Assembly (NCBI GenBank): GCA_951406725.2
Contig: OX597820.1
Coordinates: 119,350,001 to 119,414,000, forward strand
Length of the DNA: 64,000 nucleotides
Reading direction: 5' to 3'
Source of the DNA: Octopus vulgaris
Lineage: Eukaryota
Positions within the stretch are counted from its first letter, which is position 1, and every line of letters begins with the position of its first letter. Of the stretch, positions 1 to 64,000 are shown piece after piece. The notes beneath the pieces are model-generated. The model saw nothing but the letters and a program-made list of their open reading frames with translations. It was not told where the DNA came from and did not search any database. The position numbers were made by a program, and so were the translations under genes.

Positions 1-12
1 ATACATGCATAC

Positions 13-75
<63 letters not shown>

Positions 76-89
76 CTTTTTTTTAGTGT

Positions 90-660
90 GTTTGTGTGTC
101 TGGTGTTGTGGTATTTCTTTGTGTCGGCAAACTAAAAACATCTCAGTAGAGTAAATATTTATCTTCTCTTGGTCTTGTATTTTGTATTTTCGGTGTAATA
201 AATAATGTACCAGCCTAGTAGTGGGGAGTTTTTGCTTATTTTAGATGAGATGTCACATCTGTCATGTTTCGTTGAGTGAAGATTATGATTGTCGGGAGGG
301 GGACGATGCTTGTAGTTACTGTTTTAGTTAGCGAGACCACGGTACAATTATTGTCGTTCCGAAGTGAGGGCCTTAGTGATTATAGGGTAAAAAACACGAG
401 CTACAATGAAAGGAGCATCAGATATGGAGAGTAACCGTATTTTATGGGCCGATATACAGTTTAGATTTCTGCGAATGATAAACGTGATTGTAAGTTCAAA
501 TGTCGTGTCTTGCACCCGAATGTGTCCGTTAGCATTTCCTCTGAAACTGATCCAAGAAGCAATAGAAGAATTCGGCAATTTGGTCTTTTAAGAGATTAAG
601 AAGATGACTAATGTATTTTGTTAAGAGTTTATTTCCACTCTGTCTCATATATTCCCGTTT
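90..660 (-). mobile_element. Degraded Penelope-like element, N-terminal ORF fragment (tentative)
   Basis: Minus-strand reading gives broken patches resembling PLE N-terminal motifs (W..L..S.LLNLL; LL.LG..F..TP); many stops and frameshifts. Confidence 0.3.
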
Positions 661-978
661 AATGATTAATATTCACTACTTGGGCCTCTGTTGCTCACGG
701 TCAGAAATCCTAGTTTACTCTAGTTTCAAAAGCGAGGTCCATTCTTTGGAAACAGCACGATTACACTATTAAGCTTCTGAAAAAGATGTAGGCCTTTCAT
801 TCAGCTGCTTCCGCTCACTGTTCTTCCTCTGTTTTTCCGACTCCTTTCCGAAAGAGGAGCCTTCCTGCATCTTTCTCAAACGTATGTTATAACTATCCTC
901 TCCAATTTGCACCTTTAGCCTAAATGTTTTGCTTTGTTTATCCTCTAATGAGGGCGCAGTGCTGACATAACAAGAGTA

Positions 979-2545
979 TACTGCGTCTCACATTATTAGA
1001 CAAATCAACCCTCTCTTAATAAATAAATGTATATTTGTTCAAAATCAGTTGTTTTCCCACGGACTGTTGGCGAAAACTATCTATGCACATTTTGTTACAA
1101 TAAATCGGATCTGCGCAGACGCCAACAAATGGCGGCCATTTTTGTGACTGGGCAACATTTTCACCGTCACAAATTATTAGGCAAGAATAAGAAAAATAGT
1201 CATTGTGTCAGAACAAACATTTATTTAATTCAACAGCAAAGGTTTGACAAAAGTTATCCATAAAGGACTTAATGGTACACATAATAACACGTCGCAATGA
1301 AAATAATCATGCGATTATTATGTCATACAACTCTTAATGTTTGCTGTATGGCCCTCCACAAGCAATAGCCTTCCTTACACGCTGATCTTTTGAATTTAAC
1401 AAGGTGATGATATCCTCTTGTGTCATGCTTTGTGCAGCATCTACAATAGCATCCCAGAGGGAAACTTTACACGAAAACTGTCGTTCATCTTGGTAAACGC
1501 GCCTCTTCAGAACACTCCATAGTTTCTCGATCGGGTTTAAATCAGGGGAACAAGGTAGCCATGCCATCAAACGATCTCCAGAGAAGCCTGTTTGCGGCAA
1601 GTATTCCTTAGAGTTTTTCGCTGCGTGGCACGGGGCATTATTTTGCACGAAGACCAGCTTTCTTTTGAATTGAAAGTGTTTGCCTTTTGAAACACGGTTG
1701 GACATTAAGAAAGTAACATATGTTTTCTATGTCATCTTAATACCATTTGGGACTTTCCATGGCCCAACCATCATAGTACCAACGATGCCAGCCCAAAACA
1801 TAACCCCAAATCCCCCTGTTGGTGTCTCAAACGATGAGGACGGTTTCCATTGATTGATACCCGACATTTACTGCAGCCATCTGGTTCATCAAGGGTAGCG
1901 CGGCATTCGTCAGTGAGCAGACCCTTTGAAAAGCCTATCTTCATGTATTCTTCTGCCAATTTCAGTCTCTTCTGCTTATGAACAGCCTTCAGAAGGAGCC
2001 TCGTAACAGGTTTAACATTCCTGGCTACTTGCATCATAAGGCGACACCTGGTAGTCTTCGATACGTCTCCCCTGCCACAAAGTTTGAAGACTTCTTCACC
2101 TGTCAAACATGCGTTCTGTACGACTTCCCTTTTCACACGTGACAAAATACGGTTCAAAGCAACCCTCGACTTGCCCTTTTATAGGAGACTACACAAATTT
2201 CTTCACTCTTTGGTGATCTCTTCCCAGTTTTTTGATATTTCTATGGCTGTTTTTCTTTTCCTAAGTTTTGACACGATGGTAGACTTCTCATTCAAGGTAA
2301 GATCGCATTTCTGACCCATAATGACACTTAAATTGAGCACCTGCCTAATAGTTTGGGACTCCATAACTGTTACTGCTACGTGATAATGGCGGCCGTTGGC
2401 TTCTTCTGTGAAGATCCGAATTGTTTTAACAAAATGTGCGCAGATAGGTATTGCCAACAGTCAGTGGGAAAATAACTGGTTTTGAACGAATGTACATTTA
2501 TTTATTGAGAGTAGGTTGATTTGCCTAATAAGGTAGGACGCCGTG
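979..2545 (-). mobile_element. Tc1-like DNA transposon, DD37E/TRT type, with long IR/DR termini and TA target duplication
   Basis: TA at 977-978 and 2546-2547. Imperfect inverted repeats 979-~1140 and ~2385-2545, with inner copies of the TTATTAGGCA motif at ~1174 and ~2342. Transposase remnants inside. Confidence 0.92.
1334..2319 (-). pseudogene. Frameshifted DD37E transposase
   Basis: MGQKCDLTLNEKSTIV... / LTDECRATLDEPDG / FVQNNAPCH...WLPCSPDLNPIEKLW spread over several frames. 37 residues lie between the second D position (mutated to N) and E. Confidence 0.9.
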
Positions 2546-2711
2546 TATGATCTACAACAGTGGTTAGGTCTGACAGGTCCTTACAGACCCTGACTGATTT
2601 TGTGTCAGTTTGTTTCACCCCTTAAGCATACCGATCCGAAAAGTGACGGAGAGACAAATGACAGCGTTGCTTCTGTGCCATTGTTTTTATTTTACTCGTA
2701 TATAACGCTAC

Positions 2712-2823
2712 TATGTGAAGGCAATGGCCATGTGAAGGTAGTGACCATGTGAAGGCAATGGCCATGTGAAGGTAGTGACCATGTGAAGGCAATGGCCATG
2801 TGAAGGCAATGGCCATGTGAAGG
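2712..2823 (+). repeat. 17-bp minisatellite (ATGTGAAGGCAATGGCC / ATGTGAAGGTAGTGACC), about 6.5 units
   Basis: Directly visible tandem units of two alternating variants, abutting the head of an old SINE. Confidence 0.95.
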
Positions 2824-3100
2824 CGCGTGGATATGCGAAGACGCAAGGATGTTCGGCTCAAGATCGTAAGGTCATGAGTTCAATTTTCAGCGACGCGTTG
2901 TGTCCTTGAGGAATACAGTTTGTATTTCAAAAGGCCGGTCTTGCCACACTCTGTGTCACGCTGAATCTCCTTGGAAACTGCATTAAGAGTACACTTGTCC
3001 GTGGAGTGCTCAACCACTTGCACGTTAATTTCATGAGCAGGCTTTTCCGTTGATTGAATCAGCTGGGACCATCGTCGTCGTAACCGACGGAGTGATCCCA
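2822..3100 (+). mobile_element. Old, internally deleted copy of SINE family B
   Basis: Body matches 21725-22107 (tgtatttcaaa.ggccgg...gtcacgctgaat...cgtaaccgacggagtg). Confidence 0.85.
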
Positions 3101-3451
3101 TATAAGGCTACCAAACTCTCAATAAGTGTATGAAGTATCAACTCCGCCTATCAATGCGTCCCTGGTGGGAAGGAAGAAGCAAACATGTGCTCTTTTGTCA
3201 ATCTACTTGAAAATAAAAATAGAAAAATAATTTGTAGTGCGCATAATCTACACAAAAGACTAAACCCTAAAATATACGGGGGTAACAATTAAATGAAGTC
3301 CCCCCAAGAAAGAAAATCTAGGGGATATACACTTCTAGACAACAATGCCATACGCACGTGACGGATAAGCATTTTCACCTCGTGGTTTAGTAGAAACTTG
3401 TAAAAGACTGTTGTGAACATGGTTATGATAAAATAATGATGATAGTTAATA

Positions 3452-4320
<869 letters not shown>

Positions 4321-5374
4321 TAGTTTCTCATACGTTTTCTTTCTCTAAATCTGTGTAAATATCTATTTCTGTGTACGTATCTGTTCTGGCGTTTTGTGTA
4401 TATTTCTACATTTCTCTTAGCCAACTATAATTCATTTCTGTTACTTTCCCCAATAAATGCCCTCAGGATGCACTCTGATTCTTGGAAATATAGGCATGGA
4501 AGTTGCTTTTAGATTTTATGTTCTAACACCCCGGAGTTTTGATAGAACTTAGTTATCTAGTACCTCCCATTGATAATTTCTATTTTATTCTTCACTTTCT
4601 TAACATCAGTAACCTGATAATAATTCATACCTTTCCATCATTTCTAAAGCATTCTAAACAACCTCAAGATATGATAGATTGAATACGCATACTATGAATT
4701 TTTTCCCCTGGGTTCTCTAAATTTCACTGAAGTACCGAATATACTTCAACTACTTAATACTAGAGTAATTTAACGATTAAATGTGAAACATTTAATTTTC
4801 ACAAGATCTTAAGAACATTACTTTATTCATAACATCAACTGGATTATTATTTATATTTACCCTGAGCGCCGTGGGCAATGAGCTCACAGTAATGATGGTA
4901 TTCTACAGGGTGTAGAATATATCTCTTGCAACTGTATCTTTACCATTTCTTTGATTTATTGAAAGCAGGTTGCCCAGTATTCTTTATTAGACTCTACAAT
5001 CTTCCTTCCAGCACACGTTTGTCTACAGACGTCTATATTCAGATAACGAAACTGATAATATACCTATAAAATCTGACTTACAGCAGTTTCTGAAGGTCTG
5101 AAATAGTTATAAACTGCATCTGTTTTCTTTACTCTGATGGAGAAATTTTTTTTAGCTATTGTAAGAATTATCAGACAAATAAACCCTCACCTCCGGTAAC
5201 AAATAAGCTTTTGAGTAGAGCTTCAGAGGACATTTAAACATGGAGTGATGGACTTTGAAAATCAAGTTGGCAAATGCAGTTTTAGTGAAAAGCAGAACGC
5301 AGACTTAAAACCAATATGAAATTAAAGGAGCGAAAATTTGAGTTTGAAGTAGAATATGAACGCAGGTTCCACTT

Positions 5375-5825
5375 GTCAAGTCTCTCAAATCTAAGTAGAG
5401 ACTTCAAACTTGAAATCTTCAAAGCCACAGTCGAACCAATTCTACTATATGGCTCAGAAACCTGGACGTTATCAAAGAAGCTTGAGAGGCGGTTGGATGG
5501 AACCTACACTCGCCTCCTTATGAGAGCTCAAAATCTCTCGTGGAAGCGTCATTAAACCAAAATGCAAATATATGGGAAACTACCACCTGTGTCATCTCTT
5601 GTGAAAGGTAGGAGAATCCAGTTTGCTGGACATTGTTGTAGAGCTGAAAAAGAGGCAATTTCTACTCTTCTCCTCTGGAAGCCATCTACTCGCAATACCA
5701 GAGGGCGCACACTCTCCTATCCTGATGTAATCTCCAGGGATACAGGCATCCAGCAACAGAACCTCCGTAGTGCCATGATGGACCGTGAAGTCTGGCGTAG
5801 CATGGGAAATTCCAATGATAATGAT
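5375..5825 (+). mobile_element. RTE-clade LINE, 3' fragment (RT C-terminus)
   Basis: FKATVEPILLYGSETWTL...RRIQFAGHC...AMMDREVWR; one in-frame stop at ~5553. Confidence 0.9.
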
Positions 5826-6235
5826 CCTCTTGTCAACTAAATACATTCTAAGCATCAAATCAACATGGGCGTTGGTCTTGCTGCAAAATTAATGAATGTA
5901 TCTTATAATACCAGGTTTCTTAGATTGGTCTCTGTGCAACATATGATGCTAGCGTATCTATCACACAGTGGCGTTGTCAGTAACTGAACGAACAACCCGA
6001 AAACCCAGTCTGGTAAGGAGGGTTGCTAGAAAATTAGGGATACAGGTGTAAGTGGAATATTTCCATTACAGTATATCATAGGTAGCTGAGTCTTATATAT
6101 TGCGTTAGAAAAGCAGGAGTAAACATGAGGCAGAATCTCATGGAAACAGGACATTTAATGTATCATATTGTAGTTACGTACGTTACATGTATTCCGGTGA
6201 GTGTCTATGTTCCCATTTAAGCTTACCGTAAGTAA

Positions 6236-6401
6236 GGCGCAGGAGTGGCTGTGTGGTATGTAGCTTGCTAACCAACCACATGGTTCCGGGTTCAGTCCCA
6301 CTGCGTGGCATATTGGACAAGTGTCTTCTGCTATAGCCCCCGGGCCGACCAATGCCTTGTGAGTGGATTTGGTAGACGGAAACTGAAAAAAGCCTGTCGT
6401 A

Positions 6402-6466
<65 letters not shown>

Positions 6467-6677
6467 GTGTGTGTGTGTGTTTGTCCCCTAGCATTGCTTG
6501 ACAACCTAAGCTGGTGTGTTTACGTCCCCGTCACTTAGCGGTTCGGCAAAAGAGACCGATAGAATAAGTACTGGGCTTACAAAGAATAAGTCCCGGAGTC
6601 GATTTGCTCGACTAAAGGCGGTGCTCCAGGATGGCCGCAGTCAAATGACTGAGACAAGTAAAAGAGTAAAAGAGTAA
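6236..6677 (+). mobile_element. tRNA-derived SINE family A (internal microsatellite, AAAAGAGT tail)
   Basis: A-box (tggctgtgtgg) and B-box (ggttcagtcc) head; internal (TA)n(TG)n; matches several other copies in the window. Confidence 0.93.
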
Positions 6678-7273
6678 GTGTTAAACTATAGAAAGGGGGA
6701 ATCACACTTATGTTGAACACTTCAAGGAATTCGATGACCAATATCAATGCTTTTGTTCGACAAAGTACGCGCCAGGTTAGATTATATAAGTGGGAGGACA
6801 GAGTGTAGTTCATACTGTATAAACGGAATTTACACAATTTAAAACATTTTTCTGCACGCTGCTCACTAGGAAACAAACAGTTTTTAAAAATTCTGCTTGT
6901 TATCATTGAAGCGTTCTGAATCGAACACGAAGCAGAACTCCACAACATCCATAGTTTCTCGCTTCGAAGAGTTGACGATAATCGAAGTATAAAGAAGAGC
7001 AATGGTAGCTGGTCGTGCGCTCTGTTGCATTTTGTTGTTTGCTCAAATAGAGGCACAAAATTTAGTGGTTTATGCATGAACGTGAGCTATCCCAAATTGT
7101 TGAAAATATTACTAGAATGCAGAAAATAAATAAATAAATTCACAGTAATATGTACCTAAACACACATACACACACACACACTCACAGTATATTAATACGT
7201 GTTTTTAAAACAAACGAAATGGTGCTATACATGACTACCTAAGGATAGAAATGTTATGTCCTTTATGGTAGAT

Positions 7274-7661
7274 GATGGAAGCACTCCGTCGGTTACGACG
7301 ACGAGGGTTCCGGTTGATCCGAATCAACCGAACAGCCTGCTCGTGAAATTAACGTGTAAGTGGCTGAGCACTCCACAGACACGTCTACCCTTAACGTAGT
7401 TCTCGGGGATATTCAGCGTGACACAGAGAGTGACAAGGCCGGCCCTTTCAAATACAGGTACAACAGGAACAGGAAGTAAGAGTGAGAGAAAGTTGTGGTG
7501 AAAGAGTACAGCGGGGATCACCACCATCCCCTGCCGGAGCCTCGTGGAGCTTTAGGTGTTTTCGCTCATTAAACACTCACAACGCCCGGTCTGGGAATCG
7601 AAACCGCGATCCTATGACCGCGCGAGTCCGCTGCCCTAACCATTGGGCCATTGCGCCTCCA
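7274..7661 (-). mobile_element. tRNA-derived SINE family B, full length
   Basis: Reverse complement of 21725-22107; 13-bp TSD CTTTATGGTAGAT (7261-7273, 7662-7674). Confidence 0.95.
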
Positions 7662-8239
7662 CTTTATGGTAGATAACGAATAACGAAAGAGAAAAATCTT
7701 AAGTATGTATATTCTTTGCATCTTATTTGTTCCTAAATTTCGCCTTCAAGCTTCTAAACCCGACAAATATTATAAACAAAGAGTTATCTCGCTTGCAGGT
7801 GAATTTAATACGATTTAACACTTAGGCTTCTTTTGATAAATGGAAAATAATGCAAGTTGACGCTTCCATCTTGGTTACACCAAATAAAGAACATGTGAGA
7901 GACAGCTGTTGTGAACCTGGGGTAATCTATGTTGTTTTATACTTCACCACACTGGGAACCCTCTCTGCATTGGATATTGAGCCTATTGTCGACGGTGGAA
8001 TACGTACCATGAGTGTACTTCTGTGTGACTGTGAATACACGTTGTGCATTCGGTCAGTATTTGTGAATGTGTGCAAGAATGGTGAGACAAATTCGGATTC
8101 ACTTTAAGAACAACACGTGTGTCCGTACACATTGCTAATGATTCACTATCATTGTTTCCGACTCTCAACCTTGGTGCCTTTGCTATTTTAGCACCACACA
8201 CACACACGCGCATGCGCGCGCGTATTCTTTTACACTTCA

Positions 8240-8342
8240 CTCTTTCACTTGTTTCAGTAATTCGACTGCGGCCACGTTGGAACAGGACATGGAAGGGTTT
8301 TAATCGAATACATCGAGCCCCAGGTCTTACTCGTTAAAGCCT
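8240..8342 (-). mobile_element. SINE family A, 3' fragment
   Basis: cacttgtttcagt..ttcgactgcggccac...tcga...catcga.cccca matches the family A tail. Confidence 0.65.
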
Positions 8343-9750
8343 AGGAGTGGATGAAAGCATATGTTACAATTGTGCCTCTGACAAAACAGGTGTCACTAAA
8401 GAATATTACGAACGAATAAAGAAAATTTGGACCTCGGAACTCTCTGCATTCAATAAAACCGTGGCCCACAATGTGTTTGAAGTGCCAGTACTCATACCGA
8501 CATGTGGGTTTCTTGACTGGACACCCTTGATAGGACGCTTGATATATTGGACGCTTCATTGAACGCCTGATGAGATCCGATCCATTGATGTGAAAATCCG
8601 GAGGATACTAACCAGTACACATAATCTCCAAATGAAGTGACGTAGACCGCCTCTGCCTAAAACGAAAACAAGGCAGTAGAGGTTTAACATCGTTTCAAAA
8701 TGCCTTTGAATGTCATATCGTATCCCTTCGGCAACATCTTTTAACTATCAAGTGTCGAAGTGTATCCCTTGACCAAGTTTGCAAACATGAGGCCGATAAC
8801 ATCATAAGACTTGGAAGGCAGCTCAATGAGCTGCATTCGTTGTCTGATAACTAAAATACATGTCCAAAGAAGTCGCACAACTCTCTCTGCCGCAACGTAT
8901 CATCAGACGAAAGGATGGGCGTATATGAGCAGAAGACCATGCATGGATATGTTAGTAGAAAGATTCCGGATCATAGTAACATTGATCATCAAAGCGGTCT
9001 ACCATGGACTAAGAACAGGATTACTATCTCCTGCTTTCAAGGAAATGTGTTTGCAATCCAGGAACAAGAAATGTGAACCAAATACCTGATGCACAAAAGG
9101 GACAGAAATGTAAGAACAGCAGCAAAATAAGACAACCAGTGCAGACTTTGTGGAGTTAACACCGAACCACGGCAGGAAATGTCATTAAAGTATTATCTAT
9201 TGATGAGACATAATGTTGTGGCTAGGACACTGCATAACGAGACCCGTCGAAGGGACAAACCCGACGACAAAGAAATAAGAACCCACAGTATGATGGGAGC
9301 CACAGCTATTCATAATAAAAGGGAGTACTGGTAGAATGTCCCAGTGAAAACCCCTATAAAATGTAATCGCAACAAACCAGATATATTGATTTGGGACACA
9401 GAAGAGAAAGTGTGTTCAGTTGTGGAAATTAGCTGCCCAGCGGATGTTAACATAAAGCTGAAGATCAATGAAAAGGGGAATACCTGAATTATTGAGCAAT
9501 CTGCAGTTACCCTATCCAGATTACAACTTCGACTTGTAATTATTAGGGCACTGTGATTTGTAACGTGCTGTCTAAATAACAATCCTGAGAATTTAGTCTC
9601 CTCAAAATCAGAAGGGAGAAAGTTGATTTGAAGACTGCAGCCCCAAGCCATCACTGGAACTGTAAAAATCTGCAAAACTTTCCGAGAAGTTTAACATTTA
9701 AGTATATATGAGCATGTCTTAATACGCAATTCTATGCACCTATATCTGCA
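8340..9750 (+). mobile_element. R4/Dong-like non-LTR retrotransposon 3' half (RT thumb, CCHC remnant, restriction-like endonuclease), degraded
   Basis: LGVDE...KEYYERIKKIWTSELSAFNKTVAHNVF; DVDR...RGL; CRLC...RHNVVARTLH; NKPDILIWD...VEISCP; AITGTVKICKTF. Confidence 0.88.
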
Positions 9751-10223
9751 CCTATATACACACATTGGAGGAAATTGAATAATATCATGCACTTAGCGTA
9801 TTATTTGCTTTTCTGAAATCTGTTTTTTTTCTTATACAATTATCAGAACCATTTGTGGCAACAATTAAATTAATTCACACACTAGTGTTTAATATTTGTA
9901 ATATAATGATCAAATTCTTGTAGGAATGCAGTAAACTTGACTGAAGTGGAATAGTGTGGGTCGACATTGTACTGGACTCTGAATAGATGAAGAATAAAAT
10001 CAACGCAATTTGGTTTGAGCACAAATGAATACTATTTCTACCGCTAATCTCATTTCATAAATGTACATCCTTCTAATGTTTTAGACATCAATATACATCA
10101 TGAAACTTATGATTCAGACACAGGTTGCAACAAGTTTATTTTAGTTTTGTCCATAAGTTTTTAGGAATATGATAAGATATGATATATATATACATATATA
10201 TATAATATTTCACCATATTCCTA

Positions 10224-10224
<1 letters not shown>

Positions 10225-10283
<59 letters not shown>

Positions 10284-10570
10284 TAGTACTTATATACATT
10301 TACATACAGCTATATATATTCATGTATATAAATACATAAATACACATATATACAAACATACATACAAATATATATATATATATATATATATTTGTACATA
10401 TATACATTTACATACAGATATATATTCATGTATATAAATATATAAATACACATACATGGATACATACATACATACATGCATATATACATACATACATACA
10501 TACATACTTACATGCATACATACATGCATACATACATGCATACATAAATACATACATACATGTGTATATG
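10225..10570. repeat. (CA)n/(TA)n/(TACA)n compound microsatellite
   Basis: Visible. Confidence 0.95.
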
Positions 10571-11657
10571 TTTGTACGTTTTGTATGTAAATTAACTAAC
10601 CAAAGGATTGAAGTAACGCCTAACAGAGAAACCGTTATATCTAAGCCTTAACGAGCAATTTTTTTCACTACCATCTTTCCAGTAGGGATTTCCAAATTTC
10701 AGAAATTCAGTCAACAATTACCACATATTCATATTTAAGGTTTATCCCGAAAACGAATAAGAAACTTCTATTTTCTGAATATATTTTATTAATTTAAAAA
10801 TAATTAACTCTGAAGTGAAATGAAAAATAGAATTAAATGTTGAAATTCATTAATTAGATGATCTCTTATACCAACCTACATTAAATCCTGAAAACAATTA
10901 TCAATGTTAATTACCCTGAAGCTAATTTCCTATATTAATTTCTCTGATTAGAGAGAGATTCGTAGATATAATTAAACGGAACACAACACACAAGGTATCA
11001 GAGATGGAAATATAAAGTCCAAACAAACAATATTTGAACTCAAAGTGTAGCGATAGAGATGGAATGACAAACAGATCTAAAGTTTTAGCTAGTGAACAAC
11101 ACTGATGTTTCTGCCACTCCACTGGTTTTCCAAAGCATAATATTAAATCTCTCTTAGATTTCCATCTATCTAGATTCCCCACATTTCGATTAATTCAACA
11201 AATCGCAGAGAGTAAATAAGCCAGGTTTATTTCGATCCATCTAAATGACCATATCACCCTTTCCAAACTTAACAAATCTATTTTCTTTTCACTCCAACAA
11301 ATTTCCCATTCATTCATCCATCATTCAATGCACAATTTCTTCAAGCTATCTATATAATCGGCTATACAGTGATATATCATGCTTCCGGTGTATCTACTAT
11401 TCAGGCCATACATACATGCATCCATAAATCCATCTACATACGTCCGTCTCTATATCCAGCACTTCAACAATCTATCAATCCATGCAGACATCTTACCATC
11501 ACTCCAGCGGTTCACTTCAACCACTCATTAATCAAATCTATCTATCTTTCTATCTATCTACCTATGTCCGTTTCTCTATCTGTCTCATTCTCTCTCTCAT
11601 TCGTCTCTCAATGTATGTATGAATGTATATATGTCTGTCTGTCTGTATATATATATA

Positions 11658-11697
<40 letters not shown>

Positions 11698-11700
11698 TAT

Positions 11701-11768
<68 letters not shown>

Positions 11769-11919
11769 GTATATTTGTACATATACATATACACATAGTA
11801 TTATGTCTGTTTGATTATATATGCACGTGTTCATATGTGTGTGGGCGTGTAAGCGTGCGTGTGCATAATTCGTATTATCCCTATCGCTGATTTTACAAAG
11901 TAAATGAAATTTCATACAG

Positions 11920-12057
11920 AGTGTATTCCATAAAGATCATTGGCTGAAATCCGACCGTTACTTCTTCAGGAATAGCCACAGCAGTTTATTTGAACATTAT
12001 TTTTGCAATGCTGGCGAGAGACTTGGTTTTTGCATTAGCGTATTAAAAACCATGGAA
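11920..12057 (+). CDS. Candidate internal coding exon (138 nt, phase 0-0): [46 protein letters not shown]
   Basis: Acceptor tttcatacAG, possible branch site gctgat ~30 nt upstream, donor GAA|GTAAGT. Only one frame is open across the exon. Non-repetitive sequence; protein not recognised. Confidence 0.45.
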
Positions 12058-12128
12058 GTAAGTATATAAAATTTCATATTAAAATTAATGGTTTGATGAA
12101 TTTTTGAAATGTGGCTGATTCTAGGAAC

Positions 12129-12560
12129 TTTTCTCTTTTATTCTCTTTTACTTGTTTCAACCATTTGATTGCGGCCATGCTGGAGTACCACTTTTAGTCG
12201 AACATATCGACCCCGGGATATAAGCCTAGTACTTATTCTATCGGTCTCTTTTGCCGAAACGCTAAGTGACGGGGACATAAACACTCCGCCATCGGTTGTA
12301 AAGCAATGCTAGGGGAATAAACATACACACACAAACACATACACACACTCACACACACACACATACACACACACACACACATATATATACATATATACGA
12401 CGGGCTTCTTTCAGTTTCCGTCTACCAAATCCACTCACAAGGCTTTGGTCGGCCCGAGGCTATAGTAGAAGACACTTGCCCAAGGTGCCACACAGTGGGA
12501 CTGAACCTGGAACCACGTGGTTGGTAAGCAAGCTACTTACCACACAGCCACTGCTGCGCC
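12129..12560 (-). mobile_element. SINE family A
   Basis: Reverse complement of the 6236 and 60297 copies, with internal (CA)n(TA)n. Confidence 0.93.
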
Positions 12561-12952
12561 TATTTAAAATTTACAGTAAACTCATTCCAATACTAACCAC
12601 ATTTTATAGTTTATCATCTTTCTCATATTGTTTTGATTAAACCCAAGGGAAATAAAACACATCTAATGTTGTATATCAACAGGTAATGAGCTATGGCACC
12701 ATAAACTTATTTCTCTAATGCGACACCAGAAATTCTAGGCGCCATTGTAAAAAAATTCACAATATATATATTGTAAAATTTTCTCATTGAATAGTTGTCT
12801 ATTATTATTTGATGATTTTCCAGATATTTTTCTGGATATGAAATTTGAAATCAAGTGTCGTTGTATAATCACTATTAGGGTCATACGAATAAATATTTCA
12901 ATATTCTTTATGATTTGAGTATTCTTAATTTGCTGATGGCTACGCAGTCTTA

Positions 12953-13003
<51 letters not shown>

Positions 13004-13435
13004 ATACATACATACATGCAAATACCCATACAGACTTACACAGACACATATGTATAGAGGGATAGAGAATAGAGAGCGAGAATGAGCGGAAGAGAGAGGG
13101 AGAGAGAAATATTCGTGTCTAATTTTCATTCCATCATGCCTAACATTCTATCTATTGATTTATTTAGTTCTCATTTATCAACTTCTTCATATCACATGGC
13201 TTAGCCATCTCACAGCGCCCATCCATCATCTTTTACGAACACCATTCAATATCAGAGTCCGTTCTGATTATGATCAGAATATCTACAACGGACACATGAG
13301 CAATCGCTTTGAATGCATCGTTCTGGTACTCGACGTTCCGAATTCCAATCCCACGGAGGTCGGCAATGCCTTCATTTCTTCGCATTCGTTAAATAAAACA
13401 CCAACTTTGTCCTGTATCATATATTTTCTTTCTTT

Positions 13436-13620
13436 ACTCTTTTACTTGTTTCAGTCATTTGACTGCGGCCATGCTGGAGCACCGCCTTTAGTCGAGCAAA
13501 TCGACCCCGGGACTTATTCTTTGTAAGCCCAGTACTTATTCTATCGGTCTCTTTTGCCGAACCGCTAAGTGACGGGGACGTAAACATACCAGCATCAGTT
13601 GTCAAGCAATGCTAGGGGGA

Positions 13621-13689
<69 letters not shown>

Positions 13690-13860
13690 GACAGGCTTCT
13701 TTCAGTTTTTCAGTTTCCGTCTACCAAATCCACTCACAAGGCATTGGTCGGCCCCGGGCTATAGCAGAAGACACTTGCCCAATATGCCACGCAGTGGGAC
13801 TGAACCCGGAACCATGTGGTTAGTTAGCAAGCTACTTACCACACAGCCACTCCTGCGCCT
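13436..13860 (-). mobile_element. SINE family A with TSD
   Basis: 17-bp TSD ATATATTTTCTTTCTTT (13419-13435, 13861-13877). Confidence 0.95.
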
Positions 13861-14206
13861 ATATATTTTCTTTCTTTCCATCTTTCTCTCTTTATTCCTT
13901 TCTGTTTGTCTTTTATGCTTTTTTTCTTTGTTGTTGAAAGATTTGAAATTCCTTTTAAGAAATTCTCCAAAAAACGCCGCATTTCATGAGAGTACTACTA
14001 CGACTCTAAAAATCTGAGATAGGAAATCACAGTATATCTGTCTGTCTGTCTGTCTATCTGTCTATCTATATGTGGTTTGCACCTGAAAAAAAATATGTTC
14101 AGGTATTCAGTGATACCTGCATGCCTTCCAATTTTAAGTCTATAAGATTTAAAATTGGTATCAATTTTACATTTACTCACTCTGAAGTCGATGAAATATC
14201 TATTTG

Positions 14207-14411
14207 AACATTATTTACATTATTTACATTTGACGGAATCAAAATTTTATTGTCTGGATATATTTTAGTAATTTAAAAGTAATTAATTCTCAAGTGAATT
14301 GAAAAATAGAATTACACGATGAAATTCATTTAATCAGATGATCTCTCATATCAACCCATATTAAATCGATTCCAGGCAGTGACTTGAATAATAATATTAA
14401 TAATAATAATA

Positions 14412-14442
<31 letters not shown>

Positions 14443-14444
14443 TG

Positions 14445-14529
<85 letters not shown>

Positions 14530-14705
14530 CAACAACAACAACATCGAAAAGTACCTTATGAATGAGAATCCAGGTTTGAAATTTCCCCAAGACACCTGAT
14601 GAAGGCTGGAGGGTATATCAGCCGAAAAGTTGTGTTAACAACAAACAAATATCCGTCAAATGTAAATAATGTACATAATTCCTCATCTCTTAAATATAGA
14701 ACTGT
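14207..14705 (+). mobile_element. Composite PLE-type insertion: inverted terminal copy + host-like segment + (AAT)n + pLTR with hammerhead
   Basis: 12-bp direct repeat AATATCTATTTG (14195-14206, 14706-14717). 14217-14238 is the reverse complement of 14653-14674. Hammerhead at 14591-14636. Confidence 0.75.
14591..14636 (+). ncRNA. Minimal type I hammerhead ribozyme motif
   Basis: gacac-CTGATGA-a-ggctg...cagcc-GAAA-a-gtt-gtgtt. Helices I and II pair; helix III is minimal, and the expected C after GAAA is A. Confidence 0.75.
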
Positions 14706-15149
14706 AATATCTATTTGTATTCAAGATCTAGTGTAGATACAATCGGTTTCATTCAACTAATTGTTGAAGCGAAAGCAAATATTTAGAAACTTAGAATATA
14801 TTTTTAGTATTTCAGAAAGAGTTCCACAAATGACAGCGTGGCCAATTCAACTAGTTATTGGCATTGTACTTACTCGATGTAGTGTTCTGGCTCTAGAAAA
14901 ATAGTTATACATACCTGTCATGTAACTTTTGTTTCAATGGAATATTAGTGGAGCATTCGTAGACAGGTTTCCCTCAAGGAAATAGTAAACACACTTACAC
15001 ACAGACACAGACACAGACACAGACACACACACACACACAATATAATGTCCTGGTTGGGCATAAATATAGGATATTTCCAGAGAAGCACTCAACCCGTGTT
15101 CTGTAGGAATCCAGATAAGTACCGAAATTCTTCAGGTGTAGAAAATCCC

Positions 15150-15450
15150 CGTTTCACTACGGTAATGCCATTCTGTGGGTTTAGCGAAGATCAAAATATT
15201 GTCCGAATAAGAAGACAAATAAATATTCCCTAAAAATTCATGATAGATCTACATGGGCTGGCGGTAGGTGCCTTAAAAACAAAACTGGATCTTCTCCTGT
15301 CAAAAGTTCCGGATGAACATATCTCGTGACAAGAAACGCAGATGAGGGTAGCTGTCCATCAACTGCCTCATTCACCAAATACCACATGTCAGAGGAGGTT
15401 CCAGGCAGTGAAATTGTAGAAGAGCTAACGGCAGTGACCGAACTGAAAGT
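15150..15450 (+). mobile_element. CR1-like LINE 3' end fragment
   Basis: KTKLDLLLSKVPDE...NCLIHQ remnant typical of CR1 RT C-termini. Confidence 0.6.
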
Positions 15451-15465
15451 AGTAAAGGATAAAAG

Positions 15466-15514
<49 letters not shown>

Positions 15515-15515
<1 letters not shown>

Positions 15516-16027
15516 TAGCAGTATCGCCCGGCGTTGCTCGGGTTTGTAAGGGAAATAACTATATAAGCATTTTTAGAGAGTTACTTCCCTTATAGATGCC
15601 AATTCGGGCTTTCTTAGCCATTTCTGTTTTGGTGTCTTCAAGCCATGAAGTCGTTGTTCTAAAAGAACGCTGGTCTCCTTGACAACGCTTTACGACGTTG
15701 ATTTCCTTACACTCCCTTCCCCACAGCTTCACGAGGGAGGGAAGAAGGGGGAGAAGCAAACAGGTGCAGGTGTGACCATGGACGCCAACTCCGCTGCCAT
15801 CGACACACGAAAAATTATGCATTAAAGTGGAATAAAAAATGATGTTAAATTATTTTTAAAATCGTAGACTCATCGTAGACGCGCGCTAATACTCAGACGG
15901 GCTCGATATGAATCACGACTATAAGATACCCGAATTTGGTTAAACTGCACCGCAAAATGTGGGAGTAGTTAGGAATCTAAATCGAAGGGGACAGACACTC
16001 ACACAACTACAGTTTTATATATATAGA
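15515..16027 (-). mobile_element. Non-autonomous Helitron
   Basis: Minus strand starts TCTATATATATAAA and ends with hairpin CCCGAGCAACGCCGGG then CTAG, between A and T. Confidence 0.9.
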
Positions 16028-16951
16028 TATAGATATATATACAGATAGAGAAAGCTAGCAGCAGGCAGGCAGGTAGGCATATAAGACTGAAAAAAAGTAC
16101 AGGAAATATATTTGGTAATTTAATGGTCCAAGTTCTTAAGGACACATTTGAATAAGAAATACATTAGTTTTACAATTTACTGGTTTATTACTGTGTTTAA
16201 TTTATCATTAGCGAGGTGACTAGAGAAGCATAGAACATTGCAATCTAGAATCTGCCACAAGTGATTGTTTAATAACAGACATAAAAATTCTGACTAAAGG
16301 TATTAAATACAATAGAATTTCTTATAGCCAAAACATATGCTGAACTCCATATATTTTCACATACTCGATCACGTATAAAAGGATATATACATGCTATAAT
16401 ATATACACACACTAATGCATAAAAGGCTTAAAGAAAATACGATAATGAATGAAGAAACACCATTAGTTTAGTTTTTTTACTAGGAGGCTTGCTTGTATTT
16501 CTGAAATGGTCACAAGCGAAGCAATGAAGAAATAAATTCATTTAACAATTCATGTCTTTCTTCGCGCTGTTGTAAATCTGAAGAACGTTTGTTATGTTAG
16601 AAAACCAATAATTAGAAGGAGTATCTACGCAGTTTCAGTAAATACAGCCAATCAACCTTGTTTGCACGCTGTTAAGATGAATGGAATTATAACAGGCTTC
16701 CGTAATCCGATAACTTTGAAATTAATGCCTGATTGCGGACGTTTCTTAAATGATTTTAGATGTCTAATTTACTCAGCCTAATTAAAATGATTCCATTCTC
16801 TGTTAGAAAATCACGCACACCCACACTCCCTTCTCTCGCCACATGTATAAGTATGCACATTTATTTACATACTATACAACAATCATTCATACACATACAA
16901 ATAACATGTTCAAAGTGCATGTATATATATATATATATATATATATAGTGC

Positions 16952-16982
<31 letters not shown>

Positions 16983-17494
16983 CGCTCAGTCTGTATACGT
17001 ACGTGTGTGTGCATGTGTGCATGTGTGTACATTTAGTTCTTTAAATCTCTAGTTTGTCTCATCCTCCCAATAAATATACCGAAGAACCGTCTTCATTTCA
17101 CAATGCTTTTGTTTCAAAACTGGGTCTGACGAAAGTTTTAATGTTATTTTGCTTTCTATGTACATAACATTTCTAATTAGCAGATCAACAAATCATGGGT
17201 TTCGGAAGCATATTTTGAAAACAGCTGATTGGGAAGCAGAGATTATAATGAATCAAGGGAAAATTAATGGTAAACCTTGATTTTGGATTACAAATTTAGG
17301 AGAATTGAAAGCATTTTGGAAATAAAATTTGGGTTCTGAATGTAATTCTATCAACGAGGTTGTTTTTGTTTTTTTAATGATAAAATTTGGATCAAGGTGA
17401 TCGATAAATATTCGTGCATTCCCAATTATGATTCCTGTCTGCATATAAAATCAGATATTTTTCTTGATGTCGTTCCAGAGCATAAGGATATAAT

Positions 17495-17640
17495 GCGCTG
17501 ATGCTTCGGCCGCGCGATCGAAGTCTGAAGTTACAGTTTCGATCTCAATGCATAGCAACTTATGAAGGTGTCTTTTACCGTATCAGAGTGTCTACCAATG
17601 CATTTGGAGTGAGATTCGTTGGACATAACATCCGTAGAAT
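17495..17640 (+). mobile_element. Old SINE family A 5' fragment
   Basis: Degenerate head, then gtgtcttttacc...accaatgcatttggagtgagattcg. Confidence 0.5.
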
Positions 17641-17992
17641 CCCTTTCCCATGAACTGTACTCAAAAATTAGAGGTCCACCTTTGATACTCCCACGTTCAT
17701 TTTGCTCGATAACTACATTCGATTGTGAAATGTTCGACCATTTACGTGTTTATGAGACAAGAGAACATTGAACTTCGAAACCGAAGAGGCAACTTACTGT
17801 TGTTATCTTGTTTACAATCTCAGCAATTGGTAACAAAACTTGGGTGTAGTATTTCAACTTGAACAGACCAAATTAATTGCATCAACAAAATTACTGTCAA
17901 TTTGCACATCACAAAAATTCAAAGTGCACCGCCATTAAGTCATACGAAGTTTGTTGACAGCCTGTGGATCATTGACAACCTGTAGATTGCTG

Positions 17993-18639
17993 TTTTACTT
18001 GTTTCAGTCATTTGACTGCGACCATGCTGGAGCACCGCCTTTAGTCGAGCAAATCGACCCCAGAACTTATTCTTTGGAAGCCTAGTATTTATTCTATCCG
18101 TGTGTTTTGCCGAACCGCTAAGTTACGGGGACGTAAACACACCAGCATCGATTGTCAAGCGATATTAGGGGAACAAACACACACACAGACACACAGACAC
18201 ACACACACATACACACACACACATATGTATATCACCTTCGAAACGTAGAGTAGATGAAACCATGGCGACTGAAGAAGGGGTTTTTCTTTGTGTTAATTGT
18301 CCTGTATTCTATTTTTTTGTTGTTTAAAAAAATGTCTATGTTTTCGTTTCTCATTGTGTTCGACGTTTTTTTGGTGTCCTGTACTCATATATGCGTGTAT
18401 ATATACATGTAGAGGTAGGTACGTACATATATGTATATATATATGCATACGTTTTTATTTATTAATATATATATACGACGGGCTTCTTCCAGTTTCAGTC
18501 TACCAAATCCACTCACAAGGCTTTGGTCGGCCCGAGGCTATACTAGAAGACACTTGCCCAAGGTGCCACGAAGTGGGACTGAAACTGGAACCATGTGGGT
18601 TTTAATCAAGCTGCTTACCGCACAGCCACTCCTGTGCCT
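17993..18639 (-). mobile_element. SINE family A interrupted in its internal microsatellite by a PLE pLTR-like fragment (~18230-18470)
   Basis: Tail 17993-18180 and head 18475-18639 match family A. The insert contains ccttcGAAAcgta and CTGAAGAagggg hammerhead half-motifs. Confidence 0.8.
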
Positions 18640-19195
18640 GACAGCCTTAAAAATAGGTTGCTATCTGCTTTCGACAAACTTGATCCTGGCTGAAAGATAT
18701 ATCTCTAAATACACATATTTCCAAAACATGAGCTTGTTCAGAGTTTCAAATTGTTCAGGTGATAGGCCCAGTTAATAATAGTTCATTTAGGATATTTTGT
18801 CTGTAGTAGAGGATATTATATTGCGGGGCATTCAGTAACACGTAATACAATTCTTCCGATTACTTATAACATGTAGGCCTTTTACAAACACATAGATTCC
18901 TTCGTTTGTCTAGGTTCTCAGCATCAGTTTATTGCGGTTGCAACATATACTCTTCATGAACGATTGCATACTAGTATCAACACTCTGTTGCCGGTGTATT
19001 TAAGCTTGAGTCGAATGATTTTCTTATTAGTTTTGGAAAACGATCTAACACTATCCAAGTTTAACGACTGTCATGTATGCAGGTCATCGTTCCTGTGAGT
19101 GACAAATATCAAATCATTTATCCTTATCTGTTGTATTGATAATGGTGGGCGTGAACTTCGTCTTACGCTTCCTCAGATGTACAGCTTTATTCATT

Positions 19196-19244
<49 letters not shown>

Positions 19245-19402
19245 TTGCGTCGGAAATTAATTTGCACTTCTCAAATTTCTACATTTTCTTACATTTTCTT
19301 AATTTAATTAACTTATTATCAGAAACGAACTCGTTTATAATCAAAAATTTATTAAAACATATCCCAGGACACCACATAATTGTTATTAATCGTGAAATTT
19401 AG

Positions 19403-20340
19403 TCAATATCTTGTTGCTCTTCCTTTGGCAGCAATGACAGCTGCTACGCGGGTCGGCATGCTGTCTATGAGTGTCTGCAGGTACTGTGCAGGGATGGCCC
19501 TCCATGCAGCAAGAAGTGCCCCAAACAGCTTGTGTCGGTTCAGGTCAGGTGACTGGCCAGGCCAGTCCATGACCGTCACCCCATGGTCCTTGAAGAAACC
19601 GATTGTGAGCTTGGCTGTGTGGGAAGGCACGTTGTCCTGCTGGAGCACGTAGTCCTCGCCACCAAAGAGGTATCCCGTACTATCTCAACGTACTTTGCTG
19701 CGTTGATGTTGCCTTCGACGGCATAGAGCCGCCCAACACCACTGTAGCTGAACGCCCCTCACACCATCAGACCACCCCCACCATGCTTCATGGTGAGAGC
19801 AATGCAGTCTTTGTTGAAGCGCTCACCCCTGCGGCGTTGCACATGGACAGGCTTGTCACTGACGAGACTGAATCGCGACTCGTCAGTGAACATCACTGTC
19901 CACCACTGCTGCACGGTCCATGTCTTGTGGGCACGGGCCCAGAGCAGCCGCCTCTTCCAGTTTTGGGCTGTAAGGAGCGGCTTATGGGCGGCCCTACAGG
20001 ATTTTAGACCAGCTTCCAGTAATCTGGTATTGACGGTGGTTGTAGACAACTGCTTCCCTGTCATCTTTTGCATCTCCTCCGCCAGTTGCTGGCTCGTTGC
20101 CCTTCGGTTGTACAGCGACTTTCGGATCAGCATCCGGTCCTCCCGCTGGGTCGTCAGCCTCTTCCGTCCCCTACCCTTTTTGTCAGCTGCTGATCCGGTT
20201 TCCTCGTATTTCTTAAATAAGCACTGAATTGTGCGCCTGGCTACACCAAGTTTTCTGGCTATTGCAGCCTCCGACAGCTTCCCACGCCACGAGAGAGCCT
20301 CGTACCGTCTCTCCAAGGTCATGCGAGGTCTTGGGCCCAT
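19403..20340 (-). pseudogene. Tc1 transposase with a stop, a frameshift and deletion of the catalytic E
   Basis: HTH (AAIARKLGVARRTI), GRKR linker, VMFTDESRF, KHGGGGLMV*, QQDNVPSH, WPGQSPDLN; the following PIENLW segment is missing. Confidence 0.92.
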
Positions 20341-20499
20341 CTAGGAATGAACGATAAAAACCAGTTATTTTTATTAAAACTATTCATTTGAATAATGTTA
20401 TGCTATAACAAAACTGCTATGAGTTATTATTCATTAAACAAAAAAGAAAGAAAGCAGAATTTCTCACCTTATTTGATGTATAACAGAAAGTTTTGTGAA

Positions 20500-20514
20500 C
20501 CAGAAGTGACGTCA
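20500..20514. promoter_or_regulatory. CRE palindrome with overlapping ETS-like half site upstream of the transposase
   Basis: CCAGAAGTGACGTCA, one mismatch from the composite CCGGAAGTGACGTCA. Confidence 0.35.
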
Positions 20515-20897
20515 TCAAGCAGAGTGTAGAAGAATTTGTGAGGAAAAAAATCTTGCAATTACACAAATTAATTAACCTACGAGCTGTTCAAAACGTCTTA
20601 CGCGATGAGAAAACTTAGTACGGTGTGATTTCGGTCCTTGCGAGGCGCTACCTATATCTATTAAACAAAGGAAGATTTGTCTGCATCCGCACTCCAAGTT
20701 GTTGTTGCACTGCTATGTCAACATCATTAGGCTGTAGACTCTCAAACTGCTCTGCAAACAAAGTTACGTCATCGTTCTGCGCAACAGTGAACTCACAACA
20801 AAGCAATAGTTCGAGATATGGCCACTAGGTGACAGCAAATACCTTGAGTGAAGAGAAAATCAACGGTGCTAATTAATTTCTGACGGTAGTGTATATA

Positions 20898-21098
20898 TAT
20901 AATAAAAGGGTAAATAATTTTTTCAATGGTTTTTCAGACAACCAACAATTATTTACCGGTAGATTTCGGTATGTAAATATGACCTTTAGCGTCGGTAACT
21001 TCTGTAGAGTTCAGTGTATATATAATATATAAGTAAAAGGGCAGGCAACAGGTTGCTCTGCCGCATACCGAAAGGATTAGAAATAGCAGTCTTTTACT

Positions 21099-21105
<7 letters not shown>
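20898..21105. repeat. Short (TA)n-embedded repeat with internal inversions (PLE-derived, tentative)
   Basis: TATATAAGTAAAAG (21026-21039) / CTTTTACTTATATA (21091-21104); tttcggtatg / cataccgaaa. Confidence 0.45.
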
Positions 21106-21171
<66 letters not shown>

Positions 21172-21178
21172 ATGTATG

Positions 21179-21209
<31 letters not shown>

Positions 21210-21724
21210 ATATATATAGGAACTTTCTTTTATATATGTATATATACAGCTACGTTATTAAATTGCAAAGAGGCAGCCATTAATTACCTGGCCGTATAGA
21301 TAAAGATAATTTTAATTGAAAACATGCATTCTGATTTTAAACAAAGATCCTGTACAATGGGCACGTTATGAAAGCATTTATACCGATATGGGTTGTACAG
21401 AATGAATTCGTCGGGGAGATCTCTTCGTGTTAAAATAGGAGTTGATTTTGACTGGCATTGTTTCACATGCCACTTAATATGTATATAACAGAGATGATAT
21501 TCTAGTGGCGGGAAACAGTTTAGGAAACAATACATACCTCAACTCGCAAATCATAGGAAAGTAACTTGTTCGTCAACGTTTCGAATTCATCAGGTAGCAG
21601 CCTGCCGGGTGCCTAAAGCTGAATCAACCTATTTACAGACACCCGATGGACAACGTGGTGCACATCTGCTGGAAATAGCAGCAATAACGTCATGAGCAAA
21701 ACCACTAGCACCAACTCCACTCGT

Positions 21725-22107
21725 GGAGGCGCAATGGCCCAGTGGTTAGGGCAGCGGACTCGCGGTCGTAGGATCGCGGTTTCGATTCCCAGACCGGGGG
21801 TTGTGAGTGTTTATTGAGCGAAAACACCTAAAAGCTCCACGAGGCTCCGGCAGGGGATGGTGGTGATCCCTACTGTACTCTTTCACCACAACTTTCTCTC
21901 ACTCTTTCTTCCTGTTTCTGTTGTACCTGTATTTCAAAGGGCCGGCCTTGTCACTCTCTGTGTCACGCTGAATATCCCCGAGAACTACGTTGAGGGTACA
22001 CGTGTCTGTGGAGTGCTCAGCCACTTACACGTTAATTTCACGAGCAGGCTGTTCCGTTGATTCGGATCAACCGGAACCCTCGTTGTCGTAACCGACGGAG
22101 TGCTTCC
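21725..22107 (+). mobile_element. tRNA-derived SINE family B, full length
   Basis: Head TGGCCCAGTGGTTAGGGC...GTTTCGATTCCC (A and B boxes); TSD CACCAACTCCAC (21709-21720, 22107-22118). Confidence 0.95.
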
Positions 22108-23587
22108 ACCAACTCCACGACATCTCTTACCATTTCCGATGGTCCCACAAAACATCATGGATACTGCTCCACTGATTAAGTCATCGAAGTAGAAAGGGAT
22201 CCTGTAACTAAGCCACAATCAAATGAAAAGAAAAGAGAATCGTTTGCTTCAAAGAATTAAATCTGTGCCAACATGGCAGAGTGGCAAAATATATTCTGTT
22301 GAAATAATCAGCATATTCTAATAAGAAGTGTGTGGTTTGGGAGTTTTAGAATGTAATACGCTGTTTCTATTGTATGAGGTCCTGAGAGAGAAGACTAATT
22401 ACTGCGATGTATACAAACACTACTTGTAGCCATTAGGCATTTGAGGTTCAATGTGAATGTGAATGGATTGAGTCAATGTGCAATTAAGTTCTACAATTAA
22501 AATTGTTGAGTAAGAGCCCTTGCAGGAGCTGGCTGTCAGTTATAGTTATCGTCATTAATTTACCACTTCGTCAGTGGTTTACAATTAAATTAATATTGTG
22601 CATGCGAAACAGGCTGTGCAGAATAATGAATAATAAACTTGCCGCTAACGTACATCGAAATGAAATTTTAATAAACACGGGAATTGCAACAACCTACCTT
22701 CGTGATTTCCCTTCATCGAAATAGGCAGTCATTATGCCTGGTCAAATACAAGTCCCTAAAGATGTTGAGCTACCATCAGGGAAGGTGACACAAGCTTATA
22801 TTTTGTTGCTAAAACACAAAATGGCATTAAACTTTCGAGTCTTAAACATCGAACTAGTAACGGGCGTGCGAAAAACATCAAAGAATATTTCATATATGCT
22901 CTAAAAAACAGTTCAACCCCAAAGAGATATCCTAGAAAAAGATTTGGGATCGAGGCTGCAAGTTAAAAAGTTATTTTCTATTTGCACAACCATATTACTC
23001 TTGTGCCTTGTTCTACATCCTAACTAAAAAAAAAACAGCAAATAAATCGTTCTCAAATCGCACAAACACACATATTTTGGTATATTTCCGTTGTCTTGAA
23101 CAATGGAATTCAATGTAAATCGGTTTGAATAAAACACTATATGGTCAAGAGTTCTTGGTGAGCGCTTAAGTGGGGAAAAATTAATAGTAGCAATGTCGGA
23201 TACATACGTTCTTTGCGGGGTTGTTAAAGAATTTACGTAGTCTTTTTACTCTTCGCATTTTGAGCTTCTTAAACACATAGTTTTGTTTGCCTCTGTGTTC
23301 TTAAACATTGTTTTGTGTTCTTAAATACATTGCTTTGTTTTTCGTTCTTATTTGCCCCACCATAATTGCTCTCACTTTACTTTTTGTAGCAACTTCTTTG
23401 TCTAGATGGCACGCCTCTCATGTCGTCAATTTTCCACCGCGAAAATTTCCCTATATCCCGTACTTTTATATACATACATACATACATACATACATACATA
23501 CATACATACATACATACATGCTGCATACATGTATGCATGCATGCGTACATACATACATAATACATGCATGATATGCACATAAATTAT

Positions 23588-26230
23588 ATCATCATCGTCA
23601 TCATCCTCATCCTCATCCTCATCTTCATCTTTATCATTATAATCGTTTAACGCCCGCTTTCCATGATGGCATGAGTTAGAGAGTTTGAGTGGAACTGGTA
23701 AGCCGGAGACCTGCACCACGTTCCAGTCTGATTTGGCATGGATTCTACGGCTGGTTGCCCTTCCTAACACCAACGACTCCAAGAGTGTAATGGATGCTTT
23801 TTACGTGCCACGGGCCATCTACATGACACAAGCAACGGTCACGATTTCGCTTTCACGGGTGCCATTCACATGAAATTGGCAACGGCCACGACTACGATTT
23901 CACTTGGTTTGACCAGTCTTCTCAAGCACAGCATGACTCCAAAGGATTCGGTCACATGTGATCACCTCCATTAGGCCCAACATTGAAAGATCGTGCTTCA
24001 CCACCTCGCCTCATGTCTTCCTGGGTTTACCTCTTCCACAGTTCCTTCCACAGTTCGAGATCAGCACTTCTTTACACAACTGTCTTCGTCCATATGCCTC
24101 ATATGACCATACCAGTGCATTCATGTCTCTTGCACTCAACATCTGATGCTTCTTGTGCCCAGTTTTTCTCTCAATGCATTTACTCTCTGTCACTCATGCA
24201 CACAGACATTGCTCAAAGAAATAAAACATACTGGCTTTATTTCTGTCAAGCCTTCGCGTGTCCTCTGCAGTCACACCCCAAGTTTCACTGCCATGGAGCA
24301 CAGCTGTTCGCACACACGCATCATACAGTCTACCTTGCAATCTGAGGGAGAGCCCCTTTGTTACCAACAGAAGTAGAAACTCTCAGAACATTGCCCAGCC
24401 CATTTTTATTCTATCAGCTACGCTCTCAGAGCATCCACCTCCATGACTGACTTGGTCATCCAGTTAATGGAAGCTATCAACTACTTCTAGTACCACCCCA
24501 CCATCGGATGGAGTCTATTTTCTTTAGTGTTTGTTGTAACTGTGTATCTGCCAACACAAAAACGATTTTGTCTGTTAACATTCCTCTCATGTCGCTGCAC
24601 CCTTTATATATACATAGTTTGCACCGGGTATATCTTATGGAATTTCTACCTCCACCTCTTCTACAGATGGAGCAGGGCAATCTGCCTCACGGTATTTGTG
24701 ATTAGTCCACTTTCCTACTTACTAAGGCTTTGGTTTTTGCTAGATTAACACTAAGGCCCTTTGATTCTAGATCTTGCTTCCACACTTGAAATTTCTTCTC
24801 TAGTTCTGGAAGTGGTTCCGCTATGTGAACAAGATTATCAGCAGAAAGGAGCTTCCAGGGGCAGTCCATATTAAATGCCCCTATTATTGCCTGGAAGACT
24901 ATGATGAACAAGAGACGGCTGAGGACTGATCTTGGTGAACTCCTACTTGTATCCAGATTTCATCGCTATACTCGTTGCCAACCCACACTTTCCTCACAGC
25001 GACCCTGTATATGTCTTGTATAGTTCTCACCAGCTACTCCTCTATCCCTAGTTTCCGCTTTGCCCACGAGATAAGGGAGCGGAGAACCCTATCAAAGGAT
25101 TTCTCCATGTCAATAAATGCCAAGTACAGAGGTATAATTTTAGCTAGATGCTTCTGTTACAGCTGCCTTACCAGAAATATAGCATCAGTGGTACTTCTCT
25201 CTGGTACAAAACCAACTGCATTTCATCTAGACTAAATATCTTCCCAATTAGTTGGTCTAAGACCCTCTCCATAGCTCTCATCGCCTGATCCAACACTTTG
25301 ATGTCTCTGTAATTATATCTATCTCAAGCGTCACATTTACCTTTGTAGCAGTTGATTATAATGCTGCTACACCAGCTATTGGGTGTGACTCACTCGTGTA
25401 CAACCTGGTTAGCTGTGTGGGTGATTAGGCCATCACCCACACCACCTGATCTTTTTAGCAACCCAACGGTGATTCCTGAGGGGCCAGGAGCTTCTCTGGT
25501 CTTGATATCCTTCATGGCCTTATCTACCATGCTACTGTATATTTGGATTGCTGGTCCCTCTGTTGGATCCACAATAGGCAGACACTTTTTCTCCTATGCT
25601 GTCTCTACATTTATTAGCCTCTCATAGTGACACTTTTAAACAACCTCTTTCCTTGCAGAGACCCTAACATACTTCTCACCAACAATATCTCAAATTTCCC
25701 TGGCACACTGTCATGTAAGCCGAAACACTTTACTATTTCTTTACTACACACAAGGGGCTAAACACAGAGAGGACAAACAAGGACAGACAAACGGATTAAG
25801 TCAATTATATCGACCCCTGTGCGTAACTGGTACTTATTTAATCGACCCCGAAAGAATGAAAGGCAAAGTCGACCTCGGTGGAATTTGAACTCAGAACGTA
25901 ACCGCAGACGAAATACTGCTAAGCATTACGCCCAGCGTGCTAACGATTCTACCATCTCGCCGCCGAAACACTTTACGCCGCCGCTTGTCACACTGCATAA
26001 CATTGTCAAATTTCTTTCTTTCTTATTCACCCCGTTACCGCCACCGTTCCAGTCCTTCCAAGCACTGTCAACTGTACTGTTCCACCACCACAACATCACT
26101 CTAGGTCAGGTAGAAGCCTTGCAACAACCACTGATTTGGCCTGTGCCTCGTAGCAAGTTGTCCCGTACGAACTTCTAATTATCCTCTAAATTGTAAGTCT
26201 GTAACTCCTCCTCCTAATCAAATGGTAATG
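23588..26230 (-). mobile_element. RTE-clade LINE, 5'-truncated and degraded, with (TGA)n tail
   Basis: KAPGPSGIT-like, GFVPERSTTDAIFLVRQL, LAFIDMEKSFDRV, WKLLSADNLV (YADD), VNLAKTK, CSIC motif, CGRGKPRKT. Interrupted by a SINE at 25734-25964. Confidence 0.92.
25734..25964 (-). mobile_element. SINE family C (GCCTTTCATCCTTTCGGGGTCG central domain) inserted in the RTE
   Basis: 15-bp TSD GCCGAAACACTTTAC (25719-25733, 25962-25976). Confidence 0.93.
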
Positions 26231-26316
26231 TTATACACACCGACACACACACACACACACACTCACACATATATATATATAAAACTTACTTGGAAGTTCA
26301 ATCATATACTAATATA

Positions 26317-26358
<42 letters not shown>

Positions 26359-26532
26359 GTGAATGAATTATCCTATGTTTATCGTCAGCATGGAAAATTC
26401 GTTTAACCGAAACCTGGGTAGCAAATTCACGTCAGAGTAAGTAAAGGAATTTTATTAACATCGTCGTTCGACTCCATTCTTTCATTTATTCATATATATA
26501 TATATGTATTCATGACCGTATATATGAATGTA

Positions 26533-26570
<38 letters not shown>

Positions 26571-26681
26571 AATTTGAAGAATCTATTAGAGTGTGATTTG
26601 TAAAAACATATGATATGTTAATAAATATTTGTATATGTATATCTATCCAGGTCTCTGAATATCTTATTTTTTCTAATAAAT

Positions 26682-26781
<100 letters not shown>

Positions 26782-26859
26782 TGTGTGTGTGTGCATATAT
26801 ACATGCGTATATGTACATACTTGCATCTATACGTATATATATATATGCATATGTGGACA

Positions 26860-28260
26860 CAGAACTTCATGAAACGTGTACAACAAAAAAGTACGAAGTA
26901 CGAGTACATGGAATATGAAATATTCTTTCGAACGACGAAAGACACAAAAGGAAAATAAGAAATAACAACAACGCAAAGAACGACACTTCATCAGTTGGTG
27001 GCTGTTTTTTCTAGTCTCGCATTTCGAGCATTTAACAACAATATATGCTTTCGATAAAACTGTTGCTGCCGCAAAGCAAATTAAATAAAATTTGGGAGTT
27101 TGTGGAGGGTCAAAATAGGTAACAGAAACAGGACAGTGAAAACAAAGAGGAAGGGCTGCTAAGCCTAAACGAGGCTGTGGTGGCGAACGCGTCAATCAAG
27201 CTAGGACAAGAGACCCTTTACTGAAACAATCATAATACTATACAGGCTGGTGTATTTAAAGTCGTGTTGAAAAAAATTCTTAAATTATGAAAATACTTTA
27301 TGATTGTACAAGTGCAGACGTGGACACTTGGTCACTTGGTGTAAACCATCCGATGGTGGTGACGGTGGTGTTGGTCTTAGCTAATGGTGTTGATGTATTC
27401 GTTGCCTCAGTACTGCGTTTGTAGTGAAGATTGGTAGTCGAATTTTACTGAGGCTAATTGGTAGTAAATTAAAATTGAGATAGAAATTAAAATTTGCTCA
27501 TTTGGTCGTTAATTAAATGTAGTGTTAATTTGGCATGGGTGATATCTTGGCAACTGGAAATTTGTGAATATTTCTCTGCTTGAATTTAGGTAATTATTGG
27601 TCACCTTTCATTGGAGCGGGTTATCTTGATCCCCCTCTGCAATACACAGACTATTTCCCTACGACCCATTTGTAGCGGAACTTCCATTGGATGGTGAATT
27701 TACAAACACGCAATCTCTTAGTGTACTTAGTTAACTTAGAACACACACACACACACACAAACAAACACACACAAAGTTTTTGTTTAGGTAAAAATCTTCC
27801 TTTAGTGAGTGGGTTTGAGTTGAGTGGTAATTACGTCGTAGGGGTGGGTATAAGGAGTATTTTTGATCAAGGGACATGCCAATAGTTTTAGTTACATTTC
27901 GTTTATTGCATTTAATCTTTTGCTTTAATCGAGTATTTTAAAACACTTAGAAACTAAGTGTGACAGCTTTTCTGCAATGGAAAGTTTTAAGGGTTCAAAA
28001 TGCAAGTAGTTAGTATGTTTTAACAGATTAGTTTCTTTACTTGTTCTTATCTAGGCTGCTTCCTGTCTGTATTTGGAAGTTTGGGGTTATTAGTTGCGCA
28101 TTTCGTGGTGTTATTAGTATAGAAATTTGTTTATCTTGTTCTTTGAAGTTCACGAGAGGATGTGTGTAGGTGGAAAGTTTGCTAGCTCGTATATTTCTTT
28201 CTGTGGGTTCATTCTATAAGCAATTTGCTTAATGAGTAGAAATTCTAATTTTGTGCTTTA
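26860..28260 (-). mobile_element. PLE 3' region and pLTR, degraded
   Basis: KLEFLLIKQ remnant near 28250; CTGATGA on the minus strand at ~26988-26994, followed by a T-rich pLTR-like tail ending in a microsatellite. Confidence 0.45.
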
Positions 28261-28269
28261 TGGATGCAC

Positions 28270-28935
28270 AGTCTGTGGGGAACATACCTCAGTAATCTCC
28301 CTCCGCCGCCAACATAACTTCTGTCTTCGATTTCCCTCTTAGACACCCTATAAACATTTATGAATTAGACTCATGTCCTTCCTCTAATAATTGCTCTCTC
28401 GTTTCTCACTGTCTAATCTTCCTGTAGTTCTATAGACATTATCACCAAGTTTTGACATCTATTCACAAACCCAATAACAATCGATCACCCTTCAATTACC
28501 ACCATCCTTCTTCTCCTACTCATCTCCTCACTCTCTCTGTAACTCCCTCCCTAATACTTTGATTTTTAACCCTCTCCATCTACCTCAACTGACTCTATCA
28601 TCTCTTTTCACCCTTCTTTGCCTCAACATTCACCACAACCTCACGGAACCTCCTACTTCCGGTCTCTAATACTGCTTGCTCTCTACATTTAACATTCAAA
28701 CTGTAAACCGCTCTGCCTCATTATCTGAAATGCAAGACATTTTTTTTTACCCTGATGACGGAGACTTGATATATCCAGTGTTTATTTGCGTCCATTACCG
28801 GCTGCGCATTATGATGAATTACATCTACCAACATTACGATGGAACTCCGAGTCCCAGAAACAGGTGTAGGATTTATATCAACAATTTGGTCGTTTGTATC
28901 CTGTGTAAGTTTGATCTATTAATATAAATATTCAT
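28270..28935 (+). mobile_element. PLE 3' fragment with pLTR and hammerhead-like motif with a long helix II
   Basis: CTGATGA-c-ggagact (28752-28766) ... agtcc-ca-GAAAC (28850-28861); C/T-rich degraded ORF upstream. Confidence 0.55.
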
Positions 28936-28989
28936 ATAGGCTTAAATTTTCAGTTCTTGCTTTCTTTCTGTTTGCATGTATATATACAT

Positions 28990-29040
<51 letters not shown>

Positions 29041-29243
29041 CATATATGTATATATATAGAGAGAGAGATATTATACACATGTTTATATTTTGTATATTAA
29101 ACTAGGTGTTCTATTTAATATGTTTATCCGCATAATTGGTTACACACACACACGGAGATATTCACACATATACTTACACACACGCACACACATATATAAA
29201 TATATACTAATATATTATCGTATATTCCATCTTCTGTCTTACA

Positions 29244-29291
<48 letters not shown>

Positions 29292-29292
<1 letters not shown>

Positions 29293-29505
29293 AGTTAATC
29301 CAAACAAGAAAGCACAAAAAAACACAACAACGCGGGGACGTGGAACAAATATAGTATTATTGGACGCTCAGGAAAGAAGGAAAGAAGGAGGGTTTAACAT
29401 TTCGAGCGGAGCACTTCGTCGGAAACATAGGAGAAGGAAAGATCCCGAGAAGGGAAGACAGAGGAAAAAAAATCGACAACGGTACACACGAGGTCAAATT
29501 TTGAA
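29292..29505 (-). mobile_element. PLE pLTR-type short repeat with minimal hammerhead
   Basis: Reverse complement of 61385-61566; gttt-CCGACGA-a-gtgc-tcc-gctc-GAAA-tgtt-aaac at 29393-29427. Confidence 0.8.
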
Positions 29506-29509
29506 AGAC

Positions 29510-30379
29510 CGAGGCGGGTAACCAAAAGGAACCGGAATTTTGCAATATTATTTTATTCACTTAATTTTGCATGTTTACACTTTTATCGCCTTCAAGGCAT
29601 TCTCCATTAGAAGTATTTCATCTGTCCAGACGCATTTTCTACAACTCGAAGCAGTGTGGGAACTCCTGTTGAAATTTATGCTTTTCACATATTCCACATC
29701 TGCATATTCTGTAGCACCGGCTTTCGCCACCATTGGTGATCTTGGAAAAAGACCCGGATCAACTTCAAACTCTTCTTTTATTTCACGACACACCTTCAGT
29801 CATGATTGCTCTTGATCTTCCGTGAGGAAGAAGGACACAAATTTTGCTGCAACTCGTTTCATTCACTATTTCTAGCTCAAAGTTCGTTAGCAGGAGCTCT
29901 AGGAGACACCAGTCATATCAACAATGTTCGTCAAGATTTTCGTGACGGACCTACCAAGACAGTTCTTGAATTTTCATATTTTCATTCGTTTGGAAGGTCG
30001 ATGTTCGACCTGAACGGTGTTGATCTCCAAGTGACAAGTGACCATTCATAAAGCGTGAAAACCGCTGGTGAACTTGTGTTTTACTCATGGCAGCGTCCTT
30101 GTAAGCGGTTTGAAGAATTTCAACTGTTTTGGCCTCCGTATTCTCCAGCAGAAAACAGAATTTCACGGAAGCACGTTGTTCCCTTCTTTCATCCATCCCC
30201 AAAATCGACGAAGAGGGTAGAAGCACTGCGAAACAAAGACGCAGTAGAATATCACCCTACAACTCCGGCCGGCAGACGGATGCCTGAGGCCCGCATCAAG
30301 TGATTTCTAATGGTGGTAGCCTGAACTACAACGGGTTCGTCCCACAGAAAACGTTTCCGGTTACTTTGGATGCACCTGG
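29510..30379 (-). mobile_element. Internally deleted mariner element
   Basis: Imperfect TIRs (...CCAAAAGGAACCGGAA / TTCCGGTTACTTTGGATGCACCTGG-TA). EQRASVKFCFLL...MSKTQVHQRFSRF...RSGR N-terminus; most of the catalytic domain deleted. Confidence 0.88.
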
Positions 30380-30429
30380 TATATATATATATATATATAT
30401 ATTTGTGTGTGTACGTATGTATGTATGTT

Positions 30430-30466
<37 letters not shown>

Positions 30467-30547
30467 ATGTGTGTGTGTATATATATATATGTATGTATGT
30501 ATCTCTCTTATCTCTCTATATATATGTATATGATGTCTACTGGAGAT

Positions 30548-30585
30548 GTGGTTTCGAGCCCTACGGGCGGCCATCAGAGTTTTCT
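30548..30585 (-). ncRNA. Degenerate hammerhead-like motif in a (TA)n-embedded repeat
   Basis: Minus strand: CTGATGG-cc-gccc-gta-gggc-tc-GAAAC. Confidence 0.4.
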
Positions 30586-31030
30586 TAACCAGAGATTTCC
30601 AACCAAATATTTTTATGCTAATATTTATAGCTTTATATTATGTGCCTCGAGATCCAGTGCTCCACAAAATATATAGATTTATAATTATAAATATATGTAT
30701 ATGTGTAAATTCATCTATACCTGGACGTTAAATATGCGTTAAGTATCTCATTGCTGGTGCAAATGCATGACGAACTAGTCAAAATATTTACATACGGAGA
30801 TACGTAACATGTCCACGGTTGCGTCTTCAATGATTACTGGTAATGTCTCCATAATATGAACACACACACACACACACAAACACACAGACACAAACACACA
30901 GACACAAACACACGCGCATACAATCACAGAAAATGACACAGTCTCTTGTATATATAATTTTGCATGAATGTATTCATGACCGTAAATATATATGCAAATA
31001 TGTATAGTAAGGTACCTACGAGAATAAAAA

Positions 31031-31079
<49 letters not shown>

Positions 31080-31089
31080 ATACTCATGC

Positions 31090-31148
<59 letters not shown>

Positions 31149-31729
31149 CACATACATATATACATATATACACATATACATATTCTCACACGTATATATG
31201 TAAAAGTATGCAATTTTCATATATTCATGTAAAGATTTATATGTAAATAAACGTTAGGAATGTAATTATATATCATACTGCCTTCAGCTTGTGATGTCTG
31301 AAATAGCAGGGAGTTAGTTATATCTGTGACGAACATCCAATTCAAGGATACATGTTCGCGGGGTGTAAGTTTGTGCATCGAAATATGTATATAAGCAATT
31401 CTAGTAGACAAATTATTTGAATTTATATCATATTAGATCACACAAGGTGTAGTGTGTGTATTTGATAACGTTGCTTTTATTCGTGTACGGAAATACGATG
31501 TATGGAGAGATGGTAAAACGGTAGAAGATGGTGTGTGTGTGTGTGTGTGTGCTGATGATGGTGTTGGTAGTGGGTAGAAAATGTGAAATAAATATGAAAA
31601 CGAAAATATAAATTATGAAATATAGGGTGATAAACAAATAGTCAAACAGATTTAAAAATACATACGTTTAACATACAAAATATGTCCCAATGCCACTTTT
31701 TCAATAAATACATATAGCGGTAAATATTA

Positions 31730-31739
31730 AATATATATA

Positions 31740-31782
<43 letters not shown>

Positions 31783-31889
31783 GTATATATATATATACAT
31801 ATGTATATAAATATATATATTTATATATGAATGTATGTGTATAGATATATTAATACATAGTATACATTCATATATGTATATCTATATCT

Positions 31890-31929
<40 letters not shown>

Positions 31930-31956
31930 GTACATACATATACATACATACATACA

Positions 31957-32002
<46 letters not shown>

Positions 32003-32030
32003 CGTACATACATATACATACATACATACA

Positions 32031-32086
<56 letters not shown>

Positions 32087-32114
32087 CGTACATACATATA
32101 CATACATACATACA

Positions 32115-32162
<48 letters not shown>
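31730..32162. repeat. Compound (TA)n/(TACA)n with three higher-order units
   Basis: TACGTACATACATATACATACATACATACATGCA(TA)n at ~31927, ~32001 and ~32085. Confidence 0.9.
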
Positions 32163-32165
<3 letters not shown>

Positions 32166-32609
32166 TCAATTTATTTATGAGAAGTGGCTGGGAGGAGTTG
32201 GTAATCAAACACTCAGCACCGTCCTAAGCTATTGATTAGATGACGGAAGATTGCTTTGAGGAACAGACGGCGTCTATACCGCATACTTGGTGTTGGAATT
32301 AGATTACGCCTGTCTGATTATAAATTAGTTTCTCCTGAAGAAAATTAGGGGAATTGTGAAGACTTAATTGCATATAAGTATCGCTTTACACAATCATACG
32401 CACTTATATACATATAGGCCGTGTCATACAAATATTCATGGTCGTACACATACACCCACAAACACACACGATCTCACGTGTTTTCTTTCATAAGGGCATA
32501 ATATGAAAACACATACATATATACACACACAATTGTCTGTCTCTCTGTTTGTCTCGCTATCTGTCTATCTATCTATATATATTTATATATACATACATAC
32601 ATACATACA

Positions 32610-32643
<34 letters not shown>

Positions 32644-32660
32644 AATACATACATATATAA

Positions 32661-32753
<93 letters not shown>

Positions 32754-33240
32754 TATATTTTATATATACATGTATGTGTATACATATATAGATATACGTA
32801 TATATATGTATCTATGTATATTGATTTATAATTTATATGTGTATATCATATTGACAGCTAGGTATAATTTCCGAAATTTCATACTAGCTATGTTTTTTTT
32901 TTCTTTCACAAATATATTTTCCCTCCTACCACAAACACGCTGTGACACTCTATATTTGGCATCAGTCTTCCTCTTTGATTGCTTTTTTTCTAACGTCTTA
33001 TATTTATTCTTAACATGAATATGCCGTCTCAAAATTTTATACTTGACAACGTGCATACTCTCTGCCGTTCGTTCTTCCAATCTATATGTATATTTTGTTT
33101 GAATTCTCTTTGTTTGCAGCCATCTTTCGTTTATTTTCGTCTTAAACTTCACTTTTCTTTTCTTTTCAGGGCAAAACTTGTTTTGTTTTTAATCTTTTAA
33201 CAGTTTATTTCTCAAAAGCTCTTCCTCATTTATTACACGA

Positions 33241-33840
33241 TAATAAACAGTGTGTGATTGGTGGTGTGCATATTGATATAGTCTCATTGAACATTCAATC
33301 CGAGATAGAATTACACTTGGAATTCACCAGGATTATATTATATATTACTAGCAGTATCGCCCGGCGTTGCTCGGGTTTGTAAGGGAAATAACTATAAAGC
33401 ATTTTTAGAGAGTTATAGCCAAAAAATAGCAAAAAAATGGAAAAAAATGATGGTAAATTTTTTTTGAGAGTAAAAAAAGGTGGAGCTGCGTCCCCTAGAC
33501 AGTTTGCGGTTTGTGTTTCTGATTCTCGACCCCATGTTGAATTTATCGATTTTTTTCAGAACTGGGGGAACTTTTCAAAATTTTCGCTGCGTTAGTTTTG
33601 AATTATGACATTGGGCTATGTGTGTGTCAAGTTTCATCAGAATCGGTTGAAAGCCGTGGTCAGGGTGAGGGTACAAGCAAACAGACACACAGAAACACGC
33701 ACAGACAAACTGCCGTTTATATATAGAGAGAGATAATAAACAGTGTGTGATTGGTGGTGTGCATATTGATATAGTCTCATTGAACATTCAATCCGAGATA
33801 GAATTACACTTGGAATTCACCAGGATTATATTATATATTA
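33241..33840 (+). repeat. 107-bp perfect direct duplication (33241-33347 = 33734-33840) bracketing a Helitron
   Basis: taataaacagtgtgtg...ggattatattatatatta is identical in both copies. Confidence 0.97.
33348..33733 (-). mobile_element. Non-autonomous Helitron (variant with a different 5' module)
   Basis: TCTCTCTCTATATATAAACGGC start; hairpin and CTAG end. Confidence 0.9.
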
Positions 33841-34235
33841 CTAGCAGTATCGCCCGGTGTTGCTCGGGTTTGTAAGGGAAATAATATATAAGCATTTTTA
33901 GAGAGTTATAACCAAAATATATCAAAAATATGCATTAAAAAATGGAAAAAAACGATGGTATATTTTTTTAAATCGTTGACTCATCGTAGACATTTTTAGA
34001 GAGTTACTTCCCTTATATGATAGCGAAAAAAATGCATTAAAATGGAAAAAAATGATGGTAAATTTGTTTTAAAATCGTAGACTCATCGTAGACGCGCGCT
34101 AATACCCTGAAGGGCTCGTTATGAATCACGACTATAAGATACCCGCTTTTGGTTACACTGCACCGCAAAATGTGGGAGTAGTTAGGAATCTAAATCGTAG
34201 GAGACAGCACACAACTTCACTTTTATATATAAAGA
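33841..34235 (-). mobile_element. Non-autonomous Helitron
   Basis: TCTTTATATATAAAAG start; hairpin and CTAG end; same family as 43733-44117. Confidence 0.92.
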
Positions 34236-34504
34236 TTTTTGTACATATGTTTATGTATCAGCATGATTAATAATGATGTTTAGAAATGTCAAACCTTTAC
34301 ACTTGTAGGTAACGGCTATGTTTTAACGATTCAAAAACTTTTCGTTACTGTGAAATCTCTTGAATTAAACGCAATATAAATGTTTTTAAAATAGAAAATA
34401 GAGTATATGTGTTAATCCTGGGAAATTGTCAATTAAATGGACTGTGTGGAGTCCAGAATTGGCAAATGCTCCAGTCTTAAACGAATCTTACCACAGCTTA
34501 TATT

Positions 34505-34725
34505 TTTTTATTACCCACAAGGGGCTAAACATAGAGGGGACAAATAAGGACAGACAAACGGATTAAGTCGATTACATCGACCCCAGTGCGTAACTGGTAC
34601 TTATTTAATCGACCCCGAAAAGATGAAAAGCAAAGTCGACTTCGGCGGAATTTGAACGCAACGGCAGACGAAATACGGCTACGCATTCCGCCCGGCGTGC
34701 TAACGATTCTGCCAGCTCGCCGCCT
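34505..34725 (-). mobile_element. SINE family C
   Basis: Matches the 25734 and 39440 copies. Confidence 0.92.
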
Positions 34726-35599
34726 TAACGAATCTCACCTCATCTCATCAGGAAGGCATTGGACATATAATGAACAAATTCTGGAAAAATAAATATCCAG
34801 GTGATCTTACATAAATAAGTTTGTGTACTCGGAAACATAAAGTACAAATTAGGCGATAATTTACTGTAATTGTTTTGTATCATCAATCCGAAAACTATAA
34901 TGTATTAGAACATTTTTAGAGTATGTAACAACCCCAAAACAGTAATCACAAATTAATAATAGAGAACGAAAATACCTCACTAGTACAAACATATTGAAAT
35001 CTAGTAAGGACTAAAGAATTGCATACATTTCCACGCCAGCTTTGCGGAAGGCCTTTGATAAAATGAGTAAACTTCCTGTAAGAGAAGGAACGTAGGACAT
35101 TGAAATGAAAGAGATAACCATTTACTATTATGGAATGAAACATCAATTATTAATTAAAATGGAGACTAGTATACATCACTGGTTATTGTAAGAATAAATC
35201 TAAACTAAATTTTAAAATTCGTATAATTACTAAAATGAAATTAAATTTCAATAAAGTTAATTGCTCATATTCAGAAGGGAAGGCTAATTATGGTTGGAAA
35301 GTGAACCGATAGAAATATGGTATCAACAGAAATTCAAAATTTAAAGTGCCACAAAAAAATTAAAAAAAGTAAATTACGAAAAAGAAAACCAAACTAGAAA
35401 TTTCGACATGATTTCTAAAGTAGCAAGGAAATAAGGTGTAAGGAAACAATTAAAATTTTTAGTTGGGCGTTCAAGTGATTGGTTAAAGTCATTATGGAAA
35501 CTATAAAATTTAAAGGAATTCATTGACATTCTTCACAATCATTAAAACTGTTTAATGGTGAAACAGAAACATCTACTCTATTAACTGCACGTAACTAAT

Positions 35600-36360
35600 G
35601 GCTTCGTTTTCACTACTGAATACCATTTGTGGAAAGTTATTATTATTTTAGGAAAAAGAGTTTTGAAAGGAAACTTTCATCTTTTTCAAGCGATTTAAAA
35701 AAAAAACTAATTCATCACGTTCTCCGATGAATAAGATTTTTTTATTTTGGTTTTCCCGGCCGAGGTTTTCAGACATGATTATTGTATAAAGCCGCGCATT
35801 ATTATGGCGGCACAACACTCCTATGCACTTTATTATAGCAAGCTTCTTCCTCGAAACTGTTTTAATGTTCTAACTGAGGACAGTAATTGCCTGTTTTAAC
35901 CATTACATTAACTGACAGCACTGTACATGAATCACACAGATATAATCCCACCAAACATTAACCAATATTTTTCTTATGGGAAGGTCTGATTCAGGTTGTG
36001 GTTTGACTAATTTACCATAATTAAGCTATTTTTTGCACCAACTGACACATTCTCATGAAAAGCCCACTTCTCGCTAGTTCAAAAATGGTAACATGCGCTC
36101 ACCACTGTGTAAAAAAGTGAAGATATATACTGGTGCTGCTCGGCAATATTCTAATCCGCTGCAGTTACCGTTCACTTGTTGAATGGTTTGAATTGCTCTT
36201 CTCGGACTCTTCACCAAAAATTAGCTGGTCTATTTTGATCACGTTCGGGAAAAAAGATCGCCATTTCACTGAACAAGATGAACTATTCGCGAAGCAACTT
36301 TTAAGCCGAAACTATCCTTCTAAAATCTTTTTAACCATTTAAGAGGAGTGTTTTTTTTTT
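35600..36360 (-). mobile_element. Highly degraded mariner transposase
   Basis: Minus-strand remnants EKWAFHENV, KILVNVWWDY, YCPQLEH, HNNAR. Confidence 0.7.
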
Positions 36361-36589
36361 CTTTTCAAATTCTTATCATAAAGACTGAGAATATTTTTGA
36401 TGAAGTTGGCCATACCACCCTCTTCACTAAACACATAAGGCATTCTTTCTAGTAATGTCGAGATGATCAGTCCATCTCTAGGAAGGTAACCGTATCAACT
36501 GAAGTGGTCATTTCATATGTTATTGAATTTTATGAAATGACCTGGGATACATACATACATATTGAGAAATCCTTAGTTACTCTACTGGG

Positions 36590-36850
36590 ATTAGAAGTTT
36601 AGGTTCATACTTGTAAATATTGGGACACTAGGATATGTTACACATTGCCTAAATAACAACCTTGAGAAATTAGATTTCTCAAAAGGAGAAATTTGATTTC
36701 AAGACTACAGATCCAAGCCATCATTAGAACTGTAAACAATCTGTAAAACTTTCCAGATGTTTATAATTTAAGTGTGTATGAGCATGTCTAGATGTGTAGA
36801 TATATGCATGAAAAGACATACATAAAACAAAGCATATAAAACTGCACTTA
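36590..36850 (+). mobile_element. R4/Dong-like LINE extreme 3' end (same family as 8340-9750)
   Basis: ccaagccatca.t.gaactgtaaa...ctgtaaaactttcc...gagcatgtct matches 9640-9720. Confidence 0.85.
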
Positions 36851-36920
36851 TACATAATTTAATACATAAATCATATATAAGTGTCTGTGTGTGTGTGTGT
36901 GTGTGTGTGATGGATATATG

Positions 36921-36964
<44 letters not shown>

Positions 36965-38248
36965 TCCTAAAAACTGAAAATATTTCATGCAATATACACC
37001 ACAAAAATTATATAATATATACATCTTCGAAATACAATGAGGTATCAGACAACACGATCCCTTCATTTAAGTAAGCAATAAAGAGATGTGATTAATTCCA
37101 TACCAGTTCTACATATAGTAGTTCCAGTTCCTTTCAGTCAACAAACAGTCATTTTGCCATTATCAGTTCTTGCACTGATAATGGCAAAATGTCTCATCAT
37201 CAGAATGAATACTGAATATTTCTCATAACAAGAAATATATTTTTGAACGACCACGTTATACAGAGGCCTAAGCTGTCACATACAACAGTACAACATTAGA
37301 AGGTTGAAATTCCCCTCCATACGTCATTCGTTATTCCCCAAAATAGGGTTGCCAGATCTTTGTAAAAAGTATAAACACAATAAGAAATGTCTAAACATGA
37401 CATTGTGAAGATGTGTTGTTGCTGTCAGAATGCGAAGTGTCAGCAACGTATAAGATCGGGTGTAGCAACGATGCTTATCATGTCCATGACGGATCGAATA
37501 TCTATTTTGGAGAAACATCTACAGATGAGGATTGACAGGCTTTTTCGTAACTACAGGTTGATACGGATAAAATTGTACAATGTCACAATTTTGTTTTCCC
37601 CTCTTGCCAGAAGAAGAATAACGATCATTCTCAATATTTCCAATGTCTTTTACTGATTTATCTTCGGTCAAGACAACGAACGACAAATAAAATGTGAAGT
37701 GGTGAAAAGGTTGAAACACGTGACATCGATATAACTTTTCTGGTCACCGAGAAAAATATGCGATTAAACCGCAGGATCATCTCTCTACAGTGAGATTAAA
37801 ATACACGTACTACACACATATCGCAGAAGCTTCACTTTACATCTCTCATTAATTAAGCGTCATGCAAATTCTTCGATTAAGTTATTTTACGTTGCCAATT
37901 ATTTTACAATACTGCTAAGCAAAAGAGTCGAAACCTATAGATTTGTGTTTAATTTTCCGTATAAAGAAAGTAAAATATGCAGTATTCCTTCTGATGATGC
38001 GACGTTTTGCCATTATCAGTGCAAAAACTGCTACCAAATATGATGAAGTATTCACGATTACAAGTACTATTTGTTGATTGGAGGAAACTGGAACTACTAT
38101 ACGTAGAACTGGTATGGAATTAATCACATCTCTTTATTGCTTACTTAAATGAAGGGATCGTGTTGTCTGATACCTCATTATATTTCGGAGATGTATATAT
38201 TATTTAATTTTTCTGGTGAATATTGCACGAATAAATTTCAATTTTTAG

Positions 38249-38316
<68 letters not shown>

Positions 38317-38464
38317 TCAAACATATAAGGGATGGCCATAATAGGACATCCGACTCACTAGAAAGAGCAGCCAAACTCCAAACCACTAATAGTTGTAATT
38401 CTGAAATGGAAAGAGAAATAAAAACGTTTACCCTCTCCTTTCTGGACTATGCATAGTTTCGGCA

Positions 38465-38503
<39 letters not shown>

Positions 38504-38911
38504 CAAATTATAAACAAGAGCAAAAGAAAAAAATTCTAATGCCAAATATGCCGAAATAGACTTAATCGTCAATAATCATATAATTTATCACTATAAGCAC
38601 GTATCTCGAAAAACTAACTCTGAAATCGGGCCCGATATGGTAATAACGGAATTTTTTAGAAATTTCTGTCGGTCTTTTCGAGATATGTGCTTATAGTGAT
38701 AAATTATATGGTTATTGACGATTAAGTCTATTTCGGCATATTTGGCATTAGAAATTTTTTTTCTTTTGCCCTTGTTTATAAGTTTATAAATTTAACCTTT
38801 AAATGTATTTTTTTAATATGCTGGCCAATGATAAAATTTTTTTCGAAAAATTTTTTATCCTATATTAGATGTATATATATATGTGTGTGTGATGGATATA
38901 TGTATGTATAC

Positions 38912-39004
<93 letters not shown>

Positions 39005-39096
39005 TCCATCACACACATACACACACACACACACACACTTATATATGATTTATGGATTAAATTATGTATATGTGGTATATGTATATGTGCAGTTTT
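36838..39096. repeat. Large interrupted inverted repeat: left arm 36838-37221; right arm 37973-38252 plus 38996-39096
   Basis: For example, gaggtatcagacaacacgatcccttcatttaagtaagcaataaagagatgtgattaattccataccagttctac and its exact reverse complement; spacer of ~750 bp. Confidence 0.93.
38508..38781. repeat. Fold-back element: ~105-bp inverted arms (38508-38612, 38675-38781) within a (TA)n tract
   Basis: ctaatgccaaatatgccgaaatagacttaatcgtcaataa / ttattgacgattaagtctatttcggcatatttggcattag. Confidence 0.92.
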
Positions 39097-39439
39097 CTTT
39101 CACCGGGGATACATAAAGGTTAACATTTTCGATGAAACGGTAAAAAGTACGTAAACCGGTTTAAATGAATCTTTTCTGAGCGAATCATTGGTGGTTTGAC
39201 TACACTATCACACTTTTTCAGTAAGGGGAAAAATTGTCATATACCCGAAACCACTTGACTACTTGTGTCACATACATCGCCATTTAAGCAAACGACGTCT
39301 AATAATTATATTAACAAACATATACCTAGGCACAAGCGCACACTCACACACACACAGAAAATAAAACACACAAAGATTATTTCTGAAATCTGACAAAGAT
39401 CTTTTAATTTGGACGTGTTAGAATGACTCTACCCCTATA

Positions 39440-39681
39440 ATACCTATTTCTTTATTACCCACAAGGGGCTAAACATAGAGGGGACAAACAAGGGCAGACA
39501 TAGGTATTAAGTCGATTACATCGACCCCAGTGCGTAAGCGTTATTGGTACTTAGTTTATCGACCCCGAAAGGATAAAAGGCAAAGTCGACATCCGCGAAA
39601 TTTGAAGTCTGAATGTAACGACAGACGAAATATGGCTATGCATTTCGCCCGGCCTGCTAACGTTTCTGCCAGCTCACCGCC
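39440..39681 (-). mobile_element. SINE family C
   Basis: Full head and tail match the family. Confidence 0.92.
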
Positions 39682-40089
39682 TAAATAATAACATTTCATT
39701 CTTTTATTCATTAGAAGAAAATTAAGGGCTCCAAGTAGGAGCGACGATTAAGATTAAAAGGTTTTGGTTTAAAGTAAAGTAAGATGTGAATTTTTGTAAA
39801 AGAACATTTTATAGTTGTTTTTTTGGTAAAATTTTTAGAATTGATTCGGTTTTTTTTTGTTTTTTCTTTATTGTTAGTACTTTGGAATTTTGAGAATAAA
39901 CTAGAATTATATACCCTATTTTTTTGTAGTGTAAAAATTGATTTTTATTTACCTAAGTATTATGAAAATGATTAAGATAATTAGTTATTGATTATTGTTT
40001 AAAACTTAAAAGGTTTGGTGGTTTTACATATCCAGTTAGGGGAGTTTGTTAATATAATTTGATAATCATTGAGTTATTGACGAAGGAGA

Positions 40090-40400
40090 ACTAGAGTGAA
40101 CACACGTTTTGGTATCACGTCAGATAATCGGTAAATTGGCTGGACCGATGTAGAACCCGAATCTGGTGCCAACTGGCTTCAGTCTATTTGGTTCAGTCTT
40201 CTTGGGCAACGAGTTGGTGACAGCTGAAGCTGGTACTGCATAAATTGATACAAAGGGCTGGATTCAATACTGGGACAATGAATCGCTGGCGTTGGAGTCT
40301 GTATTCGAGGAAGAATTACTCTACGAAAATGACCAAGTTGATAGAGAAATTCCAGTCAACAAAAACGTTATGCCCACTTTTGCATTAATTCGGGGCAGTC
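40090..40400 (+). pseudogene. Decayed coding-like fragment, possibly BEL/Pao retrotransposon pol
   Basis: One frame reads GKLAGPM*NPNLVPTGFSLFGSV...A*IDTKGWIQYWDNESLALESVFEEE with two stops, resembling the T.FGW.L.G...FW..ES region of BEL/Pao. The resemblance is weak. Confidence 0.3.
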
Positions 40401-41199
40401 TTCATAATGAGAAAATCAGAGATAGATTCATGTATGCATGCGTATACATGCATACAGATATATACACTTACATACATACACCCCCACCACACTCAAACAT
40501 ATACACAGACACACAGACACACATACATATCAATATATTTGAAATATTTTCCCATCTATATATCTTGAAACATACTTTTTTTGTTTGGACGAAAATAGTG
40601 GTCTATTAATACTGGTGGCATTTAGTTACTGAGCAGAATTAATATGATTTATATTATTGATATTTAGTTCCATCTTGTTCTGCGAGATACTACTGCTATT
40701 TTTGTTAGTGTTGGTATAAGAACTAAATCCAGCCGTTTACTACCACACCTTCGCAAGCTATTGAATGAAGGCCGATGACATGCATACAAATGCTCAAGGT
40801 TATCAAATACTCACCAAGAACATTCTCTCGTAACCTTTCTAACCCAGCAACTATTGATATGCTCGGCTACCTACTGATGTATGTAGTTTATTGTTAACCT
40901 GTCAATGTATTTACAGAAAGTGAAAAGATGTTCTTTTTCAGAGCCAAAAACGAAAAAAAAAAAAAAAAAAAGAACAGAAAAGCAAAAAAAAAAAAAGAAG
41001 AAAATCTTTAGATTTCAACAGCTGTTTGTTTCTAAAGCAGGCACAACTCTGTGAGTGAAACGTTGATCTTATATCTGCTGCGCTGCACATATTATTCACG
41101 CTTATCCAGTTTGGAAGATGAACAAATATACGTAATCCGCCTTCAATCAGCAACATTTTAAAGCATTCGACATAGCATCGAGATGCATCTGACTGAACG

Positions 41200-41931
<732 letters not shown>

Positions 41932-42444
41932 AGGGTGTAATTTGAATTAATTCAGAATATTGGTTGACAATACCAAGTAATACCAATACCCAATAATTTA
42001 AAATTTCATGCAGTTGATATTTTTCCAAGTCGCAACAAATGTTTGTATTCGTTAATAAATAACGAACACATTTCTAAGGTTACTCGCTCGTAACATTTTA
42101 TAATTTATTGACTTTAATTATAGAAACACTTAATGAAAACCAGCCATTTAGGAAAGAATTTCTCTAACCATGAAAGGTGGAGTATTAAATAATTAAAAGT
42201 TCTTGGCTAGTAACTGCGGTGGTTGCATTAAAGCCTAAAATTAATCTGTGAATGTTTGCGGCCTTAACTAACCCTGTTCCTATTGGGTTTGTGGATTACA
42301 TTATCATGATTTGGAAGTTCGGGTGAAGGCGATCACGTTTCCGAATGAGGCGCAAATGGGGCATATTATTCGCTTCCTCTCACCGTCTTCGTGTTTTGGG
42401 ATTTAGCGCCCGAATTTTGAGTATTAGCATAAAATATTTTGTCT

Positions 42445-42822
42445 GTTAATTGTTTCACTTGACTGAGGAATTTTAGCCGAACGAATCGACCTATTATATT
42501 TATCTAAGGCCTGATACTTATTCTATAAGACTCTCTTGCCGAACCGCTAATTCACGGAGACACAAACACACAATCACTGCTTGTCAAGCGGTACTGAGGT
42601 ACAAACACAAATACAAAGCACATACAAGCGCGTGCATACACACAGACATACATACGTATACGATGGGCTTCTTTCATTTTTCATCTGTCCAATCCACTCG
42701 CGATGCTTTGGTCTGCCCGAGGCTATAATCGAAGTCCCTTGCCCAAGGTGTCACGCAGTGGGACTGAAACCGAAACCATATGGTCGGGAAGGAAACTTTT
42801 TACCACCCAAACACATCTGTGT
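42445..42822 (-). mobile_element. Older SINE family A copy
   Basis: gccgaaccgctaa, cttctttca, aatccactc, gcccaaggtg.cacgcagtgggactgaa. Confidence 0.85.
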
Positions 42823-43000
42823 CTGAGTCTGATTAAAGTTACATTGTGTGCATTTACTAATAATTCCCTACAGCGTTTTGCCGCTGTTTTCAATTATGTA
42901 TTTGGTACAAAAGCTTGCCTGTTATCTCCACCTTTAAGTTTTGTTAATCTCTTGTTTTGGAAATCTCTTGTAATAGGCATCGGTTTGTGTTGGTTTAGTG

Positions 43001-43201
43001 TAGTGCTTTTCAAACTTTTTGCTGGAGCGGAACCCCAAGGAATCATTCCACTGGCTCGAGGAACCCCTGTTCAATGATTTAATAGTCTTATACACACATA
43101 TCTGCACAGGAGAATTAAAAATTACTGCCGATTTTAGCAGTTTTATAACTTCTTGCGGAACCCCTGGACTGTACTGGCCGAACCCTGGTTGAAAACCACT
43201 G
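43001..43201. mobile_element. hAT (Charlie-type) MITE
   Basis: TIRs TAGTGCTTTTCAA / TTGAAAACCACTG; 8-bp TSD GTTTAGTG; internal GGAACCC repeats. Confidence 0.92.
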
Positions 43202-43529
43202 GTTTAGTGTATAGTGCTTCAGGTTGTTTCTGGTTTTGAGGTTGACTCTTTCTTGTCTCTAACAAACTCTGAGTATTGCGTGTTGGATTATGAGATATTA
43301 AATATACATCTCTAAATATGCATGGGATATAGGTACTGTCGTTTGTATGTTGAAGAATATGGTATTGGTGATTGTTATTCGTTCTGCAATTCTTACACTG
43401 CGATTTTTAAAGCTTTAAGTAAACGTATTCTTAGAGTATCGTCAAGTGACCATAGACATCGGTCAGTCCGGCAAAGAAGACGCTGGAAGTTCTCATTCTC
43501 TTTTCATTAATGGATGTATTGAGAATACA

Positions 43530-43705
43530 AAGGGAGAACTTACGAAAAAAAAACAAAAGACGAAGATAGGTGTCTAAACAACAAACAGATGTATTAGTAT
43601 AACGCTCAGGAATAGAAAAAGTCTTTTACGTTTCGAGCCTACGCTCTTCTACAGAGAGGGACACAGTAAAAACAAGGAGAGAAAAAAATGTGTGTAGTGG
43701 TTACA
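43530..43705 (-). mobile_element. PLE pLTR-type repeat with minimal hammerhead-like motif
   Basis: Related to 61160-61325. Minus strand CTGTAGA-a-gagc-gtag-gctc-GAAAC-GTA-aaag at 43623-43658. Confidence 0.75.
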
Positions 43706-43732
43706 GGAAAGTTTAGAAAGTATAAAAATAAA

Positions 43733-44117
43733 TCTTTATATATAAAAGTGAAGTTGTGTGTCTGTCTCCTACGATTTAGATTCCTAACTACTCCCACATT
43801 TTGCGGTGCAGTTTAACCAAAACCGGATATCTTATAGTCGTGATTCATATCGAGCCCCTCTGGGTATTAGCGCGCGTCTACGATTTTAAAAATAATTTAC
43901 CATCATTTTTACCATTTTAATGCATTTTTTCGCTATTATATAAGGGAAGTAACTCTCTAAAAATGTTTACGATGAGTCAACTATTTAAAAAAAAATTTAC
44001 CATCACTTTTTTCCATTTTTAATGCATTCTTTTGCTATTTTTGGGCTATACCTCTCTAAAAATGCTCATATAGTTATTTCCCTTACAAACCCGAGCAACG
44101 CCGGGCGATACTGCTAG
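43733..44117 (+). mobile_element. Non-autonomous Helitron
   Basis: A|TC start; CCCGAGCAACGCCGGG hairpin; CTAG|T end. Confidence 0.93.
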
Positions 44118-44536
44118 TATAAAAATAAAGTAATGACAATAATAACAGTTTTACGTAAAGTTCAAAGGTTTTTTGACGTCGTGGTGTATAGCAAGGATTT
44201 CTCATCAAGAGTAGAGTCCACAATGATCCGTATGTAGGGGAGGTGCAGCCGGAGTGTAAGTATTCAAACAAATCCGTAAGTGGTAGATAAAGAGTCCGTT
44301 GGTAAGAAATGACAGGATCAACATGTGCGACCACGTGAGCGTGTGGTATATATATAGGGAGAGTATAACTACATAGGAATATATTTTGGACGTGTACAAG
44401 GTAAAAGAAGGATGTAATTATTGACATTAGATTGTTAACTTATGCGAGCGTGAGTTTGTGTCGGGAGATTAGGACACAGGTCAAGATCATGTTGCATCAT
44501 TTCTCATGTTATCTCTACTATCTGAATACCAATAGA

Positions 44537-45121
44537 TATTCTTTTCTACTCTAGACACAAGGCTCGAAATTTTTGGGACGGGAGCCATTCGATTTGATTG
44601 ACCCCAGTATGCAACTGGTTCTTAATTTATCGACCCCGGAATGATGAAAGGCAAAGTCGACCTCGGCGGAATTTGAACTCAGAACGTAAAGTCAGACGAA
44701 ATACCTATTCCTTTACTACCCACAAGGGGCTAAACACAGAGAGAACAAACAAGGACAGACAGACGGATTAAGTCGATTATATCGACCCCAGTGCGTAACT
44801 GGTACTTATTTAATCGACCCCGAAAGGATGAAAGGCAAAGTCGACCTCGGCGGAATTTGAAAGCAGAACGTAAAGTCAGACGAAATACCTATTTCTTTAC
44901 TACCCACAAGGGGCTAAGCACAGAGAGGACAAACAAGGACAGATAAACGGATTAAGTCGATTATATCGACCCCAGTGCGTAACTGGTACTTATTTAATCG
45001 ACTCCGAAAGGATGAAAGGCAAAGTCGACCTCGGCGGAATTTGAACTCAGAACAGAGCAGCAGACGAAATACCACTAAGCATTTCGCCCAGCGTGCTAAC
45101 GTTTCTGCCAACTCGCCGCCT
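44537..45121 (-). mobile_element. SINE family C head-to-tail trimer (one head, three bodies; 184-bp period)
   Basis: Junction cagacgaaatacctatt at ~44693 and ~44877; the distal unit has a different tail. Confidence 0.93.
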
Positions 45122-45707
45122 TGAATCCCAACAGCTATTGAGGAGCATCTTACTTGGTAACAGTCTCCGATGTTAACGGTTATTAACGTGTTTGACACAT
45201 ATGTGTATTTGTACGCATGCATTATTTTGAGTATTTGATATATTCGGTCTTTTCCTAAATATTTACTAATGTTCCCAGTATTGTGATGTCTCCGAAGCTA
45301 ATATTTTTGTGTATCTCATCATACCATCCTGTTATGAAAAGGTTAGTATTGTACAATTTCACTATAATTCAGAAAAGTGAGCGCTGTGCATTTTGGTTGT
45401 TAGGACAGTTAAAGACGGTTCCTGAACCAATTTTCCCTGAATCTCATAATTACTGATAAAACTGCAGTCATCCGTAAAACGCCACTAACAACATTAAAAA
45501 TAGTCTTTAATACTGTGAGTGTTGTATGAAGAATATTTCGAATATTGTGCAGTAACACAAAGTTTTGGGCATGAAATAGGTTTATCTATATTGTGCGCAG
45601 ACAGCAAGAAAGAGTTATCAAAAGCACTTCCTGTTTTAATTATTATCTTTCCTGCCATTATTATTATAGTGTTTTATTCATAGGGTCGTGTATCTTTCCA
45701 TAATATT

Positions 45708-46021
45708 TTATTTTTATTAATTTGTTCCTTCTCCAGCCATGCCTGGCTCATAAGGGCGAGTTTCCCGGTTTCTTGGCGTATAACTTCCCCACCTGGACGG
45801 GACGCCGGTCCATCGCAGGTGAGCTGCAAGATGCAGGCGGAAAGAGTGAGAGAAATTTGTGGCAAAAGAGTCAGCAGAGGTTTCGCCATTACCTTCTGCC
45901 GGAGCCGTGTGGAGCTTAGGTGTTTTCGCTCATAAACACACACATCGCCCGGTCTGAGATTCGAACCCGCGATCCCTCGACCGCGTGTCCGCTGCTCTAA
46001 CCACTAGGCCATGTGCCTCCA
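45708..46021 (-). mobile_element. SINE related to family B (similar tRNA head, different tail)
   Basis: 14-bp TSD CTTTCCATAATATT (45694-45707, 46022-46035). Confidence 0.92.
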
Positions 46022-46283
46022 CTTTCCATAATATTGAAACAATTGGTTCCACATAGTTCATATAAATTTTTAGACGATAAAAAGCGATAGTAGGAAACGA
46101 TAGGAAAATATCTAAGATTTGATCGTGAATTCTCGAAGACCGATCGAAGATCTGATAACTATCTTATTTCAAAATAAGTTGCTGCAGTAATAATAGCAAA
46201 ATTCTAAACAATAATTTGGTTTGTTGTGGTATTTAGTGCCTAGCTTTCTTTCACTGCTTATGCGTACGGTATTGTATGAACAA

Positions 46284-46648
46284 AGGCGGCGTGCTGGTAG
46301 AAACGTTAGCACGTTACGTTCTGAGTTCAAATCCGCCGAGGTCGACTTTGCCTTTCATCCTTTCGGGGTCGATAAATTAAGTACCAGTTATGCACTGGGG
46401 TCGATATAATCGACTTAATCCCGTTGTCTGTCCTTGTTTGTCCTCTCTGTGTTTAGCCCCTTGTGGGTAGTAAAGAAACAGGTATTTCGTCTGCGTTACG
46501 TTGTGAGTTCAAATTCCGCCGAGGTTGACTTTGCCTTTCATCCTTTCGGGGTCGATAAAATTAAGTACCAGTTACGCACTGGAGTGGAGGTAATCGACTT
46601 AATCCGTTTGTCTGTCCTTGTTTGTCCCCTCTATGTTTAGCCCCTTTT
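46284..46648 (+). mobile_element. SINE family C head-to-tail dimer
   Basis: Tail ...gtaaagaaacaggtatt runs into tcgtctg...gagttcaaattccgccgagg. Confidence 0.92.
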
Positions 46649-47035
46649 AAATAAGGATAACTAGAATTGCATACACAATCGTCTCTGAAATGAATATTCG
46701 AGAGGAATTTTGATTATAACGCCAAATGAACATACAACCTTGTTATATGCTCAATCAAGAATCCACTTTAATTAACAACTACAAAAAGAAAAAAAAAGGT
46801 ATGTAAGAACTACAACCACAAAATACAAGACAACTATCTTCTGGAAGCAAATAATTTTCCAATTATAACCAAAGAAGTGAGAGCCTTATTTAAATGTAAT
46901 CTTCTGAAAAGAACAGAGATATCCATTCTCTTTATGATTGCGTCTGTTAAATTGGTGCGTGTTGCTAGGCGGGATCATGAGAAAATTCAGAAGATTCCAA
47001 CGTGCAATAATCCATAAGAACGAATTGTAATTACG

Positions 47036-47132
<97 letters not shown>

Positions 47133-47232
47133 TTTTTTTCAACACTTATATCGTAATATAGTACACGCTATAGTTATGGTTTTATCGTTAAAAAGGATTC
47201 ACTTCACATACATACACACACATACACATAAA

Positions 47233-47309
<77 letters not shown>

Positions 47310-47638
47310 AGATAGATATACATGTATATATATATATATACATATACATGCATACGCACACACATATATCTATATGCATACGGACACACATACACACATA
47401 TATTTGTAAGACTGTGCGAGTAAGTATGACTGGAACAGAAAAGTTGTAGCTTACACGTTTGAGTTACAAAATCTAATTTGAATACGTTTATATATAAATG
47501 ACAATTATATATAAATAACACATACATGCATATATGGAGGCATTCAGCTACATATAAATCATATTCTAACGTGTGAAACATAAAACATTCAGAAAAATTA
47601 TCTACATACTTACGTACGTGCGCACATGCACACGTCTA

Positions 47639-47712
<74 letters not shown>

Positions 47713-47761
47713 TATATTTATACAACTATATATAGATGAATATATACACGTATATGCATAT

Positions 47762-47876
47762 CTATATCTATCTATCTATCTATCTTTCTGTTTATCTATC
47801 AGTGTATCTATCTATCTATCTTTCTGTTTATCTATCAGTGTATCTATCTATCTATCTTTCTGTTTATCTATCAGTG

Positions 47877-47956
<80 letters not shown>

Positions 47957-47977
47957 CATCCATCAATCCATCCCTCC

Positions 47978-48017
<40 letters not shown>

Positions 48018-48030
48018 CTATCTATCTATT
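47762..48030. repeat. (TATC)n containing three 36-bp units (TATCTATCTATCTATCTTTCTGTTTATCTATCAGTG)
   Basis: Visible. Confidence 0.93.
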
Positions 48031-48039
48031 TTGTGTATA

Positions 48040-48087
<48 letters not shown>

Positions 48088-48418
48088 TATATGTGTATAT
48101 ATGTGTATATATTTATATATGTGTATATATATGTGTGTATATATATGTATATATATGTATATATGTTTGCGAGCGTGTGTACAAGTATGTGAGTCGACGG
48201 GATTCCTGCTATATGGTGGCGTACAGCTTACGGTGTAGACACGTATATGTGTGTAATGATTCAACAGTCAAAGGCACAAATGCAAACATAGAAATAAAAA
48301 TGATACATGCAATACGAATATATGTTGGAAATTAAAATCGCGTTTTCAATGAATATATTAATACAAATGAATTAAATTATTGGGCTGACAACACACGTAT
48401 AAATACAAACTACTCGTG

Positions 48419-48461
<43 letters not shown>

Positions 48462-48581
48462 CACGCATACAAAATATAAATCGTTATGTAAGCATGTATG
48501 TATGCTAATGTATATTTATAAACATACATACGCAAACACTTTCTCTTTCACATTAGCACACATATATATTTATATATACAT

Positions 48582-48614
<33 letters not shown>

Positions 48615-48809
48615 CACACACACATATATATATACATATATACATACATATATATATATATATACTGATGTATATATATATGTGTATATTTATATTTATA
48701 TCTGTTTGTATATGTATATATGTGTGTATATTTACATCTATCTATATCTATCTATCTATCTGTCTATCTATGCAACCAAAGATCAATGCATACATGTATA
48801 TGAACAAAG

Positions 48810-50170
48810 TGTTTGACTCAGCTCCTTATGGCTTACGGTTTCGTGGGTATGTATGGTACACACATCTCATCAGATTTTCGGAGGCAAAGTGTAGTGTATG
48901 AAAATATTTTACATGGTTTCTGGTCAGCTCGAGTCACGTGGTATGGATGCTAAGACAACGTCGGCTGCGCTGGCTTGGCCACGTTCGCCGTATGGAGGAT
49001 GGTCGGATCCCAAAGGATGTCCTCTTCGGAGAGCTTGTTGCAGGGCGGAGAAATATTGGCCGCCCGAAGCTGAGGTACAGGGACGTGTGCAGAAGGGATA
49101 TGAAGGCACTTGGCATCAACACGAATTCCTGGGAGGATTTCGCAGCCGATCGAACCAGCTGGAGAGGAACTCTTCACAAACAACTGCGGACCGGCGAAGA
49201 GAATTTGAGTGTGGCGGCAGCTGAAAACCGAACCCGCAGAAAAGAAATGACAGCCAACTGACCGGATACAACGTATAGGTGAGACCTCTCGCATCGGACT
49301 CTACAGCCGCAGGAGGCATTTTAAAAACTGAATAGATAACTCAACGTACGGATGACATCATGCATGGTCAGCCATGACCGACGGAGGCCCTAAGGAAGGT
49401 CTTCCCTGGTCAGCTCGGGTCGCGTGGTAGGGATGCCATCAGAACTACACAAAGTATATGGTTTTCTTTTAGGACCACATATTGGGAAATGCGAAGGTAG
49501 GTTACCGTCCTTAATATAACTGCAAGCTGCGGAATTGTATATTTAGCGACAGGAGATCCTTATTGTGAAACACACTGGTGGGGTTGTTGGGTTACGTTTG
49601 AGGTTATGTGACAAAGGAAGGTGAGTAGTATGTAGGACAGGGAATGTATATGGGACAGCTAGCTACGTCTGGAGTGACATATCCGGATTGTCAACGGCCA
49701 GATGCTTGAAGATCATTAACCAGAAGTAAGTATGGTGGCAATCACAGGATAGCTCATTCTTTCTATTGATGGATATTATGGTTTGATGGAAGATGTGTAG
49801 GTTCAACGGAGAGAGTTTACGCAATTGAGAGCTCCGGGTGAGTAAAAGAGGGGCCTTGTAAAAAAAAATAACTGTTGATTCTAGGGAAATTATCTGATGG
49901 TCACGTACGCCTCTGGGGCGGGAGACATGTGTATGATATCCCCTAAAGATAATGGCTGTCATGAACGTGGAGTTTCTTATGATGGCATCGGATCGTGTGC
50001 TGATGGTGCTCTCCAAGTAAGAAGAAAGTAGGCTTTGGGGAATCAGGATGTTGTCTTGGGTGGGAGTGTAGATGTGTGCGTGTGCATACTGTAAGGTTTT
50101 GTGTTTCAGTGGCAATAAGTCTAAAAATGAGTAAGTGGTCTCTGTTTTTATGATGAATTTGTGAGAGTTG
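48810..50170 (-). mobile_element. PLE 3' fragment (RT thumb remnant to pLTR with hammerhead), interrupted by an RTE
   Basis: KTETTYSFLDL...IPQSL remnant; minus-strand CTGATGA (48867-48873)...GAAAC-c-GTA (48834-48842). Confidence 0.65.
48951..49405 (+). mobile_element. RTE-clade LINE 3' fragment, well preserved
   Basis: LRQRRLRWLGHVRRMEDGRIPKDVLFGEL...GRPKLRYRD...AADRTSWR; ~31-bp flanking duplication (48920-48950, 49406-49436). Confidence 0.93.
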
Positions 50171-50217
50171 TAACTACAGTTACTAGTCAAGCGAAATATC
50201 TTCCTTTCATGCATACG

Positions 50218-50496
50218 TCTATGTATGTATGTATGTATGTATGTATGTATGTATGTATGTATGTATGTATGTATGTATGTATGTATGTATGTATGTATGT
50301 ATGTATGTTTGTATGTATGTATGTATGTACGTACGTATGTATGTATGTTTGTATGTACGTACGTATGTATGTATGTATGTATGTATGTATGTATGTATGT
50401 ATGTATGTATGTATGTATGTATGTATGTATCTATATATCTATCTATCTATCTATCTATCTATCTCCTTCTATCACACTCTCTCTCTCCTTCTATCA

Positions 50497-50543
<47 letters not shown>

Positions 50544-50545
50544 CA
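50218..50545. repeat. (TATG)n/(TATC)n/(TC)n/(TA)n compound microsatellite
   Basis: Visible. Confidence 0.95.
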
Positions 50546-51064
50546 CGTGATGCGTCAGTTTTCTGAGTGCACCTATCCCAAGGGCTCTAACTTTCTTCTT
50601 AATTTGTTTTCATACCTTACGTTTCAGAAATAATGTCAGACATCAGGTTGACTCTACCAATGAAATATCGTAGCCTTGAAAGCACGCCATTGTGATACAG
50701 CGATAGATCACTTCCCTTGACCTACGTAGAAACGATGGAGTTGGAGTACGATTTGAATAAAAATTGTCATCGCTCCTATCAAATCTACCACCTGTATAGG
50801 TGTTTCTTTCATGAGATTGAGAGAGATTTTGCTGTTATTCGGCGCGTGTCTTGAGACATGGTAGAATCACAGTTTTTGTTTCATTCGTACAATGCGCATG
50901 TAGAGCTATATGAACACGTTTAGGATAAACGACGTTGTGCGGATTCAAATTAAGGTGATCATAGGAAAAATGCGACTCGTCATATAGAGTTCTTACAACG
51001 CAAAAGCTTATAAGACTGAATTGAAACACATTGCTGTGTTGCGTATTATGAAGTACGTTCCAAA

Positions 51065-51553
51065 TCTCTCTCTATATAAAGCTGAAGTTGTCTGTGAATG
51101 GCAGGCTTGGTAGCCTTCAACTAACACTATCTTCTCCGAGACCCTGCGGCGCAAGTTGACCAAAATTGAGAGTATGATAGATGAAGGCTGGCTCTTCATT
51201 TCGTGAAAGAAGAAATTCAAATCGGACCATGTTAAGACCAAAAATTATTTACATCAAAAAGGTGCGTTTTTTCTATGATAATCCCTATATTTTTACGATA
51301 TTTTGACTGCTGTGTCGCCATTTTACGGTGTATTTAAACCAGAAAAATGTTCCCTTAAAGAGAATAACAAGCTACATAATGCAAAGTTTTTAGTTTTCAA
51401 AAATTCCAATTCTAAAGGGTCGAAACAAACCCAAGCAAAGCCGGGTTCACTTAAAGAGAAGAACAAGCTAAATAATGCAAATTTTTTACTTTTCAAAAAT
51501 TCCAATCCTAAAGGGTCGAAACAAACCCGAGCAACGCCGGGCGATACTGCTAG
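51065..51553 (+). mobile_element. Non-autonomous Helitron with duplicated 3' subterminal region
   Basis: A|TCTCTCTCTATATAAAG start; 96-bp-period duplication 51354-51445 / 51450-51541; CTAG|T end. Confidence 0.9.
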
Positions 51554-52399
51554 TAAAGGATAAATGTTATTCTTGCGACTCTACGAATAAGAAACAGTTG
51601 TTGAAGTCAATTGATATTTGACAATGGCGCTACCCTAATATCGTTATTGCTTATAATCCTCCATGACTCCTTCCTTTTGCATCTACTCTGTTGCGCTAAC
51701 AATCACTGCTTATCCCTTGAGTAAAGAATAACACAAGTGCCCAAGTTGTTATGCCATCGGGCCGAACCCGAGACAAGCTTGTTGCTACCCGAATATCCTT
51801 GCTACTCATCCCAGCTCGCAGAAGATATATGCAATTGCCGACAAAATTATTTTCATGGATTTTTTTTCCATTTGGTTATATGTAAATACACATGCATCTG
51901 TTTATCTACATTAATGTATTGGTATGCATAATTGTATGCATTTATTTATGTAACTCTCCCCATATTTGTACATGGATACATAAATATTGTGCATTAATAT
52001 ATCTGCGATGCACACAAAATGCCTCTACATTATGTGTGCGTGCGTTTGTGTGAGTCCGCGTGTGCGTGTATATGTATGTTTATATATGTATGTGTAAGTG
52101 TATGTAAATATACGTTGGTATGCATACGTGTATGTATATGTATCTATAAATGTAAGTGTTAATGTAAACTTAGAAATCAATCACTCTAAGCAAAACAGCG
52201 TCTCTAGCAGACTGGTATCTATAAGGAATTCCCAATTCCTAAAAATTGTCATTATTCGTTATTAAAATATTCATTGAACATATTATATTTAAAGTTTAAT
52301 TTATTTATTTATTCATAGAACAGGGGGAGAAAATAAGTAAAAAATAAACAGGTACACTTTATCACCTAGCACAATATTCCTCCTTGAAATAAATAAGTT

Positions 52400-52720
52400 A
52401 TTACTGTATCAACTCGGTCAGCGAACTCCATCTTACAAACTTCCGCTGCAACTTCATCGCCACCAACAAAAGTAACAACATTTCTTATAATTTAACAGCC
52501 ACTGGCAGTTTGCAACTATCAGAAAATTTCCCCTTCGTCTCAACCATTACCACCGCTAAGTCATATCAAAAGTACGACCATTGACTACATAATTTCTCAC
52601 ACAACACAAACTTTAGAGTTTAACTAACACTAAATCTACATGAGGGATGATAGCATTGGCTCTAATAGACATCTATTGAACGCATTGCACAAATTAACCC
52701 GTATCGCTGACAGTCAAGCG
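52400..52720 (+). mobile_element. Degraded LINE AP-endonuclease fragment (tentative)
   Basis: STTIDYIIS and DDSIGS remnants resemble the APE C-terminal IDY/SDH motifs. Confidence 0.35.
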
Positions 52721-53017
52721 AATTTAACATTTAAGCAGGAAGTCATCATCTTTAGCGAGGGGTCAATCCCTTAAGGATTGTGATTGATATGTTTGAATTA
52801 ATGACTTACATTCAACCTCAAAAGACATTTGTTTTTCAAATCACAAATTTTCTTCAGATTCTGTCCATAGCACAAACCTGTGGACGGTTTGAACACTAGA
52901 GAGGCATCGTTCGGTATTTTAGCACTCTCCACTTGTCAAAAATAAAATATATACAATGTGTAGCAGCTCTTATATTCAGAACATATCCGTATAACCGTCT
53001 CCGTCAGGACTATCACC

Positions 53018-53107
<90 letters not shown>

Positions 53108-53466
53108 CACACACACGCACACACACATGAACGAAGCAACAAACCTACGTCTATATTACGCTCGACGTGGCTAGGCAGCAAATAAATCTCCCTTAAACGA
53201 CACAGTACAAGTTTTGAAAAATGGTATGAGCCACAGGTTTGAAAATAAGACTGTATATTTATAGCTGGGAAGTATTTGACCGTAGGTCATGAGTGGTTGT
53301 GACAGGTATGGTGATAAACGGAAACAGGTCAGGCTATGTAGAACGTCCATGTATAGAATGCAACAGAGAACCAATGCATGTTAGAATGTGGAGTTTGATT
53401 CTCAGGCAGGAGGGAGTAAAATATATCTGGAACAGAAGAAAAAAATTCAATCCATTCACGTCGATT

Positions 53467-53525
53467 CAGTGGTTTATCAATGCAGTATGGCCCCCATCTA
53501 ACAGTTTAGATGGGGGCCATGCAAT
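53467..53525 (+). repeat. hAT-like terminus with a perfect 15-bp hairpin
   Basis: CAGTGGTTTATCAA then ATGGCCCCCATCTAA-cagt-TTAGATGGGGGCCAT (53487-53520). Confidence 0.6.
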
Positions 53526-54041
53526 ATCAATAAATAATTCACTCACACAATACGCCTAATTTTATCTCTGGGATCTTTTCGGTTTGAACGGCAGTTTTAA
53601 CATAATTTCTAGGTAACTAAAAAATTTTAAACTTCGTATACTGGTAGAATGTGTTTACAAAACATCTCTTTCTCTTGTCTTTATTGAGAAAATTCTATAG
53701 TTTGGAAGATATTTGTTGTTTTTTTCTTCAATTTCTGCAATTTCAACCAATCACTGACGTCTATTGAGGTAAACAAATATTCTGTGCCGTATAAATATGT
53801 CCCTCGTTTAAGAAACAGATTGGGTTTATTTACATTTGTGAAGAAAAAAAGATACCCTTCCCCCCACCCCTTACACATTGAATCTTGAGACAACTTTACC
53901 CAATTTTATATACTTCCAATCACAGGAAACTTATACTGTGTATTCCCTTCTCTTTTGCTTGCTTGTTTGTCTATGTCTGATTGGGTCGCTCTCGCATGCA
54001 AGACTCCAAAAGCTCAAACAAAAAATCCTGAGATAAAGAGA

Positions 54042-54103
<62 letters not shown>

Positions 54104-54132
54104 TAATAATAATAATAATAATGATAATAATG

Positions 54133-54163
<31 letters not shown>

Positions 54164-54210
54164 TAATAATAATAATAATAATAATAATGATAATAATAAT
54201 AATAATAATG

Positions 54211-54259
<49 letters not shown>

Positions 54260-54279
54260 TAATAATAATAATAATAATG

Positions 54280-54328
<49 letters not shown>

Positions 54329-54352
54329 TAATAATAATAATGATAATAATAA
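54042..54352. repeat. (AAT)n with periodic GAT interruptions
   Basis: Visible. Confidence 0.95.
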
Positions 54353-54354
54353 TT

Positions 54355-54932
54355 TACACCACTAACCCAAAAGGAATATATGATACACCACAACAATATA
54401 GCCAGGTTTGTCCATTGGACAGTTTACAACAAGTATGGACTTGACAGAGCAAAAAATTGGTACGACCACAAACCTGAAGGCATCGTCGAAAAGAGAAATG
54501 TAAAGATTCTACCAGATTTTATGATTCAGTGCGACCGTGAGATAGAGAATAGGGAGCCAGAGAAAGAAAACAAACTATCCTGGATCATAAGATATAGCAT
54601 GCCCAGCTAACAACAAAGTATGCGATAAGGAAGAAAGAAAAGTCGAGAGATATGACAGGTTAGCTTGGGTGGTAAAGCAGTTGTGGTCGATGAAAAAGGT
54701 AAAAGTAGTATCAATAATTGTCGGAGCCATGGGAACAGTGAGCAAAAATCTCGAGAAGTATGTGGAACAAATAGGGGCTGCAATAAGGGTGGAACACCTG
54801 CAGAAAAGAGCACTGCTTGGAACCGCTCGAATACTCCAGAAGTTGCTCGAAAAATAAGAGGTGTTACCTTAGTTCACTGTTAGTGAACAGCTGACACTGT
54901 AGTACATCTCCAGTGTTAAAAGCTGTGCAAAA

Positions 54933-54933
<1 letters not shown>
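54355..54933 (+). mobile_element. Dong/R4-clade non-LTR element 3' end embedded in (AAT)n
   Basis: HNNIARFVHW...WYDHKPEG...KIL.DFMIQCD...IIVGAMGTVSKNL...LQKRALLGTARIL (restriction-like endonuclease); (AAT)n on both sides. Confidence 0.92.
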
Positions 54934-55010
<77 letters not shown>

Positions 55011-55534
55011 CAATAATAATAATAGTACCCTGCGTTTGTAATTTATTAAGAATTTTAAAAGCCTGTGGGACTAATCCCCCTACAGATAATCAGGTATGCA
55101 GATATCCATGTTTGAATTTAACCAGTAACTGGCATCCCCTAATGCTTCACGGACGCGGCAAATGTACGGGATTGTTTATCTTTCGAGGTGTATCCATGAG
55201 GGGAGAAAGTGTAAGTGTACAAGGGGTTAGGAATTTGCTTCTGGAAACAGCTGAGTTAGAGCAGAGGTGGTTATATTGCTGTATCTTCTGTACCGTCAAC
55301 CAATAACGGAATTGGTCAATCGTGTATTATGAATGAAGGGAAGAGTACGAACTACTTTTCGTTAATGCAATCTCAAGACTACAGCCTTTCTGTGATTTTC
55401 AAGCTGGTTTACTATCAACAAGAGAATGCATTCATTCCTCCGCTTTGACCGTTGTGCTATTGTTCTCGTCTGGCTAAATTCTAAATTTCGGGAATTGTTC
55501 TGTTATTGGTTTCTGTTACTTCTCTTGTTGGCGA

Positions 55535-55624
<90 letters not shown>

Positions 55625-55664
55625 CACTACTACTACCAACACCACCACCACCACCACCACCACC

Positions 55665-55751
<87 letters not shown>

Positions 55752-55752
55752 A
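55535..55752. repeat. (CTA)n/(CCA)n/(CTG)n microsatellite
   Basis: Visible. Confidence 0.95.
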
Positions 55753-55754
55753 CC

Positions 55755-56360
55755 ACAGGCTCCAAATTTTTGCACAAGGCCATAAATTTCGGAGAAGGGG
55801 TTAAGTTGTTTAAAGAGATAGTGCTCAGATTGGTACTTTTTTTTTTAATATCGACCTCGACTGGATGAAAGACAAAGTCGGCTTCTGCAGAATTTGAACT
55901 CAGGGCGAACGAAATGCCCCCAAGCATCTTGCGTGGCGTGCTATCGATCGTGCCTGTTCGCCGATTTAAACTACTACTACTAATATTCTTGTTTATTCTA
56001 GGCACAATGCACAAGATTTTTGGGGCGGGGTGCCAGTCGATTAGGCCGACACCAGTACGTAAGTGGCACTTAATTTATCGACTCCGAAAGGGTGAAAGGT
56101 AAAGTCGACCTCGGCTGGCTACGAGTAATGTTATTAATATTACTAATCTGAGATGACGAGCTGGATGAAGCGCTAGTTAAGCCGGACAAAATGCTTAATG
56201 GCATTTCATTCGAATTTACGTTCTGAGTTCAAATTCCGTTGAGGTCGACTTATCCGTTTACCCTTTCAGGGTCGATAAAATAATTACAAGTTTAGCACTG
56301 GGGGGGTCGATGTAATATACTTATCCCTTCCCCACTAAATTGCTGGCATTGGTCCAAAAT
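55755..56360. mobile_element. Cluster of three older SINE family C copies (55755-55965 minus, 55985-56115 minus, 56152-56360 plus)
   Basis: gaaag.caaagtcg.c / gttctgagttcaaattcc...gggtcgataaaa motifs. Confidence 0.8.
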
Positions 56361-56443
56361 CCTCCTCCTCATCATCATCTTCATCGTCATCATCACCATC
56401 ATCATCATCATCACCACCATCATCATCATCATCATCACCACCG

Positions 56444-56482
<39 letters not shown>

Positions 56483-56486
56483 CCAC

Positions 56487-56518
<32 letters not shown>

Positions 56519-56545
56519 CCACCACCATCATCATCATCACCACCG

Positions 56546-56581
<36 letters not shown>

Positions 56582-56760
56582 CCACCATCATCATCATCAT
56601 CATCACCACTACCACCATCATCATCATCACCATCATCATCATCACCACCACCACCACCACCATCATCATCGTCATCATAATTATTATTATTATTATTATT
56701 TATATTATTATTATTATTATTATTATTATTGTTACTATTATTATTATTTTTATTATTATT
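56361..56760. repeat. (CCT)n/(CAT/CAC)n/(TAT)n microsatellite at a SINE tail
   Basis: Visible. Confidence 0.95.
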
Positions 56761-57149
56761 GATATATCTGGTTATCTAAAAGTTGATTGTTGTGTTTCAT
56801 ATCCTTTTTTTTTTAGTCAAATTCATTATTATATCCAGTCACAATGAAATACTTATTAACTGACTAATTCAGTGATTGCCTTCGCTCTTTATAGTGATTA
56901 CATTATTATACCCGGTTTTAGTCTGCTAATTACATCATTGCATCCATGCTCCTCAATTTGTTCTGCTCATTCCTGTTAATTTCGTTATTTTGTCTCAGTG
57001 ATTTTCTGTTGTTGTATTAACTCTACTGGGTACGGGTATTTTTTTTTCATTGCTTAATTACTAATATTATTTAATTTTCTTCTTTTCATTGACCAATTTG
57101 GCAGATTTTCAAATTATTTTTAGAATTTTATGTTACATCTATGCGATTA

Positions 57150-57480
57150 AGTGAGGGAAAATAATGGACTTTAGACCGGGAATGCGCTTAAACAAATATA
57201 CCTTCTTCCTTCAGGAGAAATACACACAATATCCAACAACATCAGGATCTAAAGATTGATTGTTGACGATAATCTCAGCTGGAATGCCCAAATCAGCAAT
57301 AAAGACAATATAATCCGCAGGATGAGCTCCTTGAGCCTCAGAACTTTCCAACCCAGCGAGCTAGATATCATCATTCTTCTCTTCTCCTCGCTTGCATGGT
57401 CACACATAGAACACTGTTGTTCCCTGTAGTCCTACACTCCAAAAAACAAAATATTATGAGCATTGAGTTATCCAAGAAGA
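57150..57480 (+). mobile_element. CR1-like LINE RT C-terminal fragment
   Basis: LIVDDNLSWNAQI...RRMSS..LRTF...IILLFSSL..SHIEHCC. Confidence 0.8.
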
Positions 57481-57557
57481 CTATCTTCAGCCAAGCCCTT
57501 TTTAATCCATAATCCACAGGGACACCTACCTCCCCTGTACGATACAATATATTTCAG

Positions 57558-57632
57558 AAGCGATCAAATTTTAGAAACAGAGTGGGAGATATAAAGAAGG
57601 ATTTAGATGTTGATAGCCAGATCAATTTTCAG
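57558..57632 (+). CDS. Candidate internal coding exon (75 nt, phase 0-0): KRSNFRNRVGDIKKDLDVDSQINFQ
   Basis: Acceptor atatttcAG, donor CAG|GTAAAT, open frame, purine-rich non-repetitive sequence. Confidence 0.4.
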
Positions 57633-59189
57633 GTAAATAGAAAGTGTGACAATAGTTATACACTAATTTTATAAGCTTTACTCATCTCTACCATAAAAGT
57701 CAGCACTGATGTTTCAAACTACTATGTATATTTTTTTGCACAAAAATTGTAATATTTGTGTTTAAATCTGTTGTGTAAGGTCTAATGTATATATAAGAGG
57801 CATTTCTTACTTATAGCGTGGAGTACAAAGTTAGTTTCTTTGCTTGAAAGATTGAACATTTTCTAATGACTATTTACCGGATAAATTGTTAAAACAGATC
57901 AATAAATCCTGAGACGAAATGGCTGAATTTATCTATGGCATATATACATAAACAAATCTAAACGGGTGCATAATTTTCATCAATGTCTTATTTTATAGCT
58001 ATATATTAATGTTGCTGATGTTGTTCTTATACATTTATGTCTTCCATTGTTAGTTGAGGATTCTATTTTCCTTCTTTGTGTTAAATATAACAATATAATT
58101 TTATGAATTATTTTATAATATGTATCATTGTTATTCCATCTGATCACTATTAATAAAATTCTTATTGTAGGAACGCACCGACGCTGCGGCACCGCAGAGT
58201 ATAGTGGCTGACAACAGTAAGCTGATTTCTTTATCTTTTCCTAGACATTTCTTACTGCAATTTCCCTCTTTGATCGAATTTAGTTTTTGGTCACACTCAG
58301 AGAATAGGTGAGCCTTGGGGATGCAGAATAGCAACGCAACTCATTTGACAGCCGCAGCATAATATATTCAATTGAGGGAATTTCAGTTTTCACAGTCTTT
58401 AGAGACTCGCTGTAAAACATGAGTGCTGAAGGCCTGGGAATGTTTCTGTATGTCATGAGGATAGTATTCTCTTCTGGAACATCTGGGATTAAGAGCTATT
58501 TCTAAAAATTCATGGCCTGATTTTATTAGTATTCTAGGTGTAAAAACTCAAGACATAGCCATGACTGTGCTACCAGTGACTATAATTAGCCAAGATTCTT
58601 GAAGAGCTTCGAAACTGTCAGATAAAAACTCTTCTGTTATTGGTAAGGAACAGTGGCAATCCTCTTTTTATTTCTGGAGGCTATGACACAGCAAGTTGCA
58701 TGAGGTGTCCATCGCAGTGTATGAGAAACGAGAACACAGCAATACCTTCCATAGTTTATTTGATACATCTAATATACTTATCGGAAAGATTCCTATCGTG
58801 AAATATAGAAAGAAAACAATCTATCAGTTGAGAGAAAAATGTTTTCGACACATTTACTTATAATAACATTTTTCCCAGAACTCTCTGACTAATCTTATAT
58901 TTGAGAAGGGAAATGTTTCCCGAAATTTAATAGAAAAACCAAACAAATTATGTAAAGCAATGCAGTATCTTCAAGTTACGTTAAACTATTAAAATAAATT
59001 TACATATACCTAATTTCTCACATGCATTCGGTCACCCTAAGTGTCCTTTGGGGTTTTGTCGACACTACACTTCCGGCATTCTAATACGTAGCTGACTCAA
59101 GTCTGTCCATTGCGCATGCGCACTTGCTTGATTCTTCACTTAACAACGTAGTTCGGTGCGAACTTACAACGAAACAGACTATATTTTGC

Positions 59190-60290
59190 GTGCTTGGGAT
59201 CACCTGAAATTAGAGAAGCACACAAACATTATCGACACCTCATGCATGTTTATTGTAAAACCTTGAGGAAGATAAACGTCGTGCGCGGAGAGAATACTGT
59301 TAAGGAATATGTGTGCCAGAAGTGGTTTTCGGACTGGGGGTCGATGTAATCGACTTATCCCTTCCCCACTAAATTGCTGGCATTGGTCCAAAATCCTCCT
59401 CCTCCTCCTTATCATCATCATCGTCATCATTACCACCATCATCATCATCATAAGAATAAAATGAGTGAATATATATTGTTTAGACACCCGTCTACTTCTT
59501 TTGTTTTGTTTTCTGTAAATTCCAACTATATATGCGTGAAGTTATATATCAGGAAATCTTTCGGTTTAAATTGCTATTCGTTCTTACCAACCAAGTGAGA
59601 TTACCAGCAGGATTATCGCAGATATTCCCCAGTTATCCAGGTCAAATATTGAAAATCGTTTTCATCAAATTGGTTACGTCCGTAGGCTCAATGTTTGGGT
59701 CCTACATCAATTGAATGAGGCTAATCTCATTCATCGGATGTCAATTTGTGGTTAGAAACACGAAGAAAATGATCATTTTTAGAATTGAATTGTAACAGCT
59801 GACAAAAGGTGGATCGTCTATAACAATGTGAAACACAAAGGATCAAGACAGAAGCATAGTAAACCACCACAAACGACCTCCAAAGCAGGACTTCACCGAG
59901 GAGTGGGTGATGCTACCAATTTTGTGGGATTGGAAGGCAGTAGATTCTACGAGCTTCTTCTCACGCACAAGACATTCTATTTCGATGTGTACTGCACCAG
60001 TTGAACGAATTAAACGCAGTCACCAACCAGAAGCGTCCAGCACTTGTTGATCTTGAATATGCGAAAGCAAACACATCATTACAGATGCACCAGAGGGCAC
60101 TGGAATTAGCTAGTAAGATTTGAGGAGTATATAAACATTCACCTAGAAGAGTTTTCGCCAATTAAGATAGGGAATACTTTGAGTAGCGAATAATGGATCT
60201 GTCCACAAGATATCGAAAAAATACTTGTTATTCGTTCATTGACAGTAAATCGCTGATTTGTATTTTTAAAAAAAGCAACCAGATTTTTTG
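59190..60290 (+). mobile_element. Degraded mariner transposase interrupted by a patchwork insertion (59333-59549)
   Basis: CQKWF, WVLHQLNEAN (WVPHEL), IVTADKRWIVYNNV, KAGLH, WDWK, YELL and QKRPALV remnants. Confidence 0.88.
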
Positions 60291-60296
60291 GCCAAT

Positions 60297-60698
60297 AGGC
60301 GTAGGAGTGGCTGTGTGGTAAGTAGCTTGCTTACAAACCACATGGTTCCAGGTTCAGTCCCACTGCGTGGCACCTTGGGCAAGTGTCTTCTACTATAGTC
60401 TCGGGACTACCAAAGCCTTGTGAGTGGATTTGGTAGATGGAAACTAGAAAGAAGCCCGTCGTATATATGTGTATATATATATATGTATGCGTGTGTGTAT
60501 ATGTTTGTTTGTCCCCCCAACATCGCTTGAAAACCGATGCTGGTGTGTTTACGTCCCCGTAACTTAGCGGTTCGGCAAAAGAGACCGATAGAATAAGTAC
60601 TAGGCTTACAAAGAATAAGTCCCGGGGTCGATTTGTTCGACTAAAAGCGGTGCTCCAGCATGGCCGCTGTCAGATGACTGAAACAAATAAAAGAGTAA
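60297..60698 (+). mobile_element. SINE family A, full length
   Basis: Matches 6236-6677. Confidence 0.94.
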
Positions 60699-60929
60699 TA
60701 CAATATATGATTTACACATGAAAATGCTTCAAGCAATTTGTAGCAATCTATTCCTTGAATTCATTTTCATTTTTCATTGAACATTGTTAGCGAATCCATT
60801 TCCGTTGGTCCATCCTTTTCGTGACTTTCAGGAAAGTCACAATTATTTGAAATGTATTTGTGGATGCTTTCCATTATATCGTCTCTGAACACACACACAC
60901 ACACATACACACACACACCACCCCGCACA

Positions 60930-61345
60930 CATTAGCACTGGTCACTTCCCAGCACCCACACACCTACACATGCACACACACACATACGTCAAGGTCACCA
61001 GCCCCTATCCACACGCGTACACACGCTCTGACATTCGCACGCGCATCTTCATTTTGGGATCACCACTACTTTCTTTATTACTTCCCCTTCTTCCTAGCTC
61101 TTCTCTCTGACCACTTCTGACCGGCATTCGCCATGATTGATCACGTGCCACTAAACCATTTTTTATTTTCTCTCCCTGTTTATTTCTGTTTTCCTTTCTG
61201 TTAAAGAGCGTAGGCTCGAAACGTAAAAGCCTTTCTCACTTCCTGAGCGTAAAAGTAATACATAAGTTCGTTGTTTAGACACCCGTCTACGTCTTTTGTT
61301 TTGTTTTCTGTAAATTTCAACTATATATGTGTGAAGTTATATATA
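60930..61345 (+). mobile_element. PLE pLTR-type repeat with hammerhead-like motif at 61194-61229
   Basis: cttt-CTGTTAA-a-gagc-gtag-gctc-GAAAC-GTA-aaag; related to 43530-43705. Confidence 0.7.
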
Positions 61346-61384
61346 TTTATGCATATACACATTTATGCATATATACATACATAT

Positions 61385-61566
61385 TTTTTTCCCCTGTCTT
61401 CCCTTTTCGGGATCTTTCCTTCTCCTATGTTTCCGACGAAGAGCTCCGCTCGAAACGTCAAACCCTCCTTCTTCCCTTCTTTTCTGAGCGTCCAATAATA
61501 CTTTATTTGTTCCACGTCCTCGCGTTGTTGTGCTTTTTTTTTTTGTTTTCTTGTTTGGATTAACTT
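61385..61566 (+). mobile_element. PLE pLTR-type short repeat
   Basis: Near-identical to the reverse complement of 29292-29470. Confidence 0.85.
61429..61463 (+). ncRNA. Minimal type I hammerhead motif with C3-C4 core variant
   Basis: gttt-CCGACGA-a-gagc-tcc-gctc-GAAAC-GTC-aaac; helices I and II pair perfectly; GUC cleavage triplet. Confidence 0.7.
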
Positions 61567-61568
61567 TA

Positions 61569-61632
<64 letters not shown>

Positions 61633-62289
61633 GTGTGTGTGTGTGTGTGTGTGTGTCTGTGTCTGTGTGTATGCATACATAAATATATATATTTGTATAA
61701 AATTATGCATCTATATAGACACACCTATATGTTGTTTGTTCATATATATGTGGATAAACGATATTTCTCACTTTTAAGTATGGATATGCATGCTTGATCA
61801 CATACACGCATGAGTTCACTGGAACATTTTGAAATTCAATTGGCCAAACAACTCGTTCGTTCTTCTTTATTAGAGAGCGAAAAGCAAAGGATTGTTAATG
61901 CAATTCACGTCATTAAAGTTGCGAAAGAAAATTTGTATTTTTGTATTTGTTGAGTAATTTTCTTGCCGGAACTTATTGATAAATTACACTTGATTAAGTA
62001 ATAGAAAAAAGAAGATGTTGTCTTCGAGGCGTTTCGCTGTCGACTACATAAACTGCATAACATCCTAAAGATGTGTAAAGAGTGTCAATTAGAATGACAC
62101 ACTCTTCTAAACACACACACACACACACGTACACACGCTCACAAAATATGACGCATACAAACTCAAACAGTCACGTGCACAATATTCGCCTTTGTGAGGT
62201 GGGGCGGCAACATTCTTCTTTTACTTTAATTAAATGTGTGCGTGTGTGTGTGCGCACGTGTGTCTATAAACATTTGAATTACAAATATC

Positions 62290-62388
62290 TCCATGCATAT
62301 ATACACACACATACGCACGCTCACACCCACACAAATATATATTTTTTATATATTTCTGTATGCGTATATGTATGTATATATACATATA

Positions 62389-62453
<65 letters not shown>

Positions 62454-62540
62454 ATGTATATATACGTATGTATATATATATGTGTGTGTATGTATATGTA
62501 TGTATATATATATATATGTGTGTGTGTGTATGTATGTATG

Positions 62541-62607
<67 letters not shown>

Positions 62608-62705
62608 GTATATATATATATACATACATATACATACACACACACACACATATATATATACATACGTATATATACATATACACACACATATATATATATA
62701 TGTAT
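62290..62705. repeat. (TA)n/(TG)n/(CA)n compound microsatellite
   Basis: Visible; source of several artefactual ORFs. Confidence 0.95.
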
Positions 62706-62707
62706 AT

Positions 62708-62898
62708 TTTATTAAATGCAGCAGAAATATCACAAAACTTGTCACTCAGAGTTTCACTTTCCCATTTGTCGGGAATGTGAAACTCTGAGTAACAGTTTTT
62801 CGATATTTCTACTGCTTTTATATAAAGCATATTACTCTACCTCAGGTATTTGAGTACTCTTTATTCCACTTTGTTTCACATTTATATGCTTACTCCGG

Positions 62899-62900
<2 letters not shown>
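62708..62900. repeat. Fold-back repeat in a (TA)n tract with a ~100-nt hairpin (62718-62815)
   Basis: gcagcagaaatatc...actcagagtttcac-tttccc-loop-gggaat-gtgaaactctgagt...gatatttctactgc. Confidence 0.85.
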
Positions 62901-62944
<44 letters not shown>

Positions 62945-63357
62945 GCACTCACTCACACGCATATGTATATTTATTGTTTAGACATACTGACTCGCACAGA
63001 TGGAAACACACACACATACGCAAACAGATACACGCACACGCTTATTCAACTGATACATTTTTTGTAAAGGAAGTTATCACGAATTCTCGACGCATGATGA
63101 AGTGTTTTGCTAAAATTTTCCACAACTGAGACGTTCCAGAATAATACCTATCTTTTTTGCATACTTCACATCGAATCCCAATATTAATAAAATCATTTCT
63201 AAACCGCACTCTTTCTGCAATATATTCAAAATGAATTCCATACTGCATATCCTAGTCTCAATCTGTTCAAAATTTCGTTCAGCTGTTGAGAAAATACCAT
63301 GTATTTTAGTATGATTTTACATACACTGCTTTATCTTGGAAATAAGAATAAAATGAG

Positions 63358-63400
<43 letters not shown>

Positions 63401-63971
63401 TTCTCTCTATTTCACTCTCTCTCTCTCTCTCTCTCTTTTTTTCTCTTTATATATATGTGCGTGTGTATATATCTGTATGTCTGTGTGTCTGTGTATATGT
63501 AACTATTTAAATGCACAAGTATTACGAATTAAGCATGGACGACTCACACACACACACACACACATACACACACACACACGTACAATTTATATAAATTTAT
63601 GTATTTTCTTGGCGAAATAAACAAAAATACATTGATTTTTATCTGAGGCAAACCAACGTTCAGAATTGTACACTATTCTTCGAGTTATCGTAATTAGCAG
63701 TCAAATATCACCACAAGACAACTGCTTCATTTTAAGGACAGACATTGTTGAAGTTCATTTAATACTTTATCTGGGAAAGAAGAAAAAAAAAGTTCGGATG
63801 GAGATTGGGTCGCTTAATGTCATTGATTTGATTCCGTCTGATTGAGACCATCGCTCCAAGCAGAGCAACATCCTCACGTATTAAAATACTGTCGACCGAG
63901 TAAATCAGTTCAGATTTTATAAGCATTATTAGCAAAATGAGTAATGCATATCCTAGTTTGTTTCTTTACAG

Positions 63972-64000
63972 ATCGTGCTATCATTGCAGTAATAGCGAAA
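63972..64000 (+). CDS. Possible exon start truncated by the window end
   Basis: Strong acceptor tttgtttctttacAG. Frame is ambiguous (SCYHCSNSE, RAIIAVIAK or IVLSLQ*). Confidence 0.25.

What the first reader, a model, noticed from the sequence alone, without database searches (positions are those of the whole stretch)
33241..34235. Helitron insertion with a 107-bp target duplication anchored on a neighbouring Helitron's 3' end
Seen (minus strand): HelA-CTAG, flank X (107 bp), HelB-CTAG, then an identical flank X. HelA and HelB differ internally, so this is not a simple tandem duplication. HelB's TC end joins an A|T site at the far end of X. Established: Helitrons normally insert between A and T with no TSD. 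Inference: the 5' end was joined at one site while the 3' end resolved by pairing with the homologous end of HelA and recopying X. This would be a footprint of two-step, homology-assisted Helitron integration that can duplicate or capture flanking DNA.
Basis: partly seen in the sequence, partly recalled or inferred. Interest (0 to 1): 0.8.

Follow-up and report, generated by a model that had tools for sequence, protein, structure and literature searches.

The report
Helitron insertion with 107-base flank duplication
A small rolling-circle transposon (Helitron) sits between two identical 107-base copies of the DNA that follows an older relative, and this likely arose when the newcomer's loose tail paired with the neighbour's matching tail during insertion, although ordinary later recombination would leave the same scar and no second case was found.

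Summary
On the minus strand the order is HelA (34235-33841), X (107 nt), HelB (33733-33348), identical X, then downstream DNA. I laid 4 of 19 holder runs. Three carry one unbranched contig with a single X, the inferred pre-insertion allele. The fourth breaks exactly at the repeat edge and has X at 2.2x flank depth. An assembly artefact is therefore unlikely, though that run may be the source sample and no long read was seen. HelB keeps its own variants up to 18 nt from its end, so the junction lies in the last 17-18 nt shared with HelA. That fits a free 3' end re-pairing during integration (0.48). Later unequal exchange with an empty chromosome gives the same product (0.28). The proposed generalisation failed: the window's other candidate, a 12-nt 'TSD' after AG, has an already tandem empty site. 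Variable and long duplications are published for Helitron2 (up to 443 bp) and Replitron-1. The scan noted a 7-bp Helitron duplication in another genome (unchecked). Real, but a single case.

The parts
33841..34235 (-). HelA: older non-autonomous Helitron (HLE1-type), 395 nt, inserted at A|T with no duplication of its own
   Evidence: its 5' junction lies on single-copy contigs in 3 of 4 runs; relatives at 43733-44117 (89%) and 16027-15515
33853..33868 (-). HelA sub-terminal hairpin (CCCG...CGGG stem), with a G-to-A difference at 33858 relative to the other four window copies
   Evidence: -3.3 kcal/mol; z -1.0, not significant by itself
33841..33857 (-). last 17 nt of HelA, identical to the last 17 nt of HelB; left homology arm of the 126-nt exact repeat
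33734..33840 (-). X1: first copy of the 107-nt flank, with no other match in the window besides X2; ends in the A to which HelB's 5' TC is joined
   Evidence: separate 125-nt contig 33732-33856 at depth 104.5 in run X1
33348..33733 (-). HelB: younger, apparently polymorphic non-autonomous Helitron, 386 nt, different internal module, own 3' variants up to position -18
33360..33375 (-). HelB sub-terminal hairpin, ending 12 nt before the terminus
   Evidence: -4.5 kcal/mol; z -0.7
33241..33347 (-). X2: second, identical copy of the 107-nt flank, directly after HelB's CTAG
32870..33240 (-). downstream flank D, starting TC (2-nt microhomology with HelB's 5' end); continuous with a single X in runs X15, X2, X16
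   Evidence: table 8, records 9, 17, 25

Best explanation
HelB is a non-autonomous Helitron whose 5' end was likely joined in the normal way to the A at the far end of X, while its 3' end likely re-paired with the identical last 17-18 bases of the neighbouring HelA on a strand still lacking the insertion, so that X would have been copied a second time. Shown: the final sequence; a junction that can lie no further in than the last 17 nt (+1 shared T); one run with X doubled and three with X single. Inferred: the ancestral allele is U-HelA-X-D, and a RepHel transposase acting in trans made the 5' joint. Also inferred: the second strand transfer (3'-OH of CTAG to the target T) was missed or undone. 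The free 3' end then annealed to HelA's end 107 nt upstream on the complementary strand or sister chromatid, primed synthesis through X and rejoined D. Helitron transposition is thought to move one strand, so an empty template lies next to the new insertion at that moment. After fixation the preferred repair template, the sister chromatid, would carry HelB and would duplicate X plus HelB instead. The result is a repair by-product with no function of its own.
For: Exact 126-nt repeat = 17 nt of Helitron end + X + TC. HelB differs from HelA at position -18 and again at about -45, so it carries no longer HelA tract. The last block is 16% of matched columns in the shared 3' region, or 28% of perfect blocks of 17 nt or more, so a junction at the very terminus modestly favours a free 3' end over a random crossover. 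Single-X contigs in 3 of 4 runs with HelA's 5' junction present; X doubled in 1 of 4; no contig shown with HelB joined directly to D. Helraiser moves one strand and inserts at A|T (PMC5876387 abstract and Discussion part 1; PMC4778049 passages). Replitron-1, another HUH transposon, makes de novo variable-length duplications that include the target next to its precise left end, which is the same geometry (PMC10288648 section 9 part 1).
Against: A single case. The only other candidate among 4 further window copies (C4, 12 nt after AG) has a tandem empty site in one X16 contig and so is not a second example. Nothing dates the exchange to the integration event. The terminal-junction argument assumes HelA's -18 variant is older than the event, which I could not test. 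The proposed 5' target reads A|TC, whereas all 4 independent 3' flanks in the window start TA (background 34%). Only 4 runs were laid, so the absence of an intermediate allele means little. The papers I read report canonical junctions for intact Helraiser and no such duplications.
Confidence: 0.48

Rival explanations
1. Normal insertion, later unequal exchange. HelB inserted canonically at the A|T between X and D. Later, in a carrier heterozygous for HelB, its 3' end recombined with HelA's 3' end on the empty homologue, giving HelA-X-HelB-X-D.
For: Gives exactly the same sequence. The two ends share about 112 matched columns only 493 nt apart. The empty allele still exists (3 of 4 runs), so heterozygotes are expected. 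Repeat-mediated duplication at rolling-circle elements is described in Drosophila (PMC2211543 passages). An unchecked scan note reads a Helitron-bounded array in this genome the same way (e1-9520962).
Against: The crossover must fall in the last 17-18 nt, 16-28% of the available homology. Such short perfect blocks are poor substrates for homologous recombination (own knowledge). No intermediate allele appeared among the pieces shown for 4 runs (weak).
Confidence: 0.28
2. Duplication first. X was tandemly duplicated behind HelA, and HelB then inserted canonically at the new A|T junction between the two copies.
For: The X|X junction would read A|TA followed by the AT-rich flank that HelA already used, matching the TA start of all 4 independent 3' flanks in the window. 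Copy C4 in this window shows that this sequence of events happens at 12-nt scale.
Against: It needs two coincidences: a duplication breakpoint exactly at HelA's last base with only 1 nt of microhomology, and a later insertion at one of roughly 38 A|T sites in the doubled segment (19 per X) before X diverged. No X-X contig without HelB was shown in 4 runs.
Confidence: 0.1
3. Transposase-made second joint without base pairing. RepHel nicked HelA's own terminus (CTAG|T) on the sister chromatid and joined HelB's 3'-OH there, while the 5' end was joined at the far end of X.
For: Purified Helraiser transposase cuts precisely at its 3' terminus (PMC4778049 passage). This explains the junction exactly at the element end without mismatch-tolerant pairing.
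Against: It needs coordinated cuts on two chromatids, for which I read no precedent. It cannot be told from the best explanation at this locus.
Confidence: 0.09
4. Assembly artefact: two haplotypes (HelA-X-D and X-HelB-D) were joined in tandem.
For: No long read was seen. The one run that shows the doubling (X1) may be the source sample. The X-to-HelB junction contig was not among the pieces shown, and X1 has almost no cover of the upstream flank 34274-34480.
Against: In X1 the downstream contig runs unbroken to 33268, exactly 30 nt into the repeat. It would stop at 33240 if HelB also joined D directly. X forms its own contig ending at 33732, where the window's two copies diverge, at depth 104.5 against 46.8 for D.
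Confidence: 0.04

Closest known systems
Canonical Helitron (HLE1/Helitron1) insertion, e.g. Helraiser (PMC4778049, PMC5876387, PMC11417382; passages and one section read)
   Same: 5' TC, 3' CTAG, short sub-terminal palindrome, no terminal inverted repeats, A before and T after the element, high copy number, non-coding derivatives
   Different: Here the A and the T come from sites 107 nt apart, so the target is duplicated; canonical insertions make no duplication
CRe-1, -2, -3 Helitron2 elements of Chlamydomonas with variable TSDs (Bao and Jurka 2013, PMC3627910; passages read)
   Same: Helitron copies flanked by variable duplications, 7-19 bp and occasionally 44, 50, 93, 242 and 443 bp
   Different: Helitron2 class, Fanzor-carrying, mostly 5'-truncated copies, duplication starts after the TTTT target; no neighbouring homologous end in the passages read. 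HelB is full length, HLE1-type, and its duplication starts at another copy's CTAG
Replitron-1 de novo insertions (Craig 2023, PMC10288648; passages and section 9 part 1 read)
   Same: HUH transposon with one precise end at the target dinucleotide and a variable-length duplication that includes that target; shown to arise at insertion
   Different: Different transposon group, with fuzzy right ends carrying donor flank; cause unknown; no homology anchor described in what I read
Repeat-mediated non-allelic recombination, e.g. at DNAREP1/DINE-1 (PMC2211543; passages read)
   Same: A duplication bounded by related repeat copies in direct orientation
   Different: Independent of the transposition step; junctions are not expected to sit at the element's last base
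Composite or end-bypass Helitron capture between two neighbouring copies (PMC4224331; passages read)
   Same: Two same-orientation copies bracketing host DNA; the present locus would be such a substrate
   Different: That process moves the intervening DNA to a new site; here X is duplicated in place

Membership tests
Helitron, HLE1 type (non-autonomous) | 5' terminus TC | tested here: met
   5 of 5 window copies
Helitron, HLE1 type (non-autonomous) | 3' terminus CTRR | tested here: met
   CTAG in 5 of 5
Helitron, HLE1 type (non-autonomous) | short hairpin 10-15 nt before the 3' end | tested here: inconclusive
   16-nt palindrome with a 4-6 bp stem ending 12 nt before the terminus is the predicted structure, but z is only -0.7 to -1.0
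Helitron, HLE1 type (non-autonomous) | insertion between A and T without duplication (family level) | tested here: met
   A before and T after 5 of 5 copies; no duplication at HelA or C5; C3 lies in a TA microsatellite; C4's empty site is already tandem
Helitron, HLE1 type (non-autonomous) | no terminal inverted repeats | tested here: met
   longest inverted match between first 50 and last 80 nt is 0-8 nt of AT-rich sequence
Helitron, HLE1 type (non-autonomous) | mobilised by a RepHel-encoding autonomous partner | not testable with these tools
   no ORF over 87 aa in any copy; no genome held
Canonical Helitron insertion event (HelB itself) | no target duplication | tested here: not met
   107-nt duplication relative to the single-X allele
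Helitron2/HLE2 with variable TSD (CRe-type) | asymmetric terminal inverted repeats, 5' hairpin, T|T target | tested here: not met
   no inverted repeat, A|T junctions; 5' hairpin not folded
True target-site duplication made at insertion | empty site holds one copy | tested here: met
   single X in 3 of 4 runs; inferred from unbranched contigs, none spans HelA
True target-site duplication made at insertion | duplication and insertion arose in one event | not testable with these tools
   needs de novo insertions or population long reads

The most novel reading that the evidence does not exclude
Canonical (HLE1) Helitron integration in vivo is a two-step, uncoupled reaction. After the 5' joint the 3' end is free long enough to search for homology and prime synthesis. 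In Helitron-dense genomes, insertions landing shortly downstream of a related copy would then regularly duplicate the intervening DNA, which leaves a countable genomic record of the order of end joining and builds substrates for flank capture.
Probability: 0.2. Interest if true: 0.65.

Novelty: new variant of a known kind. Interest (0 to 1): 0.38.

Why it matters
The integration step of Helitrons is less well resolved than circle formation, and 'no target duplication' is used as a defining rule for annotating them. If this scar formed at insertion, it is natural evidence that the 5' end is joined first and that the 3' end can be finished by host repair using homology. With roughly 10^5 related ends in this genome (a rough reading of summed depths, which the tool warns is not a copy number), that idea is testable by counting neighbouring pairs. 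As it stands it is one polymorphic locus whose scar ordinary recombination can also make.

Tried and rejected
Whole-genome scan of family copies: not possible, no genome is held. Scans for the family's 3' end found 0 matches in metagenome contigs, viral contigs and prokaryote genomes. No look-alike stretch in earlier findings.

C4 as a second example. The 12-nt repeat with 2-nt AG homology looked promising: only 66 of 10,274 A|T sites outside simple repeats lie at a tandem junction of 12 nt or more. Rejected because one X16 contig shows the window's upstream 30 nt, including the 12-mer, running straight into the second 12-mer with no Helitron. Paralogous contigs (4 in X16, 4 in X2) have a single 12-mer (24 loose-end rows shown, 180 not shown). 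A duplication followed by precise excision in that lineage is not excluded but is less parsimonious.

Whole HelA+X duplication followed by conversion to HelB: rejected because the 5' termini and interiors differ with no homology to template the left edge. HelB-X arriving as a transduced unit: rejected because X is the local flank of HelA in the single-X runs.

Fold of the X region showed nothing (z 0.17). The hole in X1's cover of 34274-34480 was not used as evidence. The Helraiser transposase structure paper was not held and is not used.

Full report
Observation. Read on the minus strand, the window holds HelA (34235-33841, 395 nt), a 107-nt segment X (33840-33734), HelB (33733-33348, 386 nt), a second X (33347-33241) and downstream DNA D. 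The two X copies are identical. The exact repeat is 126 nt: the last 17 nt of the element end, X, and a TC shared by HelB's start and D. HelA and HelB share a short 5' motif and their 3' 117-130 nt, but not their interiors. Zero differences in 107 nt bound the divergence of the X copies at 2.8% (95%).

What the elements are. Five copies of one 3' end lie in the window, against 0 in 100 shuffles: HelA, HelB, C3 (16027-15515), C4 (43733-44117) and C5 (51065-51553). All 5 begin TC, end CTAG, have A before and T after, lack terminal inverted repeats and have no ORF over 87 aa. A weak 16-nt palindrome ends 12 nt before the terminus (not significant alone). These are the features given for HLE1 Helitrons (PMC11417382 and PMC4778049, passages). 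The autonomous partner could not be sought because no genome is held. The label 'octopus' comes from unchecked scan notes and from my recollection of the repeats, not from a test.

Is it real? Nineteen runs hold part of the stretch, and I laid 4 of them on it. In X15, X2 and X16 (three organism labels), one contig runs unbranched from D through X into the last 16-17 nt of a Helitron end (32870-33363/4; depths 35.9, 38.5, 6.6). Separate single-copy contigs carry HelA's 5' junction (34211/3-34480; depths 43.6, 51.9, 9.5). I infer the allele U-HelA-X-D; no contig spans HelA, so the link is not shown directly. In X1 the D contig stops at 33268, 30 nt into the repeat, and X is its own 125-nt contig (33732-33856, no differences) at depth 104.5 against 46.8. 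This is the pattern expected in a 31-mer graph when X is followed by two different sequences and is present twice per D. If HelB were joined directly to D on a second haplotype, the D contig should stop at 33240 and the depths should be equal. Caveats: X1 may be the assembly's source, about 80% of that run was read, its upstream flank is almost uncovered, the tables were heavily cut (32 pieces shown, 160,506 not), and the junction contig itself was not shown.

Where the junction lies. HelB and HelA differ at -18 and near -45 from the end. Perfect blocks across the shared region are 8, 7, 16, 3, 4, 6, 21, 4, 26 and 17 nt. Among contigs laid at 33396 only about 9% of the depth carries the extra base in X15 (table 4), so HelB's form there is the common one. 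HelB therefore has no HelA-derived tract beyond 17 nt. A random crossover would land in that last block 16-28% of the time, whereas a free 3' end puts the junction there by construction. This is a modest preference, and it assumes HelA's variant is older than the event. That is plausible because HelA is present in three organism labels and differs from C4 at 24 positions, while the X copies do not differ, but it is untested.

Does it generalise? Only 66 of 10,274 A|T sites outside simple repeats lie at such a junction. Laying 4 runs on its right flank showed paralogues of the host repeat with one 12-mer (4 contigs each in X16 and X2). It also showed one X16 contig in which the window's upstream 30 nt run directly into the second 12-mer. 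The empty site is thus already tandem, and C4 reads as a normal A|T insertion. HelA and C5 have no duplication, and C3 lies in a TA microsatellite. So 0 of 4 other copies support the signature. C4 also shows that 'duplication first' is a real route, which I count as a rival for HelB. All 4 independent 3' flanks start TA against a 34% background, while HelB's proposed target reads A|TC.

Mechanism. Every serious model makes the product an exchange between an insertion-bearing strand and an empty strand at the shared terminus, or a two-step coincidence. I favour coupling to integration (0.48). Helitron transposition uses one strand (PMC5876387, abstract and Discussion part 1), so an empty template is next to the insertion only at that time, and the junction is at the terminus. 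Later unequal exchange with an empty homologue gets 0.28, duplication first 0.10, a transposase-made joint at HelA's end 0.09 (Helraiser cuts precisely at its 3' end in vitro, PMC4778049 passage) and artefact 0.04. These weights are judgement, not computed.

Prior knowledge. Variable duplications, up to 443 bp, flank Helitron2 elements in Chlamydomonas (PMC3627910, passages). Replitron-1 makes variable duplications de novo with the same geometry (PMC10288648, passages and section 9 part 1). Composite capture between neighbouring Helitrons (PMC4224331, passages) and recombination at DNAREP1 (PMC2211543, passages) are described. De novo wheat insertions were at AT, but both junctions were recovered for only one (PMC13286980, passages). 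Young Helitron families exist in Octopus vulgaris (PMC13282606, passages). Eight literature searches (listings only, open-access library) showed no report of a long duplication anchored on a neighbouring HLE1 end. I opened no supplements; Additional file 8 of PMC3627910 and Supplementary Fig. 4 of PMC4778049 could hold related cases. The scan's notes include a 7-bp Helitron duplication in another genome and a Helitron-bounded array in this one (unchecked).

Verdict. It is one case, its proposed general signature failed here, and related duplications are known. New variant of a known kind; interest 0.38.

Noticed in passing
window 43721-44129 (+): Copy C4 sits in a dispersed repeat (Penelope-like by a recalled motif, not tested) at the junction of a 12-nt tandem that exists without the Helitron in one X16 contig; it mimics a target duplication and shows C4 is absent from at least one allele or paralogue.
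   Followed up: yes
window 15515-16027, 33348-33733, 33841-34235, 43733-44117, 51065-51553: The family is modular: at least three different interiors and two 5' types (TCTTT.., TCTCTC..) share one 3' terminus, and C3 carries about 230 nt of extra internal sequence.
   Followed up: partly
window 51349-51541 (+): C5 has an internal 96-nt tandem duplication that repeats a decayed copy of the sub-terminal hairpin region.
   Followed up: no
table 5c, joint 34235 to 33349: Contigs join a family 3' end to a HelA-type 5' end with one other letter between (depth 1485 in X1, 245 in X15), suggesting head-to-tail copies elsewhere in the genome.
   Followed up: no
window 33893-34093: HelA carries an internal duplication of about 100 nt (81% identity) in its 3' half.
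   Followed up: no
window 44589-45073 and 46312-46646: 184-nt tandem repeats of a SINE-like sequence (label recalled), a relative of which lies just upstream of HelA at about 34480-34760.
   Followed up: no
window 41200-41876: A 677-nt (ACT)n microsatellite.
   Followed up: no
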